Origin: an uncultured Clostridia bacterium
Lineage (GTDB): Bacteria; Bacillota; Clostridia; TANB77; CAG-508
DNA length: 64,000 bases
Direction: 5' to 3'
Assembly (NCBI GenBank): GCA_949538735.1
Contig: CATGLK010000002.1
Span: 46,145-110,144 of the forward strand
Shown: positions 1 to 64,000 of the stretch, one piece after another
Layout of the letters: each line of letters opens with the position of its first letter
Position numbering within the stretch: position 1 is the stretch's first letter
The notes under the pieces: generated by a model
Database searches by the model: none
Told to the model about the DNA's origin: nothing
What the model saw: the letters and a program-made list of their open reading frames with translations, nothing else
Translations under genes and position numbers: made by a program

Positions 1-1796
1 TTGCCTGCTAGGGCTTGTGCTATTCTTTGAATAACTACTCCTTTTGTGACTGGCAAATTTGTCTCTTTTAACTCAAATACATTAATTCCCAAATGTCCAT
101 CGGCTGGAATAATTGATATTACAGATATGTCTTTAAAATCCGTTAAATGTTCTTGATGTAATAAAAAGTGACCAGTTTCATGATATGAAGTTCCCATTAA
201 TTGTTTTGGATACATTTTTTTGAACTTTTTATATTTTTCAAATGCTTCCACATTTGCCTCATCAATGCATTCATTGTCCAAAACATTTTTACCATTTTCT
301 TTGGCTATAACCATAGCATTATCTAAAAGTTCAACTATTCTTGCAGGCTTAGGAATATAGTAATTAAAAGATGCCGACTGCGAGATAATATATTCAAAGC
401 TTTCTTTCCTGACTTTTACATCATGAAATTTTTCAAGCACTGCCTTTTTCCCCTGTAACATTTGCCACAAGTCTTCGTCTTTCGGCTCAGAAATATTGAT
501 TTTTACAAATCTCCTTTTTAAAGGTTCATCTGGTTCAATCCACTTCATATATTCTTTTTCGGTAGTTGCTCCTATAATAGAAGTTTTTCCACTAGTTAAA
601 AGTGGTTTTAATGCATTTGCAAAGTCGTGTGAACTATTTGATCCTCTTCCAGCGCCAACGATACTATGAATTTCGTCAATTGCTAAAATAACCTTTGGAT
701 GAGTTTCTAAATATTCAGAGAGTTTTGCAAATTTTTCTTGAGATTGACCAACATATTTTGTATTAGATAAGAATATATTAATGTCCAAATACAAAATAAT
801 TTTTCCCTTTAATGCTTTAGGACAATCACCTTTAATGAGATGCTCTTGAATTCCTTCAAACATTGCCGTTTTTCCTACTCCGCCTGCTCCTGTAAAAATA
901 ATGTTTTTACAAGTCATTTTTTGCAGAATAGAAAATGATTTTTTTATTTCTTTGTCCCGACCCAAAATTGTATAATTTTTGTCCTTAGTAAATTCTGGAC
1001 ATAACAATTTGAGGAAATCTGGTGCTTCAGCCATAATATTGTCTAAACCTAAATTTGAATCTTCTTTGAAAGGTGTAATTTCAAACTTTGTTTGTTCATC
1101 TTCTTTTGAACAATGACTACGCCAATTTTTTAATGATGATTGTACATAATTTTTCTCTGAAAATACATCTCTTAATTTGTAGAATTCAGTAAAATACAAT
1201 TTTTCACCAAATTCAAACGGTTTAGCAATAGGTTTAGCAAATAAATAATCCCAAATAAAATTTGGATGTTGAACTAGACTTACTAGAAGTGCTTCAAAGT
1301 CAATTTGATTATTTTCTACAATTGCACGTGAAGAAATTTTTTCTGCATAAGCTAGTATTGTCTTAACTTCTGCTGAATATGTTTCTTTATATGAAGGTAC
1401 TTCATATGTCAATTCTTGATTAATATAAGTACCAATACTATAATTATTATTAGGAAATCTTTCAGAATAATAATTGTTCAATGCCTCTTCAGAAATATTT
1501 GCAAAGTTCTTGTAATCAGCTTCAATTTTTGTTACAAAAAAATTAAAATACTTTTTTAACGCTTCTTCTCGTTCTAAATTCAACTTTTGGTTATGCTTAA
1601 TATAGAATGGGGAAAATAGGTTGTTTACAAATAAATATCTTAGTAATTCATTGTTTTCTCCAAACTCTACCAGTATTGTTTTTAACAAAAAATCTGAAGT
1701 TAGACCACAAATTCCTGTTAAATCCTCATACCGTTTTGTTGCTGTTTCCAAAATAGTAGATACTTGTTCGGTTGTGTTATAAATTTTGGTTTTCAT
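1..1796 (-). CDS. AAA+ ATPase, Clp/ClpB-like D1 domain with C-terminal HExxH motif; partial (3' end beyond window start)
   Basis: Minus-strand ORF running off the window edge. Motifs read from sequence: Walker A GAGGVGKT, ILAIDEIHSIVGAG, IIGATTEKEY, ILGRDKEI and HETGHFL. RBS GTAGGAGG precedes the ATG at 1796. Confidence 0.55.
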   Translation of the reverse strand, partial: MKTKIYNTTEQVSTILETATKRYEDLTGICGLTSDFLLKTILVEFGENNELLRYLFVNNLFSPFYIKHNQKLNLEREEALKKYFNFFVTKIEADYKNFANISEEALNNYYSERFPNNNYSIGTYINQELTYEVPSYKETYSAEVKTILAYAEKISSRAIVENNQIDFEALLVSLVQHPNFIWDYLFAKPIAKPFEFGEKLYFTEFYKLRDVFSEKNYVQSSLKNWRSHCSKEDEQTKFEITPFKEDSNLGLDNIMAEAPDFLKLLCPEFTKDKNYTILGRDKEIKKSFSILQKMTCKNIIFTGAGGVGKTAMFEGIQEHLIKGDCPKALKGKIILYLDINIFLSNTKYVGQSQEKFAKLSEYLETHPKVILAIDEIHSIVGAGRGSNSSHDFANALKPLLTSGKTSIIGATTEKEYMKWIEPDEPLKRRFVKINISEPKDEDLWQMLQGKKAVLEKFHDVKVRKESFEYIISQSASFNYYIPKPARIVELLDNAMVIAKENGKNVLDNECIDEANVEAFEKYKKFKKMYPKQLMGTSYHETGHFLLHQEHLTDFKDISVISIIPADGHLGINVFELKETNLPVTKGVVIQRIAQALAG

Positions 1797-1981
1797 ATTG
1801 AACCTCCTACATCATCTTTGATGTTAGGTGTATTATACAGCAATTGCTATTTTATGTCAAGCGATTTGCGGAAGTTGTTAAAGTATCCGCTTTTTACTAT
1901 GTATTTAAAATGCAAATAAAGCTTGAAAAAGTTAGAAAAGTAGAGTATAATAAGGAAAGTAAAAAATAAGGAGAGATAAAA

Positions 1982-3637
1982 ATGGATTATAAAGACTTAG
2001 CAAATTTAATATTCCCAGAAGCAAAAGAAATAACATATTACGAAGAAAAATATCCAAGAAGAAACCTAAAAGAAGGAGCAATAGTAACAAGATACGCACC
2101 AAGTCCAACAGGAGTAATGCACATAGGTGGGCTATATCAAGCACTAGTAGCAAAAAAAATGACAGAACAAACAGAAGGAGTATTTTTCTTAAGAATAGAA
2201 GACACAGACCAAAAAAGAGAAATTGAAAACGGAGTAGAGGGAATAGTAAGCAGTTTAGCAGAATTTGAAATAGAAGCAGACGAAGGAATGACATCAACAA
2301 CAGAGAGCAAAGGAAACTATGGACCATACAAACAATCAGAAAGAAAAGAAATCTATCAAGCATATGCGAAATACCTAATCGAACAAGGAAAAGCATATCC
2401 ATGTTTTTGTACACCAGAACAATTAGACGAAATTAGAAGCAAACAAGAGGCTGCAAAAATAAGACCTGGATACTATGGAGTATGGGCAAAATGCAGAAAT
2501 CATACAGTTGAAGAAGCAGCAGAAAAAATCAAAAATGGAGAAAAATATATAATTCGTTTAAAATCACCAGGAAGAGAAGACAGAAAAATAAGACATAAAG
2601 ATGTAATAAAAGGAAATGTAGAATTTCCAGAAAATGACCAAGATGTAGTAATAATAAAAGCAGACGGATTACCAACATATCATTTTGCACACGCAGTTGA
2701 TGACCACCTAATGGGAACAACACATGTAATTCGTGGAGACGAATGGCTATCATCTGTACCACTACATTTACAATTGTTCCAAGAATTAGGATTTAAAGCA
2801 CCTAAATATGCACATATTGCACCAATTATGAAAAATGACAATGGAAATAAGAGAAAGTTAAGTAAAAGAAAAGATCCAGAAGCTGCAACAAGCTATTATG
2901 AGGAAGAGGGAATTCCAGCACAAGCAGTAAAAGAATACTTATTAAACATAGCAAATTCTACTTTTGAAAACTGGAGAAGAGCAAACCAAGATAAAGATAT
3001 GTGTGAATTCGAACTTCAACTTAATAAAATGAGTGTAAGTGGAGCATTATTTGATATGGTAAAATTACTAGATGTTGGAAAGACAGTAATATCAAAATAT
3101 ACAGCTGAAAGAGTTTACGACGAAGCTTTCAACTGGGCAAAAAAACATGACGAAGAATTAGCCAAAATGCTAGAAGATAAAGAATATGCATTAAAAGTAT
3201 TTGGAATTGAAAGAGGAAATAAAAAGCCTAGAAAAGATATTTCAAAATGGGCAGAAGTAAAAGAAAACATAGAATATATGTATGACGAAAACTTCTATGC
3301 AAAAACACAAGAATATCCATATCAAGTTATAAACGAAAAAGAAGATATAGAGAAAATATTAACTTTATATATCGAAAAATATTATGACGAAAATGATGAT
3401 AAACAAACTTGGTTTGACAAAATAAAAGAACTTGCAGGAGAAATGGGATATGCCAAAGAAGTTAAAGAATTTAAGGCAAACCCAGACGCATACAAAGCTC
3501 ATGTTGGAGATGTTAGTACCTGCCTAAGAGTTGCTTTAACAGCTAGAACTAATACTCCTGATATGTATGAGATTATGAAAGTTCTTGGAAAAGAAAGAAT
3601 TACAAAAAGATTTGAAAAAGCTAAAGAACAATTGTAA
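1982..3637 (+). CDS. gltX: glutamate--tRNA ligase
   Basis: 551 aa. Class I HIGH-type motif (RYAPSPTGVMHIGG) and KLSKRK (KMSKS-type); overall GltX architecture. Confidence 0.9.
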   Translation: MDYKDLANLIFPEAKEITYYEEKYPRRNLKEGAIVTRYAPSPTGVMHIGGLYQALVAKKMTEQTEGVFFLRIEDTDQKREIENGVEGIVSSLAEFEIEADEGMTSTTESKGNYGPYKQSERKEIYQAYAKYLIEQGKAYPCFCTPEQLDEIRSKQEAAKIRPGYYGVWAKCRNHTVEEAAEKIKNGEKYIIRLKSPGREDRKIRHKDVIKGNVEFPENDQDVVIIKADGLPTYHFAHAVDDHLMGTTHVIRGDEWLSSVPLHLQLFQELGFKAPKYAHIAPIMKNDNGNKRKLSKRKDPEAATSYYEEEGIPAQAVKEYLLNIANSTFENWRRANQDKDMCEFELQLNKMSVSGALFDMVKLLDVGKTVISKYTAERVYDEAFNWAKKHDEELAKMLEDKEYALKVFGIERGNKKPRKDISKWAEVKENIEYMYDENFYAKTQEYPYQVINEKEDIEKILTLYIEKYYDENDDKQTWFDKIKELAGEMGYAKEVKEFKANPDAYKAHVGDVSTCLRVALTARTNTPDMYEIMKVLGKERITKRFEKAKEQL

Positions 3638-3693
3638 TTATAGTAAATTTATAATAGAAGTGTTAGAGTGTAAATAGAAAGGACGAAGATACT

Positions 3694-3882
3694 TTGGAAT
3701 ATAATGTGGGAGATATTGTAAGAACTAAGAAACAACATCCTTGTGGAAGCAAGTTGTGGGAACTAACTAGGGTCGGAGTAGATTTCAAATTGAAATGCCT
3801 AGGTTGTGAACATGTTGTTGTTTTGGAAAGAGAAAAGGCTAAAAAAATAATTACAAAAATAGAGAAAAAAGTTGGCGAATAG
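3694..3882 (+). CDS. DUF951 (YyzM-like) small protein
   Basis: 62 aa with Cys pairs (HPCGS...CLGCEH), typical of the Firmicute DUF951 family. Confidence 0.55.
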   Translation: MEYNVGDIVRTKKQHPCGSKLWELTRVGVDFKLKCLGCEHVVVLEREKAKKIITKIEKKVGE

Positions 3883-3900
3883 CCAACTTTTTTAATGCTT

Positions 3901-4005
3901 TTGGGTGTTTTTGGGGACAGTCCTTAAAAACACCCAATTTTTATTATTCCTAATGGCTAATTTTATTAAAAAGGTGTTTTTTAGGTCTGTCCCCAAAAAC
4001 ACCTT
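3901..4005. repeat. pair of inverted GGGGACAG-core hairpin repeats (GGTGTTTTTGGGGACAGTCC..AAAAACACC), opposite orientations, forming a bidirectional terminator-like structure
   Basis: 3901-3936 and the reverse-complement copy at 3971-4005. Stems GGTGTTTTT/AAAAACACC with GGGGACAG(T/A)CC in the centre. Confidence 0.7.
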
Positions 4006-4009
4006 ATTC

Positions 4010-4183
4010 TTATTTCTTTTTTGAAATTTTATTTTGTTTATGAGATTCTTCTGGAACTACAACATTTTTTGTCTTTTTAGTAGCTGATTTTGGTTTTGCG
4101 TCTTTTATGTTGTCATATACAGGAGAAATATTTAAATTTGAGCTATCACCTGTAACTACTTCTATTTTTTTATTTTCTTCCAT
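4010..4183 (-). CDS. hypothetical small protein (57 aa)
   Basis: Uninterrupted minus-strand ORF MEENKKIEVVTGDSS... with RBS GGAGGT 8 nt upstream. Below the ORF-track size cutoff. Confidence 0.3.
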   Translation of the reverse strand: MEENKKIEVVTGDSSNLNISPVYDNIKDAKPKSATKKTKNVVVPEESHKQNKISKKK

Positions 4184-4375
4184 AAAAAATTACCTCCGAA
4201 ACGATTTTTTTACATCATAACATAAAAAGGGAAATTATACAATACACGAAAGTTAAATAAAATTAAATAGAAGTATTGAAAAAATGCGTAAAATTTGGTA
4301 TATTAACAAATATACAAAGGATATATACTTTTTAAAATTAAAAGATAAAAAAGACTAAAAAGGTTAGGAAGAAAT

Positions 4376-4771
4376 ATGGAAGAGATAGAAAAAGATTTGC
4401 AAATCATAATAAACATATTGAAAGATGAAACAAGCTGTACAGACATAGTGATTTTTGGAAGTTTTGCATTAGGAACACAAAATTCAGAAAGTGACATAGA
4501 TATAGCAATAAGAACAGATAAAGAAATTACCAAAAAAGATATTTTTGAGTTGTCAAATAAATTGTCTGATATCTTAAAAAGAGATATAGATTTAGTGGAT
4601 TTAAAACAAATACAAGATGGTTTCAGATACGAAATTTTAATAAATGGAGAGACAATTTATACAAAAGATGCAATAAATTTTGAATACTACAAGTTAGATA
4701 TGTATAGAGAATATTTGGAGTTAAATGAAAGTAGGCAAGATATAATAAAAAAAATGAAAGAAGGTAAGTAA
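4376..4771 (+). CDS. MNT-type nucleotidyltransferase (antitoxin of HepT/MNT pair)
   Basis: GSFALG...SDIDIAI minimal nucleotidyltransferase motif; immediately followed by a HEPN partner. Confidence 0.75.
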   Translation: MEEIEKDLQIIINILKDETSCTDIVIFGSFALGTQNSESDIDIAIRTDKEITKKDIFELSNKLSDILKRDIDLVDLKQIQDGFRYEILINGETIYTKDAINFEYYKLDMYREYLELNESRQDIIKKMKEGK

Positions 4772-4774
4772 TAA

Positions 4775-5188
4775 ATGGAAAATGAAGCAGTTCTAATTAA
4801 TAAGTTCGAGAGTATCGAAAAGTGTATTAAAAGAATAAATGAAGAATATGAAAACGAACCTCAAAATTTAGAAGATTATAGAAGGCTAGATGCAATTGTG
4901 TTAAACTTGCAAAGAGCGTGTGAATTAGTAACAGATATGGCGATGTATATCGTCTCACACAGAAAATTAGGAGTACCACAAACAAAAAAAGAGGCTTTTA
5001 TAAAATTAGAAGAAAATAGATTAATAGACAACAAGATGAGTGTAAATATGCAGAAAATGATAGGATTTAGAAATATAGCAATACATGATTATAAACAAAT
5101 TGATGAAAAGATATTACAAGATGTTATAGAAAATCATTTAGTTGATTTAACTGATTTTGCAAGGGCAATATTAAATTTAAAAAGATAG
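4775..5188 (+). CDS. HepT/DUF86 HEPN-domain toxin
   Basis: RNIAIHDY (Rx4-6H HEPN motif); 3-nt gap after the MNT gene. Confidence 0.75.
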   Translation: MENEAVLINKFESIEKCIKRINEEYENEPQNLEDYRRLDAIVLNLQRACELVTDMAMYIVSHRKLGVPQTKKEAFIKLEENRLIDNKMSVNMQKMIGFRNIAIHDYKQIDEKILQDVIENHLVDLTDFARAILNLKR

Positions 5189-5215
5189 AAGTACTATAAA
5201 AAAGGAAGAGAAGAA

Positions 5216-5845
5216 ATGGAAATTGAGCAAAAAAAATCAATAATAGAGGCAATACTTTTTGCAGCAGGAAGACCAGTAAGTAAAAATGAGTTTGTACTAG
5301 CGCTTGAGTTACCTGAAGAAGATATTGAGAACATTATAAATAAGATGCAAGAAGAATATAAAAGTGAAAACAGAGGAATAGAACTAATCAAAATAGAAAA
5401 TTCATATCAGTTATGTACAAAAAAATCATTATATGAATATGTCTATCCTGTACTAGACAAAAGAACAAAACCCAATTTGTCAAATGCAGCGCTAGAAACA
5501 TTAGCAATAGTAGCATACAATCCACAAATAACTAGAGCAGAAATAGAAGCAATACGTGGAGTTTCAGCAGATGCGTGTGTATATAAGCTATTAGAATATG
5601 GTTTGATAGAAGAGGCAGGAAAAATTGATTTACCAGGTAAGCCTATGTCATATAAGACAACAAGTGATTTTTTAAGAATGTTTGGTTACAGCTCATTAGA
5701 AGAGTTACCAGAACTTCCAAGATATAAATTAGATGAGAATAAACAAATTGTAATAGATGACCTAATAGAAGGAAATCAAGAGGCTCCAATGCCCGAAAGG
5801 GAAGATGATATGGAAACAGAGCAGAAAATTGAAGAGAATGAATAG
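5216..5845 (+). CDS. scpB: segregation and condensation protein B
   Basis: ScpB winged-helix pattern (IIEAILFAAGRPVS..., LETLAIVAYNPQITRAEIEAIRGV); acidic C-terminal tail. Confidence 0.8.
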   Translation: MEIEQKKSIIEAILFAAGRPVSKNEFVLALELPEEDIENIINKMQEEYKSENRGIELIKIENSYQLCTKKSLYEYVYPVLDKRTKPNLSNAALETLAIVAYNPQITRAEIEAIRGVSADACVYKLLEYGLIEEAGKIDLPGKPMSYKTTSDFLRMFGYSSLEELPELPRYKLDENKQIVIDDLIEGNQEAPMPEREDDMETEQKIEENE

Positions 5846-5860
5846 AAAAGGAGAATAATT

Positions 5861-7144
5861 ATGAAATTATCACAAACAGGAATGGGAACAATAAAATTAA
5901 ACAATATAGACGAAATGTACCCAGGACAAAGTATATTATTACAAACAGGACAATTAGTACAATATGGAGCAGGGCTATTTGCATATAATACAGTGCCATT
6001 ATTAGTAAGAAGAAAAATAGAGCAAATAATTGTAGAGACATTAAACAAATATGGATGTATAGAAGTGTTACTTCCAACATTACAACCTGATACAATATGG
6101 AAAAATTCTGGAAGATATGACCATTATATAAATGACGGAACAATGCTAATTACAGAGAGCAACAAAGGAACATTTTGTTTAGCTCCAACAGGTGAAGAGG
6201 CAATGTTAGAATTTGCAAGAGAAAAATTAAAATCTTACAAAAACTTACCAGTAACATATTATCAAATTGGGGAAAAGGTAAGAAATGAAATAAGAACAAG
6301 GGGATATCTATTAAGAGGAAAATCTTTCCCAATGCTTGACGCATATAGCTTTGATGTTGATACAGAACAAATGGCAAAATCATATGAAAATGTAAGAGCG
6401 GCATTTTTAGAGATATTTGGAATAATAGGTATGAAAGTAATTCCAATTGTAGCTGATAATGGCGCAATGGGTGGAAAGAAATCAGAAGAATTTATGCTAA
6501 TATCAGACCAAGGTGAAGACAAGATTTTATATGATGAAACAACAGGAATAGGATTAAATACAGAAATTCTAGAAAAAGAAAATTATCAAGAATATTTAAA
6601 AGAAGAATATGGAATTGAAGATATATCTAAATTCAAAGAAATAAGAACAATGGAATTAGGACATATATTCCAATTGGGAACTAGATATTCAGAAATGATG
6701 AATGGAAAATTTACAGACAAAGACGGAAAAGAGCAACTTTATTATATGGGATGTTATGGAATAGGTGTAAGTAGAACAGTTGCAGCTTTATATGAACAAT
6801 GTTTGATAAATGACCCAAAATGGGGAGCTTGCGGATTTTCTTTACCTGAGCAAATAGCACCATATAAAGTTCAAATTGTACCAAAAATGGATAATGAAGA
6901 AAAGGTTAAATTAGCAAATGAATTATACGCAGAGCTTCAAAGCCAAGGAATTGGAGCAATATTAGATGATAGAGAAAATTTAAATATTGGTGCTAAGATT
7001 AAAGATTGCAAAGTTTTAGGAACGCCATATTTACTAGTTTTAGGGGATAAACAAGAAGGCGATAATTTTGAATTGGAGAATACTAAAACTGGTGAAAAAA
7101 TTACATTAACTAAGACTGAGTTAATCAATAAATTCAATGCTTAA
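5861..7144 (+). CDS. proS: proline--tRNA ligase (short bacterial type without editing insertion)
   Basis: Class II motif 2 FRNEIRTRGYLLRGKSF and motif 1 region. C-terminal anticodon-binding domain. 427 aa. Confidence 0.75.
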   Translation: MKLSQTGMGTIKLNNIDEMYPGQSILLQTGQLVQYGAGLFAYNTVPLLVRRKIEQIIVETLNKYGCIEVLLPTLQPDTIWKNSGRYDHYINDGTMLITESNKGTFCLAPTGEEAMLEFAREKLKSYKNLPVTYYQIGEKVRNEIRTRGYLLRGKSFPMLDAYSFDVDTEQMAKSYENVRAAFLEIFGIIGMKVIPIVADNGAMGGKKSEEFMLISDQGEDKILYDETTGIGLNTEILEKENYQEYLKEEYGIEDISKFKEIRTMELGHIFQLGTRYSEMMNGKFTDKDGKEQLYYMGCYGIGVSRTVAALYEQCLINDPKWGACGFSLPEQIAPYKVQIVPKMDNEEKVKLANELYAELQSQGIGAILDDRENLNIGAKIKDCKVLGTPYLLVLGDKQEGDNFELENTKTGEKITLTKTELINKFNA

Positions 7145-7153
7145 TTAGTAGTT

Positions 7154-7287
7154 CTGCCAAAGGTTATATATATAATTTTTACCGTTTTCCCCATTCTAAA
7201 AATTCTAACAAAAGTTTTTAACTTTTGAGAATTTTTGAACGGTCCCCACAAACCACTTAAAAAATTATATATATAACCTTTGGCAAG
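7154..7287. repeat. long nested imperfect palindrome (24-bp perfect arms CCAAAGGTTATATATATAATTTTT) containing a GGGGACCG core variant
   Basis: Arms at 7154-7180 and 7262-7287 are exact reverse complements. The interior is itself palindromic around GTTTTTAAC. Confidence 0.7.
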
Positions 7288-7315
7288 ATAATAAATAAAG
7301 AAAGGATAATAGATA

Positions 7316-8221
7316 ATGGGATTTTTCGACAAACTAAAACAAGGAATGAACAAAACGAAAAGTTCATTTGACGAGAAAATAAGCAATGTATTCAAAAGTT
7401 TCAAAAAAGTAGATGAAGATTTTTTAGACGAACTAGAAGAAATACTAATAATGTCAGACATAGGAATGGACACATCAGTAAAAATAATAAACAATTTAAG
7501 AACAAGAATAAAAAAAGAAAAAATACAAGATGAGGAAGACGTTAAAAAAGCACTAAGAGAAGAAATGCAAAAAATCTTAGACATAACAGACATAAGTTTA
7601 CATCTAAATACAAAGCCATCAGTAATACTAGTAGTAGGAGTAAATGGAGTAGGAAAAACAACATCAATAGGAAAAATGGCAAACAGACTAGCAAAAGACG
7701 GAAAAAAAGTAGTAGTTGCAGCAGCAGATACATTTAGAGCAGCAGCAGTTGAGCAACTAGAAATTTGGGCAAAAAGAGCAGGTGCAGACATAGTAAAAAG
7801 AGAAGAAGGTGTAGACCCAGCATCAGTAGTTTATGATGCAATAAAAATAACAAGAGAAAAAAATGCAGATATATTAATTGTAGATACAGCAGGAAGATTG
7901 CACAACAAAAAATACCTAATGGATGAATTGAATAAAATACAAAAAGTAATAAACAAAGAAATGGCAGAAGCAGACAAAGAAGTATTGCTTGTAATAGACG
8001 GAGCAACAGGTCAAAATGCTATTTCTCAAGTAAAAGCTTTTAAAGAAGAAACAAATTTAACAGGACTAGTAATTACAAAATTAGACGGAACAGCAAAAGG
8101 CGGAGTAGCAATAGGAATAGTTGAAGAAAATCAAATTCCAATTAAATTTATTGGGGTTGGAGAACAAATTGATGATATGGAAATTTTCAATTCAGAAGAT
8201 TTTGTAAAAGCTATAATTTAA
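7316..8221 (+). CDS. ftsY: signal recognition particle receptor FtsY
   Basis: GVNGVGKTTSIGKMA (G1), DTAGRLHNK (G3), TKLDGTAKGG (G4). Confidence 0.9.
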   Translation: MGFFDKLKQGMNKTKSSFDEKISNVFKSFKKVDEDFLDELEEILIMSDIGMDTSVKIINNLRTRIKKEKIQDEEDVKKALREEMQKILDITDISLHLNTKPSVILVVGVNGVGKTTSIGKMANRLAKDGKKVVVAAADTFRAAAVEQLEIWAKRAGADIVKREEGVDPASVVYDAIKITREKNADILIVDTAGRLHNKKYLMDELNKIQKVINKEMAEADKEVLLVIDGATGQNAISQVKAFKEETNLTGLVITKLDGTAKGGVAIGIVEENQIPIKFIGVGEQIDDMEIFNSEDFVKAII

Positions 8222-8231
8222 GAAATAAGGG

Positions 8232-19158: not shown

Positions 19159-19410
19159 ATGAGTAGAATAGAAAAATTAATAGAAAGACTAAAAGCAAAG
19201 CCAAAAGATTTAACATATGAAGAGACAGAGAAAATATTAAATAGTTTAGGTTTTTTTGAATATAATAAAGGAAGGACATCTGGATCAAGAGTAGAGTTTA
19301 AAAAGAACAATAAAAAAATACAGATACATAAACCACATCCAGGAAATATATTAAAGCCGTATCAGGTAAAAATAATACTAAATAAATTAAAAGAATTGGG
19401 GGAAATATAG
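19159..19410 (+). CDS. hicA: HicA mRNA-interferase toxin
   Basis: 83 aa. SGSRVEFKK...HKPHPGNILKPYQVKIILNKL is typical of HicA. Confidence 0.75.
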   Translation: MSRIEKLIERLKAKPKDLTYEETEKILNSLGFFEYNKGRTSGSRVEFKKNNKKIQIHKPHPGNILKPYQVKIILNKLKELGEI

Positions 19411-19752
19411 ATGAAAAATATTATGAAATATAAAGGATATTGGGCAGAAGTTAGATATAGTGATGAAGATGAATGTTTTTGTGGAGAAATAGAAGGTCTA
19501 AAAAATACATCAATATCTTTTGAAGGCACAACAGTAAAAGCGTTGAAAAAAGACTTTAAAGATGCAATTGATTATTACTTAGAAGGGTGCAAAATTAACA
19601 ATGAAGAACCAGAAAAACAATGCAAAGGTTCGTTAAATGTCAGACTAGGAGTAGAACTTCACAACAAAGCCAAAATGAAATCAATAGAAAAAAACATATC
19701 AATAAACGAGCTAATAAAAAACGCGGTAATAATGTACTTAAAAACCAATTAA
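19411..19752 (+). CDS. hicB: HicB-family antitoxin
   Basis: Adjacent to hicA. HicB-like N-terminal fold and a C-terminal RHH-like segment (ISINELIKNAVIMYL). Confidence 0.65.
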   Translation: MKNIMKYKGYWAEVRYSDEDECFCGEIEGLKNTSISFEGTTVKALKKDFKDAIDYYLEGCKINNEEPEKQCKGSLNVRLGVELHNKAKMKSIEKNISINELIKNAVIMYLKTN

Positions 19753-19814
19753 TTGTATAAATTTAACAAAATCCGTAAATAATAAAAACAAAAGAAATTA
19801 CGGAGGCGTTAAAA

Positions 19815-20414
19815 ATGAATAAAACAATAATAACCCTAATAACAATAATAGTAATAATATCAGCAATAATAACAGGAATACTAATATACAAACCAAAAGA
19901 AAACAAACAAGAAGAAACAAACATAAAAGAAATAGCCCAAGAAGAAATATTAGACGAATGCACAGACGAATACGAGCAAGAACAAAACCAAATAATGACC
20001 ACAAACTCAGGAGAAGAAAAAATCTCACCAAATGCAGCAATAACATTAAAAACATATTATCAACAATGTGGGCACACATCAAGCGAATACAAAACAGTAC
20101 CAGAAGAATTAGTAAATAAAACAAGAAATGAATTAGAGAAAAAATATATGGACTGGGACATACAAAAATTTACAGACACAGATATAGTACTTGAAAAAGA
20201 AGAAACAGGTAGTTGTGGAGAACACTATATAGTAAGAGACAAAGAAGGTAAAGTTGTTATATATGAAATACAAGACGATGAAAGCGAAAAAGAGTATGAA
20301 GTAACTGATATTTCTACTGAATACTTAACTGAGACAGATAAAAACAATATTAAAAAAGGAATATATGTTAATGGAAAACAAGATTTAAATCAATTAATTG
20401 AAGACTTTGAATAA
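19815..20414 (+). CDS. membrane-anchored hypothetical protein (BofC-like C-terminal region?)
   Basis: N-terminal TM helix, acidic linker, and a C-terminal CGEHYIVRDKEGKVVIY segment reminiscent of BofC. Confidence 0.35.
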   Translation: MNKTIITLITIIVIISAIITGILIYKPKENKQEETNIKEIAQEEILDECTDEYEQEQNQIMTTNSGEEKISPNAAITLKTYYQQCGHTSSEYKTVPEELVNKTRNELEKKYMDWDIQKFTDTDIVLEKEETGSCGEHYIVRDKEGKVVIYEIQDDESEKEYEVTDISTEYLTETDKNNIKKGIYVNGKQDLNQLIEDFE

Positions 20415-20419
20415 ATAAT

Positions 20420-20452
20420 AAAGACGCTATATAATCTGATATAGCGTCTTTT
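20420..20452. terminator. bidirectional rho-independent terminator
   Basis: AAGACGCTATAT..ATATAGCGTCTT hairpin flanked by A/T runs, between convergent genes. Confidence 0.7.
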
Positions 20453-20460
20453 AAACAATC

Positions 20461-21051
20461 CTATTTCTTCTTTTCTCTCTTATCAACAGTAACTTCTTTC
20501 TTTAAATCTTGTTTATCAATAAATCCCTTTTGGTATAAATCTTTAACATACATTACAAGAGCAAAAACAGTAGTAACAAGAGCTAAGCAATATAAATAAA
20601 AATCAATTTGTTGCCAAGCACCAGTTAAATCAAACTGTTTCAATAGTAAAGAACAAACAATAGCTATATAAAATAGCACAGTTGCAAGTTTACCATACCA
20701 TTTACTATAAACAACAACATCTTTTCCATAAAGGAAAGAAGCACCAACAATCATAATAAACTCTTTAAGTAAGACAATTATTAAAATCCAAATTGGAATA
20801 ATATTAGTAATAGTCAAAGAGGTAAGAGTACATATTTGAGTTAATTTATCAGCTAATGGGTCCATTAATTTTCCAAAATTTGATACTAAGTTAAATTTTC
20901 TTGCAATAAAGCCGTCAGCAATATCAGTAATTCCAGAAAGGGTAAATATAACAAAAGCTAATATATAATTTCCAGTAAAGATGTGTAATACTATAAAAGG
21001 TATTAATAATAATCTTACTATTGTAAGTGCATTTGGTATATGTTTTAACAT
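20461..21051 (-). CDS. pgsA: CDP-diacylglycerol--glycerol-3-phosphate 3-phosphatidyltransferase
   Basis: CDP-alcohol phosphatidyltransferase motif (DGFIARKF...G...DPLADKL). Confidence 0.85.
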   Translation of the reverse strand: MLKHIPNALTIVRLLLIPFIVLHIFTGNYILAFVIFTLSGITDIADGFIARKFNLVSNFGKLMDPLADKLTQICTLTSLTITNIIPIWILIIVLLKEFIMIVGASFLYGKDVVVYSKWYGKLATVLFYIAIVCSLLLKQFDLTGAWQQIDFYLYCLALVTTVFALVMYVKDLYQKGFIDKQDLKKEVTVDKREKKK

Positions 21052-21060
21052 AATTTTCTC

Positions 21061-23415
21061 CTATTTTACTTCAAATTTTAATTTATCATTTTCTACTTCA
21101 ACTTCTACATTTTGACCGTCTGTAAGTTCGCCTTTTAAAATCATTTCTGCCAATTCATCTTCAATATATCTTTGAATAGCTCTTCTTAAAGGTCTTGCAC
21201 CAAACTTGATATCAGTTCCTTTTTCTAAAATGTAATCTTTAGCATTAGGAGATATATTCATTTTAATATCTTTATCTTTTAATACTTTGAAAGTATCATC
21301 TAACATTAAATTAACAATCTCTAAAAGTTGCTCACGAGTTAAAGCATCAAAGCTAATAATTTCATCTATTCTATTTAAAAATTCTGGTCTAAAAACTTCT
21401 TTTAAGCTATTCATAATTTTGTTTTTATCAACAGTTTGTTTACCAAAACCAATTGAGTTTGTATTTGTGTTAGAACCAGCATTAGATGTCATTATTATAA
21501 TTGTGTTAGAAAAGCTTACTGTATTTCCTTGGCTATCTGTCAACTTTCCGTCATCTAATACTTGTAATAAAATATTGAATACATCAGGGTGTGCCTTTTC
21601 AATTTCATCTAGTAATATTATTGAATATGGTTTTCTTTTAACTTTGTCAGTTAATTGACCAGCTTCGTCATATCCAACATATCCTGGAGGTGCACCTATC
21701 AATTTAGATGTAGAGTGACTTTCCATATATTCTGACATATCTATTCTTATAATTGAATCTTCATTTCCAAACATTTCATAAGCTAAACTTTTTGCAAGCT
21801 CTGTTTTACCAACACCAGTAGGTCCAACAAATATAAATGAAGGTGGTCTTTTTGTGCTTTTTAATCCAGCACGATTTCTTCTTATTGCCCTTGCAACACT
21901 ATTAACAGCTTCGTTTTGACCAACAATTCTTTTATGTAGGTTTGTTTCTAAATTTAATAATTTTTGTGTTTCTGCTTCTGTTATTTTTTTAACTGGAATT
22001 TTAGTCCAACTTTCAATAACATTTGCTATATCTTGAATTGTTAATTGTCTTGGTTTCATTTTGCTATTTAATTTGTCTATTTCTTCTATTAGTTGACATT
22101 CACGTGTTTTTAGATTTGCAGCTTTTTGGTAATCTTCGGTAGAATCTGCTGCAACAACTTCTTCTTTTTCATTTTGAACTTGAACTAGTTCTTGTTTTAG
22201 CATTTCTAATTTGAATAATTCTTTATTTTCTAAGTTAATTCTAGAGCAAGCTTCATCTAAAATATCAATTGCTTTGTCTGGTAAAAATCTATCGTGAATG
22301 TATTTTTCAGACATTATAACTGCTTGACGAATAACATCAGAAGATATTTTTACTTTGTGATATTCTTCGTAATATTTTTTAATTCCGTCCAAAATACCAA
22401 TAGAATCTTCAACATTTGGTTCTTCAACTAAAACTTGTTGAAATCTTCTTTCTAAAGCAGAATCTTTTTCAATATATTTTCTATATTCTTTTAAAGTTGT
22501 AGTACCAATTAATTGAATTTCTCCATTAGATAGGGCAGGTTTTAATATATTTGCAGCATTCATAGAGTGTTCGCCATCTCCTGCACCAATGATGTTGTGA
22601 ATTTCGTCAATAACTAAAATAATATTTCCAAATTCTTTACATTCATCAATTATACCTTTCATTCTTGACTCGAATTGACCTCTAAACTGAGTTCCAGCTA
22701 TAACAGCTGTCATATCTAATAAATAAACTTCTTTATTTAAAAGTTTTGCAGGCACGTTTTGGTTTGCAATTCTAATCGCTAAACCTTGTGCAATTGCAGT
22801 TTTACCAACACCTGGTTCACCAATTAGGCAAGGGTTGTTTTTAGAACGTCTATTTAAAATTTGTACTATTCTTTGAATTTCTTTTTCTCTACCAATTATC
22901 ATATCTAATTGGTTATTTTTTGCTTTTTCCGTTAAATTTGTTCCAAAAGTATCTAAGAATTTTTTCTTTTTATTTGTTTTTTTGTTTTTCTTTTTTTCAA
23001 CTTTTACTTTTTTTCTACTGTTAGAAGCTTCTTCTTGTTCGGCATTAGATTTTGGTCCAAACATATTTGAGAAGAAAGAGCCAATTGGAATTGCTGCTCC
23101 TGTTATTTTTGGGTCACCGTTTTCATCTGTGATTTCTGGATTTTCAAATGTGATTGCTCCTTCGATATTTTCTATGTCTTCTAAGTTGATGTTTTCTGCT
23201 AAATCTTTGAACATTGTTTCTAGTTGTTTGGTCATATTGCCTATATCAGGTATTTCTTTTGCCATTATGTCGTGTTGGTCTGATATTACTTCTACTGGAT
23301 TTATGCCTTTTTTTTGTGCACAGTCGGCACAGTATCCTTCCATGGATTCTTTTCCATTTTCTATTTTTTTATAAAAAAGTATTGCTGGTTTTTTATTACA
23401 TTCTGAACATAACAT
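21061..23415 (-). CDS. clpE: ATP-dependent Clp protease ATP-binding subunit ClpE (N-terminal zinc finger, two AAA+ domains)
   Basis: N-terminal CxxC..CxxC, D1 ([25 protein letters not shown]) and D2 (GPTGVGKT) domains; no ClpC-type N domain. Confidence 0.8.
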
Positions 23416-23515
23416 ACTTTAAATTCCTCATTTCTAATTAAAATATTAACTCATAGTATAATATCGCAAAATTGCGAAATAGTCAATATTTTGAGCCAAT
23501 ATTCATACAATTTCT

Positions 23516-23939
23516 GTTACTGATTAATGATTTCGAGACAGTGCGGGGAACAATGGGCAAAATTTAGCTTTTATTTTGTTCATTCCATTTGATAAGAATT
23601 TGTATGTTTATAAAAAAAGGAGCTTTCACTCAGGCTCAAGTAATTATTTTATTTTTTGAATAAATTATGAATGTGCCCTGTAATAAGTTTAGAAATTCTT
23701 TAATTATTTTATGGAAAGAGTTCGTGCTGCGACACGGAAGGGAGCCATAAAATAATTTTAGAATTTCTTTGCTTATGTAAGAAACCGAAGAATTTATGAA
23801 AAAAATAAAATAATTACTTGCCCGCGAACATTACTTTTTTTATAAACTTACATATTCTATATCTCATTCCAATCAAATCATAAAAGCTAAATTTTGCCCA
23901 TTGTTCCCCACACTGTCTCGAAATCATTAACCCAGTAAC
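23516..23939. mobile_element. MITE-like non-autonomous element: 57-bp terminal inverted repeats flanking ~310 bp of ORF-less sequence
   Basis: 23516-23572 (GTTACTGATTAATGATTTCGAGACAGTGCGGGGAACAATGGGCAAAATTTAGCTTTT) is the reverse complement of 23882-23939, with 2 mismatches. Confidence 0.6.
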
Positions 23940-24005
23940 ACAAAAATATTGATAAAATAAGTAAAAAATGTTATAATATAGAAAATTGAAAAAAGAGGAT
24001 TAATT

Positions 24006-24872
24006 ATGAATGTAAAATTACCAAATCAATTCAAAATAAGTAAAAAAAGTTTAACAATATACATAACAATAATATCAGTATGCGTAATAGCTGTAATAAT
24101 AGCATTTTACGTACAATTTTATGCAAGAATTGAAATCGCATCATTAATAGGGATAACAACAAAAGAAAGAAAATTCGGAAATAAAACAGAAGAACAAATA
24201 GAAGAAATAAAAGCAGGATTTACCGAAATCTTCAACAACAATTTAGAAAGCGAAGAAGTAGACTATACAAACAAAAAGCAAGACGCAAGTAAAGAATTAG
24301 TATATACAAAATACAATGAAAAAGAAACCAAACCAAGCAATTATGATATAAATGTACAAATTCCATACATAAACATCAGAAGTGACATAGTAAATAAATA
24401 TAATCAAGAAATAGAAGATATATTTGCAGAAACAGCAAGAAAAGTATTAGATACAGAAAACAGAAATATTATATATACAGTAGAATATGTATCAAATGTC
24501 CATGACGGAATTTTATCACTTGCAATAAAATCAAATATAAAAGAAGGTACAAATGCACAAAGAGTAATAATTCGAACATATAACTATGACTTGAGAAATA
24601 ACAAAGAAATTAGTTTAGACGAAACACTTAGAATTAAACAACTAGAAAGAAATGAAGTTAAAGACAAAATCAGAAAAGAAGTAGAACTAGAACATCAAAA
24701 AGCACAAGATTTAAAAGATTTAGGATATTCTATATATAATAGAAATCCAGGGAGCAACATATATAACATAGAGAATTCAAAAGAATATTACGTAACAAAT
24801 GATACTTTATATGTAATCTATGCTTATGGAAATGAGAACTTAACAAGTGAAATGGATTTAATAATATTTTAA
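24006..24872 (+). CDS. membrane-anchored hypothetical protein
   Basis: 288 aa with a single N-terminal TM helix. RBS AAGAGGA precedes the ATG. Confidence 0.45.
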   Translation: MNVKLPNQFKISKKSLTIYITIISVCVIAVIIAFYVQFYARIEIASLIGITTKERKFGNKTEEQIEEIKAGFTEIFNNNLESEEVDYTNKKQDASKELVYTKYNEKETKPSNYDINVQIPYINIRSDIVNKYNQEIEDIFAETARKVLDTENRNIIYTVEYVSNVHDGILSLAIKSNIKEGTNAQRVIIRTYNYDLRNNKEISLDETLRIKQLERNEVKDKIRKEVELEHQKAQDLKDLGYSIYNRNPGSNIYNIENSKEYYVTNDTLYVIYAYGNENLTSEMDLIIF

Positions 24873-24880
24873 TAAAAGTA

Positions 24881-24911
24881 AAAGAGAAGCCTATTCAAAG
24901 CTTCTCTTTTG
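24881..24911 (+). terminator. rho-independent terminator
   Basis: AAGAGAAGC..GCTTCTCTT hairpin followed by TTG. Confidence 0.7.
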
Positions 24912-25007
24912 AAAATAAAAGGGGATGTTCTTTATTTCAAGTCATCTTCACTTGACTGATTACATTTTAACAATCTATTTTGTCCATTGTGTGAACTAAA
25001 AGTGAAA

Positions 25008-26279
25008 TTATGGTTGTTCACCTAAAGTTATTGTTAGCTCTTTTTCAGAACCATCACGATTAACTTTAATCTTTAACTCTTCACCAATTTTGTGATTATT
25101 TTTAATTTCATTTAATTCATCCATTGTTGTAATTTTCTTACCTTCAGCTTCAATAATAACATCGCCAGGTTTTATACCAGCCTTCTCAGCAGCTGAAAAA
25201 TCTTCAACAGTTTTTACATAAACACCTAGAACTAGATTGTAAGCTTTAGCTGTTTGTTCATTTAAATCTAAACCAGAAATTCCAATATAAGGTCTTTTTA
25301 CCTTGCTATATTGAATTAATTGAGACGTAATATCTGTTGTTGAGTTAATAGGAATAGCAAATCCCATACCTTCAATTCCTGTTCCAGATAATTTTAAAGT
25401 ATTTATACCAATAACTTTTCCTTGACTATTAACTAATGCACCACCACTGTTCCCAGAATTTATAGCAGCATCTGTTTGAATTAACTTGAAAGTCTTGCCA
25501 TCAGAATCTGTAACTTCTCTATTAACAGCACTTACAACACCACATGTTATACTGCTTTGCATACCTAATGGATTTCCAACAGCCATAGCAAATTCTCCAA
25601 CTTTTATACTATCAGAATCTGCAAATTCAGCTTTTGAAAGACCAGTTTTTTCAATTTTTATAACAGCTAAATCAGTTTGTTCATCTTTTCCAATAATTTT
25701 AGCTTCATATTCAGTTTCGTCATTAAATAGGGTAACAGTTACCTTAGTTGCGTCTGAAACTTCGTAATAAGATTCAGAAGATGATGTGGCAACTATGTGG
25801 TTATTTGTCAAAATATATCCGTCATCACTTATAATTATTCCAGAACCTGTTGCGGTTGCTGTTGAACTTTGTGTTTGTCTACCAAACATAGAAATTAGTG
25901 AATTTACATTGTATTCAACTTTTATACCTACGATTGATGGCAATACTTTATTTGCTGCGTAAATAGATGTGTCTGAATAATTTGATAATGATGTTTGTGT
26001 TACATATCCATTATTTGTTGAATTTTGTGTGTTTGAAGAACTGCTTGTAGAATTTGTATTTAATAATTTTTCTTTGATTGTTGGTACACCAAAACATACT
26101 CCAAGTACCAAAGAACAGCCAAGTACACCGCTTACAAATGGTAGGAAAAATCCTTTTCCAAATCCTGCTTTGCTTTTTTGGTGATTGTTCATTTCATATG
26201 CTGTTTTGTATGTTATTGGGTTTTGAACTGTTTTGAATGTGTTTGTTTTTTCTTGATTTTTATTTTCGTTTTCTTCCAT
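25008..26279 (-). CDS. htrA: HtrA/DegP-family serine protease with PDZ domain
   Basis: N-terminal TM helix, catalytic triad context (TNNHIV, GNSGGALVN), C-terminal PDZ. RBS AGGAGG. Confidence 0.85.
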   Translation of the reverse strand: MEENENKNQEKTNTFKTVQNPITYKTAYEMNNHQKSKAGFGKGFFLPFVSGVLGCSLVLGVCFGVPTIKEKLLNTNSTSSSSNTQNSTNNGYVTQTSLSNYSDTSIYAANKVLPSIVGIKVEYNVNSLISMFGRQTQSSTATATGSGIIISDDGYILTNNHIVATSSSESYYEVSDATKVTVTLFNDETEYEAKIIGKDEQTDLAVIKIEKTGLSKAEFADSDSIKVGEFAMAVGNPLGMQSSITCGVVSAVNREVTDSDGKTFKLIQTDAAINSGNSGGALVNSQGKVIGINTLKLSGTGIEGMGFAIPINSTTDITSQLIQYSKVKRPYIGISGLDLNEQTAKAYNLVLGVYVKTVEDFSAAEKAGIKPGDVIIEAEGKKITTMDELNEIKNNHKIGEELKIKVNRDGSEKELTITLGEQP

Positions 26280-26448
26280 GTTTTGACCTCCTAATATTTC
26301 AGATATTATTATAATATCCTAATGTAGTATTATAATACAACATATTTGTGAAAATTTTGTGAAAAAATTATAAAAACTTTTACAAAAATTCTATTGAAAA
26401 AAAATGACTAAAAATGTATAATAAACAAAAAGAAAAAGGATGGGAAAA

Positions 26449-26934
26449 ATGAAGAAAAACAAAGGTGTAACACTAATAAGTCTAATGGTAGTAGTAATAA
26501 TATTAATAATAATAGCAGGAATAACAGTATATACAGGAAAAGATGTATTAAAAAAAGCACAGTTAGAAGAACTAAGAACAAATATGTTAATGGTACAAGC
26601 AAAAGCAAAAGGATGTGTAGAATCAGCAAACTTCAAAATGGGAATAAACCCAACAGAAGAAAAAAAAGCAGAAGTAAGACAAGAGGTATATGAAGGAGAA
26701 GCAAAACTACAAAAAGCAGAAGGAACATCAGTACCAACAGGAATAACAATAACAAATGATATGTACAAAGTAACAGAGGAAACACTAAAAGAATGGGGAC
26801 TTGAAAAATTAGAAACAAACTCAAAAAATACATATCTAATAAAATTTGACGACACAAATGCAACAGTAGAAATATATAATACAAAAGGAATAAATGGAAA
26901 ATATTCACTAACAGAAATAGATGCAATGGAATAA
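26449..26934 (+). CDS. prepilin-like (class III signal peptide) small pilin-like protein
   Basis: MKKNKG/VTLISLMVVVIILIIIAGI: charged leader ending in Gly plus a ~20-aa hydrophobic stretch. Position +5 is Ser, not Glu. Pilin-sized (162 aa). Confidence 0.5.
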   Translation: MKKNKGVTLISLMVVVIILIIIAGITVYTGKDVLKKAQLEELRTNMLMVQAKAKGCVESANFKMGINPTEEKKAEVRQEVYEGEAKLQKAEGTSVPTGITITNDMYKVTEETLKEWGLEKLETNSKNTYLIKFDDTNATVEIYNTKGINGKYSLTEIDAME

Positions 26935-26946
26935 AGAAGGAATAAA

Positions 26947-27574
26947 AATGAAAGAAAAAGAACTAGAAAGACTAACAAAACTAAAAGAAATAGAAAAGGA
27001 CTTATACAACAAAGGATTTAAAAATATATGTGGAATAGATGAAGCAGGAAGAGGACCTCTAGCAGGGCCAGTAGTAATAGCAGGAGTAATAATGCCACAA
27101 GATTCAATGATAGAAGGAGTAAATGACTCCAAAAAGGTATCAGAAAAGAAAAGAGAAAAACTATATGACGAAATAATAGAAGAAGCAATAAGCTATTCAG
27201 TAGCAATAATAGGTCAAGACGTAATAGACGACATCAACATATTAAATGCAACAAAAGCAGGAGTAACACAAGTAGTTGACGGATTAGATGTAAAGCCAGA
27301 CTTAATAGTAGTAGATGCATTAACAGGAATAAATACAAGAGGAATTCCATATGAACCAATAATAAAAGGTGACGCAAAATGTTACAACATTGCAGCAGCA
27401 TCAATTTTAGCAAAAGTAACAAGAGATAGAATAATGAGACAATGGGACGAAATATATCCACAATATGGATTTGTTGCACATAAAGGTTATGGAACAGCAA
27501 AGCACATTGAAGCAATCAAAGAATGTGGATTATGCCCAATACATAGAAGAAGTTTTACAAAGAAATTTGTATAA
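26947..27574 (+). CDS. rnhB: ribonuclease HII
   Basis: GIDEAGRGPLAGPVV active-site motif at the N-terminus. Confidence 0.85.
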
Positions 27575-27632
27575 AATAAATTTTGTTATTTGAATTATAA
27601 ACCTGAAAAACCGGAAAGGGGAAATCTAGCCT

Positions 27633-28961
27633 ATGACAATATTAGATATAATTGAGAAAAAAAGAGACAAACAAGAATTAAGCAAGCAAGAAATTGAATA
27701 TTTTATAAAAGGATATACAGAAGGAACAATAGCAGACTATCAGGCAGCAGCACTAGTAATGGCAATATTTATAAACGGAATGACAAAAGAAGAAACAACA
27801 AACTTAACCCTAGCAATGGCAAACTCAGGAGAAATATTAGATGTTTTGGGTGTTTTTGGGGACAGACCTAAAAAGCATCCAAAAATAATTGTAGATAAAC
27901 ACTCAACAGGTGGAGTGGGTGACAAAGTATCATTAATATTGTTACCACTAGTTGCATCTTGTGGAGTGCCAGTTGCGAAGATGTCTGGACGTGGACTAGG
28001 CTTTACAGGCGGTACAGTTGACAAATTAGAATCAATCCCAGGATATAAAACAGGAATAGATATCAACAGTTTTATACAAAATGTGGAAAACATAGGAATA
28101 AGTATTATTTCACAGACCCTAAACTTAGCACCAGCAGATAAAAAAATATATGCGTTAAGAGATAGTATATCTTGTGTGGAAAGTATACCATTAATTGCAT
28201 CAAGCATAATGAGTAAAAAAATAGCAAGTGGAGCAAATAAAATAGTATTAGATGTAACAGTTGGAAGCGGAGCATTTATGAAAGACATCGAACAGGCAAG
28301 CAAACTTGCAAAAGCAATGATAGAAATAGGAGAATTAGCAAACCGTGAAACAGTATGTGTTTTAACAAATATGGATGAACCACTAGGATATGCAGTAGGA
28401 AACACATTAGAAGTAAAAGAAGCAGTAGAGGCATTAAAAGGAAATATGCCAGAAGATGTAAAACAAGTTGTGCTAGAGCTAGGAGCGCATATGATAAAAC
28501 TAGCAAAAGTAACAGACAACATCGAAAATGCAAAAGAAATATTAATTCAAAAAATAGAAAATGGAGAAGCATTCAACAAATTTGTAGAACTAGTACAAAA
28601 TCAAGGTGGAGACACATCATATATAACAAACTTAGAAAAATTTGAAAAAGCAAAATATATAGAACCTGTATATAGCGAAAAATCAGGATATATACAAAAA
28701 ATAAATGCAGAAACAATAGGCAAACTAGCATGTAGTTTGGGAGCAGGAAGAATTAGAAAAGAAGACAAAATAGATATGTCAGTTGGAATAATACTAAATA
28801 AAAAAGTAGGAAATTATGTAGAAAAAGGTGACTGCTTAGGATATATCCATACAAATAATGATAACACATTAGAAGAAGCAAAACAAACTCTATTAAAGAC
28901 AATCAAAATAGAAGAACAAGAAAAAGAACCAATTAAGACAATATTAAAAATAATTTCTTAG
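27633..28961 (+). CDS. pdp: pyrimidine-nucleoside phosphorylase
   Basis: VDKHSTGGVGDK and SGRGLGFTGGTVDKLESIPG motifs. Contains a repeat-derived segment at 27841-27876. Confidence 0.85.
   Translation: MTILDIIEKKRDKQELSKQEIEYFIKGYTEGTIADYQAAALVMAIFINGMTKEETTNLTLAMANSGEILDVLGVFGDRPKKHPKIIVDKHSTGGVGDKVSLILLPLVASCGVPVAKMSGRGLGFTGGTVDKLESIPGYKTGIDINSFIQNVENIGISIISQTLNLAPADKKIYALRDSISCVESIPLIASSIMSKKIASGANKIVLDVTVGSGAFMKDIEQASKLAKAMIEIGELANRETVCVLTNMDEPLGYAVGNTLEVKEAVEALKGNMPEDVKQVVLELGAHMIKLAKVTDNIENAKEILIQKIENGEAFNKFVELVQNQGGDTSYITNLEKFEKAKYIEPVYSEKSGYIQKINAETIGKLACSLGAGRIRKEDKIDMSVGIILNKKVGNYVEKGDCLGYIHTNNDNTLEEAKQTLLKTIKIEEQEKEPIKTILKIIS
27841..27876 (+). repeat. GGGGACAG-core hairpin repeat copy lying in-frame inside pdp
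   Basis: GGTGTTTTTGGGGACAGACCTAAAAAGCATCC closely matches the intergenic copy at 3903. It encodes an extra VLGVFGDRPKK segment just before the conserved VDKHSTGG. Confidence 0.55.
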
Positions 28962-29033
28962 AAAGTTATGGAAAACAGGACAAAATAATTGAAAAAATTT
29001 TTAAATATGCTATAATATTTACAGTGATATTTA

Positions 29034-29096
29034 TAGATGTGTCCCAAAATGGACAAAATGTCCAAAAGGAAACGTCCCCAATGGGACAATGGGCAT
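29034..29096 (+). repeat. GTCC/GGAC-array repeat (subfamily L), intergenic copy
   Basis: ATAGATGTGTCCCAAAATGGACAAAATGTCCAAAAGGAAACGTCCCCAATGGGACA. Confidence 0.7.
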
Positions 29097-29113
29097 AGAA
29101 AGGAAGAAGAATA

Positions 29114-29241
29114 ATGAAGAAAAAAGTAGAGAAAAAACAAAAATATGATAAAGGACAAATATTTGTAAAAGTAATGGCAGGATTTTTAGCACTATTAATG
29201 TTAGTAGGAACAATATCAACACTTATATTCGCACTAATCTA
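29114..29241 (+). CDS. small membrane protein (42 aa)
   Basis: MKKKVEKKQKYDKGQIFVKVMAGFLALLMLVGTISTLIFALI; RBS GGAAGAAG; directly upstream of cdaA. Confidence 0.35.
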
Positions 29242-29262
29242 AAGAAAAATAAGGAGAAATAA

Positions 29263-48317: not shown

Positions 48318-49014
48318 AATTTTTAATCACCTCCAATAAATCAGACTTATATTTAGGACCAATATCACAAAAACTATCATCCTTAAAAGTAACAGTTCCA
48401 GAAACTGGTTCAATATCTTTAATTTGCAAAACATTAGCAACACAAGACTTATGACATCTTATATAAAAATCAGGAAGTCTATCCTGAAACTTAGCAAAAG
48501 AGCTATAAATATCATAATCACGAGAAGCAGTATGAAAAACAAGTTTCATACCATCCCTCTTAACATATTGCACTTCATTTGCATCAACAACAGTATTCTT
48601 ATTATCAAGCTTAATATATCTTTTAGGAGTCCCATTAACATCCTCAAAAAGTCGACAAATAGTTTCAGCCAACCTATCATAAGTAATAGGCTTAGCCAAA
48701 TAATCAAAAGTCTTAAACTTATAAGCAAGCAAAGCATACTCCAAATGACCAGTAGTAAAGATGATATAAGAATCCTTATTTATTTTTCTAATCGCCCTTG
48801 CTAATTCTAAGCCAGTCTTATCAGAATTCAAATTTATATCCAATATAATAACATCAGCTTTATTAGCAGTAACAAATTTAAGCATATCAGTTGAATTTGT
48901 AGTCTTATAAGAAACACAAGCCTCAAAATTATTTTTTGCAAAGATATCTTCTAACATTTTTTCTAATTTATTCAAAAGATTTAAGTTATCATCACATAAA
49001 GCAAAATTCAACAT
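48301..49014 (-). CDS. agrA: LytTR-family response regulator (AgrA-like), paralog 1
   Basis: Receiver domain (CDDN, IILDINL) plus LytTR DNA-binding domain. Overlaps the agrC start by 17 nt. RBS GGGGTGA. Confidence 0.8.
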   Translation of the reverse strand: MLNFALCDDNLNLLNKLEKMLEDIFAKNNFEACVSYKTTNSTDMLKFVTANKADVIILDINLNSDKTGLELARAIRKINKDSYIIFTTGHLEYALLAYKFKTFDYLAKPITYDRLAETICRLFEDVNGTPKRYIKLDNKNTVVDANEVQYVKRDGMKLVFHTASRDYDIYSSFAKFQDRLPDFYIRCHKSCVANVLQIKDIEPVSGTVTFKDDSFCDIGPKYKSDLLEVIKNYGNFE

Positions 49015-49398
49015 ATAATTTTCACCCCTTTAAAATACTATAAAAAAACAGGAAGTAAGATAATTCGACAAAAATAAAAAAATTACCTTATTTTTCCAGT
49101 CAATACAATAATATAATCCAAAATCTGCATATTGTCAATACTTATTTACAAAATTATCCAATTCTTAAAACGAACAGTATTACTGAGGTTTGAGAACTGA
49201 CACTATAAATATTAGCAATAGAGATAACATAAAATTGTAAGAACTCCATTATACATCATAATTTACATAAAATCAAGTAAAACGTAAAATATTTATAAAA
49301 ATTGTTAAGAGTGAAACGTGAAAAATATTTATAAAAATGTGTTGTAAATAAAAAAATAATGACAAATAAAATATTTATCATTATTTATATCATTAAAA

Positions 49399-50115
49399 TT
49401 AAATTAATACTTGTGATGTTTTAGAAAGAGCGCCTAACAAATCAGATTTATATTTTGGTCCAATATCACAAGAGCTACCATCTTTAAAAGTAATAGTACC
49501 AGATACTGGTTCAACATCTACAATTTGTGAAATATTAGCAATACAAGATTTATGACATCTTTTATAAGAATCAGGTAGTCTATCTTGAAACTTGTTAAAA
49601 GAGCTATAAATTTCATAATCACGACCAGCAGTATGGAAAACAAGTTTCATACCATCTCTTTTTATAAAATGCACTTCTGAAGCATCAACAAGAGTATTTT
49701 TGTTATCAAGTTTTATATATCTTTTAGGAGTTCCATTAATATCTTCAAAAAGTCTTAATATAGTTTCTTCTAGTCTATCATATGTAATTGGTTTTGCTAA
49801 ATAGTCGAATGTTTTAAATTTATAAGCGACCATAGCATATTCTAAATGAGCAGTAGTAAATATTATATAAGCATCCTTATTTATTTTCCTAATTGCCTCT
49901 GCTAGTTCTAATCCTGTTTTATTACATTTTAAATTGATGTCTAACATTATTACATCAACCTTATTGTTGCTAACATAGTCAAGCATATCTGTTGTGTCTG
50001 AACACCTGTAAGATACATTAGCTTCAAAATTGTTTTTGATAAAGATGTTGTCTAACATTTTTTCTAATCTGTCTAAAATATTTAAGTTGTCATCACATAT
50101 AGCGAATTTTAGCAT
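49399..50115 (-). CDS. LytTR-family response regulator (AgrA-like), paralog 2
   Basis: About 75% identical to paralog 1. Start set at MLKFAICDD, which has RBS GGGGAG. Upstream promoter regions of the two paralogs are also similar. Confidence 0.8.
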   Translation of the reverse strand: MLKFAICDDNLNILDRLEKMLDNIFIKNNFEANVSYRCSDTTDMLDYVSNNKVDVIMLDINLKCNKTGLELAEAIRKINKDAYIIFTTAHLEYAMVAYKFKTFDYLAKPITYDRLEETILRLFEDINGTPKRYIKLDNKNTLVDASEVHFIKRDGMKLVFHTAGRDYEIYSSFNKFQDRLPDSYKRCHKSCIANISQIVDVEPVSGTITFKDGSSCDIGPKYKSDLLGALSKTSQVLI

Positions 50116-50269
50116 ATAATTTCTCCCCTTTAAAATAATAATTATATAAAAAGACGGAAAGTAAAGGCTTTGATTGAGCAAATTCCTAAATTTTCCAGTC
50201 ATTATAATAATATAAACTAAAATCCGACAAATGTCAAGAGTTATTTACAAAATTATCCAGTTATAAATA

Positions 50270-50494
50270 TTATTTAATATAGCTTAAAACTTGTATATTT
50301 ATAAAATTCAGCATAGCTTGTACATTTGTATAATCAATTTTTATATTTGTGATATTATTTTCTTCTATATAATTTTTAACTGTGTCAGTAATATAGTTAA
50401 AATTGATATATTTTTCATCTTCTTTTTTTAAAGTACCTATTTTAGATTTTATATCTGATTCCATTATTTTGGCGAGTTTTTCAATATTTTTCAT
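50270..50494 (-). CDS. hypothetical protein (74 aa)
   Basis: RBS AAGGAGAG; co-directional with and 18 nt downstream of the 50513-51133 gene. Confidence 0.35.
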   Translation of the reverse strand: MKNIEKLAKIMESDIKSKIGTLKKEDEKYINFNYITDTVKNYIEENNITNIKIDYTNVQAMLNFINIQVLSYIK

Positions 50495-50512
50495 AATTAC
50501 ACTCTCCTTATA

Positions 50513-51133
50513 CTAACGTTCTATTTCATCATAACAGTCATCAGCATCTTTAACATACCCATCTTTTGTAGGATTACCTATATTTCTAATTCCATATCTT
50601 CTTGCTTGAGATTTAAGGTCTTTTTTAAAGCTATTTGTTTCAATATTTTTTCCAACATCTTCTCTCAATTGTTCTAATCCAGTTTCTTTAACTTCTTCAG
50701 GAGTTAAACTAGCCATAATTGAAGATGTTTCAAAAAATAATTTACCTAAATTTTGACGCTGTTCAGAAGATAAATCGCTTATAAGTTTGATGTTTTCTAA
50801 ATAACTAATTCCATTCAATTCAGCAAAATAAGCACCGTTACCATTTAATGATTTGATATTTCTGTTTAATCCCATTGTTAATCTGATTCCTTCATCATGT
50901 TTAGTAGATCTTTTTTTATTTAATTCTTCCATTTCTGCACGGGTAGAGGGAGTACTATTTCCCATAAATGCTTTTGAACAAGCAGTGTGTTGCACAACAG
51001 CCATAGTATATTCAGCACAAGCATCAATCCACTTTAAAAAATCTTTTTTTGCCATAGTATTATCGTAATCATTAAAAGAAGAAATTAAATCTTTTATATC
51101 TTGTTTAAAATAATCGTATTTTTTGGTTCCCAT
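50513..51133 (-). CDS. hypothetical protein
   Basis: 206 aa from MGTKKYDY... (RBS AGAGGTGA). No recognisable motif. Confidence 0.4.
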   Translation of the reverse strand: MGTKKYDYFKQDIKDLISSFNDYDNTMAKKDFLKWIDACAEYTMAVVQHTACSKAFMGNSTPSTRAEMEELNKKRSTKHDEGIRLTMGLNRNIKSLNGNGAYFAELNGISYLENIKLISDLSSEQRQNLGKLFFETSSIMASLTPEEVKETGLEQLREDVGKNIETNSFKKDLKSQARRYGIRNIGNPTKDGYVKDADDCYDEIER

Positions 51134-51222
51134 AAAAATCACCTCTATAAATATTATACCATATTTTACAATTAAAGTAAAATGTGATATAATATTTATA
51201 GAGCCTAGAAGGAGGAAAGTTC

Positions 51223-51432
51223 ATGGACAAAAAAAAATTAGGACAACTGCTGGAAATGTATGAACATTTGATCAAGGAGAAAACTCATATTGAGATTACT
51301 CCATACTCTAATTCCGAGCTTCGGGAAAAGGTAGAAGCATATTTGGGAAGAAAAGTTGATTTTACTAGAGAGCAGATGGTCGAATTCGTTTGCGATGAAG
51401 TAAACAAATATCTACCAAATTATACTTCGTAA
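51223..51432 (+). CDS. hypothetical small protein
   Basis: 69 aa; RBS GGAGGAAAG; followed by a terminator. Confidence 0.4.
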   Translation: MDKKKLGQLLEMYEHLIKEKTHIEITPYSNSELREKVEAYLGRKVDFTREQMVEFVCDEVNKYLPNYTS

Positions 51433-51460
51433 AGAACCAAAATTTTTTGGTTCTTTTTTT
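51431..51460 (+). terminator. rho-independent terminator
   Basis: AAAGAACCAAAATTTTTTGGTTCTTTTTTT. Confidence 0.8.
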
Positions 51461-51552
51461 GTATATATTCACTTTTGTCTAAATATAATTAAAAAAAGAC
51501 AAATAATATACACAAATAGAAATTAATTCTAATTTGTGCCTTTAAGGGAGGA

Positions 51553-52368
51553 ATGAGACTAAAAATGAAAAAAATAAAAATAGGAACAATATTTCTATTA
51601 GTAATAGGAATATTCTCATTATCAGTAATATCAATGCAAAAAGACAAAAACACAATAAGCACAAGTAGCGAGCAATTAAGCAACAAAAAAATAGGGTGGG
51701 GAATAAAAAGAAACGACAACCACGACCAGCCAGACGTAGGAGCGGACCGAAAAAAAGTATTAGAAGCAAACAACGGAATATGTTTAGGAAACAAAGACAA
51801 AAAATACATTTATTTAACATTTGACGAAGGATATGAAGCAGGCTATACACCTAAAATATTAGAAACACTAAAAGCAAATGATGTAAAAGCAACCTTTTTC
51901 CTAACAGCACACTTTATCAATACACAAGAAGGACTAGTAAAACAAATGATAGAAGAAGGGCATATAATTGGAAATCACACAGTAAACCACAAAAGTATGC
52001 CAGACTTAAATGAAGAACAAATCAACTCAGAAGTAATGAAACTACACCAAACAATACAAGAAAAATTCGGATATGAAATGAAATACATAAGACCACCAAA
52101 AGGAGAATTCAGTGAAAAAACGTTAAGTGTAACAAGTTCACTAGGTTATAAAACAGTAATGTGGTCATTTGCATATGAAGACTGGAATGAAGACAAACAG
52201 CCAGATGAAGAAAAATCAAAAAAGAAAATATTAGACAATTTGCATAATGGAGAAATAATGCTATTACACGGAAACTCAAAAACAAATACAAATGTGTTAG
52301 ATAGTGTAATAAAAGAAGCAAAAAATATGGGATATGAATTTAAATCATTAGACGAATTTGAAAAATAA
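51553..52368 (+). CDS. polysaccharide deacetylase (NodB-homology; PdaA-like)
   Basis: Signal/TM N-terminus; TFDEGY...VKATFF...GNHTVNH NodB-domain motifs. Confidence 0.7.
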   Translation: MRLKMKKIKIGTIFLLVIGIFSLSVISMQKDKNTISTSSEQLSNKKIGWGIKRNDNHDQPDVGADRKKVLEANNGICLGNKDKKYIYLTFDEGYEAGYTPKILETLKANDVKATFFLTAHFINTQEGLVKQMIEEGHIIGNHTVNHKSMPDLNEEQINSEVMKLHQTIQEKFGYEMKYIRPPKGEFSEKTLSVTSSLGYKTVMWSFAYEDWNEDKQPDEEKSKKKILDNLHNGEIMLLHGNSKTNTNVLDSVIKEAKNMGYEFKSLDEFEK

Positions 52369-52388
52369 GGAGAATCATTCGCTCTGAC

Positions 52389-52700
52389 TTGTGCTTTGAG
52401 AAAGGAATGAGATTAAAAATGAGAAAAAATAACAATAGATTAGATAGATTATTAGAATTGCCAAAAGAAGTATATTCTAATGTACCAAAAGTAATAATTA
52501 CAGGATTTGACGAATTAATAGTAGAAAACTTTAAAGGAATATTAGAATATGAAGAATATTATGTAAGAATAAACACACACATAGGAATAATAAATGTAAA
52601 TGGATATGGTTTAGACCTAGAAAATATGACAAATGATGATATAAAAGTTAAAGGAAAAATAGAAAGCATTGATATAGAAAGAACAATAGACGAAAGTTAA
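52389..52700 (+). CDS. yqfC: YabP/YqfC-family sporulation protein
   Basis: LELPKEVYSNVPKVIITGFDELIVENFKGILEYEEYYVRINT matches the YabP/YqfC family. Precedes yqfD as in Bacillus. Confidence 0.65.
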   Translation: MCFEKGMRLKMRKNNNRLDRLLELPKEVYSNVPKVIITGFDELIVENFKGILEYEEYYVRINTHIGIINVNGYGLDLENMTNDDIKVKGKIESIDIERTIDES

Positions 52701-52711
52701 AGGAGAAAACA

Positions 52712-53896
52712 ATGTTTATAAAGATATTATTAAGCTATTTGCTTGGATATTTAAGAATATCAGTAGAAGGATATTATATAGAAAGATTTATCAACATATG
52801 TAAAACAAAGAAAATAACAATATGGAATTTAAAAAGAAGTAAAGACATACAGCTATATTTAAATGTAAGAATTGGAGAATTTAAGGAAATATGTAAAATT
52901 GCAAGAAAAACACAATGCAAAGTAAAAATACAAAGCAAAAAAGGATTTCCATTTTTATTAAATAAATATAAAAAAAGAAAAATCTTTTTGATATTATTAT
53001 TTTTTATGATAGTCCTAATTGGGTTATCATCTAACTTTGTATGGAATGTGGATATTGTAGAAGAAAATAATAACGAAATGGAAAATATAGTACAAGATAT
53101 TGAAAATGCAGGCTTAAAAACAGGAACACTAAAAAACAAAATAAACACAAAAGAGATAATAAACAAAATAAGGCTTCAAAGAAAAGATATTGCATGGATG
53201 GGAATAGAGCTAAAAGGAACAAATGCAATTGTAAAATTAGTAAAAGCAGAAGAAAAGCCAGATATTATTGACGAAAATGAATATTGCAGTATTGTATCAG
53301 ACAAAACAGGAATTATTACAAAAATAAATGCACAAAGTGGAACTGCAAATGTAAAAGTTGGAGATACAATAAAGGCAGGAGACACATTAATAAATGGTTG
53401 GATGGAAGGAAAATTTACAGGTGTTAGATATGTACACGCAAAAGGCGAAATAGAAGCAAAAATATGGCACACAAAGAGTAAAAAAATTCCGTATAACACC
53501 ACGGAAAAAAGAGATACAGGGCAAGTTGAGAACAAGTATGCAATAAAAATAAATAATTTTGTAATAAATTTGTCAAAAAAGCTTTCAAAATTTGAAATTT
53601 ATGATACAATGGACACAGAAAATAAATTTAAGATATTTTCAGATTTTTATTTACCAATTTCGATAATAAAAACAACAAATAAAGAACAAGAAGAAATAGC
53701 AAAATCTTATAATTTAGAAGAAGCTAAAAACATAGGGATAGAAGAACTTCAAAAAGAATTAGATGAAGAGATTGAAAATAAAGAGAAAATAGTAAACAAA
53801 AACATAAACACATACGAAAAGGAAGACGGCATAGAAGTTTTTGTTACATATGAAGTGCTAGAAAACGTAGGGACAAATGAAAAAATCATATTTTGA
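52712..53896 (+). CDS. yqfD: sporulation protein YqfD
   Basis: 394 aa. N-terminal region, a central TM helix, and a C-terminal conserved region; gene order yqfC-yqfD. Confidence 0.65.
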   Translation: MFIKILLSYLLGYLRISVEGYYIERFINICKTKKITIWNLKRSKDIQLYLNVRIGEFKEICKIARKTQCKVKIQSKKGFPFLLNKYKKRKIFLILLFFMIVLIGLSSNFVWNVDIVEENNNEMENIVQDIENAGLKTGTLKNKINTKEIINKIRLQRKDIAWMGIELKGTNAIVKLVKAEEKPDIIDENEYCSIVSDKTGIITKINAQSGTANVKVGDTIKAGDTLINGWMEGKFTGVRYVHAKGEIEAKIWHTKSKKIPYNTTEKRDTGQVENKYAIKINNFVINLSKKLSKFEIYDTMDTENKFKIFSDFYLPISIIKTTNKEQEEIAKSYNLEEAKNIGIEELQKELDEEIENKEKIVNKNINTYEKEDGIEVFVTYEVLENVGTNEKIIF

Positions 53897-53909
53897 AGGG
53901 ATGATATAA

Positions 53910-55121
53910 ATGGAAGAAAGAAGCCTTAGAATAACAGGAGCAGACGGAACATTTTTTAATAAAATAACAAAAACCTTAACAAAAATATTAATACCAACAA
54001 AAATAGGAATTAACGGAATGTTAATTTCAATAAAAAGAAATAACGTAATAAAAGCATTTGAAAACTTTAAAAACGAAGACACAAATTATGATAGAGACGT
54101 GCTAGAGAAAAAATATGATACTGCATATGAAGCTTATTTAGATGCATTAGATAAATATGTAATGGACTCAATATATAAAAAAGTAAGAAACGGGACAGCA
54201 TCAGAATTCGAAAAAAATGCAATGTCAAAATATTATGAAGTAACAAGCTTAAAAGAAAATGAATTTATAGAATACAAAAACAGAAAACAAAAATACCTAA
54301 TAGATTTAGACTATGAAGGAATAAAAGAAGGAACAAAAGAAAAATTAAAAGAAAAATACAATCAATTTTATATTTCAAAAATGGATTCATTATATAAAGC
54401 AATCTTAAAAAACTACTCAATAAAAGTAGCAGATACAACAAATGCATATGACTCTACAAAAGAATGGATATACACAAAAATTTTCTATACATTAGAAGAT
54501 TATATAAAAAATATATTATCACTAAAAATAGAAATAGGCTATGGTGACAACTTAAAAGAAGTAATGGCAGAGTATGAAAAATTTGAAACATATTGTGTTG
54601 GTAAATTAGACACAAAAGATAATATCGAAAAAAATATGATATTACTAGGAATAAGCAGAAAATTATTCACACACAGTTTACCATTAATAGTTGCAGAACA
54701 ATGTTATGAAAAACTATTAAAAGATGCTAGAAATCTAGTACAAGATACTAAGATTGCAGCAAAAAGAGAAAAAACATATTCAATGTTAATAAATTTAATA
54801 GAAGATTACAACATAAAATTATTATCAACAAAAGTATATTGGGAATCACCAAAACAAAGAGAAGAATACAAAAAATTCTGGAACAAATATAAAGAAATTT
54901 CAAAATTAAAAGAAAAAGATTTTATAGAATATATAAAACAAAAAGAAATATTATTTATAAAAGATGACTTAAAAAAATTAGACAAAGGGAAAATTGATTA
55001 TAGCAAACTTGAAAAATACTATAAGAGAAAATTAGTAGATTATGGAGCTATAAGAGAAATAAGAAATTCATATAAATCAGAAGGAAAATATATAAAACAA
55101 CTAGAAAGTGTAGAATTATAA
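53910..55121 (+). CDS. hypothetical Lys/Glu-rich protein (occupies the position where phoH usually sits between yqfD and ybeY)
   Basis: 403 aa, predicted helical/coiled-coil, no Walker A. Confidence 0.4.
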   Translation: MEERSLRITGADGTFFNKITKTLTKILIPTKIGINGMLISIKRNNVIKAFENFKNEDTNYDRDVLEKKYDTAYEAYLDALDKYVMDSIYKKVRNGTASEFEKNAMSKYYEVTSLKENEFIEYKNRKQKYLIDLDYEGIKEGTKEKLKEKYNQFYISKMDSLYKAILKNYSIKVADTTNAYDSTKEWIYTKIFYTLEDYIKNILSLKIEIGYGDNLKEVMAEYEKFETYCVGKLDTKDNIEKNMILLGISRKLFTHSLPLIVAEQCYEKLLKDARNLVQDTKIAAKREKTYSMLINLIEDYNIKLLSTKVYWESPKQREEYKKFWNKYKEISKLKEKDFIEYIKQKEILFIKDDLKKLDKGKIDYSKLEKYYKRKLVDYGAIREIRNSYKSEGKYIKQLESVEL

Positions 55122-55139
55122 AAGTAAAGGGAAGAAAGA

Positions 55140-55613
55140 ATGTTTGAAATAATTTATAAAGAAATAGAAGAAAAAGAAGAATATGAAAAAATAATAAAAA
55201 GAGTTTTAGAACAATGTTTCAAAGAAGAAAAACTACTAAATTCAAAGTTATATATAACAATAACATTAACAAACCCAGAAAATATAAAAGAAATAAATAA
55301 ACAATATAGGAACATAGAAAGAGCAACTGATGTTCTTTCATTTCCTATGTTCGAAAAAGACGAGCTAGAACAAAAAATACAAAATGAAGATTTTGAATAT
55401 CCGGATGTACTAGGAGATATCATAATATCAATAGAAAAAGTAGAAGAACAAGCAAAAGAGTATGAGCATAGTTTTGAAAGAGAGTTAAGCTATATGATAG
55501 TACACGGATTTTATCACTTAATGGGATATGACCACATAGAAGAAGAAGACAAAAAGAAAATGAGACCAAAAGAAGAGAAAATTTTAAACGACTTGAAGAT
55601 AAAAAGAGATTAA
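55140..55613 (+). CDS. ybeY: rRNA maturation endoribonuclease YbeY
   Basis: HGFYHLMGYDH zinc-binding motif. Confidence 0.85.
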   Translation: MFEIIYKEIEEKEEYEKIIKRVLEQCFKEEKLLNSKLYITITLTNPENIKEINKQYRNIERATDVLSFPMFEKDELEQKIQNEDFEYPDVLGDIIISIEKVEEQAKEYEHSFERELSYMIVHGFYHLMGYDHIEEEDKKKMRPKEEKILNDLKIKRD

Positions 55614-55685
55614 AATAAGCTAATCTATAAGCGAGCATATATAAGATAAGACAAAAATATAGAAAAGCAAGTTAGGAGAGAATTT

Positions 55686-56756
55686 ATGAGAACAAGTGAA
55701 AAAGGTGGAACAAAAGCATTAGTTATAATATTAGTAATACTAATAATTGCAGCAGGTGGAGTGCTTGCATACAAAATAGTAAAAGATAAAGATAATAAAG
55801 AAGTAGCAACAGAAGAACAAAAAGATGTACTAGTCACAACAATAGAAGAAAAAGAAGTGCAAATATTTAAAGGTGATGACAGACCAATAGCAGTAATGAT
55901 TGACAACCATAAAGACGCTTGGCCACAAGGTGGAATACAAAAAGCATATATGGTATATGAAATAATAGCAGAAGGTGGAGAAACAAGACTAATGGCACTA
56001 TTCAAAGGACAAGAAATAGACGAAATTGGACCAGTAAGAAGTGCTAGACATTACTTTATAGACTATGTAATGGAAAATGACGCAATATACACACACTTTG
56101 GACAAAGTCCACAAGCTCAAAGTGACTTAAAAAAATTTAGTATAGACGATATAAATGGAATAGCAGAAGATGGAACAACATTCTGGAGAACAAAATCAAA
56201 AGCAGCTCCACACAATGCAATGACAAGTACAGAAAAACTATTGCAATCAGCTAAAAACAAAAAATACAAAACAACATCAAAAGAAAAAAGTGTGTTAAAC
56301 TATGTAACAGACGAAGTAAACTTGGAAAATGGCCAAGGAGCAGTTAGTGTAACAATACCACACTCTAACTTACAAACTGTAGAATACAAATATGACGCAG
56401 AAAATAAAGTATATGAAAGATATGCAAGAAATAAAAAACAAACAGACTTAAACACAAAAGAAGGAATAACAGTAAAAAATATAATTATAACATTCTGCGA
56501 AAATTACACATTAACAGATAAAGAAAACAAAGGAAGACAAGGTTTAAAAAATATTGGAACATTTGACGGATATTACATAACAAACGGAAAAGCAATTAAA
56601 ATAAAATGTGAAAAAACAGCAAGAGACGAAAAAACAGTATATAAAGACTTAGACGGAAACATAATAGAAGTAAATGATGGAAACACATTTGTAAATATTT
56701 GTGCACCTGATGCAAAAGTAGTTATAGAAGCGCCAGCTGAAGCGGAAGGCGAATAA
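55686..56756 (+). CDS. DUF3048 (YerB-like) membrane-anchored protein
   Basis: N-terminal TM helix; PVRSARHYFIDY motif. Confidence 0.55.
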   Translation: MRTSEKGGTKALVIILVILIIAAGGVLAYKIVKDKDNKEVATEEQKDVLVTTIEEKEVQIFKGDDRPIAVMIDNHKDAWPQGGIQKAYMVYEIIAEGGETRLMALFKGQEIDEIGPVRSARHYFIDYVMENDAIYTHFGQSPQAQSDLKKFSIDDINGIAEDGTTFWRTKSKAAPHNAMTSTEKLLQSAKNKKYKTTSKEKSVLNYVTDEVNLENGQGAVSVTIPHSNLQTVEYKYDAENKVYERYARNKKQTDLNTKEGITVKNIIITFCENYTLTDKENKGRQGLKNIGTFDGYYITNGKAIKIKCEKTARDEKTVYKDLDGNIIEVNDGNTFVNICAPDAKVVIEAPAEAEGE

Positions 56757-56801
56757 TAATAAACATTGTAAAGGTAAGCAAGAAGGAAGAGGGAAAATAA
56801 G

Positions 56802-57134
56802 ATGAATATATATGACACAGCTAACAGATTAGCACAAGAAATAAAACAATCAGAAGAATATATGAATTATAAAATGGCAAAACAAGCATTAAACTTAAAC
56901 ACAAGTTTAAAGGAAAAAATGGTGGACTTTGATAAACTTAGATATGAAGTTCAAATAGAAATGATGCAAACAGGAAAAAATGATGAAGAAAAATATAAAA
57001 AAATGCAAGAACTATATGCAGAACTAATTGAAAATAGTGAGGCAAAAAGTTTCTTTGAAGCAGAAACAAAATTCAATGTAATGATTGCAGATGTAAATAA
57101 AATAATAGGTGAGGCAATTAGAGATGTTATGTAG
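56802..57134 (+). CDS. YlbF/YmcA-family regulator
   Basis: 110-aa helical protein (EYMNYKMAKQALNLNTSLKEKMVDFDK...); family assignment is moderate. Confidence 0.5.
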   Translation: MNIYDTANRLAQEIKQSEEYMNYKMAKQALNLNTSLKEKMVDFDKLRYEVQIEMMQTGKNDEEKYKKMQELYAELIENSEAKSFFEAETKFNVMIADVNKIIGEAIRDVM

Positions 57135-57822
57135 TGAATTTATAATAATTGCAATAATTTCGGTAATATGTATCCTTGTTTTAGGATACATATTTGATTA
57201 TAATATGAAGAAAATTAAACACATAGCAGATGATAAAGAACTAGACGAAGCGGCTAAAAAGTATCAAAACAACATAGAAATGTGTAAATATTATCTTAAA
57301 AAACTGAATAATGAAAAAGTGAAAATAGAAGAAAATACTGAAAGTGAGGCTAGCTTATACATAGCAGTTACTGATAAAATTTCTATTGCAAATATAAGTA
57401 ATACATATACAAGAATTCAAACTATCGCGCATGAGTGTTTACATTCAATTCAAGATAGAAAAATATTGATGTTTAATTTTATATTTTCAAATATATACAT
57501 TTTATATTTTATTGTAATTTGTGCATTGGGATTATTTAAAATGCTACCATATAAGATGATGTTTTTATCAATTTTTTTGATTTTGAGTTTGATTTATTAT
57601 GTGGTTAGAATTTATTTGGAAAATGATGCTATGATTAAGGCTAGATATTTGGCAAAAGATTATATGGAAGATGTTAAGATTTCTGATAAAGATGAGATTG
57701 ATAGATTAGTTAATGGCTTTGATAAGATTAATGAAGTGGGGATTAAGTGTGTTAATTATAGCTTTTTCTTAAATATTATGATTAAAGTTTTTATATTTTC
57801 ATTAATTTGTATTATAAGATAA
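57109..57822 (+). CDS. membrane protein with HExxH motif (putative zinc metallopeptidase-like)
   Basis: IAHECLHSIQD plus several TM helices. The true start may be the internal MKKIKH. Confidence 0.35.
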   Translation: MRQLEMLCSEFIIIAIISVICILVLGYIFDYNMKKIKHIADDKELDEAAKKYQNNIEMCKYYLKKLNNEKVKIEENTESEASLYIAVTDKISIANISNTYTRIQTIAHECLHSIQDRKILMFNFIFSNIYILYFIVICALGLFKMLPYKMMFLSIFLILSLIYYVVRIYLENDAMIKARYLAKDYMEDVKISDKDEIDRLVNGFDKINEVGIKCVNYSFFLNIMIKVFIFSLICIIR

Positions 57823-57867
57823 AAAATTGTTAAACTATATAAATGTGTTTTTAATATACAAAAACAG

Positions 57868-57898
57868 AAAACCGCAATTAATTTTGCGGTTTTTATTT
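57868..57898. terminator. bidirectional terminator
   Basis: AAAACCGCAATTAATTTTGCGGTTTTTATTT. Confidence 0.75.
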
Positions 57899-58441
57899 AT
57901 CTTTTAATAATAAATTCAACATTTCTGGATAAATAGTTTTTGCATTTTTGTTCCAGTTATCAACAATGCGTTTAGCTCTTTCACGAGAGCCTGCAAAAGT
58001 TCTAACTTCAAAAATTGTTTCATTATTTTCTACAATTTTACATTTTATAGTATAATCATTCTCATTTTTTGGAATGAATTCAGCAATAACAGAAGACTCT
58101 TCTTCAATTAAAGCAAATTCTTTTTCAAAAATATTATCTGCTTTTAATTTCATAAGTCCTGGTAATACGTCTTTTGTAAGAATATATGCATTTTTCCCTT
58201 CAGAAGTTATTCTGATAACTTGTTCTTCTTCTTTTGTATATGTTCCTACTAGCTTTGAGTCAATTAAATCTGTTAGTACTTGTTTAAAATAAAAATAGTT
58301 AATATTATTTATAGATGTAATGATTTTAAACAGATCATCTTGTCTTGTATCGTTATCTATTAGATTTAATATGTATAAGATTAAAACCTTATTTTCTGCC
58401 AAAGTAGTAGCATTATTTGAATTTGAACTCATAAATAGCAC
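57893..58441 (-). CDS. hypothetical protein
   Basis: 182-aa ORF with no recognisable motif. Confidence 0.4.
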   Translation of the reverse strand: MLFMSSNSNNATTLAENKVLILYILNLIDNDTRQDDLFKIITSINNINYFYFKQVLTDLIDSKLVGTYTKEEEQVIRITSEGKNAYILTKDVLPGLMKLKADNIFEKEFALIEEESSVIAEFIPKNENDYTIKCKIVENNETIFEVRTFAGSRERAKRIVDNWNKNAKTIYPEMLNLLLKDK

Positions 58442-58578
58442 TCCTTACTTTGCTTTCTTGTTGGAATTATATCACAACTTACAGAAAAAGTAAAATAATT
58501 ATTGAAAAAAACTTTTAAAATTAAATAAAGAGTGATATACTATATCCGAAAAATTTTAACAATTAGGAGTGATGATTT

Positions 58579-64000: not shown

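Follow-up and report, generated by a model that had tools for sequence, protein, structure and literature searches.

The spacer between a Clp/Hsp100 ATPase gene and the gene of a 288-aa protein in this uncultured Clostridia bacterium (29% GC; the species representative is the mouse-gut MAG MGBC161913) carries a palindromic insertion that is cleanly absent at the orthologous sites of close relatives. The feature is real, a new example of gene-less palindromic mobile DNA of a known kind, and is not a regulatory leader. At a probability of roughly 60%, we read it as a nested, non-autonomous foldback element of the MITE-like type, mobilised in trans, which inserted with a short duplication into a palindromic target and is eroding by central deletion. 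Unusually long, fully palindromic and without genes, it occurs in empty, full and decayed states at two loci of uncultured gut Clostridia, and it documents the entry, persistence and erosion of long DNA palindromes in a bacterial chromosome. What is unusual about it is a two-layer pattern of conservation, and this is the part worth pursuing.

A palindromic insertion between two divergent promoters

The preliminary description had noted 57-bp inverted ends, matching at 55 of 57 positions, on either side of an interior with a GC-rich patch and no ORF. We obtained the same count with GTTACTG (23516) and CAGTAAC (23939) as the outermost bases, the right arm being one base longer, and an inverted-repeat search returned near-complementary 51-nt arms (23524-23574 vs 23880-23930, 98%). 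A 40-mer from the arm has only two sites in the 64-kb window (the whole stretch of 64,000 nucleotides analysed here), both of them the arms themselves, where 0 are expected from shuffles. The GC-rich patch, GCGACACGGAAGGGAGCC, was located at 23729-23746. No ORF that touches the element exceeds 37 aa, and the arm-encoded frame of that length had 0 matches among 1.84 billion protein representatives. The earlier observation is confirmed, and was understated: the palindrome spans all of 23516-23939, beyond the 57-bp ends, since the interior that had been overlooked is self-complementary too, via three further nested repeat pairs.

Aligned to its own reverse complement, the element matches over its full length at 76.7%. 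Each arm is about 210 bp long; together the arms make four stem blocks, which three non-complementary internal loops separate and a 30-nt apical loop caps. Inside the terminal block, the left side of block 2 (23595-23619) pairs with 23834-23858 over 25 nt (92%), that of block 3 (23637-23666) with 23791-23820 over 30 nt (93%), and that of block 4 (23683-23714) with 23745-23776 over 32 nt (84%); the apical loop, with the GC-rich patch, occupies 23715-23744. A single long hairpin is predicted for either strand (RNA, -185 kcal/mol for the plus and -190 kcal/mol for the minus strand; DNA, -118 kcal/mol), with a z-score of about -20 and 0 of 100 shuffles equally stable. The GC content of the element, 29.8%, compares with 29.0% for the host.

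Comparison with empty sites, together with the self-complementarity and the fold, places the whole inserted element at 23511-23939, 429 bp lying between two copies of ACAA. In the window and in contigs L001-L003, where clpE is 98.3-100% identical and the right flank 100%, the spacer is 590 bp and the element is present. Four sister lineages have spacers of 157-166 bp or are empty where they can be read: L015-L019 (94.6% identical to the window in clpE and 93.6% in the right flank; 157 bp), L039 (right flank 92.8%; empty and collinear with L015-L019, the contig beginning within clpE), L021-L030 (clpE 90.8%, right flank about 85%; 158 bp) and L031/32 (clpE 84%; 166 bp). The surplus of the filled sites over these empty ones is exactly 433 bp. 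The element is present in every strain whose flanking DNA is at least 96.7% identical, and absent at 94.6% or below with window-type synteny.

The preliminary description had suggested looking for a target-site duplication, with a TA/AT-rich flank as candidate; the junctions carry not TA but the tetranucleotide ACAA, a candidate duplication found by comparing filled and empty sites at 23507-23510 on the left and 23940-23943 on the right. The empty site reads ATATTCATA(T/C)AAAAATATTG in L039, or more fully ATATTCATATAAAAATATTG, and ATATTAACACAAAAATATTG in L018. With junctions marked by a slash, the filled site reads CATACAA/TTTCTG...GTAAC/ACAAAAATATTG, or at greater length ATATTCATACAA/TTTCTGTTACTG...CCCAGTAAC/ACAA/AAATATTG. 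The junction repeat can also be read as 3 bp (CAA), as an imperfect 7-8 bp, or as an insertion after ACAA without any duplication. IS3-type TG...CA ends were considered and rejected, since they would leave TTTC over and the bases beside them show no duplication. The insertion point is the loop of a small host palindrome read from the sequence, whose halves CAATATT (23497-23503) and AATATTG (23945-23951) are 8 nt apart in the empty sites, and it falls between the -35 boxes of two divergent promoters.

To the left, on the minus strand, 21061-23415 encodes a two-domain Clp/Hsp100 ATPase whose N-terminal segment is Cys-rich; its sequence is consistent with ClpE/ClpC, although it falls short of the NCBIfam equivalog cut-offs for ClpB and for ClpA. 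To the right, 24006-24872 encodes the 288-aa protein, with a hydrophobic N-terminal segment and no family match. Promoter-like sites for the ATPase gene (TTGACT-17-TATTAT, 23458-23486, minus strand, 10/12) and for the 288-aa gene (TTGATA-17-TG-TATAAT, 23949-23977, plus strand, 11/12) both lie outside the element and are directed away from it, and inside the element such sites are no better than in shuffles and a terminator search found none. Since both promoters are outside and directed away and relatives do without the element, it is no leader of either gene, and the segment is not conserved as a clpE leader in orthologous regions; such conservation, combined with single-copy status and no related IS, had been named as what would undo the MITE-like reading. 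For annotation, this means that the clpE upstream region is here neither a leader nor a riboswitch. Separately, a perfect 14-bp palindrome, TCGCAAAATTGCGA, sits at 23464-23477 in the -35/-10 spacer of the ATPase promoter and could be an operator; it is partly kept in the L021 lineage and is neither a CIRCE nor an obvious CtsR box.

The genes around the element are housekeeping genes. No transposase or recombinase had been seen nearby in the preliminary description, and a domain search of every ORF of 100 aa or more in the window likewise found none. Elsewhere in the window, a cluster of ORFs without family matches (33553-38315) adjoins a homologue of TraG/TraD-like coupling proteins (776 aa, 35985-38315, minus strand), the sole mobile-looking gene there, and the cluster may be the remnant of a conjugative element. 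The window also holds a glmS ribozyme (41084-41236, minus strand, 88.6 bits) upstream of a GlmS-like gene (39162-41009), a tRNA-Met gene (43406-43482, minus strand) and two toxin-antitoxin pairs, HicA/HicB and nucleotidyltransferase/HepT (19159-19752 and 4376-5188). A further long inverted repeat (7140-7300) separates the gene of a class II tRNA synthetase from that of an SRP54-type GTPase (FtsY/Ffh family); its 41-nt arms are 83% complementary with 79 nt between them, and the loop contains a GGGGACCG motif.

Related copies and a second locus

A search for additional copies had been proposed, and the outcome was divided: the window holds one copy, no others being found there with exact and mismatch-tolerant patterns or relaxed blastn, and related copies do exist at a second locus in related lineages. 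A scan of the contigs of 185,579 species genomes with a 19-mer from the ends of the inner unit (described below; GGGGAACAATGGGCAAAAT) gave 7 loci, of which only one is real, the orthologous locus in the species-representative MAG (L014). Two patterns run against metagenome contigs returned 0 matches and then 6 chance matches, six patterns against viral contigs returned nothing or chance matches only, and blastn against plasmids and phages returned nothing meaningful. Exact-word scans and BLAST of the genome, metagenome, viral, plasmid and phage collections recovered no IS with matching ends.

At the clpE locus of L014 the element is a short form of 116 extra bp, in which portions of the inner ends survive together with the outer arms. 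Through a variant of the Clp ATPase (P0121), whose clpE is 95.6% identical, we reached L051 and L052, in which the same element lies upstream of clpE in reversed orientation. The clpE-side junction in L051, ACAAAAATA/TTACTAG, differs from that of the window, and the far flank is another locus, upstream of a CmpB-like permease gene and not of the 288-aa gene (L051:2392-3000 and flanks; L052:1-230). Both the L014 short form and the L051 junction come from metagenome assemblies, in which assembly error is possible. The join in L051 would be either a rearrangement between element copies or an assembly jump through the repeat, and either way a second copy is needed in that genome.

This second locus, between the gene of an FAD-dependent enzyme and the CmpB-like gene, shows several states of the element across lineages. 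L053 carries a mini-palindrome, CTAATGGTTCGAAAAGC/TTTTTCAAATCATTAAC, the centre of which marks the exact start of homology to L051; in L054/55 a remnant of 23 nt is left. The contigs of L056/57 begin inside an element arm, in which the inner 30 nt are identical to the window at 29 of 30 positions and the outer 30 nt belong to a third type of arm, which is strongly diverged and abuts the same flank position. A more distant lineage (P0264) has another gene order at this locus and no element. The junctions here point to a duplication of perhaps 5-6 bp, as against 3-4 bp at the clpE locus. From these alignments, then, each of the two loci appears in full, truncated and empty states across lineages. 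Downstream of the CmpB-like gene, L054:5354-8651 (P0243 lineage) holds a DpnII-type restriction-modification cluster and a resolvase fragment, and L051 and L053 have an NS_2-type endonuclease gene at the position of that cluster.

In Logan and some ENA assemblies, short contigs from de Bruijn graphs consistently stop inside the element (L004-7, L033-38, L050). This flags a site at which metagenome assemblies systematically break or may mis-join, the contigs concerned including L052, L056/57 and possibly L051 as well.

The reversed interior in L051/L052 bears on an alternative named in the preliminary description, an invertible switch. In such a switch a site-specific recombinase would flip the segment and re-route transcription to either neighbour gene. 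Long inverted repeats around a segment of about 300 bp between divergent genes would suit such a switch, as would the reversal relative to clpE. However, the junction, the outer arms and the far flank of L051 differ too, so that no simple flip accounts for it, and every contig with window-type flanks that reaches the interior has it in one orientation (three full-length and 11 partial contigs, and the window itself). Flipping an interior that is itself a palindrome would alter little, no internal promoter rises above background, and no recombinase was found in the 64 kb. We regard a switch as extremely improbable.

Two layers of conservation and a variable apex

Identity between copies shifts sharply at GGGG (23545) and CCCC (23909), dividing the element into an inner unit of 365 bp (23545-23909) and a pair of outer arms. 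The inner unit has perfect 30-bp inverted ends, GGGGAACAATGGGCAAAATTTAGCTTTTAT (23545-23574 and 23880-23909), that begin GGGGAACAATGGGC. The outer left arm, GTTACTGATTAATGATTTCGAGACAGTGC (23516-23544, plus strand), is part of the older or variable layer and pairs with the outer right arm, ACACTGTCTCGAAATCATTAACCCAGTAAC (23910-23939, plus strand). Between the window and L051 the inner unit is 97-98% identical (about 97.6%) and the outer 40-60 columns at each end are 55-70% identical. More generally, the outer 30 nt or so of each arm are 45-76% identical between copies while pairing within each copy, and the outer left arm of the window is about 45-65% identical to the right arm in L056/57. The arms of L051 pair together, and relative to the window five stem pairs have changed on both sides (28:425, 32:421, 35:418, 42:414 and 63:393). 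The outer arms follow, roughly, the consensus TGTTACTGR-TTAATGRTTTSGA... and together form a palindrome of about 60 bp, TGTTACTGRTTAATGRTTT, with the inner unit exactly at its centre. In L033-37 and L014 the flanks of the inner unit read GACAGTGC/.../GCACTGTC; together they make up the centre of a perfect palindrome, with GC on either side.

A near-identical interior between diverged outer arms that still pair is not predicted by simple MITE decay. The contrast suggests that the inner unit is younger, or was more recently exchanged, than the arms around it, and three readings fit: a younger inner element homing to the centre of an older palindromic one, gene conversion that homogenises interiors and spares the edges, or a functional hairpin under selection in its interior, with an outer stem that need only pair. 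The pattern could point to palindrome-centre targeting or to a selected hairpin. We consider it fairly unlikely that the inner unit is either a new kind of mobile element that homes to exact palindrome centres or a conserved functional rod-like hairpin, of RNA or DNA, with the apical loop as its variable specificity determinant. Homing to palindrome centres, if true, would explain why the inner unit is near-identical at two loci inside outer arms that have diverged and still pair.

The apex itself is variable. Over 12,867 bp, only 5 positions separate L002 from the window, and every one falls within the apical 72 nt: 23681 in an internal loop, 23707 and 23752, which form one base pair of block 4 changed from T-A to G-C (as also in L003), and 23729-30 in the loop. 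The apex allele of L002 recurs in L003 on another left-flank haplotype, and the window-type apex occurs on that haplotype in L001; this four-gamete pattern of apex alleles against left-flank haplotypes means recombination among strains. Position 23681 and the loop positions (23728-23730) each have three alleles among four distinct full-length copies (window, L001, L002/L003 and L051). Inversion of the apex was rejected as the source of the allele differences, the orientation of the loop being unchanged. With four full-length sequences to compare, the variation may reflect conversion from another copy, mutagenesis at the hairpin tip, or selection.

These patterns are also what can be said for a functional structured hairpin, either a long rod-like RNA or a protein-bound cruciform or hairpin of DNA, with its interior under purifying selection and an outer stem that only has to pair; horizontal arrival is compatible with this. 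Such a structure would account for a 97-98% identical interior beside arms of 55-70% identity that pair through two-sided changes, and for the inner 30 nt of L056 beside flanks that are about 55-60% identical (by-eye estimate). It would account as well for arm mismatches that are grouped in discrete internal loops rather than scattered, and for five purely apical differences of which two make up one base pair. However, paired changes can come from arm-to-arm templated repair and transposon ends must co-evolve, so neither needs a structural function. The flanking promoters point away, the internal sites are at shuffle level and there is no terminator, the two strands fold equally well with no G-U bias, and the element is absent from sister lineages and tolerated in truncated form. 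Rfam 15, searched with an E-value threshold around the element and with the gathering threshold over the whole window, gave the element only sub-threshold generic hairpin matches; the best, to TwoAYGGAY, scored 33.2 bits against a gathering threshold of 43, with a generic stem aligned and the inner model positions missing, and the miRNA matches were generic hairpins below threshold. The long-stem structured RNA that the preliminary description had offered as an alternative finds little in its favour, and a functional hairpin in general seems unlikely to us.

Mobility and comparison with known systems

Whether the palindrome was made where it now stands is answered by its arms: those of one copy are only 77% alike and the flanks of filled and empty sites are near-identical, so the palindrome arrived ready-made and was not made in place. 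This weighs on the idea of a non-mobile origin, in which a one-off insertion, or a palindrome that break repair or template switching had formed on the spot, was afterwards passed between strains by homologous recombination. The junction homology is only 4 bp and could also arise by microhomology-mediated repair, no transposase was found, and the four-gamete pattern does show exchange between strains. Against this, arms of 77% likeness are not a fresh inverted duplication, no template-like sequence exists elsewhere in the window, and related sequence occurs at a second, unlinked locus and with a different junction in L051. We consider a non-mobile origin very improbable.

Under the nested foldback reading that we prefer, a transposase encoded elsewhere in the genome would have moved the composite element in trans. 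The composite lies inserted in the loop of the 7-bp host palindrome between the promoters of the ClpE/ClpC-type ATPase and the 288-aa gene, which would have set the two promoters 433 bp farther apart and created a long, unstable palindrome. The palindrome would then decay by central deletions into the short forms, and could serve as a substrate for rearrangement; a dedicated host function is probably absent. The MITE-like character proposed in the preliminary description stands as far as small size, non-coding sequence, inverted ends, filled and empty sites, ACAA at the junctions and related copies with other flanks are concerned. It falls short in that no parent IS or transposase was found in the 64-kb window or the public scans, that the window has one copy, and that the outer ends, which should be conserved in a MITE, are the least conserved part between copies.

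The window is also rich in small hairpins of one family, whose loop GGGGAC(A/G)G(N)CC is conserved; copies were seen at 3904-4003, 7237-7252, 11540-11600, 12250-12280, 39086-39159, 42068-42165 and 59570-59600. Their stems covary (GGTGTTTTT/AAAAACACC, AAAACTTTTT/AAAAAAGTTTT, TTGCCAA/TTGGCAA and GATGTTTTT/AAAAACATC), they lie mostly just downstream of genes, and they include inverted doublets (3904-4003 and 39086-39159) and a triple 36-nt tandem (42068-42165). The 16-mer of this family has 12 matches where 0.19 are expected, and GGGACNG has 15 against about 3 expected; a search of Rfam for the family gave no match. A match at 27853, inside the gene of a pyrimidine-nucleoside phosphorylase, was rejected as coding sequence (FGDR, also in relatives).

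REP sequences and REPINs, which RAYT transposases mobilise, join short palindromic units in inverted orientation into a long hairpin; REPINs measure about 60-110 nt and number tens to hundreds of copies, next to a RAYT gene. Transposases of the RAYT and IS200/IS605 types recognise hairpins and insert beside a fixed tetranucleotide without duplication. On this model the element could be a giant REPIN-like unit that a tyrosine HUH transposase (of RAYT or IS200/IS605 type) mobilises in single-stranded form, with ACAA as its insertion site. The whole element is a hairpin as single-stranded DNA and sits in the loop of a host palindrome, ACAA can equally be read as left flank plus the right end of the element, the host genome carries the small hairpin repeats in number, and one arm of L051 holds sequence resembling their unit. 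However, the 64-kb window has no Y1 transposase and no RAYT was seen in it, the arms are long true inverted repeats rather than subterminal hairpins of the same orientation, the L051 junction is not clearly beside the same tetranucleotide, and the window arms match the small repeat weakly (more than 3 mismatches in 16). We find a REPIN-like origin quite improbable.

Two further types of miniature element were rejected. PATE elements derived from IS200/IS605 have subterminal hairpins of the same orientation, no terminal inverted repeats, and insert 3′ of a fixed tetranucleotide; the element has long true inverted repeats and no local hairpins at its ends, and the tetranucleotide is not clearly common to L051. 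The Tn3-derived miniature element (TIME) has a 38-bp end that starts GGGG and ends TAAG, with a 5-bp duplication; the inner-unit ends start with GGGG but do not end in TAAG, and no repeat longer than a 2-bp GC is seen in the flanks. In eukaryotes, foldback elements and hairpins derived from MITEs are imperfect palindromes over their whole length, a likeness that is one of shape only, and the near-matches in Rfam to plant miRNA-precursor hairpins were all sub-threshold.

Autonomous IS3-family elements with a transposase gene, IS1397 and ISKpn1, target the palindrome loops of REP/BIME sequences. The element is like them in that a palindrome centre or loop appears to be targeted, the inner unit lying in the outer palindrome and the composite in the host palindrome; unlike them, it is gene-less.

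The bacterial MITEs reviewed in PMC2229807 (Correia/NEMIS, RUP, ERIC and RPE) are small, A+T-rich and non-coding, have terminal inverted repeats and a short duplication, and form a long stem-loop in transcripts or single strands through pairing of their 5′ and 3′ ends. The element has in common with them its small, A+T-rich, non-coding sequence, inverted ends, filled and empty sites and a long stem-loop (PMC2229807). At about 430 bp it is two to four times longer than the reviewed families, which are below 200 bp, and unlike them it has no TA ends, few detected copies and no known partner IS (PMC2229807). It also differs from MITE families in having ends less conserved than its interior, and two nested palindromic layers. 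We found no paper on Clostridial MITEs in the literature. The YPAL (RU-2) repeat of Yersinia is a palindromic mobile repeat with filled and empty sites, targets of dyad symmetry and a duplication of varying length; at 168 bp, not A+T-rich and multi-copy, it is unlike the element in these respects, and the likeness between the two is drawn from its description, a relation in sequence not being expected (PMC2229807). As with YPAL, the target of the element has dyad symmetry, being the loop of a 7-bp palindrome, and the length of the duplication seems to depend on the locus.

Follow-up and report, generated by a model that had tools for sequence, protein, structure and literature searches.

In-frame REP and RPE insertions are already known, mainly from Proteobacteria and Rickettsia, and MITEs, a further class of dispersed repeat, measure 70–300 bp and carry terminal inverted repeats and target-site duplications. 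To our knowledge, no cognate transposase has been described for RPE-1. This Rickettsia palindromic element, reportedly described by Ogata et al. in 2000, is said to be about 100–150 bp long, to encode about 30–50 aa and to occur in alphaproteobacterial obligate intracellular hosts. REP/RAYT systems, with RAYT standing for REP-associated tyrosine transposase, were reportedly described by Nunvar in 2010 and by Bertels and Rainey in 2011. Intragenic in-frame REPs, e.g. in recB, uvrA, truA and truB, were catalogued by Di Nocera et al., who also counted RPE-4 and RPE-6, both of them short, among the CGTC REPs (PMC3733652). The same work defined TIRtrons, in which TIRYT tyrosine transposases are flanked by TIRs sharing GGGGWSAS, mostly in Acidobacteria and Proteobacteria (PMC3733652). 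For Clostridia, the literature on REPs yielded only Group 1 RAYTs, which do occur there but with flanking repeats of low abundance (Bertels 2017, PMC5581495).

The locus compared with these systems lies in a window of 64 kb (the whole stretch of DNA analysed), from a genome with a G+C content of 29%. ComEC and numerous proteins resembling type IV pilins are also encoded in the window. We assign a probability of about 0.8 to the reading that a segment of its pdp gene arose by in-frame insertion of a repetitive palindromic element of the REP type. The two features concerned are:

27633–28961, + strand: pdp (pyrimidine-nucleoside phosphorylase), ORF of 442 aa, intact, with all catalytic motifs conserved
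27840–27884, + strand: REP-derived in-frame segment, codons 70–84 of pdp (DVLGVFGDRPKKHPK), defined by copy matches, ortholog alignments, DNA fold and the gap in 1BRW

Homologs of Pdp retrieved by homolog search bear the domains PF02885, PF00591 and PF07831, and the solved PyNP structure 1BRW aligned to Pdp end to end (E = 9e-136); the host gene encodes a full-length protein of PyNP/TP fold with the motifs KHSTGGVGD and SGRGLG. Invariant columns of the ortholog protein alignment include V87–K98 and K116–T128, and the insert ends two residues before the invariant VDKHSTGGVGD. In the alignment with 1BRW, the gap opposite the insert falls between G76 and V77. The peptide encoded by the inserted unit is rich in Gly, Asp and Lys (DVFGDRAKKHQK). 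In an AlphaFold2 model, computed from a shallow alignment of 24 sequences, pLDDT was below 50 over residues 67–85 and also poor over 118–170, at a mean of 76.8.

A first-pass annotation had placed a repeat copy at 27841–27876, in frame within the pdp coding sequence. Presence and reading frame held, and the coordinates were corrected: the 32-mer GGTGTTTTTGGGGACAGACCTAAAAAGCATCC was located at 27849–27880 (offset 4–8 nt), inside the Pdp ORF, with the encoded context ...LD VLGVFGDRPKKHPK IIVDKHSTGG. The hairpin of this copy spans 27844–27884, carries the conserved loop motif GGGGACAG at 27858–27865, and folds as DNA at −9.1 kcal/mol (z = −3.0). Its 32-mer matched 3972–4003 on the − strand with 3 mismatches, and the 39 nt at 27844–27882 were 90% identical to 3899–3937; no match of such quality was obtained in 100 dinucleotide shuffles. 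The repeat is a palindromic, multi-copy and mainly extragenic element. The likeness to RPEs drawn in the same annotation stood for the outcome only, the element itself being a RAYT-linked REP-type hairpin of 31–36 nt in a Clostridia host.

About 8 extra residues had further been claimed just upstream of VDKHSTGGVGD, where other Pdp proteins would have a short loop, and both points were borne out. Relative to the ancestral LS-NLNK loop, Pdp is longer by a net 8 aa, whether 434-aa orthologs or 1BRW serve as reference, and alignments at protein and DNA level agree on a true insertion. Across strains and species the insert was present in every Pdp of at least 79% identity and in none of 78% or less; the latter proteins are 434–436 aa long with the loop LDLS-NLNK, and 1BRW has the short loop as well. 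Orthologs with an extra segment lacking repeat similarity, named beforehand as grounds for giving up the idea, did not appear, all insert-bearing orthologs resembling the repeat. At the DNA level, the empty site was read in the related loci L006 and L007 as ...GAT TTA TCA/AAT CTA AAT AAG ATA. The pdp of L003 has exactly 36 additional nucleotides at this position (GATGTTTTTGGGGACAGAGCAAAAATGCATCAAAAG), with both stem arms and the GGGGAC loop. No flanking direct repeat was found at the L003 insertion, and no target-site signature is definable, because the nearest empty site is ~22% diverged. Tandem 36-nt arrays occupy the site in L005 and L204, and some relatives have a tandem duplication or trimmed flanks. 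In an NJ tree, whose topology is not robust among Pdp sequences of 97–99% identity, the insert-bearing sequences formed one clade, and its sister group has the empty site. The REP family also occurs in a lineage with an empty pdp site (L007, position 24), and the element is therefore older than the pdp insertion. One locus thus shows an ordered series of empty site, clean 36-nt insertion, tandem duplication and flank trimming.

The other copies in the window were the following, 9 hairpins being counted in its 64 kb by a strict criterion:

3899–3937, + strand: intergenic REP, first of a (+,−) doublet, closest relative of the pdp copy, with a 17-bp stem (−13.7 kcal/mol)
3968–4006, − strand: intergenic REP, second of the doublet; here GGTGTTTTTGGGGACAGACCTAAAAA and the pdp copy agree without mismatch over 26 nt
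11540–11603, + strand: two adjoining REP copies, one of AAAC/GGGACAGGCC type and one of degenerate GGGACGGAGCA type
30229–30267, + strand: intergenic REP of GATG/GAAGCA type, after the cdaA terminator
42064–42172, + strand: tandem array of three REP units; its period of 36 nt is that of the pdp insertion unit
59569–59607, + strand: intergenic REP of GATG/GGAGCA type, after a terminator

For the family as a whole, hairpins whose stem was perfect over 7 bp or more were collected from ~1 Mb of related DNA (n = 183), and 174 of these were intergenic; the species-representative genome collection held at least 115 REP stretches. The unit is 31–36 nt long, with a variable but self-complementary stem of 9–10 bp (NNNN-TTTTT / AAAAA-NNNN) and a loop that opens with GGGGAC(A/G)G. 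At stem positions 8 and 9, which were unconstrained by the search pattern, all four Watson–Crick pairs were seen at ~80% pairing, and DNA folding energies lay between −5.8 and −13.7 kcal/mol (z from −2.5 to −5). The positional consensus was ..g.TGTTTTTGGGGACGGAgcAAAAAAACA.c.., with the information content concentrated in T5-GGGGACGG; neither consensus end had a GTAG or CGTC tetranucleotide, which sets the family apart from the GTAG- and CGTC-tagged superfamilies. These properties, i.e. short imperfect palindromes in high copy number, extragenic and downstream of ORFs, correspond to the generic definition of a REP. Inverted doublets within 200 nt were (+,−) in 44 cases and (−,+) in 0, their partners having a common loop variant and stem, with mutually unrelated spacers of 6–87 nt; as inverted REP pairs with a short spacer they qualify as REPINs, for which 3899–4006 is the example in the window. 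A full-text literature search for TTTTGGGGAC and GTCCCCAAAA returned only unrelated primer and viral matches. The 36-nt unit and GGGGAC also recall CRISPR repeats, GGGGAC being found in Cas13a repeats. An identity as CRISPR repeat was dropped, spacers being absent and the RAYT link accounting for the motif.

A second intragenic copy was found in trmFO of L058, with a perfect 12-bp stem and in the same frame as the pdp copy, reading DVFGDGAKKH. The same peptide is read in frame +1 from the intergenic copy at 59569–59607 and is present in the 439-aa Pdp allele. The trmFO copy sits where the ancestral protein already had a loop of the same length (net +1 aa), so that a simple insertion is insufficient without an accompanying deletion or patch replacement. 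Copies assigned to the inside of ORFs at L028 and L034 by a crude gene caller were rejected as spurious N-terminal extensions or short ORFs through intergenic REPs; further inside-ORF copies from the same caller, at L063, L093, L109 and L115, fall outside this reading. When MAGs are annotated, REP hairpins give rise to false ORFs and falsely extended N termini of this kind, as for ComEC at 16668 and the ORF at 59575 in the window. Concatenated REP-encoded peptides, searched against a database of 5.8 billion proteins, matched three short ORFs; a lone 12-aa match cannot reach E ≤ 10 in this search.

The link to a transposase was drawn from related genomes, no RAYT gene being detected within the 64-kb window by tblastn. 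An ORF of L112 (6252–6995, − strand) was matched by NF047646, the model for REP-associated tyrosine transposases (80.9 bits against a cutoff of 80), as well as by PF01797 (E = 6.5e-14), and is flanked by (+) and (−) hairpins; the RAYT of L030 scored 83.4 bits with the same flanking arrangement. Both scores are only just above the cutoff, and these two related species provide the evidence for a REPtron, i.e. a single-copy Y1/HUH RAYT flanked by the repeat. Proteins of this type have ~250 aa, including a C-terminal extension of ~100 aa past the Y1 domain. A fragment with Y1_Tnp similarity in L003 (19600–20020) was rejected as mobilising enzyme, being a frameshifted remnant of an ordinary IS200 without GGGGAC hairpins; it had no other convincing match in related DNA (weakest E-values 1.5 and 4.8). 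Flanks of 300 nt were then surveyed for GGGAC[AG] at 61 metagenomic RAYT homologs. Upstream, the motif was found 44 times on the + strand and 3 times on the − strand, downstream 47 times on the − strand and 6 times on the + strand. The expected configuration (+ upstream, − downstream) was present at 28 of the 61 loci, with 1 for the reversed control, and homologs with oriented flanks ranged from 24 to 54% G+C. Recognition of this hairpin by the RAYT is extrapolated, because GTAG/CGTC tags are missing and the conserved motif lies in the loop rather than at the stem base.

Host processes alone, namely template switching or slippage at hairpins and ectopic gene conversion, could also have spread the element, the RAYT association then being incidental or the result of REPs accumulating near RAYT genes. 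Such a course would suit a window devoid of RAYT, the 36-nt tandem arrays at 42064–42172 and in pdp of L005 and L204, the resemblance of the trmFO case to patch replacement rather than insertion, the within-species switching of alleles between REP subfamilies, and the CGTC-type REPs reported without dedicated transposase (PMC3733652). Gene conversion, however, homogenises copies and cannot place one where there was none before, as in the pdp loop. The oriented flanks, found over so wide a range of G+C, point to a functional link of protein and motif conserved for longer than local accumulation could explain, and we regard spread by host processes alone as unlikely, though still the foremost alternative.

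Quite improbable, in our estimate, is that the hairpin is a selected cis-element (a protein-binding site, an mRNA 3′-end stabiliser or a DNA uptake signal) rather than transposase-spread, with the pdp copy a by-product of recombination. Its best arguments are positional: solitary copies were in sense orientation in 46 cases and antisense in 18, the median distance from the upstream stop codon was 28 nt, and none in the sample lay between divergent genes; the type IV pilin-like proteins and ComEC in the window could suit an uptake signal. A bias to positions downstream of genes is, however, also a property of classical REPs (PMC3733652). Strong conservation of the loop motif on variable stems speaks for a cis-element too, but the same motif specifically flanks RAYT genes at fixed polarity in very diverse metagenomes. 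An asymmetry of G:T over A:C in stem mismatches, sought as a sign of RNA structure, was not seen (41 vs 35); the near equality argues against selection on one RNA strand, and the RNA reading was rejected. A search of all Rfam families at gathering thresholds returned only glmS and one tRNA, with none over the hairpins. The strict (+,−) REPIN geometry with unrelated spacers, and de novo copies within two unrelated housekeeping genes (pdp and trmFO), stand against a cis-element as well.

It is extremely improbable that Pdp acquired a longer loop in this lineage which resembles the repeat only by chance, for although T-run/A-run similarity is easily obtained in an AT-rich genome and the REP-like segment of trmFO has the length of the ancestral loop, the pdp copies share 26–31 nt with intergenic copies where shuffles predict 0, the L003 insertion is of exactly 36 nt with both stem arms and the GGGGAC loop, lineage-specific variants are common to the pdp and intergenic copies of one genome, every insert-bearing ortholog has repeat similarity, and intergenic copies recur in dozens of independent assemblies, contrary to an artefact.

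For the reading as an inserted REP copy, we propose the following course. In a clade of uncultured gut Clostridia of low G+C, an element found in abundance 3′ of genes, often as REPIN-like (+,−) doublets, would be recognised by a single-copy RAYT (Y1/HUH) through hairpin and motif on single-stranded DNA and be disseminated by it. One 36-nt unit, a multiple of three and stop-free in frame, would have entered the Pdp loop leading into strand beta-1 in the ancestor of a genus-level clade, and was probably tolerated, with presumed neutrality for the enzyme, because this loop is flexible. Tandem duplication of the unit and trimming of flanking ancestral codons may have followed at the pdp locus, and copies from other REP subfamilies within that genome may later have replaced the intragenic one, by ectopic gene conversion or RAYT-mediated re-templating.

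This last step relates to the agreement of the intragenic copy with the REP variants of each genome. The pdp copies are identical to intergenic copies over 26–31 nt. The variant GCATTTAGGGAC was found only in L005, in both pdp units and both intergenic copies there, and the GGTG..AGACCT type of the window is almost confined to loci of its own species. The ortholog of the REP at 30229–30267 in L001 and L205 equals the 439-aa pdp allele at all bases but the first. Against the conspecific L001, background divergence of the window was 2.1%, and the pdp REP had 7 differences in 39 nt and an indel of 9 nt in addition (P = 1.5e-5). The Pdp loop sequence differs even among strains of one species, and such a divergence hotspot suggests templated replacement; between-strain ordinary homologous recombination could alternatively shuffle pdp alleles. 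Tentatively, and at somewhat less than even odds, the intragenic REP is still live and is repeatedly overwritten by the current REP subfamily of its genome, by either of the routes named above. In that event, a loop of a core metabolic enzyme, ending two residues short of its phosphate-binding motif, would diversify rapidly within species under the action of a selfish element, the TrmFO loop would undergo the same diversification, and proteins would evolve by concerted evolution with non-coding repeats. If a coding copy co-evolves with non-coding ones, turnover of REPs would generate protein polymorphism next to an active site.

Compared with known systems, the element shares with MITEs (Correia/NEMIS, Nezha, RUP, ERIC) that it is a non-autonomous, dispersed and co-transcribable repeat, occasionally tolerated in ORFs, but it is a single hairpin of 31–36 nt with no duplication visible at the pdp site (empty site ~22% diverged), and was not classed as a MITE. 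With RPEs it has in common a palindromic repeat in frame within housekeeping ORFs, placement in loops and an intact host protein; the Clostridia unit is, however, of 36 nt and 12 aa and without sequence relationship, which excludes it from RPE-1, and the CGTC tag of RPE-4 and RPE-6 is absent. The closest likeness in organisation is to the REP/REPIN and RAYT systems of E. coli, Pseudomonas and Stenotrophomonas: a short imperfect palindrome in high copy number, mostly extragenic and near 3′ ends, between co-directional or convergent genes, arranged as inverted doublets and flanking a single-copy Y1/HUH transposase, with an occasional copy in frame inside a gene. It differs from these in the missing GTAG/CGTC tag, in a conserved GGGGACRG in the loop with a stem free to vary, in the RAYT proteins of ~250 aa with their C-terminal extension, and in its host, which belongs to an uncultured Clostridia lineage of low G+C. 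Such gut Clostridia thereby add a REP population that is abundant and has a probable cognate RAYT. Membership in the TIRYT/TIRtron subgroup is a lead: compared by motif alone, the core GGGGACAG agrees with GGGGWSAS throughout and GGGGACGG at 7 of 8 positions, the motif occurs as inverted copies flanking a transposase gene, and moderately abundant repeat families are derived from it. A loop determinant GGGGACRG on a stem of free sequence would build on the GGGGWSAS motif reported by Di Nocera et al. and offers a concrete model of RAYT recognition.

The following gene of the window (G+C 29%, strongly purine-skewed plus strand) was re-examined:

27633-28961, plus strand: pdp, open reading frame for a pyrimidine-nucleoside phosphorylase of 442 aa

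The alignment of its product with the PyNP of Bacillus stearothermophilus (1BRW) runs end to end (E = 9e-136). The first-pass annotation had described a repeat copy inside pdp at 27841-27876; the copy is present, slightly offset, the quoted 32-mer lying at 27849-27880. This 32-mer matched 3972-4003 (minus strand) with 3 mismatches, the 39 nt at 27844-27882 were 90% identical to 3899-3937, and dinucleotide shuffles yielded no match of this kind. GGGGAC/GTCCCC occurred 18 times in the window, about 3 being expected by hand estimate from base composition. The pdp copy still folds well (-9.1 kcal/mol, z = -3.0).

The family of such repetitive palindromic hairpins (REPs; 31-36 nt, loop motif GGGGACRG) was surveyed by pattern scan using one genome per species, the catalogue being ascertained via a single search pattern. 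The pattern was found in at least 115 stretches, nearly all from uncultured gut Clostridia MAGs (human, rabbit, chicken, mouse, ruminants), and about 1 Mb of REP-bearing DNA contained 183 hairpins with a perfect stem of at least 7 bp. The commonest loops were GGGGACGGAGCAA, GGGGACGGAGGAA and GGGGACGGACTCA, and information content was highest across T5-GGGGACGG. At stem positions 8 and 9, outside the search pattern, all four Watson-Crick pairs were present with pairing of about 80%, falling to background by position 11. Since G:T (41) and A:C (35) mismatches were equally frequent, the palindrome is maintained at the DNA level and not as a single RNA strand. By crude gene calls (long purine-rich ORFs), 174 of the 183 copies were intergenic, a median of 28 nt separating the upstream stop codon from the REP, and several window copies directly follow canonical terminators. 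Solitary REPs separated either co-directional genes, with 46 copies in sense and 18 in antisense orientation, or convergent genes, with 8 copies; none separated divergent genes. REP pairs no more than 200 nt apart were arranged (+,-) in 44 cases, (-,+) in 0 and in tandem in 9; doublet partners had loop variant and stem in common, with unrelated spacers of 6-87 nt.

A search for ORFs bracketed by inverted REP copies led to a candidate REP-associated tyrosine transposase (RAYT) in L112, and a homolog of it was found in L030; tblastn gave no RAYT in the 64-kb window. The two loci, in related stretches, are:

L112, 6252-6995, minus strand: RAYT candidate, 247 aa, with HAH (HUH motif) and YIHLNPVKA...YKYSSY
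L030, 6482-7255: RAYT homolog from another species, 44% identical to the L112 protein, 83.4 bits

The L112 ORF passed NCBIfam NF047646 'REP-associated tyrosine transposase' (80.9 bits, cutoff 80) and matched Pfam Y1_Tnp (6.5e-14); it is flanked by hairpins at ~6146-6180 (+) and ~7127-7160 (-), both of the GGACTC variant. The arrangement recurs at L030, where the downstream hairpin touches the stop codon. A metagenome scan with both proteins as queries returned 80 loci (G+C 24-54%); for 61 homologs the surrounding DNA was long enough to count motifs within 300 nt on either side. Upstream, GGGAC[AG] was present 44 times on the plus and 3 times on the minus strand, and downstream 47 times on the minus and 6 times on the plus strand; the (+ up, - down) configuration was seen at 28 of the 61 loci, the reversed control at 1. 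By these oriented counts, GGGGAC(A/G)G is the conserved signature in the flanks of this RAYT subgroup, in agreement with GGGGWSAS, a motif that Di Nocera et al. (PMC3733652) reported from the inverted repeats around 'TIRYT' transposases. A frameshifted IS200-like Y1 transposase remnant (related stretch L003, 19600-20020), adjoining a PF04754 transposase gene, has no associated GGGGAC hairpins and is unrelated.

Among the 120 best Pdp homologs, those of at most 78% identity all had 434-436 aa and the loop ...LDLS-NLNK-IIVDKHSTGG, while closer relatives (439, 442, 446, 450 or 458 aa) had a 12-aa unit, (D/G)(V/A)F(G/R)D(R/G)(A/P)K(K/M/I)HQK, once or twice in this loop, which bears out the insertion proposed in the first pass. 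The rnhB-pdp-small ORF-cdaA-truA order was kept at all pdp loci compared, with these forms of the loop:

L006, L007: empty site, GAT TTA TCA / AAT CTA AAT AAG ATA
L003: exactly 36 nt added after TCT, GATGTTTTTGGGGACAGAGCAAAAATGCATCAAAAG
L005: two 36-nt units in tandem
L204: two units, flanks trimmed
L205, L001, L203: one unit, trimmed flanks, 439 aa
window: a trimmed unit with 9 additional nt, 442 aa

In a neighbour-joining tree with indel columns left out, insert-bearing proteins formed one clade, sister to the empty-site P0029/P0030, with the clean 36-nt form on its basal branches. A single ancestral insertion followed by remodelling is the most parsimonious history. Aligned with 1BRW, the window protein gains 8 residues, in line with the first-pass estimate, at a point between G76 and V77. 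The last of them stands 2 residues ahead of the invariant VDKHSTGGVGD, in which His and Ser belong to the family's active site (PMC2719695). AlphaFold2 gave residues 67-85 a pLDDT below 50 from a shallow alignment, no more than consistent with a flexible loop. We infer that the insert is neutral for the enzyme.

Coding and intergenic copies appear to have changed together. The unusual arm GATGCATTTAGGGAC was confined to L005 in ~1.3 Mb examined, where the two pdp units have it, as do the two intergenic REPs that lie 1.3 kb downstream; the orthologous intergenic site has GATGTTTTTGGGGAC in other genomes. The window pdp copy belongs to the GGGTGTTTTTGGGGACAGACCT type, dominant in the loci of its species (9 copies) and nearly confined to them. 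L001 and the window share ~97.9% identity across 15 kb and are hence the same species, and the pdp REP of L001 is of the GATG/GGAGCA type, matching in all bases except the first the REP 2.4 kb downstream. Against a background divergence of 2.1% over 2.5 kb, the two alleles differ by 7 substitutions in 39 nt and a 9-nt indel (binomial P = 1.5e-5). Independent point mutations are an unlikely source of this difference, since the alleles are near-identical to two different REP subfamilies of the genome; the better explanation would be replacement from a template, through either ectopic conversion or the transposase.

A second intragenic copy was found in a related stretch:

L058 (contig CANBES010000004.1), 4678-6039, minus strand: trmFO, intact, 453 aa

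The protein aligned over its full length with 3G5Q, and the gene carries ATCGATGTTTTTGGGGACGGAGCAAAAAAACATCGAT, a REP with a perfect 12-bp stem (-10.7 kcal/mol), in the same frame as in pdp (DVFGDGAKKH; context ...NAIDVFGDGAKKHRFSE...). Compared with the 74%-identical L032 ortholog, flanking codons are conserved and 36 nt stand in place of 33 nt. The alignment indicates that the REP replaces an equal-size ancestral loop and was not added to it, implying insertion plus deletion, or patch replacement. Nearly all frames of the REP core are stop-free; the frame +1 peptide is Gly/Asp/Lys-rich, the others Cys/Trp/Phe/Leu-rich. This composition may be why both surviving copies use frame +1, which with n = 2 is only suggestive.

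Further repeats were noted. A second family (~52 nt, ATTGGGGACGTTTCCTTTTGGACATTTTGTCCATTTTGGGACACATC, overlapping small palindromes) lies at 16743-16799, 29030-29091 and 43316-43367; the one that separates pdp from the 42-aa ORF/cdaA recurs at all insert-bearing loci, and L006, with an empty pdp site, has a diverged form of it in the corresponding position. The family shares its architecture with the 5' flanks of RAYT homologs L123, L131 and L135 and is thus probably the REP that belongs to a second, related RAYT. Near position 6450 of L105 a long ORF reads ...EDVSQNGQNVQKETSPNVHDVIIVGAGPAGISA, in which GQNVQKETSPN, right before the flavoprotein N-terminus, resembles this family translated in-frame and may represent either a further intragenic copy or a spurious extension of the N-terminus. 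A third GGGGAC family forms inverted doublets (TTGCCAACGGGGACGGACCTTTTTGGCAA / TTGCCAAAAAGGTCCGTCCCCGTTGGCAA) at 12223-12278 and 39086-39159, one directly downstream of glmS, and resembles the flanks of RAYT homolog L130 (TGTCAAAAGGGACGCCCTTTTTTGACA). The ComEC-like call at 16668-18239 begins upstream of the 16743 repeat (CVPKWTKCPKRNVPNGH) and the 88-aa call at 59575-59841 within the 59569 REP (MFLGTEQKN); both starts are likely annotation artefacts, because the repeats are stop-free. A 51-nt inverted repeat (23524-23574 / 23880-23930, 98% complementary, 305 nt between arms), in the gap between a clp-like ATPase gene and the one that follows, is not related to the GGGGAC families and may be either a small MITE or an invertible segment. 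Near-identical prepilin-type N-termini (family D1, KGITLIALVITIIVLLILA; 26434, 32919, 34349, 44309) start several genes, with a recent ~370-nt duplication among them (32720-33090 / 34149-34520) and ComEC nearby, suggesting that type IV pilin or pseudopilin paralogs are numerous here. Two adjacent genes on the minus strand, for what look like paralogous response-regulator-like proteins, contain a 300-nt direct repeat (48335-48634 / 49436-49735, 85% identity). The Rfam scan had an ordinary positive control:

41084-41236, minus strand: glmS ribozyme (RF00234, 88.6 bits), upstream of glmS (39162-41009, minus strand)

Functionally and structurally, the pdp feature is part of a REP/REPIN-RAYT system, a copy of which lies in frame inside a gene, and its hairpins match the anatomy of REPs and REPIN (inverted REP) doublets in PMC3733652 and PMC5581495. 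The GTAG/CGTC tag of tagged REPs is absent from the Clostridia REP. Size and lack of a target duplication rule out a MITE, and size and host rule out RPE-1, so that the initial likening to Rickettsia palindromic elements holds as an analogy only. In-frame intragenic REPs are already documented in several Proteobacteria, Opitutus and Rickettsia (Di Nocera et al., PMC3733652); new here are the lineage of the host, an architecture in which a conserved loop tops a free stem, the wide reach of the association between GGGGAC and RAYTs, the succession of steps recorded at pdp and the evidence for a coding REP copy co-evolving with extragenic ones.
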